From Eledone cirrhosa (taxonomy: Eukaryota), in contig OZ024742.1 of the NCBI GenBank assembly GCA_964016885.1, positions 178,498,001-178,562,000 of the forward strand: DNA of 64,000 nucleotides, in the 5' to 3' direction. Positions within the stretch are counted from its first letter, which is position 1; each line of letters begins with the position of its first letter. Under the pieces are notes generated by a model, which did not search any database, had not been told where the DNA came from, and was given only the letters and a program-made list of their open reading frames with translations. Positions 1 to 64,000 of this stretch are shown here, piece by piece. The translations under genes were made by a program, and so were the position numbers.

Positions 1-392
1 CTTCAGAATGTAGAGCTGTAATTATATGTCACAAAGTCTGATGCTCTACTGATACTGCCAATCCACTGCCCTAAAATTAATAACTAGTGGAACCCACAGA
101 ACAAAAAAAATTAGGAGGAGCTATTTAAGAAAGGAAGGATGATTTAGATTTTTATAGCATATAAATATTGTTGCATGTACAACAAAGGATACAAAAAAAA
201 TATACAATAACATCTATGCAATACTTAATATACATATTATTCATTAGCATTTAATTTTACTGAAGCTGCAAGATCAATATATAATTACATATTCCTTATT
301 ACACAATATTTTATCATAAGTACTTTAAATTATATACAATTAATTTATACAAAACAATATAGAGAATATACACAATCTTTTTATTCATATGA

Positions 393-2270
393 CTAGTTTC
401 AATTCCATTCCAACTTGCAACACTTTAACTGGGCTCAGAATTATCTTAATATCTCTTTGTATACAACGTTCTTTGTCACAGTTTTATTACCTGGCCTCCC
501 TTACATATCAGTGTTCAATACTTTAATTTTTACATTTGATTACCTGTGTACTCTTGAAAAGTGACATAATATTGCCCATGGCTAAATACTGGCTCAGGAA
601 GGAACACACCTACTTTATTGTGATGGTTGACCCTGGCTCTTGTTGATTATCATAGCATGCGATAGTCTTACTGGAAGCTAGACTCTTTCCAAAGTAAAAA
701 AGATGTTGGGATCACTGGGGGCTAGCTTCAGTCTTGGGATCACAACTTTCCTGTCGATTGATATGAGAAGCTTCGATGGAATCTTGATGCAGAACCACTA
801 CTTTTAATCTTGTGCCATTGAAAATCTGTTCTGGATTGAAATATTGTGTAGAAGCATTATTATTGATCCTGCTTTTAATTGGTTTGAGTTCACAAATTCA
901 GTAAAATAGGGTCATTCTCCATGTATTATAAGCTAGCCTGTACACTGTATGTGATGCACCATGAAACTGAAATTCAGAGAGATACCACATACCTGCAACC
1001 AAGATAGTTTATTTCATCATGGTTGCATTGGTTCTGATAATCATTAGATAATGCATTATTGGTTACTTCTATATCATGCCTCTTGTAAACATATTTAACC
1101 TTTTAGCATTTAAACCGGCCATATCTGGCCAGAATTCTCTCACTTCTTTCTGTTCAAACTGGCTGTAACTGGCTGCTCATACTGACGTTAAGGTATTGTT
1201 CTCAAAATAAATTACATCAAAATCTCATGGATTCCATATTATGTGTGATAATTATGTGAAGTAAAGACTTTACTATAAAAATATAATAGTATATATATAT
1301 ATAGAGTAATGCAAATGCTAAAGGGTTAAAGATGCACTTCTTGCTCTTTACTGTTCTTGGTCAATGGCGTGCATTGTATTGTACACTTCAGCATATGGAT
1401 TACATTCATGCAACACCTCACTTATCATAGTCATTGTTTGCAGTGCTTCCAATCTGTGCTGCACAGCTTCATTCATATCAACAATATATAACTGGCTATA
1501 TTATGCTGTATTTTCTACACCATAAAAAGAGATTTCTCAGTCTCTCTGCAATGGAGGCATCACAATTTTTCCATTATTACAACAGTTATAACTTTCATTT
1601 CTAAATTTCAAAGCTCCACAATGATCGCATGAAACATTCATACACCAATACGAAATTCTTCTACATTACCATTACCATTTATTGCTGGGCTATTTCTCCT
1701 AAGACGCTCATTATGCATTCTATTCTACCTGAAATTCTGCAGTTCTTCAGCATTCATGTTTTCTAATCTAAGTCTATGCACTGCTCTCTCCTGCTTGAGA
1801 AAATATACTCATTCATTCTTATGGATATGATCTTTTTTCTTATCTTGATTGATCATGCTCCAAATATTCTTGATGCCCCTCATGTTCCATATTTTTTTCC
1901 TTGTTGCCTGAGTCTTTGTTCCTCTAAATATTATTGACATTCATCTTATAGCATACAATCTCTTCTCTCCTGTTGCCTTAGTCTAGCTTGCTTTAAGTAA
2001 TCTTGACGTTCTCCTAATTGCATATTATTTCTTCTCTTCTGTTGTCTTAGTCTAGCTTACCCTAAAACAATATTCCTCTGTTCATCATTCATTTCATCAC
2101 ATCTCTGTTAGTGTCATCTTTTTTCTCTTTCTATTATTTCTTCTTGCTCTTGCTGTCTGATCCAAGCTCTATGTCTGCGCATCCTTTCTCATGCAGCTTG
2201 CAACTGTCTCTCTTTCTTATGAATCCATAGTTTTTATAAGTCTCTCTGTCTATATTACTACTATAAAGAC
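393..2270 (-). mobile_element. Internally deleted, decayed Helitron (Rep/Pif1 helicase remnant)
   Basis: Minus-strand translations give Helitron motifs in the right order: charged N-terminal repeats (~1850-2230), CDHCGALKFRNESYNCCNNGKIVMPPL Zn-finger (~1540-1630), LHECNPYAEVY (~1380-1410), HDEINYLGCRYV and FQFHGASHTVYRL (~935-1020), and Pif1 motifs LPVRLSHAMIINKSQGQ / KVGVFLPEPVFSHGQYYV / TKNVVYKEIL (~445-680). There is a 3' CTAG at 393-396. Many stops and frameshifts; the 5' end is approximate. Confidence 0.85.
1099..1325 (+). mobile_element. piggyBac-type MITE family A, nested in the Helitron
   Basis: TTAA on both sides (1095-98, 1326-29); terminal inverted repeats CCYTTTAGCATT...AATGCTAAAGGG; 7 copies in the window. 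Confidence 0.85.
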
Positions 2271-2340
2271 TTTATATATACGTGGAAAGAAATATTATTC
2301 TAAACACTTCAAAACATATAATATATATATTTACTCGGTA

Positions 2341-2880
2341 CGGTGGATTGGCAGTATCGGTAGAGGGTCGGACGCTATGCTTTGACGCATAGAGTTACGG
2401 CCCTTGCCATTCTGAGTTCAAATCTCGCCGAGGTTAACTTTGCCTTTCATCCTTACGGGGGTCGATAAAATAAAGTACCAGTAATGCACTGGTTAATTGC
2501 TGGCCTTGTGCCAAACAGTAGAAACAATTATTTAAAACTAGGTGGATTGACAGTATGAGTAGAGCATCAGATGCCATTCTTTGCAGCATAGTTATGGCCC
2601 TTTATGTTCTGAGTTCAAATCACGCCGAGGTTAACTTTGCCTTTCATCCTTACGGGGTCGATAAAATAAAGTACCAGTGATGCACTGAGGTAATTGCTGC
2701 CCTTGTGCCAAAATTAGAAACAATTATTTAAAACTAGGTGGCAAACTGGCAATCATTAGAACATCTGATAGTGCTTTGTGGTATTCATTTGACTCACTGC
2801 TCTAAGTTCAAATCCTACTGAAGTCAATTTTGCCTTTCATCTATTTGAGATCGGTAAAAAAAAAATTCCAATCAAGTTTG
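2341..2880 (+). mobile_element. Three head-to-tail tRNA-derived SINEs (Meta-domain-like family)
   Basis: A box (TGGCAGTATCGG), B box (GAGTTCAAATC), central AACTTTGCCTTTCATCCTTACGGGGTCGATAAAATAAAGTACCAG, and tail GGCCTTGTGCC..AGAAACAATTATT. The junction TTAAAACTAGGTGG is repeated. Confidence 0.8.
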
Positions 2881-3255
2881 ATTCTTCCTCTATGTGCCTT
2901 TCTTACTTCTTTTCTCTCACTCTATATTTCTCTGGAAGAAATCTGCTCTATTCAGACCTGGAGAGATGACCTCCACCAGGTTGAAAATGTCCAAGAAATG
3001 TTGTAGATATGTGGAAAGAAATATTCTAAACACTTCAAAACATATAATAAATGGCCACATAAAGCATAATAATTATATAGATTGTGTGTATATATATATA
3101 TATATAAGCAAAGAGATATTTAATTTGCTGGTAATTCAACAAATTTATTTATTATAACAGATTCGAAGCACTCTACAGGTTTCCTGGAGTATAATATCAA
3201 TGATATTAATAAATGGAAACTATATTTATAAAACCATATTTATTTTATTATATAT

Positions 3256-3316
3256 CATCTAACCCATACTAGCGTGGAAGAACGGACGTAAAACGGTGAT
3301 GATGATGATGATGATG
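3256..3316 (+). mobile_element. 3' tail fragment of an RTE-type LINE/SINE inserted in the left palindrome arm
   Basis: ACCCATACTAGCGTGGAAGAACGGACGTAAAACGG(TGA)n matches tails seen elsewhere (e.g. 9825-9873, and 14221-14265 on the minus strand). It is absent from the right arm. Confidence 0.75.
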
Positions 3317-3428
3317 ATATTTCAAGGGTACCAAAAAGAACTTTGGTACGCTCTCATCAGATAAAATACAAAATTTGTTTTATAAATAGTGACATACCCG
3401 ATAAGGTCTGGTTTATCGGGTATGTCAC

Positions 3429-3530
3429 TGTTTATAAAACAAATTTTGTATTTTATCTGATGAGAGCGTACCAAAGTTTTTTTGTTACCCTTGAAATATA
3501 TATAATAAAATAAATATGGTTTTATAAACA
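3429..3530 (+). ncRNA. Minimal type-I hammerhead ribozyme (Penelope-like element type)
   Basis: Stem I TATTTTAT (3449-56) pairs with ATAAAATA (3505-12), extended by TGTTTATAAAAC/GTTTTATAAACA. Core CTGATGA at 3457-63; stem II GAG.GTAC..GTTAC.CTT; GAAA at 3493-96; palindromic TATATA stem III; AUA cleavage triplet ending at 3504. Confidence 0.75.
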
Positions 3531-3553
3531 TAGTTTCCATTTATTAATATCAT

Positions 3554-3595
<42 letters not shown>

Positions 3596-5702
3596 CATTT
3601 TACCAATGGTTTGAATGAAGAGACGATTGGTGTTTCTAACTCTCTCTCAATTTTATTAAACACATCTCGCTCACTCCTCTTCCCCCTCTCACTATCATTT
3701 GCTCCACCTTTCCCTCTCTATCACTCACCGCCTTCTGTCACACTACCTCCCCCTCTCTAACTAACTAAAGTGTAACACTTGAACAAACAAAGAAGCAGTT
3801 ATAATATAGATTATTATTATTATTATTATCTGAACTAATTCCAAATTAAGATTAGGGTTAATTCCTGGTTTCTGTTTGTATAACTACCAGTCTAGAGTCA
3901 ATTACAGGAAACTGATTGAATTAACCCTAACTACTAATCATAACTCTAAACCTTAACTCTGGCCCTGTAACCCTAACCCTAATCTTGAATGAATTAGTTC
4001 AAATTATATTGTTTTGAGGACTCTTCCCCCACAACCCTCACAGGAATAAGTGGGCAAAGAAAAAGAAGTCTTATATTAATTTATTAAGGGTGAAAGAAGA
4101 TATTCTGAAAAAAAGAAAACACTGCTATTTTCAGCAGTAAGTTATGTGACCAAATAAAGACTATCTCATTGGTTTGATTCAGTTGTTGTTGTTTAGTCCC
4201 AGGTCAGACCTTAGTTGTGCGGGCTCTTGACATGCAGCACTTTAAGCTTAACTTGCCGCCTGCAAGTGCCAAAAAGGAATAGATCTTGGACAGGATGTCC
4301 AAGTCCAAAAATTGAATGTGCTCATAGGAAAGAGCACCCTGAAACACAAATTAACCACATTCAGAGATATTGTTTACTCAATCTGTAAAGATGCCTATGG
4401 AGTAAGACCACCCAAAACAAAAACACCACCTCAGAGATCCAGACATCGAGGGATGGATGATATTCGGAGGAAAAAAAGGGATCAGAAACAGCCAGCTAGC
4501 TCCTGTCAATAAAATCTCCATACAGTTTAAATACACAGCAAGTCTCCTATTTCCGAATGGCTAAATGCCAACAGAAGGGCTTCCAGGAGTCATGACCTAG
4601 CTGCAACCCAGCTCCTTTAGAGTGTAAGATGCTAAGGGCTGAAACACTCGCTTGAGGATGGGGGGGGGGGGGTTCTTTTCTGAAGACCTTCTGCTGTCCA
4701 GTTCTCCAGAGAGTTTCTTACCACTTGTTGAGCAGACCAATTATCAAATGAATTGTAGCCATAATTATCATGTCATTTTGAGATTACATTATCCAATGTT
4801 CTTTTTAAAACTGTATAGTTAGGTGAAACATTGAGACAATAAATAATAATGCTAGGAAAGCTGATACAATGCATATAGAAATATAAAGATGGTACTGGAG
4901 TAATAGGACAATACACAACAAATTAATGTATTTATCCAATATATTTCTTTCATGATATTTCAAGGTAAAAATGATTTCAAATTATGAGTGATGAATGCAC
5001 AAAAACTAGACATTCTGTCTCGTTTGTTTGGTTTTGTGTACAATAGGGTGGGATTTAAGAGGAAAAGACTTCTATTTCTAGCAGATCAAGCAACTGAATA
5101 TTTGAAGTTTCCTCTCCTCTCTAATTGGCTTGTAATCAAGTCAGTTTATTGTGGCAGTGATAATAAAAAATATATTTCTTACTATATTGTTGTAGGGAGA
5201 GCCCCCAAAATAGAATCAATAACAATTAATATATATCAATCAAGTGGACTGGCAACAATGATAGAACCATTGACACAATCACCACCACCACCACCACTAC
5301 CACCTTTTGTCTATTTTCCATGCATGGGTTAAACTGGTTGTTATGTTCTGAGGTTAGACCAGTCAGATGACCATGTCTTCATCTTACATTCCATTTTCGC
5401 TTGGTTTCTATGGCTGGATGCCTTTCCTAAAGTCAACCACTTTACAGTGTGAATTGGGTACTTTTTTGTCATGGCAAGCTTACAGATTGAATTGGGTGCT
5501 TTTTGTTGTGGCACCACCTTAAAGTGACCGGGATGTTCTTTGTTGTGGCACCAGAACTACAGGCTTACAGGGAGAAATTAAAAGCTTTTTTGTCATGGCA
5601 CCAGCACTACCACATTATAGAATGGACTGGGTGTTTTTGTTTTTTTTTGTTGCATCAACACTACTACCTTACAAGGTTTGGCCTATATATATACATACAC
5701 AC

Positions 5703-5850
5703 CTGACAGGCTTCTGCAGTTTATGTTTACCAAGTTCCACTCACAAGGCATTGTACAACCCAAGGCTCTTGTAGAGGACACTTGCCCAATGTGCTATGCA
5801 GTGTGACTGAACACATAACTATGTTTGTGAAGCAAACTTCTTAACCACAC
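5703..5850 (-). mobile_element. tRNA-derived SINE (second family), partial
   Basis: Reverse complement of 5995-6160 (GACACTTGCCCAA, CACTCACAAGGCA). Related copies at ~17330-17600 and ~21985-22115. Confidence 0.65.
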
Positions 5851-5994
5851 AACTATCTGGAAAAAGTTTTTACATGGCATAGCCAAGACAAGATATTTTC
5901 ATGGGAGACCCACAGTTTCTCATAAAGCAAAACGCTGATATTGTTTGAGGGAAGAATAAAGGTCAATACAGATTGATACCAGTGTTATCATGTG

Positions 5995-6540
5995 GACACA
6001 ATATAGCTGAATGGTTAAGAAGTTCACTTCGCAATCATAAAGTCCCAGGTTCAATCCCACTCCATTGCATCTTGGGCAAGTGTCATTTATGATAGCCTCT
6101 GGTCAACCCATGCCTTGTGAGTAAAACTGGGTTGACAAACTATTTGAAAGCCTGCCAGATGGACTGTACTTGTAGTTCAAAGGGCTGGTCTTGTCATACA
6201 TTAACCCTCTAGCATTTACATTACTCTATATATACTATTGTATTTTCATGGTAAAAGCTTTATCTTACATAATATCTCACATAATATTGAATCTGAGATT
6301 TTGATATTTATTTTGAGAATAATACCTTAACGTCAGTATAAGTGGTTAGTTACTGCCGGTTTAATCTGAACGAGGTGAGAGAATTATGACCGGATATGGC
6401 CAGTTTAAATGCTAAAGGATTAACATGCTGAATCTCCCTGAGAATTACATTCAGCCACATACATATTAATTTCCTGAGCTGGTTGTTCTGTTAATCAGAC
6501 AACTGGAACAGTCATGTCAGAACTAACAGAAGTACATTCC
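5995..6540 (+). mobile_element. tRNA-derived SINE (second family) interrupted by a MITE
   Basis: A box TAGCTGAATGG, B box GGTTCAATCC, CTTGGGCAAGTGTC core. The SINE sequence resumes after the TTAA MITE at 6424. Confidence 0.65.
6205..6419 (-). mobile_element. piggyBac-type MITE family A
   Basis: TTAA flanks (6201-04, 6420-23); reverse complement of 1099-1325. Confidence 0.8.
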
Positions 6541-7021
6541 ACTTTGTGAGGTGTGTGTGTTTAAATTTAGAAGCAAGAGGGGGAAAAATACACTCAATAC
6601 ACGTAGTAGGATTTATTAGTTTATTCAAAGCTGAAATGCTTCACTGCATCACTACTGTTTCCCAGTCTTTCTTCAGTGACTGAAAATTCAACACTATATA
6701 TATCTATCTATATATATATTAAACAGAGACTATATATATATATAGTCTCTGTTTGCTATAGAATATAATGAGAGAAAATAATTAAGCCCTAAATAGTTTT
6801 ATCTGTATGAATCATCCAAGTGTTGTGTCAGTTTTGATGACCAAACTACTTCAGTTTCTGATAGTTACACCAGGGCTGGATGATGATGGTGGTGGTGGTA
6901 TTGGTGTCATGTATATTCTGAGTGTGTTAGGTGTGTGGTGCACACCCACCAAAGATAATACATTTTCTTTATAAGAACTTTCTCTTAGTTATATAATCTG
7001 GTCATAATTTCTTATAAAATC

Positions 7022-7212
7022 TAATAATTGTTTCTACTTTAGGCACAAGGCCAGCAATTACCCAGTGTATTACTGGTACTTTATTTTATCGACCCCGTAA
7101 GGATGAAAGGCAAAGTCAACCTGCGCGGGATTTGAACTCAGATCGTAAAGGGACGTAACTATGCTACAAAGCATGGCGTCCGACCCTCTACCGATACTGC
7201 CAATCCACCGCC
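7022..7212 (-). mobile_element. Young Meta-like SINE with target-site duplication
   Basis: Full reverse-complement copy, flanked by the direct repeat TTATAAAATCTAATAAT (~7012 and ~7215). Confidence 0.85.
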
Positions 7213-7254
7213 CTTTATAAAATCTAATAATACACTCTGAGAAACAATGATTAA

Positions 7255-7464
7255 TTCTTGTCGTCCTGTACCGCATGAAAACGCATTAACAAGACATTTT
7301 TGGAAAGTATAAAACATCTCTATGGCTGCATCAGATAAAAAATTAAAGTCTTAAGTCCAATATTGCATATTTTCACAATTTGTACACGAGTAAATACTAT
7401 AAACATTTGACTCAACAAACCCATTTTGAAAATAGTTTGCTAAATCATTACAGGATGTTAAGAG
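7255..7464. mobile_element. TTAA-flanked MITE family B (related copies ~8124-8335, ~10240-10440, ~42808-43026, ~43603-43821)
   Basis: TTAA..TCCTGTA / TACAGGATGTTAAGAG TTAA termini are shared among copies. Confidence 0.65.
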
Positions 7465-7769
7465 TTAAATGAGGATGTAGTTGTATTATGTATAAATATA
7501 ACCTAAAGTGTGTGTTTGTTATATTTATGCCAGAATTGTAGAATGTTTCTAGTACAACTTCCTTTCACCTGTTGTGTTCCTTTGTCATTTCCTCTCTAAG
7601 GTTCAGCGTTTTGAGATCAGTTCTCACCACTTCTGCTCAGGTTTTCCTTGGTCCTCTTCTACTGCAGCTTCCTTCCACGAGCAACTGATGGAAACTTCTT
7701 CACCCAACAATCAATATCAAGTCTCCTGATGCCTTAGTAATACTTTTGTTGTTACAATAGAATTAACTA

Positions 7770-7952
7770 CAGTGAAATTCCATTATAACGAAATTCATGG
7801 GGTATAAAAAAATTCACTGTAACGAAAAATTCTTTATAATGAGATCGACTGAAACAAATTGTTTGTTATTAACTCGGGGATTGAAAAAAACTTTTGTTAT
7901 ACTGAAAAATTTGTTATATTATTATTCATTCATTATAAAGGAAATTTACCTG
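7770..7952. mobile_element. Tc1/pogo (Tigger-like) MITE
   Basis: TA-flanked CAGTGAAATTCCATTATAACGAA ... TTCATTATAAAGGAAATTTACCTG inverted termini. Confidence 0.6.
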
Positions 7953-9535
7953 TATAAACCTACAGTCCATCACTAATTAAAAAAAGCAGGAGTACTTCAA
8001 CTACAGATGTTGGCACTCTGTAACCCTTTTCTAACCATATTTCTAAACACATACACCATTTACTTCAATTAATTATTAAAATAATCAAGAATTTGGAAGA
8101 ACCTTATAAAGACTTTTTCATTATTAACTCTTAACATCCTGTATTGATTTAACAAAAAATATATATAAATGCACCTGTTAATTCAAATGTTTATAGTATC
8201 TTTACTATTAGACAGATTGTTGTGAAAATTTGAAGTAACTAAAGACTATTTTTTATGTGATGCTGTTATAATGCTATGTTGTACTTTTCAAAAATGTCTT
8301 ACTAATGCAGTTTCATATGGTACAGGACATTGATAGTTAGTAGCCATTCACTGAAATATATTTTAGGTCAGACTTAGACAATTGCACTGAAATGGGAGTG
8401 TAACATGAATAAATTATGTGTACCCAACCTTTTGGCTGATTTAGATCAGCGTATATTGATGAAGTAGACCAGATTTATTCAAATGATGCCAATATAGAAA
8501 AGCAGCTAATAAAACAATAATATTGATAATTATATTTACCTATAATCACTAATATTTTTATCTGTTCATCATAATTGTAGTTATTACATTTGATTTTCCA
8601 TGACATGTGATGTGACTGATGTGCCCTCTTACCCCTTTTCGGCATGGTATCTACGTTTGGATGTCCTTCCTAACACCAACCACTTTACAGAGTGTACTGC
8701 ATGCATTTTATTGTGGCACCACCAATACAGAGATTATATTATTTGGCACAGCTAAGGAGTCCTCTCAATCCTTTGTTTGGCATGGTATCTACAGCCGAAT
8801 ACCCTTCCCAACAAATATTATTTTCTAATACTCTGAAGCATCAAATTTGTATAACACTCCTAACTTCTAAATATATTCTTGTAAGACACTTCTACCTGCT
8901 AAATATATTCATGTATGACACTCCTAACATATAAATATCTTCTTGTAAGACTCTTCTAACTTCTAAATATGTTCTTCGTTTTTGGAAAAAAAAACAACAG
9001 AATTTCAGATATTGCTCTATTGAAGCCTATTCTATGAAAATTTTAGACATTCAAATAAAACCAGGTTTTCATCACATGTATTATTACGTTTCCAAGTCTG
9101 TTCAATATATATATATAGTTTTAATATAGATGAGATTCTACAGGACTAGAACTGTTTCATTCTTTGGGATATGTGAATTAGTACAAAGTGTAGAGGCGCA
9201 AATTTTCTGTTTCTAATTTTCTATAATTCTGTTTTCACTTTTAATAAATTCTCTTTGTTCTATTTTATTGTAATTCATGTGAAGATTGCAATAAATTGTA
9301 TTATAAATATTACTAAAACATGGACAAACCACTTACTGTGGTTACCTCCGATTCAACCCGGAATAACGTACATATATATATATATATATATATTTCATCA
9401 TCGTCATTGTTGATTTACATCGGCTTTATTTATATATTACCCACTCTACTACCCTAAGTATTGAGTACTTTGGTGCGTTATGGTCCACCTAGTTCCTTAC
9501 CACATTTCCTTCGTTATATATATATATATATATGT

Positions 9536-9872
9536 GGAGGCACATGGCTTAGTGGTTAGAGCATTGGCCTTGCAATCGAAAGGTTGTGAGTTCAATTCTC
9601 AGACCGGGTGATGTGTTGTTTCCTTGGGCAAGACACTTTATTTCACATTGCTCCAGTTTACTCAGCTGTAGAAATGAGATGATAGGGACAGGGGTCCCTA
9701 TCATTCCACTGCAAAGTGGTCGTGGAGGTGCCACGGCAAAAAAGCACCCAGCACTCACTGTAAATGAGGTTGGTGTTAGGAAGGGTATACAGCTGTAGAA
9801 ATTAACCCAGCATCAGTTCCCATCCCACCCTTGCAAGCAGGGAAAAAGCGGACGTCAAATGAAATGATGATG

Positions 9873-9873
<1 letters not shown>
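9536..9873 (+). mobile_element. CORE-like tRNA-derived SINE with RTE-type tail, inserted in (TA)n
   Basis: A box TGGCTTAGTGG, B box GAGTTCAATTC, CCTTGGGCAAGACACTT core, (TGA)n tail. Near-identical reverse copy at 47159-47499. Confidence 0.85.
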
Positions 9874-9906
<33 letters not shown>

Positions 9907-11355
9907 TTGCTTGCAGGAAAAATGGACTTTAAACGAGGATGCTGCAGATGATGATATATGTAATAAAGAAAGTGTACCCCAAAGTAGCTAGAGGTTATTG
10001 TGTATGATGTTCCACTCTGATAGAATGGTATATAAAAATACATGAAAGAGAATCTTCTAGATACATGGTGTGAAAGCTCAGTTAGATATTATTGATTAAC
10101 ATCACTGAGATTAATAATCAATAGCAGTAGATTTATCATCTCTCACTAAACTATAATCTTGGGTCTGTTTGATGTCTGAGCTATAAAGAAATTACTACAT
10201 TGATTTTAATGGTGCTACTGCCTCTTTCCTCATTTGTTTCCTCTTCACGTCCTGTAATGATTTTTCAGTAAATATCTAAAATCCACTTTGTTAATTCAAT
10301 GTTTATATTATCTTTATTTGTAGACAGACCATTGTGAAAATTTGCAATATTAGTCAAGACTAAGTTTTAATGTGATTCATTCATAGTGCTGTTTTGTACT
10401 GTTCAAGAATGTCTTGTTAATGTGCTTTCATGTGGTTTGTTAATACACATGGTTTTGTAATATTCCATGGTTACAAATAAATATATGAAGGGCAGTTGTG
10501 TTTCCTTGTTGGTCTTCACTTGGATACTAACATTTTGGGGAAATCACTTTACTAACTTCAATTACACATCAACATTGATACACAACCAACATAACAAACC
10601 ATTCTGCTGTAGGTTCTTTGTACGACATCACATCTGTGCTTCACCTTGTTTTATGAGACACTTTATTTTAGGATACTCAAACTCATGGTCTGAAAAGGGG
10701 CATTATGTCTTGGAGGAGAAGCACAGTGGGCCAAAAGTAGATGGGGTGGGGGTTCTATACATTATGTTAATCTGCAATAGGGATAGGGTGCATTTTCTTT
10801 CATCAAAATGAAAATGTATATGATAGTAAGTGGGATATGTGAATTAGAACAAAGTGTAGAGGTGCAAATTTTCTGTTTCTAATTTTCCATAATTCTGTTT
10901 TCACTTTTAATAAATTCTGTTTGTTCTATTTTATTGTAATTCATGTGAAGATTGCAATAAATTGTATTATAAATATTACTAAAACATGGACAAATTACCA
11001 AGTTTTAGGAAAATATTAGTCATGAAAATTGTTCTGCAGCAGGCAATAGGAAAGTAGTTTGTGAGACTCATGTTGTCTGTGGATCACGTTTGGAGACACC
11101 TGATGTAGACTAACTACAGCACTGCATGATGATCTTATAATAATTATGAAATTATTGTGTACAGTGCTCAGGTGCACTACAACTCATCAAAGGTGCATGT
11201 ATAGTACAAATCTAGTTTATATAGAAGTACAAATGTTATGAAGGTAATCATTTCTGAATTCAGGTAATACCATGACATTTAAAAAATGTTATTTTCTGAT
11301 TAAATCAAAAGAAAATCTTATTTTTTTCTTATTTAGATTGGTAACAAATACTTAA

Positions 11356-11527
11356 TCCTTTAGTATTTACATTATATTTACTATTGTATTTTAGCAGTAA
11401 AGGCTTTATCTCGCATAACTATCTCAAATAATATTGAAGATCAGTATGAGTAGCCAGTTATAGCCAGTTTCAACAGAAAGAGGTGAGAGAGTTCTGGCCG
11501 GATACGGCCGGTTTAAATGCTAAACGG
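11356..11527 (-). mobile_element. piggyBac-type MITE family A (internally deleted)
   Basis: TTAA flanks and family termini. Confidence 0.75.
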
Positions 11528-12779
11528 TTAAAGACAAGTCTTCATGATTTTTTTTTTTAACATTAAGAAAATCTGAATATCACAAAAATCTGTTGTAAAA
11601 GACAAGAAAGAAAAAAAAATGATATTTGAAGGACCTGCTTTATTAACTATAAGCTGGTCTATCTTATCAGCAGGTCTGGCATGATTGTCTAACAGTTTCT
11701 CTTTAGCTTAAGTTATGCCACACTACCTCCAGGAGCACTCCTTCCTATGAATGTCATTGTTTTCATAATAATTCATATACTTCATAGAAAAGTAATAATT
11801 GGTTCTACTTTAGGCACAAGGCCAGCAATTACCCAAGTAATAATACTGTGATATTTTTGTGTGAGTAGATACTGATCATGTTTGCCATACAGGCATGACA
11901 TGATTAACATTTTTATCATACCTCAATATATATATAGGAGTTCAAGGTTTCCACTCCCCGTATTCTTAATCATCATCATCATCTGATTTTTTTTTTTTTT
12001 TTTCATGTTTGCATGGACTGAACATGTCTCCTTGAACTTAATGTATCACCACATGTAGTAGTCTATTGTCATCTCCATGAGAACTTTCACCGCATCTCTC
12101 CATCATAGTGGTGTGTATGAAAACATATACAATATGTTTATGTATCATAAACATACAAGAGCCTTGCTATGAGTTTTTTTTATAAATTGTCATGTCACTT
12201 TTAATTACATCTCACTGTCTGCCTTGGTCTTCCTCTGCTGAAGCTTCCTTCCACTTGAATAGCTTAGCATTTCCTTACCCAACTGTCATCCTCCATACAC
12301 ATCACATGTCTGTACCAGCTCAGTCTTCTTTTGTACACTACATCTAATTAATTTTATATCTAGTTTTTTCTTTCTATCAGCTTATTTGTTTTGATTGGAA
12401 GGCCAGAAACATTACTTCTTCTCTTCTGACTAATTTATGAAAAAAGAATAATTTGTTTGTTATAGATACACACTACTGTATAATTTAGAAAATTAGATGA
12501 CTCTCCTGCCTATTGTACATAATATTAGCAATCCTCCTCTCTGTTTTCCTGACTAAATATACCCTCCTATTCTAGCTGCCCACTTTGTTCCACTCCTCTT
12601 AGCCTCTTATATCCAGACATGTTAACTTAGCTTTGCTACCCACTCTACTATTATTCTATTACTATATTACCTGCTGCTACTTCACTGAAATTCAGTTTCC
12701 ACCATAGAACTTGGTTAGTGGAGTGCAGCAGGTTGTCTCTTAAGAGGAGCTGAAATCCTTCAATCTTATATTTCTCTAT

Positions 12780-13160
12780 ATTACCAGCTGGTTTTCACAA
12801 GTTTCTGCAGTAAATAGTATGAATATTTGTATCTTAGAACTCCAGAAGTCTGTTCTTAGATTGTATGATATGTTACCTTACCTTGCTACTTTGGTCTTCC
12901 TGCTGATGTACTGCAAAGGGCCACAATTCATCTTCACTTTGATCAGTCTTGAGCAAGTTTTGGAGCCTGGTACCAGTTGATCATTTTTTCTTGCAGGTCT
13001 TCTTTTATAGTTGTATGCCAAGCAAGTGATTATTGGTCTGCTTCTAGGTCTCTTTCCACCATGTGGTATCCAGTTCATGGCAATATTAGCAGGACAACTA
13101 CCAGGAAGGCACAAGATGTGACCAGTAAACAGCATGTCCCTATCAGCAACTATTTTGTTT
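12780..13160 (-). mobile_element. RTE-like LINE ORF2 3' fragment
   Basis: Translation LFTGHILCLP...IAMNWIPHGGKRPRSRPIITC resembles the RTE C-terminal (WxGHxxR...GxRxxGRPxxTW) region. Confidence 0.65.
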
Positions 13161-13411
13161 AGTTTTCTTGACTTTGAAATAATATTGTAATGAGAATCTT
13201 ACTGTCATTCGTTAGCAATATGTGGGGTAAATGTGTAAGGTTCTCATAAAACTCAATTTTTGGCCCTTCATTAATCCTGCATGTTGCTGTTGTTCAGCCC
13301 AAGATCAACATTGAACAGACCTGATCAAAGATATTCTAGCCCTGACTCTTTAGTCCTTTTAGAGTTACCTAGGACTATATTACCTAACACATCCTCCTCC
13401 ACTTTTTTTAA

Positions 13412-13608
13412 CCCTTTAGCATTCACGTTATTTTATATATACTATTATATTTTAATGGTAAAGGCTTTATCTCACATAATATCGAATCTATGAGATTTTA
13501 AAAGTATTTATTTTGAGAACAATACCTTAACATCAGTTTGAACGGTCAGTTTCAACAGAAAGAGGTAGAGAATTCTGGCCGGTTTTGGCCAGTTTGAACA
13601 CTAAAGGG
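13412..13608 (-). mobile_element. piggyBac-type MITE family A
   Basis: TTAA flanks (13408-11, 13609-12) and TIRs. Confidence 0.8.
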
Positions 13609-14598
13609 TTAAGTTAGTGGGATTGATTTTAGGGAGATTCTGTTGATATTTCTAGCAGTTCAAGTGATCATGTAGAGGGTCCTTTAGCTTGTAATCCTGC
13701 TTGCAATCCAGAATCCTATCAGATTACCTATCACTAGTCTGAGTTTAATTATTCTATCACTCATCCCATCTATCCCAAGCAAACTTGAACACTTTTGATC
13801 AAAGTCATTCATATCTAATCACCACATCACTTTCTACAACATACTAGTTTAGGTAGGACTAGATAGGAGGGTGTGATCTGAGGGAGATTTGACTATTTTT
13901 AGCTTGTTGAGTGACCACATAGGGGTTCCCTTGTTGTTGTCTCTGTAGGTAATGGGGTTTTTGAAAATGATCTGGGTGTCAGCTGTGTTGACACACCTGA
14001 CACCCAGCCCCTACTGTGTGCAGTTCTGACATGGCAGCTATTACCCCTTTTTTGCACAGATGGTACTATACAATAAACTTCTATAAAAAGTACACCATGA
14101 ACCTTTAAATAGGGTTTATATTAGAATAATATTTTATTTAATAATTCCTTGATTACAACATTCTATGAATTATTTCAAATAGGGTAAGATTTACAAATCT
14201 TACACATGCATGTAATATATATCATCATCACCATTTAACGTCCATTATTCCATGCTAGCATGGGTTTATGTATATATATGTGTGTGTGTGTGTGCATATG
14301 CATCTCTCTCTCTCTCTCTCCACACACACTCTCACTCAGGGAGAGGTATATGTATACACACATATGCCTGCATTCATCTTCACATTTTAATGGTTCCACG
14401 GTTGCATGGATTAGATATATATATATATATATACACATACACACACACCTCTCTTAGAAAGCATCTCCATAACCATTAAGCCTGTTAGATATAGCAGCCC
14501 ATAATTTTTACCTTATAACACCTACTTTTTTTCTTTTTAATGACAATTTCGTTATAGGGTAAACCAAATAATTTTTTTTCTTTTCTTTCTAATTGTAG

Positions 14599-14745
14599 CT
14601 GTCCCATGTTTCGATCCACAACATATTACAGTTGTGGTTGGTCAATCCGGTCCACTATTGCTTCTAAATTGAAATGACCTTCTAGTCTGTCTGTCTGTCT
14701 GAAACCTCTCACTCCTCTTGTGCCTTACACTACAATACTGCACAG
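14599..14745 (+). other. Candidate non-coding 5'UTR exon of the CARD gene
   Basis: Long polypyrimidine tract + AG at 14597-98 and a perfect CAG|GTAAGT donor at 14745/46; non-repetitive sequence; contains a short uORF (ATG 14606). Linkage to the CARD gene is inferred. Confidence 0.5.
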
Positions 14746-14859
14746 GTAAGTTATCATTTTCAGTTCAATTCTCGAGAAAAATATATGAAATACTACTACT
14801 AGTTGACAACAAAAGATTTCTCCTTATGAAGGAAAGGTTGGCTGTATGGTGCGTGTGTG

Positions 14860-15210
14860 TGATATGCAAAGCTGCATGATAGTAAAATATGGGCAGTGAC
14901 TGTAGAGAATATGTGAAGGCTAAAGAGAAACTGGGTATAAGTGGAATCAGATGTAGTGTGCAAAAGAGTAGAATGCATTGGTATAGATGTTAGATGTGCA
15001 TGGATGAAAATCAGTGTGTGAAGAAATGCCAAGAAATTCCAGTGGGAGAAAGTCGCAGTAGAGGAAGACCTGGGCAGATGTGGTGAAAGCTGATCTCAAA
15101 TTGCTGAAGCTCATGGTAGAGGTGACAAGATCACAAAGTGGAGAAATTCTGTGCTGAAAAGGAACTGTCCAAAACATGCAAGCATAAAAAAAGCAGACTT
15201 ATGATGATGG
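14860..15210 (+). mobile_element. RTE-like LINE 3' end fragment
   Basis: Degenerate GRSRSRGRP..W coding remnant, followed by a CATGCAAGCAT...(TGA)n tail. Confidence 0.6.
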
Positions 15211-15743
15211 AATATGAAATGTTGCTTTCCCAAAGTAAATAAATATAACAATAGTTGATCACTATAAAAAAATAGTTGAGAAAATCAGGTAAAGCATTCG
15301 CGAAAATTTAAAAAGTCAAGTTATCTCTGCCCATTTTACCTGTCTCTGTGGAGAGGTGCTTTACACAACTTTATCAACTAGGGTGATCAATTATTATTGT
15401 AGGTATATACTTTGGGATGACCACATTTCAGATTAAAGAATTTTTTCCTTTATACAATGGATGTTTTATATTTGAAATCATTGAAAACTCTTTGGAATCT
15501 TATGCGAATATATCATCATCAACGCCACCATTTTATGTCTGTTTTCCATTCTGGCATGTGTTGGACAGGTCATATTTTAAGATTAGGCAGGTCAGATGAC
15601 CACATCTTGCTCATATGTTCCATTTTGACAAGGTTTCTATGGCTAGATGTCTTTCATCATCCCAACGACTTTACAGAGTGGACTGGGTGCATTTGATTGT
15701 GGCACTAGCTCAACCACATCAAAGGGAAGATAACAATAAAAGG

Positions 15744-15788
<45 letters not shown>

Positions 15789-16154
15789 TATAGTGAGAAC
15801 TACAGTATCTATTGGAAGGAATGTTGGTTAATGCAGTTGTAGCTGTGCATGTTTGTTTGTGTGTGTGTTTGTTTTAGCATATCTCAAGTAATTGTATATG
15901 TGGCAAATGTTAGCACGCAATTCTGTAGAACTCAAGAGAATTATGATGTAATAATAGCAAATTGAGTGAAAAGAAAAAATATACTTTAATATCTTCCATT
16001 AGCAAAATATTTTATCCTAAAGTATACTAAATTGTTTTGGAGCCTTGGAATTTCTACGGATCCATCTAGTTTAACATTATTATTACCGGAATTCTCTGGG
16101 AAGGTATTGTTGAGATTTTTGACAGGTTTGTATATATATTTTTTCCAACTTTAA

Positions 16155-16189
<35 letters not shown>

Positions 16190-16245
16190 CAGTTGACTTT
16201 GGAAGTGTTGGGAGAATATATATGTGTTTAACTTCAATTTCCATA

Positions 16246-16291
<46 letters not shown>

Positions 16292-16399
16292 ATGGACAAA
16301 TGAGGAACACAAAAAATTTGGCTGTCTATTGGGTATCTTTATAGTTTCAGTTATGTTAAAAGACAGTACTACTCTCTCCGGTACACCAATAGACCTTAA

Positions 16400-16556
16400 C
16401 CCTTTAGCATTTACATTACTCTATATATACTATTGTATATGATGATTTATTTTGAGAACAATACCTTAACATCAGTATGAGTGGCCGGTTACAGCCAGTT
16501 TGAACAGAAAGAGGAGAGAATTCTGGCCAGATACAGCCAGTTTAAATGCTAAAGGG
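16400..16556 (-). mobile_element. piggyBac-type MITE family A (internally deleted)
   Basis: TTAA flanks (16396-99, 16557-60) and TIRs. Confidence 0.8.
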
Positions 16557-18496
16557 TTAAGAAAAGAGAGCTATTTATGATAAAAATGTAACAGATTCTA
16601 AACAAAACAATAATGTTACTGAGCAGGTCTTTTTGACCAGTGGGACAGGGAAACAAGGTGAAAAATATACATACCAATACCATGCAGGAAAACCCTTATA
16701 AAATGCAGGGAAAATGTGACAAATAAATGTGGCATGACCCATTCATATCCAACCCATTTATCATTGCTTCTTAGTAACTATTCTCAGCATCACTGTACAT
16801 CCTCTCCTTTCCTATCCAAGGTCACTCCCACCTCTTTTCACCCTCTCACACCTGTCATATTTCTTTAGTAACATACAGTAGGACAAGTCGTAGTTTGAAT
16901 TTCTTTCTGTTTGAATGTTTGTGTTATTGGTTAAAGTATTGGCTTCGTTTTTTTTTTGTGTGGCTTTTTGACATTTAGTGTTAATAGTATTATAGAATAT
17001 ATGACCTATTTATAGTTCAAGGCTACATTATAGTTATGCATTTATATGTTGATGATTAGTCTTCATGTCAGCCTGAGGTGTACAGACATAGAAGTCAAAG
17101 GCATTTAGTGGGGACAGGACAGATTTTATGGGCAAAACCAACCAGCAGGAGACCCAGGGGTAGACCCTGAGCAAGATGGTTGGATAACATCCATGAGCTT
17201 GGCTCAAATTCTAGTTTTAATATGTTGTGTTGCTTGTAAGTACACCATGTACACTACATGTGTGTGTGTGTGTGTGTGTGTGTATAAGGACTGGGCCTTT
17301 GTTGGTTTTGATGGAGAGTGTTCGAGTCTTTCAATCAGCAGAACATCCTGCTCATGAAATTAACATGTAAGTGGCTGGGCATTCCACTGACATGTGTACC
17401 TTTAATGTAATACTCGGGGAGATTCAGTGTGACACAATGTGTGATATTGCTGGCATTTTGAATTACAGGTCCAGTCCATCTGATGGGCTTCCAAACAATT
17501 TCTATCTATCCAATTTCACTCACAAGGCATGGTTTGAACCAAGGTTATAGTAAATGACACTTGCCCAAGATGCCATGCAATGGGAATTGAAAGCAAATAC
17601 GACTGTTGATTGCCCTCACTCATAAACAAAACATTCAGAAAATACCATAGGCCAACAACTGACAGCACCAACCACCAGAATGGGAAAGACATCTGCAGCA
17701 GTCATAGTACATAGTTTCTGTATAATAAAACTATTATTACCTGCAGTGACTACAACCTCTTTACGTAATAGGCTGTGCTGAACCCTTTCCTTGCGAGGTA
17801 GCCTTAAAGAGAGTTATCTCTGGTGGTACATTGTGAGATGCAGCAATCTTTCCATGCTGGCATGGCTGGACAAGGAAATGGGAATTCAGGTATGTGAGTA
17901 GAGGGAGAATAATTGTTCAGTCATAAACGATCCACCAAGACAAAACAAGTCTTAAGAAATATCTAATCAAACGGCGTGATGCCATATCCCAGGAAGCTTG
18001 TATTAGGAAAGCAATAGCCCATACAACACATGGAAATAACCAAACTATTATTGAAATAAACAACATGATCAAAAAGATGAATATTAGATAAATACAATAT
18101 CCAAAGAAAAAAAAGGTTGTAACCTAATAACTGTGAAGTGATCTTCTTAACCATTCAGCTATGTTGTGTCCATAGTACATTTATATACCCATATCCCATA
18201 TATAAATCATATGAATTTAGCACTGATTTCTAAAATACTTAATGAGCAGTTTGAAATGTGGTTTATATTTTACATCTGTCTTTTTTAAGGTGGTTAGCTG
18301 TTATCTCTACCAAGTGAAGTGACTCTGTAGAGACTACCTCCTTGTTGGTTGTTCATATATGTAACTAACTGAGGTACCTGGCTTCGCCCAGGCGAACAGT
18401 TAAGAGAAGACGGATAAAAGAGAAAACGACTGTATTGGGTGTGTTGTCTGGTATGAGGTGAGACCGTAATGTAGTGTGTGACAAAACAAAAAACAA

Positions 18497-18730
18497 TCAT
18501 AGAACTTCCTTATTTGGCTGGTGGAGTAAACTGCCGATTAAATGGTAGCATTGGCCTAGGATTTTAAATGTTGTGAAATAACCATAGTCAGTATGATCCT
18601 TTTCAGCTCCAAAGGACATCCTCTGAAATACAGCAATATACTGCTTAACATTGCTTCTGAAGTGTTTTGCTTCGTTAGTACGGTCTGTAAGTAGTATATG
18701 GATAAAAGCTGGTGGGTAGATTAATTTCAA
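18497..18730 (-). mobile_element. Helitron Rep N-terminal fragment (within a decayed element ~18363-19028)
   Basis: KHFRSNVKQYIAVFQRMSFGA...TFKILGQCYHLIGSLL matches the Helitron consensus HFxxNIRxYNxxFQMTSFGA...TFKVQGQIYHRIGSLL. Confidence 0.8.
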
Positions 18731-19336
18731 ATGGTATCAATTTTTCTTTTTTCTGTAAAATCAAGACTGTAAAACGACTTTATAAAAGCTAATACTATTG
18801 TTGAACCTTCCTATAGATCAAAGGACCTATAGTTTTTAAACTTTTGTTATGTCACTCACTCTCTCTCTCAGAATATCTAACACTTTAATTGTACCCCTCT
18901 CTGTATAACAGCCTATCTCTCTCTTTCTGCCTCTCCCTTTGTGTCTCTCTCTTTAGATGTGTGTGTATGTATTTGTGTGTGTGATCCAACCAACCAATAA
19001 ACATCTTTCTTTTATATTATTTATAGATTATTTCAATGTATGTAGTTTGTAATTCAAAACAAGAATTATAATATAGATGTTCATATATTTTAAATTGATC
19101 TATTGATTATCTTACTGCTTTGCTTTTACTTTGTTTTTCTTTGTTGTTTTTTTTTATTTTTTGTTTGTTTTTTACTAGTTCTATTGACCAAAATCACATG
19201 TATATAAGTGTGGGACAGCAAATAGGTCACTTAAGATTTGTTGAACTGGTTTTCATCTTTTGTTAAAGACACATAACTTTCATAGTAACACCTCAGGTAT
19301 TCTACTGAATGTTCTCTTTTCAAATTCTCTTTATTA

Positions 19337-19620
19337 TTTTTATTGTTGTTATTATTGTTTTTGTTATCATTATTCTTATCATCATCATTATTATTATTAT
19401 CATCATTATTATTATCATCATTATTTGCTGCTGTTGCTGTTTTGAGCACTAAACAGAGGTGTTATTGTTATTATTATTATTGTTGTTGTTATTCGTACCA
19501 TCATCATCACCATTATTATCATTATTATTATTATTATTTGCTGCTGTTGCTGTTTTGAGCACTAAACAGAGGTGGGTGTGTTTAATTGCAAACTGTTTAC
19601 ACAAGAAGGTTATTATTATT
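19337..19620. repeat. (TTA/TCA/TTG)n microsatellite with a duplicated 38-bp spacer
   Basis: TTTGCTGCTGTTGCTGTTTTGAGCACTAAACAGAGGTG occurs at ~19424 and ~19537. Confidence 0.85.
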
Positions 19621-20899
19621 ATAATATTGTACATATTACACGAGGACTAAATAAATGACTAAAAAAGAAAAAGCAAGCAAACAGTGTGAGTCAAAGATTT
19701 AGCATATTTATGTGTCTAGTAAGATCTTACTTTTACTAAAATACCCAGAATGTTATTAGTTTACTAATCATATAGTAGTTTACTAGTACAATGACTACAG
19801 CTCACGCATAGTACTGTACATTAGTATAGTACTAACATCACACACGTGTTGATAGTTATTACAAAATAATTTCATGTACTGCATTATGTTTTGACTTGGG
19901 TTGTATGAATTGATAGCTTTCAGCGTTTAAAAGAGGGGTAAGCCATACATGATGCCTTCCTCAAAAAAAAAAAGAAGAAAAAATCTCAGACCTTTCAATT
20001 TTTAGAGGAGCTTGTTGCACCACTGAGTTTGGAAGTAGTCCTGTCTCACCTTGCAAAATTTCTCTCGGAGGCCCTGGAAGACCATCCTATTATAAACCAT
20101 TAGCAGAGTAGACTGGGTGTATCTATCATGACAATGTAGACAGTTCTGGCATAGCCAGTTGTTGGAGTGACACTGTAGATGCTCTGGGACAACCAGTTGT
20201 TAGAATGCCACTGTAGATGTCCTGGGACAGCCAATTGTTGAAGTGGCACTGTAGACAGTTCTGTAGGTGCCACTGTGGACACCCAGTCATTGATATTATT
20301 GAACCAGCAATAGTTTCAGGCAGTTTGTTAGTAAAAGCTTTAAGCTGGTGTTTGGAACAACAAATGTTCTAAAATTGAATAAATTTTATTTCATTACTAA
20401 GATAGTGACATATGTTTATTTTTTCATAAAATGTTGAGCAATTTAAATAGGAATCTTTTAAAATGGGTGGTTTTGTTTCATAGGACCGTATCTGGTTTTA
20501 GTTGTATATGGTATCAAATGGGTTACTCTTTTACTCTTTTACCTGTTCCAGCCATCTGGCTGAGGCCATAATGAATAATTTTGAAGGATTTACTAAAAAT
20601 ATTTCATTATCAAGGTAGTAACTTTAAATATGATTTTTATTAAAAATTATGTTGGAAAATTTTAATTTAGATAGGAATTTTTTTTATTGGGTGGTTTTGT
20701 TTCATAGAACTGGTCTTGGCCAGTTTAGTATCAAAAAGGTTAATGTACCTCTCAAGTACTAAATATAATGGGTCTATTCTTTTGAGTAATCATGTACATC
20801 ATCCCATTCTTGGTATATACAGTCGACTAATTTAAATCAAGAGATTCTTCTAGATTATGACTAACTGCAGTTTCACCTCAAATTTCAAAATTCAAAAAG

Positions 20900-21740
20900 T
20901 GGTATTTGTGCATACCTTTACCTCTGGTCATGAACCCTGGCTAATGACCAAAAGAATATGATTGCGAATACAAGCAGCTGAAATGGAATATTCTTTACCA
21001 TAAGTTAACAGCAAGGTTTTGACTTTCATCCTTTTGGCACCAATATATAATTGGCCCAAACTGGTAGATTATCAACAATTTTTTAGCATTAGATGAGATG
21101 CAGGTGGAGAAATTCAAATATCTTGGAGCTGTTTCCATGAGTGAATGAAGGCAGGAGGCTGAATTAAATGCAAGAATTGCTGGAGTTTTTACATTAATGC
21201 ACCAGCTTCAGCACCTGATCATCAGAAGATGGGAGGTAGGTGTAACAGCCAAACATACTATCTTCAATTCGGGGTTCGTGTCTGCCCTTACCTCTGCTCA
21301 TGAATCTTGTGTAATGACTAAAAGAATATGATCACAAATATGTGTCCAAATTGGAGTTTCTCTGTAAGGTCTTTGGAGTAATGTTACTCAATAGAATGCA
21401 TAGGTCAGAGATAAGTGAGACACTCCAGGTAGAGTCACTACTTTTCCCAATCAAGAGATTATGACTTTGATACTATGGACATACAGTTAGAATGTCTCGG
21501 GGGAAAAAAATCACTGGAGAGATTTTATGGACAAAGCTAACTGGCAGTAGACCCAGATGTAGGCCATGAGTTCAGTTGGTCTCACTTGGGGATACACAGA
21601 TCATTTAGAGACAGTTGCTTTTGATAGAACCCTCTGGTAGGTGTATCTGAAGACTCGGCACCTACAACTCTCCCAGGAATGTGGGCAAAGAAGAAAAAGA
21701 CAATAAGAGATGTTATTGATGTAAACAATGACCATATTTG
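20900..21740 (+). mobile_element. Decayed RTE-like LINE fragment (homologous minus-strand piece at ~40190-40440)
   Basis: Remnants LTSGHEPWLMTKRI.LRIQAAEME and VEKFKYLGAV; many stops. Confidence 0.6.
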
Positions 21741-22982
21741 AGTGTTGTTTAATTGCTGGTTCTGCACCAATGTTCCTTCAAAAGACAGTCAACAAAATTT
21801 TGCAATTAACCGTGAATAAACTGAGCGTGGTGGTTTTGTTGGGGTCACTCATTTTTCCTTTGAAGGTAATTTGAAAACTTATTCTTTTAATATATATAAA
21901 CATATTTTGGAATTGTAGTTGAGTAGCAAATGACTTGATCTGAGATTGTGTGTTGAAACTAAAACAATTGTGGAAGTCATTAATAGCTCCTAAACAGTTC
22001 TGTCTGCCCAATTTCACTGATAAGGCATGGGTTGACCTGAGGCTTTGCTAAATAATGCTAGCAGTGGAATCAAACCCAGCACCTAATTGGTTGTGAAGTG
22101 AACCTCTTAACCATTTGACCATCTTAAGTCCCCGTGGGTACTTCAGACATTGGACTCTAGCCATCCTGGAGCACCAGCTTAGTGTTTTCAGTTGATTATG
22201 TCAATCCCAGAATTTATTTTATTGATTGATGTTGACCTTGAAAAAATAAACAGTAAGGAGGGCCTGTGTGTGAGACTTGAACTCCAAATGTAGAGGGTCA
22301 CAACCAAAGAGCATCAAGTATATGGTCTGATGCTCTACCAATTCTGCATGTTGCCTATGTACATGCCCAGGAATAAGAGACTTGTTGACTGTGGATTTGA
22401 CAGATGTTACACACAAAAAATGCCTTGTGGTATTTAATCACAGCAATTTTCATTTCTGAGTTCAATCTTAACTGAGGTTCTCCTCCTCCTTATCATCCTT
22501 ATCATCTTCACATCATCATCATCATCACTCTCTCCCACTTTTTTTTTTGACAAACTTTCTATATCTGGATGCCCCTCCTATCATCAACCACTATACAGGA
22601 TTGTGCTGGCTGATCGTTTATCATGGTGTAGCTGAAGCATCCTATCAACCCTTTTATTTGGCAGGCACTGTGAGGCTAGATGCTCTTCCTATCACCAACC
22701 AATTTACAGAGCATACTTGATGCATTTATCATGTAGATCACCAACACTAGGAGGTTGTTAAGTCTATGGCATAACTGAAGTCTTCCCAACTCTTTGTTTG
22801 GCAGCTTTTCTATGGCTGGATGCCCTTCCTGTCACCAACCACTTTACAGAATGTACTGGACAATCTTTATCCTGCTGATATATATATATATTTTTTTTTT
22901 TGTGATGTTTTTTGGGTGTTTTTTTGTTTTCTTTTAATTTTTTTGATTGTTTTTCTCCCCAAAATGTAGGTGATGAAAGGCT

Positions 22983-23271
22983 ATGGTGGCTGAACAATTA
23001 AGCAATCGTGAAGATCTTATTGAAAATCTCGACTCTGAACCAGTATTTGATTACCTGCTTCAGCATGGTGTCATCAGCAAAGAAATCTACAATGATATCA
23101 ATGAAGAAGAAGTTATGCCTCTACGGAACCGAGCCCTGCTGCAACACTTGGAAGGTCTTCACAGTAGCAATGCGATGGCCTTCTTTATTAATGCTCTACG
23201 ACAATCGGGGCAGCTTGACTTAGCAAGCTCTCTTGACTTCACCAAAAGAATTAAACCCGTCCATGGAACAG
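22983..23271 (+). CDS. CARD-domain protein, coding exon 1 (CARD)
   Basis: Polypyrimidine + AG acceptor at 22968-69; in-frame TGA TGA just upstream of ATG 22983. NREDLIENLDSEPVFDYLLQHGVISKEIYNDI...RNRALLQHL...AMAFFINALRQSGQLDLASSL fits the six-helix CARD pattern. Donor AG|GTAAAA, phase 1. Confidence 0.88.
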
Positions 23272-23639
23272 GTAAAAAAAAGGAAAATTTATTTATTTAT
23301 TTATCTGGTTAACTTAAGAAGCATTGGGGAAATTTGAAATGTAGTTGTTCCAACGCAGATGAACATAATAATAATAATCAATCACTATAAATATTAGTTT
23401 TAAAAATCAAGTAAATTACTTTTGAAGAGAGGATCGGGGGGGAACAGAGGCACCTGCATTGAAACAAACCCCACAGAGGTGTATCTGTTCCCTATTTTAT
23501 TCAATCTCCAGGGGTATTTTACTTGATTTAGTATCACAGTGCCTGTACTGGTGTATAGGTCTTTTATATTATGGCATATTACTAGTCTACTCGGTGTTAT
23601 GTCGTCACTTATAATGAAACTATCTCTTATGATTTTCAG

Positions 23640-23666
23640 GTTATTTGCAAAGAGACCGATATAAAG
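23640..23666 (+). CDS. CARD-domain protein, 27-nt micro-exon (GYLQRDRYK)
   Basis: TTTTCAG| acceptor and AAG|GTAAG donor; phase 1-1; open and in frame with both neighbouring exons. Confidence 0.75.
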
Positions 23667-23781
23667 GTAAGCTATTAACTACAAAATATTCCACTTCTTT
23701 ATCCTACTTAACTCATCAGATGCTATGTATCTTGCAGTTTTGTTTCCCTACTTTACCCATTAACTTTCTATTCGCTCTTAA

Positions 23782-24001
23782 CACTTGAGCATTTAAAATG
23801 GTCGGATCCAGCCAGAATTCTCTCACCTCTTTTCTGTTCAAACCGGCCATAATAGGCTGCTCATACGTATGTTAAAGTATTGTTCTTAAAATATAATATC
23901 AAAATCTCATAGATTCGATATTATTTGTGATAATTATGTGAATTAAAGTGTTTAAGGTGAAAATACAATAGTAAATATAGAGTAATGTAAATGCTAAAGG
24001 G
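23782..24001 (+). mobile_element. piggyBac-type MITE family A (intronic)
   Basis: TTAA flanks and family body. Confidence 0.8.
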
Positions 24002-25462
24002 TTAATCTTCTCTAACATGAAAAAGCATAAACAGGTACAAAAGTGGTATGACTGCATAACATTAAAAATTAAAAGCTCTAGTCTAATACTGTAAATATTC
24101 TCAGTAGTCAGTCTACTTGTAAAGATACTATAAACATTTGAATTAATAAACCACAGGAAACTGCATTGGCAGGATATTCTTGAAAAGTACAAAACAGTGC
24201 TATGACTGCATCACATTGAAAATGTTCACATTGATATGTCCATCAGAAAAGTAAGATACTCAAAACATTTGAATTCACAAACTACATTAACTAGACATGA
24301 GGTCGTTAAAATAAAGCACTAGTAATGCACTAGGGTTGATTTAATTGACTTTCCCCTCTCTCCCAAAATAGCTGGCCTTGTGCCTATATTAGAAATCATT
24401 ATTGAAAAGTAAAAAACAGCATTGTGACTGCATTACATTAAAAGTTAAAGTCTAATCTAATTTGTTCTAGAACCACATTCATTACCACAAAAATTTGTTA
24501 TCACATCATCATTTAATGTCCATTTTCCCTACTGGCTAGGGTTGAGCAGATCATATCCTTACTTAATTGGCACTACTGACTTTTTTAATGGGCTGGGGAT
24601 TGTATCTTGCTTACATACATTCTCGCAATCTCTCTCTCCCTACATAATGCCAGATTCATTTCCATGCCACCAACACTAGGGAAGTTGCCATGTCTCTGAC
24701 AATACTAAAAACTCATATGCCAAATTGTTCAATATTTTCATTTATAGATGCCTTGACAGCCCCACAATAGATCTACTGTTTAGAATTGCCACAAAACAAT
24801 TGAGACAACAGCTTCAGCTTCTCAAAAGTATTTTGTTAATCAAAACAAAACCTAAGAAAAATTTTGTCGGAAAATATTTTGCAGATTTTGAATCTCTGCT
24901 ATTCAAAACATAAAAATTTAAAGATTGTATGCACAATCAAAGGGTGGTGACATAATTCAAAAACTTCATCATCATCACTTTCCATGTTGGTATGGGTTGG
25001 ATGGTCATTATGACTCAAGTCAGTAGTTCTTAGTTAGCAGTTACTACCCTCCTGGACAGCATGAAGGATCACATCTCACTTGTACATTCCAATTTTGGCC
25101 TGAGTTCCATGACTTAGATGCCCTTCCTACCTCCAACCACTTTACAGAGTGTACTGGTGGTTTTATTTCTAGCACATCACAACATCAGTAAAATATAATC
25201 TCATATCTGTGAAGAAAAAGGTTTCCTTTTCTACCTTTTGGAAGCAAAGCAGACTTTGACATAAACTCAACTACTAAAAATGAAATAAGATAATGATTTT
25301 ACGTAATAAAGATAATTATTCAAATTAAGATATTGTAATGACCTATTGAACTTAATTACTATTCTTAAAAGTTTTAATTAAAAATAAATTCTAATTGCTT
25401 ATTTAACTACTTCATATCCCAAAACAATATTTGCTCATTTAAGACATAAATTACATGCAGTA

Positions 25463-27047
25463 ATCACCACCACTACCACCATACCATCATCACCACCACT
25501 ACTACCATACCATCATCACCACCACTACTACCATACCATCATCACCACTACTACCATACCATCATCACCACCACTACCACCATACCATCATCACCACCAC
25601 TACTACCATACCATCATCACCACCACTACCACCATACCATCATCACCACTACTACCACCATACCATCATCACCACCACTACCACCATACCATCATCACCA
25701 CCACTACCACCATACCATCATCACCACCACTACCACCATACCATCATCACCACCACTATCACCATACCATCATCACCACCACTATCACCATACCATCATC
25801 ACCACCACTATCACCATACCATCATCACCACCACTATCACCATACCATCATCACCACCACTATCACCATACCATCATCACCACCATCATCACCACCACTA
25901 CCACCATACCATCATCATTATCACCACCACTACCACCATACCATCATCATTATCACCACCATACCATCATCATTATCACCACCACCACCATAATCATCAT
26001 TACTACCACCACCACCACCATAATCAACATCATTACCACCACTACCACCAACATCATTATCACTACCACTACCATCATCATCATCTTCATCACCACCACC
26101 ACCATAATCATCATCATTGCCATTACCACCACCACCACCATAATCAACATCATTACCACCACCACCACCACCATAATCATCATTGCCACCACCACCACCA
26201 CCACCACCATAATCAACATCATTACCACCACCACCAACATAATCAACATCATTACCACCACCACCACCATAAAAAACATCATTACCACCACCACCACCAT
26301 AAAAAACATCATTACCACCACCACCACCACCATAAAAAACATCATTACCACCACCACCACCATAATCAACATCATTACCACCACCACCACCATAATCAAC
26401 ATCATTACCACCACCACCACCATTATCATCATCATTGCCACCACCACCACCATAATCAACATCATTACCACCACCACCACCATAATCAACATCATTACCA
26501 CCACCACCACCATTATCATCATCATTGCCACCACCACCACCATAATCAACATCATTACCACCACCACCACCATAATCAACATCATTGCCACCACCACCAC
26601 CACCATAATCATCATCATTGCCACCACCACCACCACCATTATCATCATCATTGCCACCACCACCACCATAATCAACATCATTACCACCACCACCACCATA
26701 AAAAACATCATTACCACCACCACCACCATAATCAACATCATTACCACCACCACCACCATAATCAACATCATTGCCACCACCACCACCACCATAATCATCA
26801 TTGCCACCACCACCACCATAATCAACATCATTGCCACCACCACCACCATAATCAACATCATTACCACCACCATAATCAACATCATTACCACCACCACCAT
26901 AATCAACATCATTGCCACCACCACCACCACCATAATCAACATCATTGCCACCACCACCACCATAATCAACATCATTGCCACCACCACCATCATAATCACC
27001 ACCACTACCACCACCATCCTCATCACCACTACAACCTTCATCATCAT
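25463..27047. repeat. Compound ACC/ATC-rich minisatellite (~26-bp units, then ~30-bp units)
   Basis: CCATCATCACCACCACTAYCACCATA units to ~25950, then ATAATCAACATCATTRCCACCACCACCACC units. Confidence 0.9.
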
Positions 27048-28399
27048 TTCACGTCCATCTTACATACTGGCATTGGTTGTCATGTTCTGAGACTCAGCTG
27101 GTCAGATAACCACATCCTGCTCATATGTTCTAAGTTGGCGTGATCTCTACAGCTGGATGCCCTTCCTAAAACCAACCACTTTACAGGGTGTATTGTGGCA
27201 CCAGCATACTACTTTACAGATTGGATTGGGTGCATTTCATTGTGGCACCAGCTCTACCACTTTACTAAATGGACTGGAACAAGCATACCACTTTATAGAG
27301 TGGACTGGGTACATTTTGTTGTGCTAGCATACCACATTAGAATGAACTGGGTGCATTTTATTGTGGCACCAGCACTAGAGAAGTTGTTACCTGCTAGACC
27401 ATACTGGAGAATCAATATATTGTTATTCTGTTTTATTGGTATTACCTGGTGTGTATCTCAGCTGTTGTTACAGTATCTGGTATGTTATGGTTATTGTTAT
27501 AATATCAAAAGCCATTTAAGAAAGATATTTGGGTAAGAAAAAGAAAGAAGTTTTTGTCCATTATTCAAAGATGCACTTGGTGACTCCACCCCCCACCCAC
27601 ACACACCTTCTATAGAGCGACAAAGTATCCGATAAACTCTTAAAAGGAGTAGAAGTATTAAAAAATCTGTAAAAATGTAGTTTAATGTTTTCACTTATAC
27701 AGATTGTAGTAATGTTACTACCACAATAAAATTCAGTCGGTCCACTCTGTCAAGGGGTGATGATACAGCTATAATAAAATGTACCCAGTCCTCTCTACAA
27801 AGAGGTAGTACTAGTGACAAGATAATATATACCTAATCCACTCTGTAATCGTAGGGCTGGTGCCATGATAAAATGCACCCAGTCTACTCTATGAAGTTGT
27901 AGTGCTTGTGTCATGTGGTGCTAGTGCCACAATAAAATGCACTTAGTACACACTGCAAAAGGGTAATGCTGGTACCACAATAAAATACACCCAGTACACA
28001 TTGTAAAGTGGTAGATATTGATAAATAAATGACAACTTAAAATCTGCATTCTTTTTATTGATTATCATTTTTTATTGAATAACTGTTTAGCTAAGTTATG
28101 TGACATCTGGCTTATTAATGTTAGTAAGTTAGTGTGAACTATAACTAATAAAAATATGCTGACCTGATTGAAACGTGAACAGGTATAATGTCATGAAAAA
28201 TTGTCATTTGTCATATTTCATGTAAAAAGCATAAATAATTCTAAAAATAATTAGTAATTAATACCGTAAATATCACCGTCATCATACATATGTTTTTTTT
28301 CATGATGGCATGGTTTGGGTGGTTGTTTTCCAGTACAGCTTTGATCCATTAATTGCATTCTTTCACCATCAATGAATAAGGTACCAATCATTATCATGT

Positions 28400-28880
28400 T
28401 ACTGCAATTGGTGCAGCCAGTTGGGGTGCCACTCTAGATGCTTTTGCAGTCAGTCATCACCATTGGGTCTCTATTCTCCATCATGTGTAGAAGGGCTTCA
28501 GTGTTGTGACCAGCGCAAGCTTTGATATTATTGGATCAGGATTTTCTTTTCCTCTTCTTCACCCTCCCTTGACTATGCCCTGAAGGATGGTGAAAAGACA
28601 GAAGCTTGTCTGGTATGGTCATATATCCCACCACAACTCCTTGGCTGAAACCATCCTTTAGTGCACAGTTGAGGGAGGGTGAAGAAGAGGCAAACAAAGA
28701 AAAGTACCAATACAGGGCAGTGAATTGGCAGGATCATTACAGTATTGGTTGTGGGTCATTATCTCTTTCAATCCTTTGTGTTGAGTTCACCTGCAACTTC
28801 AATGGTGCTAAGCTGTATCAATCCTTGACTTTCCCCGCAAAACTCTCTTTGTCTTCAGCTGTGTCTTGAAGACAAACTTT
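28400..28880 (-). mobile_element. Decayed RTE-like LINE 3' fragment
   Basis: Minus strand reads TILQGIVKGG*RRGK-like (consensus TILQGxVEGxRxRGRP), with a tail near 28280-28320. Confidence 0.5.
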
Positions 28881-29166
28881 CCAAGTGCAGATCCTTTTTC
28901 ACAAGACATACAAGGGCCCTAGATATGTATATTGGGAAAATAGAATAATTAGTACATTAAATATATGTTATTGATCAAAATCTATTTAAGATTTTGAAGG
29001 TTTTCACATATAGATTGTAATAGCACTTGTACCATAATAAAATGAACCCAGTACACTCTGTAAAGTGATAGTGTTAGTGCAAATTCATGGTCATACAAGA
29101 CATATAAGGGCTCTACTAGATATGAACATTGGGAGAATAGAATATTGCGTACATTTCGTTTTTTAA

Positions 29167-29387
29167 CCCTTTAGCATTTAAACCAGCCGTATCCATCCAG
29201 AACTCTGTCAGCTCTTTCTGTTCAAACCAGCTGTAACTGGCCACTCATACCTACATTAACGTATTGTTCTCAAAATATATAACATCAAAATCTCATACAT
29301 TCGATATTGTGTGAGATAATTATGTGAGATAAAGCCTTTACTGTGAAAATGTAATAGTAAATATAGAGTAATGTAAATGATAAATGG
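29167..29387 (+). mobile_element. piggyBac-type MITE family A (intronic)
   Basis: TTAA flanks (29163-66, 29388-91) and TIRs. Confidence 0.8.
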
Positions 29388-29490
29388 TTAAGTATTTTGT
29401 CTTTGATTTAAATGTATTTAAGATTTTGAAGATGATATTAGCTAGTAAATGTTTTCTAAATATAATAATTATGTATGTTTTCAATTTTAG

Positions 29491-30599
29491 GTCAAGTTGC
29501 TATCCGTATCCAAGTGGAGGCTGTTAAGGCACTCGTTCCAAAGATGGAACTATTGGACAGAGTAAGTGTAGAAGACCTTAGCAGCAGCACAGGAACACAC
29601 AGTGTTGAGATCAGTTTCTCTCCAAGTCGCCGCCGGCACTGCTCTTATGAGAATATGACATTATTGGAGTCACCTGAAGAAGGAGCAACTCTTCAACCAC
29701 ATCTTATCAAAGAATATGCTTATAGCCATGAAGAGGATGATGACATCATCAAACCCAAGAGATGCTGGTGTATCTGCTTCCCAAGCCTATTCCGCCGCAA
29801 AAAAGATTCCAAACAAAAGAAGCATAACGTTCCAAATCGTCGCGATCGAACACAACAAGTAACTCCTCCAGACATTTCACGTTATACCAATGTAGTGACC
29901 AGTTCTCCATCTACTCGTATTAAGTGGCATGAAGAAAGGGCATCACTAAATGGTAAATATTATCTGAACAAAAAGTCTAGCAAAAGTCACAGAAATGAAA
30001 ATCCTAATATTACTGATATTGTTCATTACAAAAATTCATTGAACGAAAGTCACTTTTCTTCTCCTGAATCCTTGAAAAGTCGACACTCTGGTAATTCCGT
30101 TCTGATTCAGGGCTATAAGAAAGACTCAAATAGCGTTGCTTCCAGCAGAAACAGTATGTTTCCTGGGCCATCTCCTGCTAAACAAGGAATGTTCATGTCA
30201 TTGGAGCAAGGCAAATCAATATCTCGGAAGGTTGAATTAACTGAAGAATGGCGTGGAGATGGGGAGGTTTTGGATGAAAAAGCTCACAAATTTTATGTCC
30301 TTTTTGACAGTGCTGGAAATTCACACTATACAAACTTGATAAAATATTTCGAACAAGGTCGAGGCACACTCGTCATGAGTGCACTTCGAAGAGACACACT
30401 AGTTGTAATGAATATTTGTATGACAAAAAACCAATTAAAACAATTGCAGGCAGATTATTCATCTGGCAAGCTAACTCGTGATATTGAACAGCGACTAGTC
30501 AACATGCAGGTGTTAAATGCAGTTGATGCTAAAGAGTTGCGTCTTTCCACTATAATAGATGATAGCGAATTTAGCCAAGCTGAAGAAGAGCTTGGGTGA
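29491..30599 (+). CDS. CARD-domain protein, terminal coding exon (disordered linker + DEDD/TRADD-N-like C-terminus)
   Basis: TTTTAG| acceptor at 29489-90, phase 1; 1109-nt open frame in AT-rich DNA ending in TGA. The spliced CDS is 289+27+1109=1425 nt (474 aa). AATAAA at ~31293 and ~31528. Confidence 0.9.
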
Positions 30600-30751
30600 A
30601 ATGCTGACCAATGGAAAATGGATAGTAATTTTACTGAGTGACTGTTTTGGTGCTCTTCGACATATTAAATTATTTAAACACTTTTGTATCTTATATCTCT
30701 GTTAAAATTTTTAAACAAAATATACATCATTATATTTATAAAATCTTGGGT

Positions 30752-30966
30752 TGTGGATTGGCAGTATCAGTAGTGCGTCAGACAAAATGCTTTGTGGTAT
30801 TTAATTATGACATTCTACAGTCTGATTTCAAATCCCGCCGAGGTCAACTTCACCTTTCATCCCTGTGGGGTCGATAAATTAAAGTACCAGTGAAGTACTG
30901 GGGTCGATGTAATCGACTTCCCCTTCCCATCAAAATTTCTGGCTTGTGCCTGTTAGAAACCATTAT
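30752..30966 (+). mobile_element. Meta-like SINE in the putative 3'UTR
   Basis: Family head, core and tail; flanked by the direct repeat CATTATATTTATAAAATCT (~30728 and ~30961). Confidence 0.8.
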
Positions 30967-33900
30967 ATTTATAAAATCTGCAACTTTAAATATTTAAGTT
31001 AGTAAGGATTTTTCCATCCTTTTTTTTTTTCCTTTTTTTGTTGTTGTTTGAACATATTTAATGTCAAGTGTCACAAAAACCTTTATTATTCCTTCTGATA
31101 TAATCAGAAGGAATATTTCTAGGTTAGTATGAGTTGAAAAAACAAAAAGGATGCTGTGCAAATTAAACTTATGACAAAAGCATATTATAAAATTATTTAT
31201 GTCTTTTTTCAATCTGAGGAACTAAGTAAAATATTAAGCTACTATTCCATCGTTTCTAGAAAAACACTTCTCTCAGTTATTTAACTAAACTAAATAAACG
31301 AAATAATTATTTTTACTGAATGGTAAAGATTTTGTGAGATTATAATTATTAAAAAAAAACATTCTGTGAAAACTGTTTAGGTAAGAGGAACTTGATTATT
31401 TATAGATTTATTTTTTATAGGACACGAAAATACTGCTCTCTCAATTCTCACATAAAATTGTCAGATATTTCGTATAGGTAATAAATCTTTTAAAAAAACC
31501 ATTATAATATATATATTTCTCCCAACGAATAAAAGAAATATATTTTAAAAAAATTATATCGTCTTTTATCTGTTATAGAAGCAAAAATAATTTCCACATT
31601 TAGCAAAGTAATTGTTATATATTTCTTTTAAATATACCTCCTGCATACTGAGTTCAAATCCTGCCAAGGTCAACATTGCCTTTCATCCTCCTAGGGTTGA
31701 TAATATTAAGTACTGGGGTTCATTTTTCCATTTCCCTTATTTGATTCCTGGACCAGGTTGTGTGTTGTGTTGAGCAAAACACTTCATTTAACTGAAAATT
31801 AATATCAGCAGTAGGTGGGGGTTTAACCTTGTGATAGATTGGCATCTTGCCCAGCGGAGGTCTTGTGCTCTCAGTTGCCCAATAGCAAAGAAACTGGGAG
31901 AAGCACTGGATTTATGATCCTCCAAGCTTGAGACAGACTTTAGACATAGAACATACTCAACTCAGTATATATAAAAATGAAGGTGTAGTGATACTGATTA
32001 TAAATATTAACATATTTACTGCAGGAGGTGGGGAAATACCTCAGATATGTGTTCTGCCTATTACATACAAATATATTTATGGTGAATGGAAAAAAATATA
32101 TTCCCTCTATTTCTCCATATATCAATAACTCTGTCCTACCAACTGAATGTTGTTCATCTTCTGGGATCAAAGACATTGGGTGGAGCATCTTCGGCTGTGT
32201 ATCTGGAGGTGACTAGTGAAGCCAAATTATGTCCAGAAACCACACCCACATGTGGATATATGCTGAAGTGGATGTGGCTCATTTTCTCTGAGACTTTGAA
32301 ATATGTCTGGTTTCTGCTGCACTTGTTCCCTCAAAGATTTTGCTTTGCCAGTTTTGGCAATCCTGGGCAAGTGATTCCCAACTACCGGGATTGATATTGA
32401 GGGACACTGAATAGAATATGCTTCTCTAATAAGACTGGAATGTGTATATTACTTTCACCAGTTGGTCTTACAGGCTAGATCCACTCGGACATGCATTGCC
32501 TATAATGTTGAATTTTTTTGATAAACTTATCTTATTGGAGTTATTCCCCCGTGATTGTGATTTTAGATTTTTAATGCCTCTTAAATGAAGTTTGTGTCCA
32601 CTAATTGCTTTGATAATTTTAGTTAAAGTTTTTCAACTCACGATATTTCTTATGTGAGACCCTACAGTATTTGTAATGTGTGTGTTTCATATGTATGCTC
32701 CTGAGTTCTTACTACAACTGAATGTAAAAGTCTCTCTCTCTCACACATACACACACACATCTGACTCTATTTTAACCCTGTTTTTCATTTACACACAGAT
32801 CTAAAAATGCCCCGCTAAAAAACAGCCCCTCCCCTTCCCTACATCAGTAGAACTGGTTTTCAGAAGCACTCTCTTTTGTGATGCTCTAAATATATGGCTC
32901 TTGACTGGTTTCAAACGCTTCTAACATTGAGAGGCATTTTAACCCCCAAAGCTCTTTTCTGCCACATAGCTGAGTGACATGTTTTCTGTGGAGTGGGGAG
33001 AGGGGGGTTGTTTTTGTTGATTTTTACAGTATGCTTTTATCAAAAGAATTCTGTTTACCAAGCAGGGTCGTTGCTAGCATTAAGGCCTAGCTAGAGTGCA
33101 AACCCCAGAGAGGCACATTACTGAACCTTATAGTTTTATACAGGGCCAGTACTACCATTAACGTCAACTAGACAGCCAACTACAGTGCAGACCTCAGAGA
33201 AGCACATTACTGAAACTTAAAGGACCACAATTTTATACAAATTTGTATAATTAACAATAAGTATACAATAATTGACTGTGATCAATAAATAGTTATACAT
33301 CTTTGCTGCAGAGCAGCATTGTGAAAATATCAAAAGCACTGGATATTTCATATAGTGTTATGACCTGTCATGGCTGAGTGTGAACTATGTAGTGTAAAAA
33401 GCAGGCTTAGTAACTTTCTTAGTGTGGCCAGAGCAGGAAATGTGAGACACTAGATTTGTCATCTTACCAAACTATAAGATGAAGTTATTTGGGGGGAAAG
33501 GTGAAAACTGTGAAAAGGTGGTACATATAGAATTAGCCTAGAGTGCTAAATACCCTAACACCAACTCTGCTCTTAATATCTTCCTTACGGGGTCGATAAA
33601 ATAAAGTACCAGTAATGAACTGGGTAATTGCTGGCCTTGTGCCTAAAGTAGAAACATATTTCTTAATGCAGTTTTTTTTTTTAATTCTCATTACATATGT
33701 TGATTTCCAATGCTTAAAAGTTTGTTAAATTTAACTTGAAGAGAACACACTGTGACTTACCATCTCTTGTTAAATTTAGCCTAGAAAGAACATCTTGTTT
33801 TTACCATTTTGTCTTAGCATCTCTTGTTATATTTAACCTTGAGAGACTACCGTGTGTTCGACACTTTATTCTGCCATCTCTCATTGTAAATTTTAATCAA

Positions 33901-36900
33901 GGGAGACGACTGTGTATTTAACACTGTCTTATCATGTCTTGTTGCAGATTGCTTTAATAGATTCATGTGTCAGTGTTAGAAAGAAGCAGAGGAAAGATAT
34001 TAGCGATATCAGTCACACCTGAAACAACAGAAAATATCAAAATAATTTAGTTGCTTCACATAACCTAATTTAAAATTTAATCGTCTATTGTGGCAATAGA
34101 AGACAGTGGAGGTAACTTCGTTTAAAGCTATTATTTTAGTGCCTTTAATATCATGAGAAGGCAGCAAATTGGCAATTATTAGAACATCGGATAGAACGCT
34201 TTGTGGTATTTGCTCTCTCTCTCTTTGCCCAGAGCTCAAATCCCATCGCGATCATCTTTGCTTTTCATTCTTTCACAGTCGATAAAAAAAATGCACCAGT
34301 ACAGTACTGGAGTCGACTCTTCCTTTATATATACCACTACCCATGGAAGAAATTGACTGTAGTCAGACTTGGAGAGGGGATGGGCTTCACCAGGTTTAAA
34401 CAAAATGCCTCCCAAACGCTGTATGTCACTACAGAGCATGTAAGACTCAACCAAGAGTCATATATACATTGTGGTAAAAGAAGATACTCGTTCTTCCAGG
34501 GGAGGTAACCTTGTCAAAAGCAATTGTTTTAGTATCAGCAATATGACGGCGACAGAAAAATTTGAGTTTAGTAAGAAGCATTTCGCATATCATTTTAAGA
34601 ATTGTAATCTCTAGTTATGTGCGAGTGTGTATTGAATTGTTTGAAGGATGTAATTTTTTTCTTTTTGTACATTTATTCAGCAAATAAAGAATCCACTAAC
34701 AAAATATATTTTTGGTGCACCGTGTAGAAAGGCAAATCAACAAATAGTACCATCTTATAAGGAAATATCGCTTTCATGCAAATAGCATCTGATTCTGGTT
34801 ATAATGTTGTATTTTCATTTGATTAGCCACACACTTCCTTATATTATTGAATCAAAAGCCTTTTGTTATGTAAACGAAATATAGCTACTTGTCTTGTTTT
34901 CTTTTGTTCACAGAACTGTTTGTATCATTTTCTAAATACAAAGATATGTAAACAAACTGAATTTAATAACAGTTTGGAGCATAAATATATTAAAATATAC
35001 ATATACATATTTTACAAGGACATGGTGTGTTTTTGCAAATTGGCCAACTTAATAAAAAGTATAGCCCCCAGCTTCAAGTTAGTGACATAAATATATTGAC
35101 ACACATACCCACACACCAGTTTTTACATTGATGGTTACAATTGATGTGGAGTGCTTAAGCCTGATTACTCTATAATTCGTTGAGTGTAGTGAAAAAATTC
35201 AACACTAACAATCAGCTAACATAGTTTTTAAATATATATATATATATATATCAGGACATTTCTGTTTTTAATAAAAAGTGTAGCAACAAGCTTCATCAGT
35301 CAGAATTAAATGAAGGTCAGCCTAAATTTCTAGGAATTTATTTTTTAAAACAGCAGTAAAGTTATAAGATATCAAAATTCTGTGAAATTTCATAGAAATT
35401 CATGTTTTACATTTAACTGCAGTAGTACACAGGAGAATGCTCTACAAACACAGTCACAGCTATGTTTATTGGTACCTATATAGTATGGAATCAATATTAC
35501 ATTTAAATATAGTCCCCAATGGTGTAATTAATCTCAATGATTATTGTAGGTAGACTGTTTGTTGAAATCACGTGGTTCAGTATTTGTTCCAATTCACTGG
35601 ACATTGAGTTCTAATTCTAATGAGATCAACTTTGCCTTTCATATTTTCATGGTAGATAAATCAAGTAGCAGTCAAATACTGTGTTTGACTCCTCCTCTCT
35701 ATATATTTATTGTTCCCTCTAACAGCACAAATCATTTATGAGGGAATCATATATGATATATATATATACTATTATTTTACTAGTTGCTAAAAAATGACAC
35801 ATGACTGCAATCTACCACTCTCTCTCTTAATGTGGAAGAAATTGTCTATGTTGTGACTTGTTGAGTAATAGGTGCTGCTATGTTTAAAATACCCAAGACA
35901 TGCCGTATGTCAAGAGGATGCCCTATGGGGTTATCTCAGTTTAAAATGCCCATGGTATGCTGTATGACAGAATAGTGTCACTATCACTACATCAGGAATT
36001 AACTTTTTACTTTTTTTTTTTTTTTTTTTTTCGTTTCCGTTGACTTGTTTGTCAGTAAATTGTCAGTCATTCGAGCGCCTGATTAAATTCCTTGAAATTT
36101 GTTCTGGCTCTGCACTTTGAGTTCACACCCTACTGAGGTTAACTTTGCCTTTTATTCTTTGAAGGTCTATAAATAAAGGACTAGTCCAATATTAGGGTTG
36201 ATTCTTCATCTCTCTCTTTGTCATGTTCTCTTGCTGTTTTTCCTTCTCAGGAAGGAATTGGCTGTGTTCAGATTTTGATGAAGCTCATCTCTCTCTGAGT
36301 AAAAATGATGAATACACCGTCATATCTGATAGAAGTTTAAATATTTGATTACAAGCTGTGGTTCAGGTGTCTCAAATTCAAGGATTAAAAGGCTATTTCA
36401 TCCTGGGGCAGAGGCACAGTAAGCCAAAAGATATCCACCAGTTATAAAGCTAATCTATAATACAGCTGATTGTTTTTTTTTGTTTTTTTTTTTTTTGTTT
36501 TTTTTCGTCAAAGTAAATATGCATATGATAGTGAGATATATGAATTAATATAAAAGTAGAGGAACAAATTTTTCATTTCAAATTTTCCTTAATTCCATTT
36601 TCACTTATGGTAAATTGCTTTTGTTTTGTTTTCACTTTTAATAAATTCTGTTTTTTCATTTTATTGAAATTCATGGGTAAATCACAAAAGTATGGAAGAT
36701 GCGAGAGAAAAATTACCAAATTTTAAGAAAATGGGAATTGTTCTGCCACTGACCTTAGAAAAGTAGTTGGCAGGCTGTGTATTTGAGACCTCTGTTATAT
36801 ATCTTAAAACGGAATAGATAACAATTAGACTAGAAAAGAACTGGAAACACACAAACTGCAACTTAAAATTGTACGTACTTTATATATGTGCATTACATAC

Positions 36901-37700
36901 ACGTGTGTGTGTATCTGATGTATATTGTCTGTATATTTGTGTATGTAAATATACATGTATATATGTAGACATGTATATATATATATATGTGTGAGTGTGT
37001 TTTGACTAATTGAGATGGTTAATGTCTTCCATTTTTAATGTTTTCACTGTCTGTCATTGCAAAAACAACTTTGTCTTTATACCACGATGTTTGACTGCAC
37101 ATAACGTAAGACCTAGACAAATGTTACCATGAATGTGGCTCAAATAAATTGAAAGATAAAATCTTCGATGGCACAACAATGCTGATAATATATGAAAATA
37201 TATGTTTATATATGTCCATCATTATAATCATTGTTTGAACATGTTTTCTATGCTGGTACTGTTGTGTCTATATTATGGCTTATTGCCATTCCTCTTTATC
37301 CTGTGTTATCTTATTGAGATCTAACTTCATCTCTTCTTTCATGGTCTTCCACTAACCTTGCATTTTCCACTGTGAGTATACAACATTTTTTTCATGCTAT
37401 AGTTGTTGTTAATTTCTATCATATGATCACACCATCACAAATATCTCACCTGATTTCTTTATTCACAACCCTTCTCTCAGCTAACCTTTGCTCTGCCTTT
37501 TAAGAAGGTTAACATTACACTTCCAGCAAGTCACACATGACACATTTCTTTTCTACATCTGCTGGTCTTTTGCATTCAGTGTGCATCACTCACTCCCAAG
37601 TAGTAAAACATGTAGTATTTCATACACATGGGTCTTAAAGTCAGGAGCAGACCAAATTCTAAAACTGGTGTACATATGACACTAAGACTTATGACTGTCA

Positions 37701-39408
37701 AGGCCCACAGGTATGTTTTCACTGCTCTGCTAAGGTAACACTGACTAACAGACTACTGAGGGCCAGAGGTATGTTTTCACTGCTCTGCTAAGGTGACACT
37801 GACTAACGAACTACTGAGGGCCAGGGGTATGTTTTCACTGCTCTGCTAAGGTAACACTGACTAACGAACTGCTGAGGGCCAGAGGTATGTTTTCACTGCT
37901 CTAAGGTGACACTGACTAACGAACTACTGAGGGCCAGAGGTATGTTTTCACTGCTCTGCTAAGGTGACACTGACTAACGAACTACTGAGGGCCAGAGGTA
38001 TGTTTTCACTGCTCTGCTAAGGTGACACTGACTAACGAACTACTGAGGGCCAGAGGTATGTTTTCACTGCTCTGCTAAGGTGACACTGACTAACGAACTA
38101 CTGAGAGCCAGAGGTATGTTTTCACTGCTCTGCTAAGGTAACACTGACTAACGAACTACTGAGGGCCAGAGGTATGTTTTCACTGCTCTGCTAAGGTAAC
38201 ACTGACTAACGAACTACTGAGGGCCAGAGGTATGTTTTCACTGCTCTGCTAAGGTAACACTGACTAATGGACTACTGAGGGCCAGAGGTATGTTTTCACT
38301 GCTCTGCTAAGGTGACACTGACTAACGAACTACTGAGGGCCAGAGGTATGTTTTCACTGCTCTGCTAAGGTAACACTGACTAACGAACTACTGAGGGCCA
38401 GAGGTATGTTTTCACTGCTCTGCTAAGGTGACACTGACTAACGAACTACTGAGGGCCAGAGGTATGTTTTCACTGCTCTGCTAAGGTAACACTGACTAAT
38501 GGACTACTGAGGGCCAGAGGTATGTTTTCACTGCTCTGCTAAGGTGACACTGACTAACGAACTACTGAGGGCCAGAGGTATGTTTTCACTGCTCTGCTAA
38601 GGTAACACTGACTAACGAACTACTGAGGGCCAGAGGTATGTTTTCACTGCTCTGCTAAGGTAACACTGACTAACAGACTACTGAGGGCCAGAGGTATGTT
38701 TTCACTGCTCTGCTAAGGTAACACTGACTAATGGACTACTGAGGGCCAGAGGTATGTTTTCACTGCTCTGCTAAGGTGACACTGACTAACGAACTACTGA
38801 GGGCCAGAGGTATGTTTTCACTGCTCTGCTAAGGTAACACTGACTAACGCACTACTGAGGGCCAGAGGTATGTTTTCACTGCTCTGCTAAGGTAACACTG
38901 ACTAACAGACTACTGAGGGCCAGAGGTATGTTTTCACTGCTCTGCTAAGGTAACACTGACTAATGGACTACTGAGAGCCAGAGGTATGTTTTCACTGCTC
39001 TGCTAAGGTAACACTGACTAATGGACTACTGAGAGCCAGAGGTATGTTTTCACTGCTCTGCTAAGGTAACACTGACTAATGGACTACTGAGAGCCAGAGA
39101 TATGTTTTCACTGCTCTGCTAAGGTAACACTGACTAATGGACTACTGAGAGCCAGAGGTATGTTTTCACTGCTCTGTTAAGGTAACACTGACTAACAGAC
39201 TACTGAGGGCCAGAGGTATGTTTTCACTGCTCTGCTAAGGTGAAACTAACAGACTACTGAGGGCCAGAGTTATGTTTTCACTGCTCTGCTAAGGTGAAAC
39301 TGACTAACAGACTACTGAGGGCCAGAGGTATGTTTTCACTGCTCTGCTAAGGTGACACTGACTAATGGACTACTCAGGGCCAGGCTCTATGTTTTCACTG
39401 CTCACTTA
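37701..39408. repeat. 58-bp tandem minisatellite, ~29 copies
   Basis: Unit GAGGGCCAGAGGTATGTTTTCACTGCTCTGCTAAGGTRACACTGACTAACGAACTACT; period confirmed from 38161 to 38219. Confidence 0.95.
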
Positions 39409-42400
39409 AGGAATGTCCATCTTTTTTTTTTAATATCTTTAAAGTGGTTATGACTTAAGTTTCTCATGGCCCAGCAACCCACTGGGAATTATCCAAATGC
39501 CTGTATACAGTCTGCTTTTCTATAGAGAACAGTGTCTTGAACTGTTTCTCCTCCTCTTTCTTACTCTAGCTACAATACTTTCACTTCAATCATCTTTAGC
39601 ACTAATCAAATCATTGAAGTAATAAAGACAACAAAACAAACAAACAATCAGCCATATTTAACAATCCAACTTTGTAGAGTTCATTTACTTCATTTCATGA
39701 GAGTTCTTACTGATAAAATCTGTCTATTTAATGCTTCTAAAATATTGGTTTTCACCCAGTTTAACAGATGTTTCATTCCATCCTTTGTGTACCCATTGTC
39801 TGCACTAAATACACAGTATTGAGCCCCCTACACACACACTTTCAATCTTCCCCATTAATATATAGTGAGCCAAGCTGCTACCCTTACATATTTTGCTCTC
39901 TGCTACAAGCTTGGATTGTTGGCAAGTCTTTACCAGTTCAGTCTTTGATGTTATGAACCCATTTCTTCTTTGGATATTCTTGTTTTCTTTTTTCTAAATC
40001 CCAGCACCCGACAGAGATGGGTGGGAAGGAGGGGGTGGTAAATTGTTCAAGGTTTCTTTCTGCAACACCCCCACAACTCTGGAAGGTCAACAGAGGAAGT
40101 GAAGTGAAGCTACTGGCTATTGATATTTTAGATTTTGTTTTGTTAATGTGACTGGTTTAGTATTTATATTGCCTCCTATATCTTCTCTTCTTTTTCACCC
40201 ACTTTGTGGGGGCAGAGTCCTCAAACACTCCTTCCATCAAGTCCTGTGAGCAGCAACCATCTCCAACTGATCCAGCTGGATCTCCAAGTGAGACCAGCCA
40301 AGCTCATAGATGTTATCCAACCATGTTGCTTGGGGTCTACCCGTGGGGCGCCTGCCAGTTGGTTTTGCCCATAAAATCTATCCAGCAATTCTTTCCTGGG
40401 ACATTCTAATCACATGCCCATAGTATCGGAGCTTCATATATCTCCAATCAAAATATATAAAGACAGTTGAAAGTGATTTGAATATTATGGAACAAATAAA
40501 TAAAATAGAAAGGATTTGCCTGTAGGTTACTGTAGGGTGGTGGGAAGAGAGCTCAGTGGTGTGGCCAAATTGTTAGAACTGACAAGCAACATACCGTCAT
40601 ACCATGCAGTATTTAGTTGTTTCCCTTTAGATTCTGACTTAATGAAATCCGGATACATTCTCAGCTCTGTATTAACCAATGCTTAGGGGCCCAAAGGGTT
40701 TTTTTCCAGTGCTAGATTTACCGTGGAGCATGGTGTAAAGATTTTGTTTCCTCATCTGGACTTAGTTTTTCTCTAGATCTTTCACAGATTCAGCTATAAA
40801 AAGACTGGGTAATCAGTTCGAATGCCCATCTGGTCTTAAATTCTTTTGTAATGGCCTGGAGAACTACAATACTTTTTTTATGCCACATCATGTCTGAGGG
40901 TCGGCAGATATGTGATAAATAGTTATGACATTATATGACGTGTGTGTGTGTGTGTGTGTGTCATTATTGTTCATCAACATATTTTTCCATACACAGAGCC
41001 TTATTAGCAAAGCATTATAACAAATGTTTTCCCAGGGACCACCACATTGAAGTGATGCTGGCTTGGTCCCTGAGAACTACAATAAGGAAGTTGAATAACA
41101 GTAATGGTTCCATCTGTTGTTGTCACTAATGTTGCTGCTGTTATTAGGTCTACTTTATAAAGTACTGACCATCACCAAAGGCATTTCAGTCATGACAATC
41201 TATACTAGTTTTTTATTTTTTTTATTTAGGAAGGGGGGCTGAGACTACATTTAGCCAATATGTGCTTCCCTTTTTAACTCTTTCGTCACCATATTTCTAA
41301 TGATAGATACTGCTTATGGTTTTCAAATCCTACTGAATTTAGATGGATTTAGTAATATAAGTAACTTTCTCATTATTAAGCTGGATTTTGGAGCATAATT
41401 TAACAAAACTTTTTAATAAATTTATGATGGAAGATTTCTATATAAATATTAACATTTTATAGCAAGCAGTTTTCTTTCTTAGATCCAGGGGCAGCTTTAG
41501 CCAGTTTGATATCCAAAGGGTTAAGGGGTAGTTTTAAGCAGTTTGATATCAAAAGGGTTAAGGGGTAGTTTTAAGCAGTCTGGTATCAAAACAGTTAAGA
41601 TGATATATGATATGAAGGAAATTTAGTAGGTCAAATGACCATGTGGAGGCTTCCTTCCTCAGCTTCTATTTAGATGGCTTGTTAGTGAATGTGTAAATAT
41701 ATGCTTCTGTACGCACAATCTACATGTGTTGAATAACAATTACAAGGTGAAACAATTTTAGAAAATATATTGAACTAAAATGGAAAAACTGGAAGTAAAT
41801 ATTTTAATATACAATTTATTTAATTTTCTTAATTGGAAGCTTTTTGCTGTCTTCAACTATATTAAAATAGTTGAATATTTAAATTCTGCATAATAAATTA
41901 ACTGTATAAATCAAAATTTATAAAAAGATCAATAAAGCACCATTTATAATTTCACACCAACACCGCTACCAGTAACACCGCCAGCATTAACATAACTACC
42001 AACACCACCACTTCATCATAAACACCACCATCACTACTTCATCACTAACACCACTATACCACCACCAGCCATTGTAGTTTAGCAACAGGTCAATTCTGAT
42101 CAAGAAGATATATGAGATTAAAGTCAATCCAGATGTCACCACCTTGTTTGTTTGTTTGTTTCCCTAGATACTGTACACCCTGGTCCATGACTGTGTCATA
42201 TTTGTTAATAAAACAATAATGTTGAATTTGAGGGAGATTTTGCTGTTATTTCTAGTAAGCACATAAACACTCTCTAGTTGACTCAGTAGAAGTTCCTTCC
42301 CCTTACCAAGCATCCACATCTTGTTAACCCATAGTTGATTTAATCTACAATTATGGTTGCTCATAAGGGACACAATTCTCAGCTTTCTTACGCTTGTTAT

Positions 42401-43839
42401 TATGAAGACAGAGTGGCAGTGAATTAACAGTCATTAGAGTGTCGGACAAAAGCTTAGCTGTATTTGTTCTGGATCTTTACGCTCTAAGTTGCTTTTCATC
42501 CTTAAAGGATTGATAAAATAAAGTACCTGTAATCGACTTTCCTCTTCCTTTTAAATTGCTGGCCTTGTGCCTAAATTATAAATAATTATTAGGAAAGAGT
42601 TCCCTTCATAGACAAAATTGTACAAGATGTTTTGTTTCCTTCGCTCTTAACATCTTGTAATGATTTAGCTGAAAATATCTTTAAAAAAAAAAAAAAAAAT
42701 TTTTTTTAAATTTAAAAAAAGTCTATTCAAATGTTTATATAGTATCTTTATTAGTGGACAAATTGTTGTTAAAATTTACGATTTCATGCAGTACAGAAAG
42801 TTAAGACTTAACTCTTAACATCTTGTAATGATTTAGCAGAAAATATCTAAATGTGATGGTGTTAATTCATAAGTATCCTTACTAGTGAACAGACTATTGT
42901 GAAAATTTGCTGTGTTCGAGTTTAAGTACATGAATGTTTAACATAATGCAGTGATAGTGTTGTTTTGTACTTTTCAAAAGTGTTTTGATAATGTTGTTTG
43001 ATGTACTACAGTACTTAAAGAGTTAAAACATATGTCTCACTAGGACATATTTTCACCTTTATAAACACTTTAGACATTGCCAATTCCAAATTTTTTAAGG
43101 CTAACTGCTCTAACATAAACAAAATTGCTTGATGTATTTACTGCAGAGTATGGAGTGTCTTAACAAAAGTCTCTATGACATTTTCCCTCTACTCTTCATA
43201 TTTCTAACCATCATCTATATATCCAGCAAGGCATCTCTCTTTTTCCTCTCTCTCTCTCTGTACTAACTCATGACCTATATCCATCAAGGCACCCCACACT
43301 CTCTCTCTCCCCATGTTATTTTCCACCAAATGTAATGGTATCTCTTGTTACACCAATTAATATATTCAAATATTCCACCAATTAACCACAAGAATCAATA
43401 CCACACACACACCACACACACACACCACACACACACACCACACACACTACTATAGTAGGAATTAATATTCTTTTTTTATCAAGGCTAATTTGAAACTTGC
43501 TATTCTAGTGTTTCTCCCGTGTACTCATAGGATCATTTGACAAAATTTCCCTATGGGTACACAGGAGAAACTTCAGTGTAACAATGTGACTCGAATTTGG
43601 CATTAACTATTTATGTCCTGTACCACATGAAACCACAGTCATCCTTGAAATGTATACAAATAGAACTATGTCATCATCACAGTAATAACTGAAATCTTTA
43701 TTCAAATATTGCAAACCTTCACAATGATCTAACCACTAGTAAAGATACTATAAATATTTGAATTTATAAACCTGTTTCAGACATTTTCTGCTAAATCACT
43801 ACAGGATGTTATAAGAGTTAATAATAAATATATATATAC

Positions 43840-43874
<35 letters not shown>

Positions 43875-44489
43875 AGATCATGTGAGTTTAAAACAGAAGC
43901 AGGATTTCTCAAGCATATAAGAGATGTGGCTTCAACCCCCCATGTGGGCTGATGCACATCTTTTCCCGTTCAGTTAGTCTAATGATAACGGGGCATATAA
44001 GCTATTATATTTAGTCAAAGTTATGCCAAAATCTTCTTATTCAAATTTCATATATATATATATATATATATATCATCATCGATTAATGTCTATGTTCCAT
44101 GCTAGCATGGATTAGATGGGTCCCATTTAGAAGCAAGTTGGGTTGAGTGACCATGTCTTGCTCATAAAGGGGTGTTTCTGGCTATATATATATATCGTAA
44201 ATCAACTATTGTAGCATTGAGTAGATTGAAATGCACTCAATGCTCTGATAGTTTACCTTTGAAATATTGTTTATATCCAAGCTGTTTTATTTAGCTTTCT
44301 ATTTAGATGGTAGTTGTTGTCAGGGGTTATTTAAGCTCATGGTTAAGATCTGTCAGAATTTCAGGGGTGTTTTACCCAATTTTTCTAAGCTATTTTATAT
44401 AGCAATCAACTATGGTTACAGTTATTCTCTGCATTTGAGATTTGTACATTTTCTAAGAATATATACACGTTTTTTTTCGTTTTCCTTTC

Positions 44490-44521
<32 letters not shown>

Positions 44522-44566
44522 TAAAAGATCGGAGGCCATATTCAGTTGATTCAGGTTTATTTAAAA

Positions 44567-44630
44567 CTCTGTTATATATATTTCGCTGAGAACTATCAAT
44601 TATGATAGCCTTAGCTCTTCAGACAGCAAG
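44567..44630 (-). ncRNA. Minimal type-I hammerhead ribozyme (PLE type)
   Basis: Minus strand: CTGT-CTGAAGA-GCTAAGGCTATCA(TAAT)TGATAGTTCTCAGC-GAAA-TATATA-TA^ACAG. Intact core, G-C closing stem II, palindromic stem III, 4-bp stem I, with AATAAA just downstream. Confidence 0.75.
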
Positions 44631-44881
44631 ACCTATAAAAACAATGAAAGTTCCTAAAAGAAAACCTTTAAATTTGGAAAAATCCAATAAGTTCTTCGAA
44701 AAAGATTTTCTTTTCTTGATACAGGAAGTATTGTTTCTTTGATGGCCAGACATGGCTCATATTTTTTAAACCCATATTTATCCAAATGTGCATATTCTAT
44801 TTGTTATTTTATATAATTTTATCATATTTTACTCATTTAAGGTCACCTTTTTTCATTTTTTTCTTTATGTGACCAAATATT

Positions 44882-45154
44882 TCAAATGATGGTATCAGCT
44901 TCTGTTGTTTTTTTTTGTACCTTCTCAGTCATATCTGAAGAAGATGACCTTCCAAAATGTTGGAATATTTCACGATACTCAACTAAATCATGAAACAAAT
45001 TTGTTTGTTTTCTACCAATTTTGTACAGTTTGTTTGCTTTGTTTTCATTTGTTGTATTCCACACAGATAAGTTTCTGATATTACAGTGAATAAGAGTTTT
45101 CAAATAACACAACAGATTGATAATGATAATGGTCCCTATTCCTAATTCTCCCAT
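44882..45154 (-). CDS. Uncertain 90-aa ORF (putative secreted peptide precursor or decayed PLE GIY-YIG)
   Basis: ATG at 45154 in a GAAATGG context after a possible AG acceptor; hydrophobic N-terminus; G-RK and G-R sites. It also lies just upstream of a PLE-type hammerhead. Confidence 0.3.
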   Translation of the reverse strand: MGELGIGTIIIINLLCYLKTLIHCNIRNLSVWNTTNENKANKLYKIGRKQTNLFHDLVEYREIFQHFGRSSSSDMTEKVQKKTTEADTII

Positions 45155-45883
45155 TTCCCCTCTCACTATACACACACAAATATCTATCCATCTATATAAA
45201 TCAGGATAGAACCAGTTTAAACTAATTAGACAATTACTCAATAGAGTACTTGATACTCAGGGTAGTATAGTATGGCTATATTATAAAGAGTGAAGACCTG
45301 GCAGCAGAGCTCTTGCTGTTTCAACAACTAGTACCAGACTGGGTGTATCATCAGAGGCGTATGTATATATTTTAACCCCCCACCAACCCTTCATTCATGG
45401 CTGACAATGGGTTTGCACCTAGAAAGTTCCTGGTTCAAGTGTTTTTGTGGAAGTTCAGCTGTCACCTGTGTATGTAAACATTCCTGGTCCATGCCACACC
45501 TAGGCTAATACAGGTTGGCATCAGACATGTCACAGGCTAACACAATGTAAAGAGCTGAAAGAAAGAATCACAAGACATCACTACCAATGTTTTACTAAAT
45601 CCACCACCACCACTACTACTACTTTAAATGTCAATTCTGACAGCATGAAAAGCATTATTGGTGTTCGTGGAAATTGAACTCAGTTTGTAGAGAACTGGAT
45701 TGAAGACTATGTATAAAGATAATTTCTGATATCTTTCTATAACTGGAGGAATAGATGAAAGTATTTATACTTCACACTTCATTCTTTTCACAGCCAAGGC
45801 TTCTAATTCAAAGATGGTAGTTATATCTACCTTAAGTTTACCTGACTATATATATATATATATACACACACACACATATGCAT

Positions 45884-45923
<40 letters not shown>

Positions 45924-46029
45924 ATATGTATATATAAATACACACTCACACATACATATATATATACACACATTTATATATACATACATTTATATATATA
46001 TAATATACATACATTTATACATATATATA

Positions 46030-46545
46030 TGTTGAAAAAATCAGCTCTTGTGTTAAAGCAATCATTGTTGCATAACCTCTGCAAGATACTTGGTCTTTCA
46101 TCGATGCACAATCTACAGGTCTTAGAGCCATTTATATATGGTCTCAAATATCTCAAGAGTTTTCCATTTGATGGAGAAGTTCATGCCTGCCTCCTTGAGT
46201 AACCATACATGGCTTGCTAGTTTTGTAGTTGATTGCTTGTCTAGGTGTCTAAAGGTCATCTCATGGTTAAGGAAGCATTCTTTAAACCGGCATTCTGACT
46301 TCTTGCTGTTGATTCTGCCAGGTGGGTGTAACTTTGGCCTCGTAGATGATTTCAGGTGTGTTACACTATTGCTGTAGAGGGCATGATTCTGGCTTTCTAC
46401 TTGAGCATCCAGATGAGAGAGCACTCTTGGAGTTAGTGGTGATGTAAAACATGTATTAAAGTATGGAATTAATTCTATATCGAACTCATCCTTTAGACTG
46501 AATGCTCTACCGACTTTGGATAAAACTTTCTGATTTTCCACTACT
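46030..46545 (-). mobile_element. Penelope-like element GIY-YIG endonuclease C-terminal remnant between (TA)n tracts
   Basis: RFKECFLNHEMTFRH...STTKLASHVWLLKEAGMNFSIKWKTL, then after a frameshift PYINGSKTCRLCIDERPSIL...NTRADF. This matches the PLE FKxRxxNHxxxF..TxLSxxxWxLK..Y..CxLCxxEK..LNxRxE pattern. Confidence 0.8.
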
Positions 46546-47009
46546 ATATATATATATGTACACACATGTACATATATATATATATATATATATATGCATG
46601 CCTCCTGTGTAATTATTTTTTTGTGATGCTGTAAAGATAAATTTTTTTATCAAGCAAAGTCTGTGATGTGATATCTGTTCTATACTAGGATCCATTTTGC
46701 TTCACATCCATCAGTAATATGGAGAGGCATAAACATTACAGCCTCACATTTCCATCCCTATTCTATTATCTTAAAAATACATCTCAGGCTTCATATCTTT
46801 GTAAAAAAAAAAAAATAAATAAATAAATAAATAAAATGAAACAACTGCAAAATTAACCAAAAATGTTCAAATATACAATTATTATTCTTGTTGCTGTTGT
46901 CATAGATGTTATTTTTGTCACGCAATCCTCATCAGGCATTGTTTTATGGCCAAATGACCTTCCTGGTGCCAACTCGTTTAATTGCCTTTCATAACATGCA
47001 GAAATGTGG

Positions 47010-47880
47010 TGTACCTGTGATGAATGTTGTGGAGATGGTTGGATGATATGTTGAGGAAGGATGAATGTGTCTGGCTGAGAGGAGTGATGGAAATAGAACC
47101 AGTGAAGAGAAATGGAATGAGATGAAAGTGATTGAGAGGAACAGAAACAGCAGTGAAATCATCATCATCATTTCATTTTACGTCCGCTTTTTCCCTGCTT
47201 GCAAGGGTGGGATGGGAACTGATTCTGGCTTGATTTCTACAGCTGGATGCCCTTCCTAACACCAACCTCATTTACAGTGAGTGCTGGGTGCTTTTTTGCC
47301 ATGGCACCTCTACGACCACTTTGCAGTGGAATGATAGGGACCTCAGTCCCTATCATCTCATTTCTACAGCTGAGTAAACTGGAGCAATGTGAAATGAAGT
47401 GTCTTGCTCAAGGAAACAACACATCACCCGGTCTGAGAATTGAACTCACAACCTTTCGATTGCAAGGCCAATGCTCTAACCACTAAGCCATGTGCCTCCA
47501 TAAAAAATCAATGGGGCTCGTCCGGGATGTGAAGAGAAATGGAATGTGATGGTTAAATCATATGTTGAGGAAGAATGAAAGTGTCTGGCTGAAAGGAATG
47601 ATGGGAAGAGATCCAATGATGAACATTGGGAAAAGAAATGGAATGAGATGGTTGGGTCTGTGTTGAGGAAGGATGAAAGTATGGTGAAGTGTTGTAAAGA
47701 GAAATAGAATGAGATGGTAAACATGGCAAAGAATCGAGGAAATAAGGCCAGGGTTTGGTGAGGGGAGATGCAGACAATAGAGAAAATGGAAAACCTTGTG
47801 ATGGAAACCACAAGGCAAATCTTTGCTTTAGCAGGGATGATTGCCTTAAAATGCTTGTTGTTGCAGTTGTCGTAGATGTT
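47010..47880 (+). mobile_element. Decayed RTE-LINE 3' fragment related to the 61-63.8 kb element, interrupted by a SINE
   Basis: Several degenerate GTGAAGAGAAATGGAATGAGATGGTTGGG..TGTTGAGGAAG units, and a downstream tail (ACATGGC..GCAGACAATAGA..AATCTYTGCTTTA) shared with 63687-63800. Confidence 0.7.
47159..47499 (-). mobile_element. CORE-like SINE, near-identical to 9536-9873
   Basis: Reverse complement of the 9536 copy with few differences. Confidence 0.85.
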
Positions 47881-47984
47881 ACACAAAAGAGCACAAATGC
47901 TTAAATTTTTTTTCTGTTTCAACAATCACTTGAACCTGATGTTTTTCGCTCATTAGAACAGTTCAAATATTAATTATTATTATT

Positions 47985-48735
47985 ATTTGGCAGAATTGTT
48001 AGGGTGTTGGATAAACTGCTTTGTGGTTTTTCTTCTGGCTCTTTATGTTCTGAGTTCAAATCCCACCAAGGTCAACTTTGCCTTTTATTCTTCTGGGTGC
48101 TGATAAAATAAAGTACTAGTGACTTACTAGGAATATTTGATCTAATCAACTATAGTTCTTATCTTCCACCCTAAACATTTGTGGCTTTGTGCCTTTTTAA
48201 AAAATTATCTCCATCATTATCATCATGATCACTGTCATCCTTATTTAATCTGAGGACAATATATTGACAGAATCTGTAGAGTAACAGACACTCTTTGAGT
48301 TGATATATCTCATTACATTCAGTGCTCAAATCCTGCTGAAGGCAAGTTAGCCTTTCACCGCCCTGGGGGAAGGCGTCTATAACTTAAAGTACTAGCCCAG
48401 TACATGTGTGGATTTTAATGACTATACTTCTTCCCAATACCAAAAAAGAGAAAATTTTTCAGACCTCATATTATATCAGAAATCATTGTCATTATTATTA
48501 TTATTAATTTTATAATTATTATTGTTTGGGTAGTAGACTGGTAGAATTGTTAGAGCTTTGGAGAAAATTCCTCATAATATTTAGTTGCAGTGCTTTACAT
48601 TCTGAGTTCAAATTCTGCTGAGGTCATCTTTGCCTTTCATCCTCCCTGGATCGATAAAATAAAGTACCAACTAAGTACTGGGGTCGAATTAATCGACTTT
48701 CCTCTCCTGCAAAATGTCTGGCCTTGTGCCTCTAT
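47985..48735 (+). mobile_element. Cluster of three older Meta-like SINEs
   Basis: Repeated TGGCAGAAT..GAGTTCAAAT..TTGCCTTTCATC..GATAAAATAAAGTAC motifs. Confidence 0.7.
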
Positions 48736-51210
48736 TATTATTAAAAATTATATTATTATTATTATTATTATTATTATCATCATAATCATCACCACCATTT
48801 ATTATTATAATGATTATTATCGATTTTTTTTTTTTTTTTTTTGTTGCTATGAAATATTGTTAGGCATACATTTAAATGCACATACATATATTTATATATT
48901 GCACAAATGTGTGCATAACAAATGAAAATTTTAGAAAAAAATAAAAGTAAAAAAAATAAACAAAAAAAATACCAAGACCTTGCATCGGTGTTGAACAATT
49001 CAATGTGTGCAATGCTTGTTTTCAATGAAAACACAACTGATGGATTTTGATTTTTGGAGCTTTGCTTTATAATGGATCTTTTTCATATTTTTTTGCAAAA
49101 TAAATTTGAAAAAAAAAAATAATAAAAAAAGAAAATATATATATATTCGAGTTTTTTAATTTAAATTTCATATTTCCCCATCCTTCTTCTTATTTGAATC
49201 AACAGGTAACCCTTTCATTACTTTTTTTCTAATAATCACTTGTGATTTTCAAATAATTTGAAAATATTTCGGAATTTGAAAAAACTTATTGATATAACTT
49301 TCGCATAATATTATTTAGCTGGTGTTTGGAACATAACTTAACAAATATTCTGACATAAAATTATGATGAAAAGTTTTTAAATAAATATAAGTACTTTCAA
49401 ATAAACAGTTTTGAATCATACAACCAGGGTCGGTTTCAGGTGGTTTGCTATCAAAAGTATTAAAACTAAGGCATGTTCTTGAAATTTTGAGAAAAAAAAA
49501 AAAAAATAATATATATATATATATATATATTTATGTGTATGGAGTCGTAGGGGCATCATAGTGATATATGATATTTCTTTGGCAATTTTAAGCCGAGCAG
49601 AGCCCATCTCTCCAGATCTGATCACACTCGATTTCTTCCAGAGAATGTGAATGAGTGATAATGAGGAAGTGAGGAAGTATGGACACCAGTACTAGATTGC
49701 TACTTTATCAACTTTCAAAGGATGAAAGGCAAAGTTGACCTTGACAGGATTTGAGGTCAGAGCTGGAATGAATACTGCATTCTATCTGATATTCTCACAG
49801 CTCTACCAATTCACTTCCTAATACTGCATATACTGATGCTAATTTTTCAGTAGTAAGACCTTTTTTACCTTTTCTTTCCAATCAACGGTCAATTATAAGA
49901 TGATCACATCCAATTGTGCCAAATTTGAAAGTACCTGTATGACTGCAGTACTCAGCTCCACAAGTCCAAATATTTCAAAATCACACTTTGATTCAGAATT
50001 TCCATCCAAGCTGCACTCGAGCAGTTTGTAGCAACCATTTGTCAGATGATAACAATAAAATGAATGGCATTTAAAATGTTAAATAACTGCCAGTAATCTT
50101 TTACAGAGGGGTTTCAAACTGAAGGACTTAAAAGAACCATTATGTCTTGGGGAAGAGGCACAGCTGGCCAAAAGTGAGATGGAGGGGATATGATTTCCAC
50201 CAGTTATAGTGCAATAACAGCTGATAGGCTGCTCTCTCTCTCTCTTTTTTTTTTTTTTTTTTACATCAAAATGAATAAACATGATAGTAAGTGGGAAATA
50301 TGAATTAGTACATATAAAGTATGCTGTTGGAGACAACTTGCAACACGAGAGTAATCTCCCCTTAATACATAGTGCAGTGTCAAGGGAAGCAATTCATAAG
50401 AAGATTCAGCATGTTGAAGATTAATTCCATTTTTACTTTTGTTAAATTCTTTTTTTTCTACTTTCACTTTTGATAAATTCCGTTTCTTTCCATGTTTTTG
50501 TATTTCATGGGTAAATTGCATGAATATTACTATGAATATTATTAAATAAGGGAAAACAAAATTCTTCTGTTGAGGGCCACAGAAAATTAGTTTGTGAGCC
50601 AAGTGTTTGAGACCCCTGGTTTACAGTCACATCAGAGCTTTTGTCAAATACATTGGCCATTTTCTTAAATTATTCCTACAGATTGGACACTTTGAAGGTT
50701 GATAATACACCCTGGTCCATTAGCTGGAGAACAAGTGTTGTCTTTTGAGACATGTAAACTACATAGCTTTAAGATTCATTTGTATTTCATCAAAATTTTG
50801 AGGATGGTCTGAATGAAACATTGCCAAGCAGAAGTATAGCAGTTTTTATTAGTGTTTAGTTTTGAACAAAGTAGATTAGGTGGTGCTCCATACAATTCTC
50901 ACCTTGAAAATATTTATTCCTCTATTTATCCCTGTTGCAATGACTGCTAAATCTGCACTGTGCATCACTGATGCCTGTGTGCATGAGAGAGAGAGCAAGG
51001 AGTGTGTGTAACATGAGAAATTAAATTAGATTCAATGATGGACAGTGAGTTGTTGACTTTGGAACAATTCTTGGTATGCAGTAAACAACTGTATGAACAA
51101 TTCACAGTAATATCAAAAATTTATAGTCTGTGCTACAAAATCAACCAGGTTTAGCAAGCCAGCCTAATGGAAAATATGGGGAGACATTTAAACATATGAT
51201 GTAGTTTGCA

Positions 51211-51420
51211 TTAGGAAGGTCATCCAGCCATAGAAACCATGCTCCCAGCACACGCTGTAAAGTGGTTGGTGTTAGGAAGGCTATCCAGTCATAGAAACCA
51301 TGCTCCCAGTACACACTGTAAAGTGGTTGGTGTTAGGAAGGCCATCCAGTCATAGAAACCATGCTCCTACTACATGCTGTAAAGTGGTTGGTGTTAGGAA
51401 GACCATCCAGTCATAGAAAC
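51211..51420. repeat. 61-bp tandem repeat (~3.5 copies) from a dispersed repeat tail
   Basis: TTAGGAAG at 51211, 51272, 51333 and 51394. Confidence 0.85.
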
Positions 51421-51777
51421 CAAGCTAGAAACAAATCTGTATGAGTAAGACAAGGCCACCAGAACTAACATGTCTCAGAATGTGACAACCCATCTAATCT
51501 ATGCAAGCATTTGCCAAATTAAAGGTTGGAAAGATTCTTCAGTTGCATCAAAGGCATGACAGTGTTGGTGATCTACATAATAAATGCACCCAGTATATTC
51601 TGTAAACTATTTGGTAGTAGGAAGAGCATAGCATCCAGCCATAGAAAGCTTGGCTAACAAAGGAATGGAGGAATTTTTTACTTGTCAAAGGTATGGCAAC
51701 TTTCCTAGTGTTGCTGATCAACACAATAAACACACCCAGTGGACTCTGTAAAGTAGTTGGAGGTAGAAAGGGCATCC

Positions 51778-52200
51778 AAACAAAGAATTGGGAGGACCTT
51801 TCCCTTGTGTCAAAGGAATGAAAACCTCCCTAGTGTTGGTGATCTACATTGTAAATGTACCCAGTACAGTGTAAAATGTCTGGTGAGAGGAAGGGCATCC
51901 AACAGTTGAAAGCTTGCCAAACAAAGAATTGGGAGGACCTTTCCCTTGTGTCAAAGGAATGAAAACCTCCCTAGTGTTGGTGATCTACATTGTAAATGTA
52001 CCCAGTACAGTGTAAAATGTCTGGTGAGAGGAAGGGCATCCAACAGTTGAAAGCTTGCCAAACAAAGAATTGGGAGGACCTTTCCCTTGTGTCAAAGGAA
52101 TGAAAACCTCCCTAGTGTTGGTGATCTACATTGTAAATGTACCCAGTACAGTGTAAAATGTCTGGTGAGAGGAAGGGCATCCAACAGTTGAAAGCTTGCC
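51778..52200. repeat. 141-bp tandem repeat, 3 identical copies
   Basis: AAACAAAGAATTGGGAGGACC at 51778, 51919 and 52060. Confidence 0.9.
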
Positions 52201-53049
52201 AAAGTTTTGGAAGGACTCTCCAGCTGCGTCAAAGATATGACAGTCTCCCTAGTGCTGGTGCTATGATAAAATGCACTTGGTAGGATGCAGGGAACATATG
52301 TAAGCCCATCTGAGAGGTCAGTGGCTCTGTTACTTGAGTATTGATGAGAACTGACTCAGCCTGTAATATACATCATCATCACCATCATCACTGTTTAACA
52401 TCTATTTCTCCATGCTTTCATCGGTTAGATGGATCGTCCATGTTATGATACAAGTTTGGCCAATACCCTCTCAAGCTATTGTGACATTCTCTCGTATTTT
52501 ATTTCCATTCACTGATTATATATGGAAATTATGTAAATAGAAGGATATTTGGCCAGACCTAGTTACATTTTATTATAAAATGTGCCTTAAGCTAGTCAAT
52601 ATTTCTGGGTCAGTAGGAAGGGACCAAATGGTCTTATATTTTACCCTTAGATTAGAAATGTCTCATATAGGACACCATAGTTAGTGACTCTTTCATTCCT
52701 TCTCACATCTTGGATGTTAGAGTGAAGTTAAGTGAGAAAAAACCTGCATACCCAATCACACGTCACCAGGAGCAATCGAGTTTCTCTAATATTTTTTTAA
52801 ATCACAGGTATTATTATTTCAGTGGGAAATATTCTTTATTCTTTGTGTTTTTTTTTTTCGTATGTTTAAACTTAACTCTTCATATGCTGCAAAGGACTTT
52901 TTCTCTGTGAGTTTTTTCTTATTTTTCGTGAGTTATATAATTCACTTTTTTTAGTTAATGTGAGGGTTAGGGGTTAGGTTTAGAGCAGTCGTTCCCACCC
53001 TTTTTTTCTCTATGCCCCATCTCAACAACTAAAAAATGTTTGTCTCCTT

Positions 53050-54450
53050 TGATATAAAAACAAACTGAGTTTGTAAACGCTAGACCATAACATGTGTAGA
53101 CGAAGTGTAAATGGAAGTTTGGTCGCATTATATCAATTTCAAATCGCCCCCTCCCCTCCCGTGGAGCATGGGCCTCACTGGTTTAGAAGTTTGTGTTAAG
53201 GTTAGGTTTAGCGAGTTTGGGTGTCAGATTCATTGATAACATGTGAAAAAATCCTATAAAAAAAAAAAAATTTCCATTAAACGCGAGAGGAGTGAAACAT
53301 TGGCGAAACTCTAAGGGTTTTTTCCCCTTTCCCATCCCTTTTCTAGAAACCGAATCGTTCAGACTGGCTTGTAGGTCATATTTGTTATAACACACTTAAA
53401 AAAAAAAACGAGGGGAAAAAAACTCTGGGAGAAGAGTGAAAAGTCCGTGGATCACTGTTCCTCTTCCTTTTTCAGGGTAAAAAATTCCTTTGCATCATAT
53501 TAGGAGGTACGTTTAATTGATAGCACACGAAAAAAAAAAACAAAAAAAAAAACGAGGAAAATAACATTATTTCCCACTGAAATCGGAGCAGGTGTTCTAA
53601 AAATTTACCATACACGTTATAGAATGAATCACAACTAAGTAATATAAATAAAATGAATCAGCAAAAAAAAAAAAAAGAAAGAAAAAGAAAAAGTTCACTA
53701 AATCAGAACTTCAGTTGATTGAGCAACTGGAATATTTATCTCTATAACCGACGGAGATTCATTTACTTTTTTTTAAAGCATGTAAACTTATTTACAATTT
53801 CATCCACATCCACTCTTGGTACTTTAGTTATTCATGTTTGTGCGTATGTAATTATCCTTTTCCATGCTTTCATGAGTTGTGCCAGTAATTCAAAGGGTCA
53901 GCTTTATCAACTGCAGCTTCATGCTGAATCTCCCCGAGAACCACGTTAAGGGTACGAGTGCTCAACCTCTTGTATGTTAATTTCACGAGCAGGCTGTTCA
54001 AGAACACTCGTTGTTGTCGGAACCGACGGAGGTCCAAAGAAGAAGCCGAAAGATAAAATAGTGCACATAACTCTCTCTCTCTTTCTGTCCTAGTCTCTGT
54101 CTCTCCACTTCTGAGTATGCATACATACAGAGGTAACGGTGATGAATAAACATGAAGAAATAGATAAATAGATAGATGCAGAGAACGAAAGAAAGGCTGC
54201 AAAATAAATAAATACTCAAAAATAAATAATAAAATTAATGTAAACGAACGAGGATATTCTCCTTCTGTGCACTATTTCTCTTCGACTATTCACAGACCAG
54301 TAGTAGCGTGCATACGTATTAATACATCTGTTCAGCCGACTTTTTTTTTCTTCGCACTCTCCTTACTTAAATTAGCAAGTTTACTACCGAAAGCCTCTTC
54401 TGTATGTCTTAGTGCGGATCTTACAATATAACATATTAAAATGATGCGAT
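53050..54450. promoter_or_regulatory. Relatively CpG-rich unique region; candidate promoter or first exon
   Basis: CG dinucleotides are visibly more frequent than in 1-52 kb; little recognisable repeat; no credible ORF. Qualitative only. Confidence 0.35.
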
Positions 54451-56082
54451 TACCAAGTACTTCTGCATCAGTTATAAGGTTTGTATACATTTCTTTTTCT
54501 TTCTCTGGCATTGTCTTATGTAAATGGTGGATTTTAACGAAATTCTATCTAGCTTTGAAATCTGTTTATTACACCACTAGCGGTAAACATTCTGCTATCA
54601 TTTATACCATATCGCTAACCTGCTCTGCTTCGTTTCTCTCGTTGCTATTGTTATTTTTCTAGGTTAGCATGTGGCTGTGATATAATCTTCCAATGTCTTA
54701 CTCTAGTTCGGTTATTCATCTATCTATCTATCTATTTGTCTGAGAGGCGGTTTTCCTTTGAGTGATAGCTATGGCGAAAGGGGTTGTATGGTGGACAAGG
54801 TTGAAAGGGCTGAGGTCAGACACCTTTCTCTCCGGCCAACAACTGATTCTTTTTTTCAAATACCACTTTGGAAGAAGAATCAGGATGGAGAGAGAGGTGC
54901 TGTACCCCAGCAAGTTTTATGAAAGGTGGGTGAAAGTGGCGAGAATGGCCCGAGTGAATGGGCCTTCTCTCTATATCAGCCTGTAGGTTGAGGAAAAGGA
55001 GGAGGAGAGGAAAGGAGAACAAACTCTTTGTACTCCTGGAGATGAGGGTTGCACATTTTTTTTTCGGGGGTATGTGTTACCCATATAAACTGTCTCCCTC
55101 TATTGGGGAAAATCGACTAACTTTTTTAAATTCCATTTGTGATAACATTTTACACGTTTTTATTGTATGTAAACTTCCCCCTTTGTATTTGTCCCCTTCT
55201 TTTGTGCCCCTGTGGCTAATAAAGAAATCTATCTATTTGTCTGTCTGTCTGTCTCCTTGTATCATAATCAATCCTCTCTTCATCTGTTTGAATGAGATGA
55301 TTTATTTCAGCTTCCCATGGGACTAAATGTTAAAGAGTATATCATATAATTAGTTATATTACACCGAATATATTACTGGTATTTTAACCATTCATCTTGT
55401 GATATGCTTGCTGCTACAACACCGAAGCCTGGTGGTAATGTAAATGACCAAAACTTAGCTGCTTACCATCAGTCAACACTACCAAATGTGTAGACTCGAC
55501 GTAGTTGCTCAACCTGCTAAAATAATAGCTAAATTCTAAACAAATAAGGAAAAGACAAACTAGGTAATTTAGTGGTCCATGTTTATAAAAAAATTAATGA
55601 AATGATGACGACTAGAATTATTCTGTACATAGAATATAGGTCTGCTTAGCTAAGGCTGTCATGCGACTAAACAACAACTAGTTTGACGCGAGCCACTGTT
55701 CTTATCTTTACGCTAGAAATAGCAGTCAAATTTACCTACAGTCTGAATAAAGAAAGGCTTACATTGCGTTGAATAGTCGCAGATACACTATGCCAAAAAA
55801 GAAAATACGGGTTGGTCACACCTTTTTTCATAGGGGTTAAACAGCAGCAGTTTATTAATCATAAATGTGTATTGAAGACAGATGATAAAAAGAAGTTTGT
55901 AACCTTCATGGTCTTTGCTATAAGTAATAGCGATACAACTGTAATAGATGCGGTGAAGTTTGCATACACGATAAATGCCGGTAATACAGTATTTGTATGT
56001 TTGACTATCTATCTATCTGTCTGCTTCCTGTCTATCTGTTTGCTTTTCTATCTGTCTATCCACCAACAAGCATGTCTAAGGC

Positions 56083-56287
56083 CGGCAACCTTTCGTTTTA
56101 GGTACGTAAAATAAAACTTTGCGAATATGTTTAAATTTCACTAAGTTTCGGTTTCCGTCAGTTTAAATATAATGGGTTAGGGTTAGAGTTATTATCCTTT
56201 GTGAGATATTCCTGTGAGATTTCGCTTCTTTTGAAATAATTTTTTTTTTCTTGATTTTTTTAAATTTACGTACCTAAAACGATTGCC
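56083..56287. mobile_element. MITE with ~24-bp TIRs
   Basis: GGCAA..TCGTTTTAGGTACGTAAA / TTTACGTACCTAAAACGATTGCC; internal GGGTTAGGGTTAG. Confidence 0.6.
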
Positions 56288-56694
56288 CATAGCAATGTCA
56301 TGATGGATACACACTCAATCGCCTAGTGGTATCCTAACGACTGGTTGCACCAGTTGCCTGAACTTGATGGTTGTTGCTTAATTGATTGGATACAGTATTT
56401 ATAACTATTTTTCTTATATCTGAGTTCAGATCTCGCCAGGGTTAGTCTTGGTCTTCTATTATAATTCTATTCGCATTAGTATGTTTTATAATTACTAAAT
56501 TGTCTCCAGTATTTGGCTGGTTATCTTATGAATTCTTTCCCTTCTTTCATCAAAGGGTAAAAGACAAAGATGACCTTGGTGTAATCTGAACTCAAAACGT
56601 AAAAGGGGCGAATCCAGCATTGCCAATGACTTTGCATTGCTGTGGGCAAGATGTACTACCACGATATTCCTTTCTTATGTAATTAAAAATCACT

Positions 56695-57690
56695 AATTGT
56701 TTCTACTTTTGACACAAAGACAGCATACTTTATTTTATCGACCCTGTAAAGATGATTGGCGAAGTTGACTTCGGCCGGATTTGAACTTAGAACGTGAAGT
56801 GCCGTAACTAAACGCTGCAAAGTATGTTGTCCGACTCTCGAACAATTTTGCCAATCCATCGCCTTTATAATAATGGTTATGGTTTCTGATTTAGGCACAA
56901 GGCCAACAATTTGGGGGGAGGGGTAAGTCGATTAAATCGACCCAGTTCGTAACTTACTTTATATTATCGACCTCATAAGGATGAAAGGCAAAGCTAACCT
57001 CAGTGAGATTTGAACTCACAATATAAAGGGACGCAACTCTGTCGCCCACCTGTCTAATAATAATGGTTTCTGATTTAGGCACAAGGTCTACAATTTTTGG
57101 GGAGAAGTCGATTAAATCGACACAGTATATTACTGGTACTTTAATTTATCGATCCCTTAAGATGAAAGGCAAAGCTAACCTCGACGCTGCTCACGTGTTA
57201 CCAAGTGTACTCGCAATACAATAGAAGCAACAATACTGCACGTATCCAACACGCACTGAGCTATGCTCAGTAATGCTGTGACAGCATGCAATAAAAATAA
57301 GACTTAACAATGATGATGATAATGATTTCTAATTCAGACACAAGGTTAACAATTTAGGGGAAGGAAAAAGTTGATTAAATTGATTCCAGTACTTAACTGC
57401 AATTTAAAATTATCAACTCAGGATGAAAGGCAAAGTCGACCTTGGTTGTATTTGAACTCAGAACCTAAAGGGGCGTAATTAAATGTTGCAAAGCATATTG
57501 TTTTGTCCGACGCTCTACCGATTATGCCAAACCGCCGCCCACTCTTAATAAAAATAGCAACAATAGCTTCTAATTTAGACACAAATTCAGCAATTTTAGG
57601 GTAGAGTGGAATGGTGGTGGAATAAGTCGATTGTATTGACCCCCTACTACTTTACTGGTACTTTATTTTATTGAGTCCGGAATGATAAAA
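56695..57690 (-). mobile_element. Cluster of ~5 same-orientation Meta-like SINEs
   Basis: Repeated TTTCT..TTTAGGCACAAGG..GGTACTT..ATCGAC..GATGAAAGGCAAAG. Confidence 0.75.
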
Positions 57691-59046
57691 TGAAAAGCCG
57701 AGCTTTTCTATTCTGGCATAGGTTGGATGGATCATGATAGACGAAGTCGGTACTTGATCGGAGTCACTAACTTCTCAGGCTGGGGACCCGCGTCCCACTT
57801 ACATACATTCCAGCACTTTAGAGAGTGTTCTGCGTGCATTTTATCGTGGTACCAGTTGTAGGGAGGATGTCATGTCCTTGACACAACTGAAGAGTCCTCG
57901 CAACCATTTGCTTGGAATTCGTAATTTGTGATCACATATTACGTAATGTAAAGTTAAGAAACATGAATGTATTTTACTCTTGTGCTTGTATTGAGTTCTT
58001 TACTGTGTTTATTTACTATAAATCATTTGTCATATACCTTGTACTACTGCTCCCTAATTGGCACCAAAGACTGAAGTGTAGCCACTTTCGATACTGAATT
58101 AAGATAGTTGAATGTAGAAGGGTGGTGAACTCAATATTATAAAGTCATCGGTTCTATATTTGGGAACAGATGGTGCGTTGTGTTCTTGGCGTCTGTTTGT
58201 ATGTATGTATGTAGCTATGTATGTGGGTGTATGTATGTATATGTATGTGTGTATGTATGAAGTTCAAAATTAAAAAAGACATACAATTACACATATATTT
58301 TTCTCTCTTTATCGTGTGTATATGTAAGTAACAGATAATTCTTGATTTGTTTAAATACCGAGAGAGATCGATAACATTTGAGTCAATAAACGTGAAAGGT
58401 TCTCATAACACGGGATTTTATCAAAAATGTGTGGATGTTTCTACATTAATGTAACTTAGTAAAATGCTGATATATATATATATATATATAGAAAATAGTG
58501 ATTTATTTGAAAGTTACCACAATGTCAATTGACGGTAAAGGTGAATATAACATTGATGTTGAGCAGTTTACCTTTCATAAAGAACTAAACTAAAATATAC
58601 CATTATATATTTGGAACATACCACCTACGTGGACAACCTAGAGAAATTATTGGCCCTTCCTGCTTACCCCCCCCCCCCCCCTGTCCCCGCGCGGTTATTC
58701 TACCCACTATATTACTTAGAGGGCCCATAGAGTAAATCTTGCTGCATGTTAACTTTTCTTTGCAGTTTTTTTTTTTAATTATGATTGAAGGGTTTTTAGA
58801 TAAATATAAACACTGTAAAACAAAGTGTTGTAGTTTGATTGAAGCATGGTGTAAAATGTCGAAGATAGTGTTTTGTTTGAAGGCTACTACAATGTGAATT
58901 GGACGGTAAATGTTAAAAATATGATAACAATGATGTTGGAGTGTAACCTTGCAGTTCTTTATAAACAAAACGCTATTTTTATGCATCTTACACAATAACT
59001 CATACAAACTACAACACCTTTTAGATGTTTTATCCTCGGTTTAGTT

Positions 59047-59191
59047 CAGTCATGGGCAAACTGCGGCCCGTTTTGACTCTGAATGGCACGCCTGATTTCA
59101 AAATTGCTTTGAACTTTTGATTAGTGCGGCCCGTGCTATTATCAGCCGCATCCTATGCGGCCCACTTCTCGAAAAATGTTGCCCATACCTG
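59047..59191. mobile_element. hAT (Charlie-like) MITE
   Basis: CAGTCATGGGCAAAC...GTTGCCCATACCTG termini with repeated internal GCGGCCC motifs. Confidence 0.6.
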
Positions 59192-59692
59192 GTCTAATAT
59201 ATATGTGTGTGTGTGTGTCCTTCCTTTGATCTTCTAACCATAAGAGATGAAAGCTAATAAACCTCGTGTATGTTAGTGCGTAGGTGGTGCTTAGCAAAAC
59301 AGGCATCCCATGTCTGTTCCATATCTCCATACCTAGATTTATTGATTAAGTCCCAGGTTTTCGGCAGATGATATTGCTAATAGTGGGTGATATTTTATTG
59401 TGTTAAACATCCGTTTATTATTATTTTTATTTTCCATTTTTGTAGCCTATTTTGTTTGGTGTGTATTGGCTAGTATAGGTTTGCAGTGTTCATTTATTTT
59501 GTTATGTAACAACAAATTGTGTGTAGCAGTCCAGTACTGGGATCGATATTCCCTCTACAGCTCGCCCCCCCCTCTCTATTGGAATAAATTGGCGGTACTC
59601 GCACCTGGAGAAGGATGGGGTCTGTCTGGTTTAAGCCCCGAAGACACTCCATATATCGCTACGGAGCCCCTGTATGTGTAGGCGTATATATA

Positions 59693-59767
59693 CAGGGTCT
59701 CCCACAAAAATGTATACACACATTGATTACGATGCCCTTGAAGTGTGTATACATTTTGGGGGGGCAT

Positions 59768-59771
<4 letters not shown>
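59693..59771. mobile_element. Short Tc1/mariner-like MITE
   Basis: TA-CAGGGTCTCCCACAAAAATGTATACACAC ... GTGTGTATACATTTTGGGGGGGCATCCTG inverted termini. Confidence 0.55.
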
Positions 59772-59810
<39 letters not shown>

Positions 59811-60225
59811 GTACGTGTGTGAAAGAGAGAGAGAGGAGTTGCATGCCATCTCTGTTAAGTATTTTACATTCAGTTACACGTCTTAATAAAATTCTCGTAT
59901 CAAGTTACGACGTGTCATTGGTTTGTTGTGTAATTCAGAGATCTCGTAACACACACTACTACTTCTACTGCCGTCACGCCACTACTAAATAGCCACCAAT
60001 CTCCCCCAGAACATACGCTACCGTATTTTAATGGGAGGACACATTAAATAATGTATTCTTATATACACTCTGAAAAAAAAAAAGCCTGAGTAGTCATGAA
60101 TCGATCATTGGTCAACTGAACATGGAGTTAAAACAACAGCTAGTGAAAATCACTGACTCCCTCCTCTCCATCTTGTATAAATTTACCTCGGTGGTATTTG
60201 AACTTAGAACACAAAGAACCAGGAT

Positions 60226-60645
60226 TAATAATTGTTTCTACTTTTGGCACAAGGCCAGTAATTATTCCAGTGCATTACTGGTACTTTATTTTATCGACCC
60301 CAGAAGGATGAAAGGCAAAGTTAGCCTCGGCGGGATTTGAACTCAGACATTAAAGGGCCGTAACTCTATGCTGCAAAGCATGGCGTCCGACCCTAAGGTA
60401 TTTAGTCCTGTTCTGTAGCTACTTTAACCAGTCCACCGCCTATGTCTTGAATAAATAATTGTTTCTACTTTTGGCACAAGGCCAGCAATTAAATCAGTGA
60501 ATCACTGGTACTTTATTTTATCGACATCGTAAGGATGAAAGGCTAAGTTAACCATGCCGGAATTTGAACTCGGACCGTAAAGGGACGTAACTCTATGCTG
60601 CAAAGCATGGCGTCCGACCCTCTAGAATACTGCCAATCCACCGCC
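60226..60645 (-). mobile_element. Two young Meta-like SINEs
   Basis: Reverse-complement copies at ~60226-60440 and ~60451-60645. Confidence 0.8.
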
Positions 60646-60662
60646 GATCAAAAATTTATAGC

Positions 60663-60728
60663 CTCCCCGAATCGAACCATGGTCTCCCGTTTGACAGGCG
60701 AGGATACTTACCACTATACTACCGAGGA
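60663..60728 (-). pseudogene. tRNA-Asp(GTC) pseudogene
   Basis: TCCTCGGTAGTATAGTGGTAAGTATCCTCGCCTGTCAAACGGGAGACCATGGTTCGATTCGGGGAG matches metazoan tRNA-Asp, but ~6 nt of the 3' T-stem are missing. A TTTTT terminator lies ~8 nt downstream. Confidence 0.85.
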
Positions 60729-60741
60729 TGAACTTGAATAA

Positions 60742-60930
60742 ATAATTGTTTCTACTTTTGGCACAAGGCCAGCAATTACCCAGTACATTACTGGTACTTT
60801 ATTTTATCGACGCCGTAAGGATGAAAGGCAAAGTTAACCTCGACGGGATTTGAACTCAGACCATAAAGGGACGTAACTATGCTGGAAAGCATGGCGTCCG
60901 ACTCTCTACTGATACTGCCAATCCACCGCC
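60742..60930 (-). mobile_element. Young Meta-like SINE with a 12-bp TSD
   Basis: GAACTTGAATAA at 60730-41 and 60931-42. Confidence 0.88.
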
Positions 60931-60989
60931 GAACTTGAATAAGTAATGCAAGACATTTTGCCTATTCTCTAACGATAAACTTAGAGCAA

Positions 60990-63800
60990 CAGAAAGGGAT
61001 GGATAAAATAGAAATGAGAATGATCTGGCAGATCAGTGGAGTATCATGGGGGGGGGGGGGGGGAGAGAGAGACGATGACAATGAATTACAGAAGATGATG
61101 AGAATAGAGCCTATGACGACTGTTGTGAAGAGAAATGGAATGAGATGGTTAGGCCATGTGTTGAGGAAGGATGAAAGTGACTGGGTGATGAGAATAGGGC
61201 CTATGTCGACTGTTGTGAAGAGAAATGGAATGAGATGGATGGGTCATGTGTTGAGGAAAGACAAAAGTGACTGGGTGATGAGAATAGAGCCTATGGCGAC
61301 TGTTGTGAAGAGAAATGGAATGAGATGGATGGGTCATGTGTTGAGGAAAGACAAAAGTGACTGGGTGATGAGAATAGAGCCTATGGCGACTGTTGTGAAG
61401 AGGAATGAGATGGTTGGGCCATGTGTTGAGGAAGAAGGAAAGTGACTGGGTGATGGGAATAGAGCCTATGATGAATGTTGTGAAGAGAAATGGAATGAGA
61501 TGGATGGGTCATGTGTTGAGGAAAGAGAAAAATGACTGGGTGATGAGAATAGAGCCTATGATGAATGTTGTGAGGAGAAATGGAATGAGATGGTTGGGCC
61601 ATGTGTTGAGGAAGAAGGAAAGTGACTGGGTGATGAGAATAGAGCCTATGATGAATGTTGTGAAGAGAAATGGAATGAGATGGTTGGGTCATGTGTTGAG
61701 GAAAGAGAAAAGTGACTGGGTGATGGGAATAAAGCCTATGATGAATGTTGTGAAGAGAAATGGAATGAGATGGTTGGGTCATGTGTTGAGGAAAGAGAAA
61801 AGTGACTGGGTGATGGGAATAAAGCCTATGATGAATGTTGTGAAGAGAAATGGAATGAGATGGATGGGTCATGTGTTGAGGAAAGAGAAAAGTGACTGGG
61901 TGATGGGAATAAAGCCTATGATGAATGTTGTGAAGAGAAATGGAATGAGATGGTTGGGTCATGTGTTGAGGAAAGAGAAAAGTGACTGGGTGATGGGAAT
62001 AAAGCCTATGATGAATGTTGTGAAGAGAAATGGAATGAGATGGATGGGTCATGTGTTGAGGAAAGAGAAAAGTGACTGGGTGATGGGAATAAAGCCTATG
62101 ATGAATGTTGTGAAGAGAAATGGAATGAGATGGTTGGGTCATGTGTTGAGGAAAGAGAAAAGTGACTGGGTGATGGGAATAAAGCCTATGATGAATGTTG
62201 TGAAGAGAAATGGAATGAGATGGATGGGTCATGTGTTGAGGAAAGAGAAAAGTGACTGGGTGATGGGAATAAAGCCTATGATGAATGTTGTGAAGAGAAA
62301 TGGAATGAGATGGTTGGGTCATGTGTTGAGGAAAGAGAAAAGTGACTGGGTGATGGGAATAAAGCCTATGATGAATGTTGTGAAGAGAAATGGAATGAGA
62401 TGGTTGGGTCATGTGTTGAGGAAAGAGAAAAGTGACTGGGTGATGGGAATAAAGCCTATGATGAATGTTGTGAAGAGGAATGAGATGGTTGGGTCATGTG
62501 TTGAGGAAAGAGAAAAGTGACTGGGTGATGGGAATAAAGCCTATGATGAATGTTGTGAAGAGAAATGGAATGAGATGGTTGGGTCATGTGTTGAGGAAAG
62601 AGAAAAGTGACTGGGTGATGGGAATAAAGCCTATGATGAATGTTGTGAAGAGAAATGGAATGAGATGGTTGGGTCATGTGTTGAGGAAAGAGAAAAGTGA
62701 CTGGGTGATGGGAATAAAGCCTATGATGAATGTTGTGAAGAGAAATGGAATGAGATGGTTGGGTCATGTGTTGAGGAAAGAGAAAAGTGACTGGGTGATG
62801 GGAATAAAGCCTATGATGAATGTTGTGAAGAGAAATGGAATGAGATGGATGGGTCATGTGTTGAGGAAAGAGAAAAGTGACTGGGTGATGGGAATAAAGC
62901 CTATGATGAATGTTGTGAAGAGAAATGGAATGAGATGGTTGGGTCATGTGTTGAGGAAAGAGAAAAGTGACTGGGTGATGGGAATAAAGCCTATGATGAA
63001 TGTTGTGAAGAGAAATGGAATGAGATGGATGGGTCATGTGTTGAGGAAAGACAAAAGTGACTGGGTGATGAGAATAGAGCCTATGATGAATGTTGTGAAG
63101 AGGAATGAGATGGTTGGGTCATGTGTTGAGGAAAGACAAAAGTGACTGGGTGATGAGAATAGAGCCTATGATGAATGTTGTGAAGAGGAATGAGATGGTT
63201 GGGTCATGTGTTGAGGAAAGAGAAAAGTGACTGGGTGATGGGAATAAAGCCTATGATGAATGTTGTGAAGAGAAATGGAATGAGATGGATGGGTCATGTG
63301 TTGAGGAAAGAGAAAAGTGACTGGGTGATGGGAATAAAGCCTATGATGAATGTTGTGAAGAGAAATGGAATGAGATGGATGGGTCATGTGTTGAGGAAAG
63401 ACAAAAGTGACTGGGTGATGAGAATAGAGCCTATGATGAATGTTGTGAAGAGGAATGAGATGGTTGGGTCATGTGTTGAGGAAAGACAAAAGTGACTGGG
63501 TGATGAGAATAGAGCCTATGATGAATGTTGTGAAGAGAAATGGAATGAGATGGATGGGTCATGTGTTGAGGAAAGAGAAAAGTGACTGGGTGATGGGAAT
63601 AAAGCCTATGATGAATGTTGTGAAGAGAAATGGAATGAGATGGATGGGTCATCTGTTTTAATGTCATAGGAAGTGGAGGCAGAAAAACATGGCTAAAAAT
63701 GATGGAAGTGTGCAGACAATAGAAAAAAATAGAGAAGCTTGGCATGGGGTTCCCTGCAATGTTAATCTCTGCTTTATCAGTGAAGACAACCGTAAAACTG
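60990..63800 (+). mobile_element. RTE-like LINE ORF2 3' fragment hosting an internal tandem expansion
   Basis: IEMRMIWQISGVSW (cf. TEMRMLRWMCGV) precedes the RWLGHVLR repeats (cf. RLRWFGHVxR), and GRKTW (cf. GRPRKTW) follows them. Confidence 0.8.
61094..63655 (+). repeat. 90-bp tandem array, 29 units (five are 85-bp deletion variants)
   Basis: The unit translates as MRW(L/M)GHVLRKEKSDWVMGIKPMMNVVKRNG. The 5-nt deletion follows 61400, 62475, 63100, 63185 and 63450. Confidence 0.95.
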
Positions 63801-64000
63801 TTTTTAACAGCTTTACAATCTGAGACATTGAGGGGGATGGTAACATCTCTCGAAGTCACAACATCAGACTCATTGAATTTCATGCTGTTCTGGTGTGTTG
63901 AGGTGGATAGAGTCACAATACCAGACTCACTTAAGACAGCTGTTGTGCAACGGTTTCATTGCATTGTCAGACAAAGGGTCAGGAGAACCCTCCAGTGATG

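What the first reader, a model, noticed from the sequence alone, without database searches (positions are those of the whole stretch)
22983..30599. CARD + DEDD/TRADD-N-like death-fold adaptor with an unusual architecture
Seen: a spliced 474-aa ORF with an N-terminal CARD and a C-terminus DTLVVMNICMTKNQLKQLQADYSSGKLTRDIEQRLVNMQVLNAVDAKELRLSTIIDDSEF. Known: as I recall it, the DEDD C-terminal region reads GSIICDIKFSELTYLDAFWRDYINGSLLEALKGVFITDSLKQAVGHEAIKLLVNVDEEDY and is related to TRADD-N, which in TRADD binds TRAF2. Inference: a non-catalytic adaptor coupling CARD signalling to TRAF-type partners. I do not recognise this domain combination as a named gene, so it may be a mollusc/cephalopod innate-immune or apoptosis adaptor.
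Basis: partly seen in the sequence, partly recalled or inferred. Interest (0 to 1): 0.75.

Follow-up and report, generated by a model that had tools for sequence, protein, structure and literature searches.

The report
Octopus CARD adaptor with split TRADD-N
This is a real, spliced octopus gene, conserved across molluscs, annelids and a brachiopod, whose protein pairs a cell-death recruitment domain (CARD) with a TRADD-N-type domain predicted to be split by a 230-residue loop, and a conserved cysteine cluster in that loop likely anchors the protein to membranes, where it would regulate caspase signalling.

Summary
The 474-aa three-exon gene is confirmed: both junctions lie in single transcript-like contigs from three runs. 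The CARD passes Pfam's cut-off. The C-terminus is a TRADD-N domain of the DEDD2 type (hhalign 98.7% to coral PF20694 domains). The combination is not new: Kaur et al. 2021 list CARD+TRADDN-DEDD2 proteins, including a Lingula member of this family, though not the mollusc orthologues I looked up. (1) The domain is split: strand 1 (residues 106-122) follows the CARD and is predicted to fold into the C-terminal sheet across a ~230-aa disordered loop (complex score 0.77, best control 0.01). (2) The loop carries a Cys + hydrophobic + basic motif in 61 of 61 members that span it (8.8 expected by shuffling), likely a palmitoylation anchor. (3) The Gly-Ser motif tied to TRAF2 binding is lost (7 of 100, against 32 of 32 in coral-type domains), so TRAF coupling is doubtful. 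Best reading: a conserved, low-copy, non-catalytic, membrane-tethered CARD adaptor. Partners and lipidation are untested. New variant of a known kind; moderate interest.

The parts
22970..23271 (+). Coding exon 1 (acceptor AG 22968-22969, ATG 22983); encodes the CARD (residues 6-88, 22998-23246) and the start of the linker
23640..23666 (+). 27-nt micro-exon; conserved CARD-to-strand-1 linker
   Evidence: same residues in orthologues P0001 and P0003
29491..30599 (+). Coding part of exon 3 (residues 106-474 and stop)
29491..29540 (+). Displaced strand 1 of the TRADD-N domain (residues 106-122)
   Evidence: AF2 strand 107-122 with pLDDT 85-95; predicted between strands 410-412 and 456-461; coral strand-1 profile ranks it first in the orthologue
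29541..30224 (+). About 228-aa Ser/Lys-rich inserted loop, predicted disordered
   Evidence: pLDDT mostly under 50 for 143-348; 10-20% identity to non-cephalopod members
29760..29804 (+). Cys cluster + hydrophobic + polybasic motif RCWCICFPSLFRRKK (196-210); likely S-palmitoylation membrane anchor (inferred)
   Evidence: 61 of 61 members, 8.8 expected by shuffling; C199 and C201 invariant in 16 full-length members
30228..30596 (+). Remainder of the TRADD-N (DEDD2-type) domain, residues 352-474, with the family YFEQxRG motif (30345-30365) and Asp-Thr (30393-30398) in place of Gly-Ser
30600..31300 (+). 3' UTR (at least this far), with a high-copy repeat at about 30699-30960
   Evidence: X14 contig continuous to 31300; repeat stretch skipped in the X1 contig

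Best explanation
The gene encodes a CARD protein with no detected catalytic domain whose TRADD-N-type domain is predicted to be split by a long disordered loop, and it likely acts as a palmitoyl-anchored membrane adaptor that would recruit and regulate a CARD partner such as an initiator caspase. Shown: gene structure, CARD, homology of the C-terminus to DEDD2-type TRADD-N, conservation of the Cys/basic motif, loss of the Gly-Ser motif, one match in this genome. Predicted: strand 106-122 completes the sheet, so CARD and TRADD-N sit side by side (about 18-residue linker) and the loop hangs out of the domain. Inferred: the cysteines are S-acylated and, with the basic run, hold the protein on a membrane; the CARD binds a caspase-9/-2/Apaf-1-type CARD; the TRADD-N domain packs against the CARD or binds a non-TRAF partner and sets the on/off state. 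Confidence is about 0.9 for the architecture and about 0.5 for the mechanism.
Against: No experiment on any member. S-acylation has no canonical consensus, so the anchor is an inference. The complex pass joins two halves of one domain and may reflect likeness to known folds; peptides were not part of that tool's calibration. No structure search listed TRADD-N itself: the CARD filled the lists and the isolated C-terminal model was poor (pLDDT 53). Direct similarity to this genome's DEDD exon is within shuffle range (4.3 bits vs top shuffled 5.6); the link runs through the coral domains (E 1.1e-8). The 61 and 100 sequences include close relatives and are not independent. The CARD partner was not tested.
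Confidence: 0.5

Rival explanations
1. TRADD-like adaptor: the CARD joins an upstream complex and the TRADD-N sheet recruits a TRAF MATH domain to drive NF-kB signalling.
For: Same superfamily. TRADD-N binds TRAF2 through its sheet (PMC7593343, passages). Octopus keeps a hydroxyl residue (Thr408) at the Ser position.
Against: The uS/uC motif is in 7 of 100 members against 32 of 32 coral-type domains, and the position is variable: G33, S16, T13, A10 (position set by a motif rule, so some rows may be out of register). Classic TRADD is vertebrate-only and MATH is not a universal partner (PMC8195603 sections 11 and 12).
Confidence: 0.15
2. Decoy or inhibitor: a membrane-held CARD that sequesters an initiator caspase or Apaf-1-type CARD away from activation, with TRADD-N as a structural cap.
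For: No effector domain in Pfam scans of 77 proteins apart from weak chance hits. CARD nearest to caspase-9 and Apaf-1. DEDD2 is described as a negative regulator.
Against: Conserved surface motifs in the TRADD-N part (Y391, E393, Q394, R396 invariant in 16 full-length members) suggest a second binding site. The sign of the effect cannot be read from sequence.
Confidence: 0.2
3. DEDD-like nuclear or cytoskeletal protein: the basic run is a nuclear localisation signal and the cysteines bind metal or form disulfides instead of carrying lipid.
For: DEDD2 is nucleolar and has the same death-fold-then-TRADD-N order. The loop is rich in Lys and Arg.
Against: The cysteines alternate with hydrophobic residues directly before the basic run, and several members have only 2-3 Cys in the whole insert, too few for a zinc finger. 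The genome has a separate DEDD gene on contig C17.
Confidence: 0.12

Closest known systems
CARD+TRADDN-DEDD2 proteins of Kaur et al. 2021 (PMC8195603, Fig. 4 source data 1)
   Same: Same domain order. The listed Lingula XP_023931977.1 is a member of this family (E 8e-11).
   Different: Orthologue identifiers from octopus, oyster, Biomphalaria, scallop, Lottia, Pomacea and Elysia were not found in the file, which is flagged as cut. The listed mollusc proteins carry other locus tags. 'palmitoyl' has 0 hits in the 13 supplements. Sections 8, 11 and 12 mention no split strand.
DEDD/DEDD2 (DED + TRADD-N)
   Same: Death-fold domain followed by a C-terminal TRADD-N domain, no catalytic domain, conserved at low copy.
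   Different: CARD instead of DED. Strand 1 lies about 300 residues before the turn instead of 48. No Gly-Ser. Cys/basic motif present. DEDD is a separate gene here (G000:C17).
Vertebrate TRADD
   Same: TRADD-N superfamily domain plus a death-fold domain; adaptor logic.
   Different: Reversed order, CARD not death domain, TRAF2-contact motif not kept, no direct sequence or structure hit to solved TRADD-N obtained.
Coral PF20694 TRADD-like N expansions
   Same: Closest detectable relatives (hhalign 98.7%); also carry a variable insert after strand 1.
   Different: They are multi-copy with variable fused domains and invariant GS; their inserts are shorter; this family forms a separate clade.
MAVS and other membrane-anchored CARD adaptors (recalled, not tested)
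   Same: CARD plus long disordered region plus membrane tether.
   Different: No transmembrane helix; tether would be lipid; has a TRADD-N domain; no homology outside the CARD was seen.

Membership tests
CARD (PF00619) | Pfam match above gathering score | tested here: met
   43.9 bits vs 23.9
CARD (PF00619) | Six-helix death fold | tested here: met
TRADD-N superfamily, DEDD2 type | Profile homology to recognised members | tested here: met
   the Lingula member is classed so in PMC8195603
TRADD-N superfamily, DEDD2 type | Four-stranded antiparallel sheet with strand 1 between strands 3 and 4 | tested here: met
   Predicted only: contacts 109-116 with 410-412 and 456-461; strands
TRADD-N superfamily, DEDD2 type | Structural superposition on solved TRADD-N | tested here: inconclusive
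   Not listed; CARD filled the lists and the lone C-terminal model had pLDDT 53
TRADD-N superfamily, DEDD2 type | Conserved uS motif at the strand 2-3 turn | tested here: not met
   Asp407-Thr408; 7 of 100 members vs 32 of 32 coral-type domains. Filed as a divergent variant, not a canonical member
Pfam PF20694 (TRADD-like N) | Score above 23.7 bits | tested here: not met
   No hit for the window exon; one family member, P0055, scores 18.1 bits; the genome scan finds only DEDD
DEDD/DEDD2 orthologues | N-terminal DED and orthology to DEDD | tested here: not met
   CARD, not DED; a separate DEDD gene exists
TRADD-type TRAF adaptors | Binds a TRAF MATH domain | not tested
S-palmitoylated peripheral membrane proteins | Acylated cysteines | not testable with these tools
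   Motif conservation only

The most novel reading that the evidence does not exclude
A lophotrochozoan-wide, lipid-anchored CARD signalling platform: a TRADD-N domain has taken a palmitoylated membrane tether into its first loop and given up the TRAF-contact motif, giving molluscs and annelids a dedicated membrane adaptor for CARD-caspase activation with no vertebrate or insect counterpart among the named hits.
Probability: 0.3. Interest if true: 0.65.

Novelty: new variant of a known kind. Interest (0 to 1): 0.4.

Why it matters
How molluscs connect danger sensing to CARD caspases is poorly mapped. A gene kept at low copy from chitons to octopus, and in annelids and a brachiopod, is a better candidate for a core pathway component than the fast-changing TRADD-N expansions, and it amends the picture that motile cephalopods have few TRADD-N proteins. 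The split explains why Pfam labels these proteins 'CARD only' and gives direct tests: three cysteines, one strand, and an oyster orthologue (LOC105334481) in a tractable species.

Full report
Observation. Exons 22983-23271, 23640-23666 and 29491-30599 have GT-AG introns and give 474 aa. A single 2,376-nt contig of run X14 covers exon 1 and exon 3 with no differences, skips intron 1, and continues from the micro-exon into exon 3; contigs of relatives X1 and X5 do the same. The O. bimaculoides protein LOC106880179 (P0001) has the same length and 24 differences, so the window is from an octopod and P0001 numbering applies. Models and the complex below were computed on P0001, not on the window's own protein. 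The C-terminal domain has one match in the genome (a lower bound). No other credible gene was seen in the window.

CARD. PF00619 scores 43.9 bits against a cut-off of 23.9. A profile of 16 full-length members is closest to caspase-9 (E 1.8e-6) and Apaf-1 (E 1.6e-4) among natural solved CARDs, and the fold agrees. This does not identify the partner.

C-terminal domain. It has no Pfam hit. A search of 1.84 billion representatives gave 75 proteins at E<=0.001: one spurious, three coral-type PF20694 proteins, the rest a family marked by YFEQxRG. Of 77 proteins scanned, 18 hit CARD, two of them below cut-off; many others begin at the exon 3 boundary and are likely partial calls. An HMM from 73 family segments with no PF20694 seeds scores 20 of 30 coral-type proteins at E<=0.001 (those 30 were collected partly with a profile that held three such seeds). 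hhalign gives 98.7% over 111 columns, and the Atlas agrees. The coral profile in turn matches this genome's own DEDD exon on contig C17 at E 1.1e-8, while the family profile matches it only within shuffle range. So the domain is a divergent TRADD-N of the DEDD2 type, linked to DEDD through the coral domains. No structure search listed solved TRADD-N, for technical reasons.

The domain is split. A strand just after the CARD linker (106-122) is as conserved as the CARD (52% vs 55% identity to 13 non-cephalopod members), while the following ~230 residues are 10-20% conserved apart from one motif. AF2 models the strand at pLDDT 85-95 and the loop mostly below 50. Folded as two chains, 98-132 and 348-474 score 0.77 against a best control of 0.01, with at least 93% contact agreement and partner pLDDT of at least 67; the mark was reached by 51 of 78 solved and 2 of 108 mismatched pairs in calibration. 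Residues 109-116 sit between 410-412 and 456-461, the strand-1 slot of this fold. Halves of one domain can pass by likeness to known folds, so this supports the topology and is not a measurement. Independently, coral-type domains carry shorter inserts at the same place, and their strand profile ranks the family strand first in 21 of 34 members and in the top three in 30 of 34. In DEDD the strand is contiguous. In this family the insert is 74-303 aa, median 228.

The loop motif. All 61 of 104 family sequences that include both the strand and the domain have a Cys cluster with hydrophobic residues followed by three or more Lys/Arg; shuffling each insert gives 8.8. The sequences are not independent. 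There is no transmembrane helix. Cysteines beside basic runs are typical S-acylation sites, though no consensus exists (PMC4035745, passages seen). I infer a palmitoyl anchor.

TRAF question. Kaur et al. describe a conserved uS motif whose Ser67 contacts TRAF2, and state that MATH is not a universal partner (PMC8195603; abstract, passages, sections 8, 11, 12). Coral-type domains have GS in 32 of 32; the family has uS/uC in 7 of 100 (4 of 104 could not be placed), and octopus has Asp-Thr. TRAF binding was not tested directly.

Evolution. Named members span cephalopods, gastropods, bivalves, a chiton, two annelids and Lingula. Among the 41 hits each named species appears once, but candidates were capped; Lingula has two near-identical loci. 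A 60-row tree separates the family from eight coral domains (100/100) and puts 27 mollusc rows on one side (94/58, moderate), with bivalve and gastropod subgroups largely as expected. Twenty-two rows are unnamed, so the outer range is open.

Prior knowledge. Kaur's Fig. 4 source data has 53 'CARD+TRADDN' rows, including octopus KOF75889.1 and LOC106877111 and Lingula XP_023931977.1, which is our P0044. The mollusc orthologue tags I searched were absent, but the file is flagged as cut and I could not fetch KOF75889.1 to exclude that it is a gene model of this locus. The combination is therefore known; the split strand, the Cys anchor and the conserved orthologous group were not found in the sections read or in the searches listed under Tried and rejected. 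PMC7593343 was seen as passages. The MAVS comparison is recalled.

Mechanism and verdict. With strand 1 in place, CARD and TRADD-N form a compact pair and the loop projects from the domain. The likely working model is a lipid-tethered adaptor that brings a CARD partner, probably an initiator caspase or Apaf-1-type protein, to a membrane, with TRADD-N as switch or second binding site (about 0.5). Rivals are a decoy (0.2), a TRAF adaptor (0.15) and a nuclear DEDD-like role (0.12). New variant of a known kind; interest 0.4.

Noticed in passing
window 22973-22993 (+): An out-of-frame ATG 10 nt before the start opens a six-codon ORF that overlaps the main ATG (read); it could damp translation.
   Followed up: no
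window, upstream of 22968: Contigs of three related organisms carry 245 nt or more of other sequence spliced onto the exon 1 acceptor, so an upstream non-coding exon exists in relatives; it was not located here.
   Followed up: partly
window 23181-23183 and 30357-30359: The window protein has Phe67 where 16 of 16 aligned members have Leu, and Gly395 where octopod orthologues have Asp; the X14 contig carries the same letters.
   Followed up: partly
window 30699-30960: High-copy repeat (SINE-like by inference) in the 3' UTR, absent from the X1 contig: a lineage-specific insertion.
   Followed up: no
window 23831-24005 and 29215-29391: Two copies (82-86% alike) of a very high-copy repeat near the two ends of intron 2, with a 1.6-kb CAC/CAT-rich tandem array at 25463-27047 between them.
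   Followed up: no
window 61096-63657: 28.7 copies of a 90-bp unit (95% alike) that reads as an open repeat containing RWLGHVLR, which I recall as the C-terminal motif of RTE-type LINE reverse transcriptases; probably a minisatellite grown from a LINE fragment. No credible Pfam hit.
   Followed up: partly
window 37701-39403 and 51776-52203: 58-bp x 29.5 minisatellite, and a 141-bp x 3 array with 100% identical copies.
   Followed up: no
L002:1342-1905 (-) = G000:C17 near 16121267-16121443: The genome's DEDD orthologue exon, PF20694 54.8 bits.
   Followed up: yes
P0046, P0049, P0142: Long members (1,476-1,681 aa; two named from pulmonate snails) have over 1,000 extra residues before the CARD with no Pfam hit in the two scanned.
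   Followed up: no
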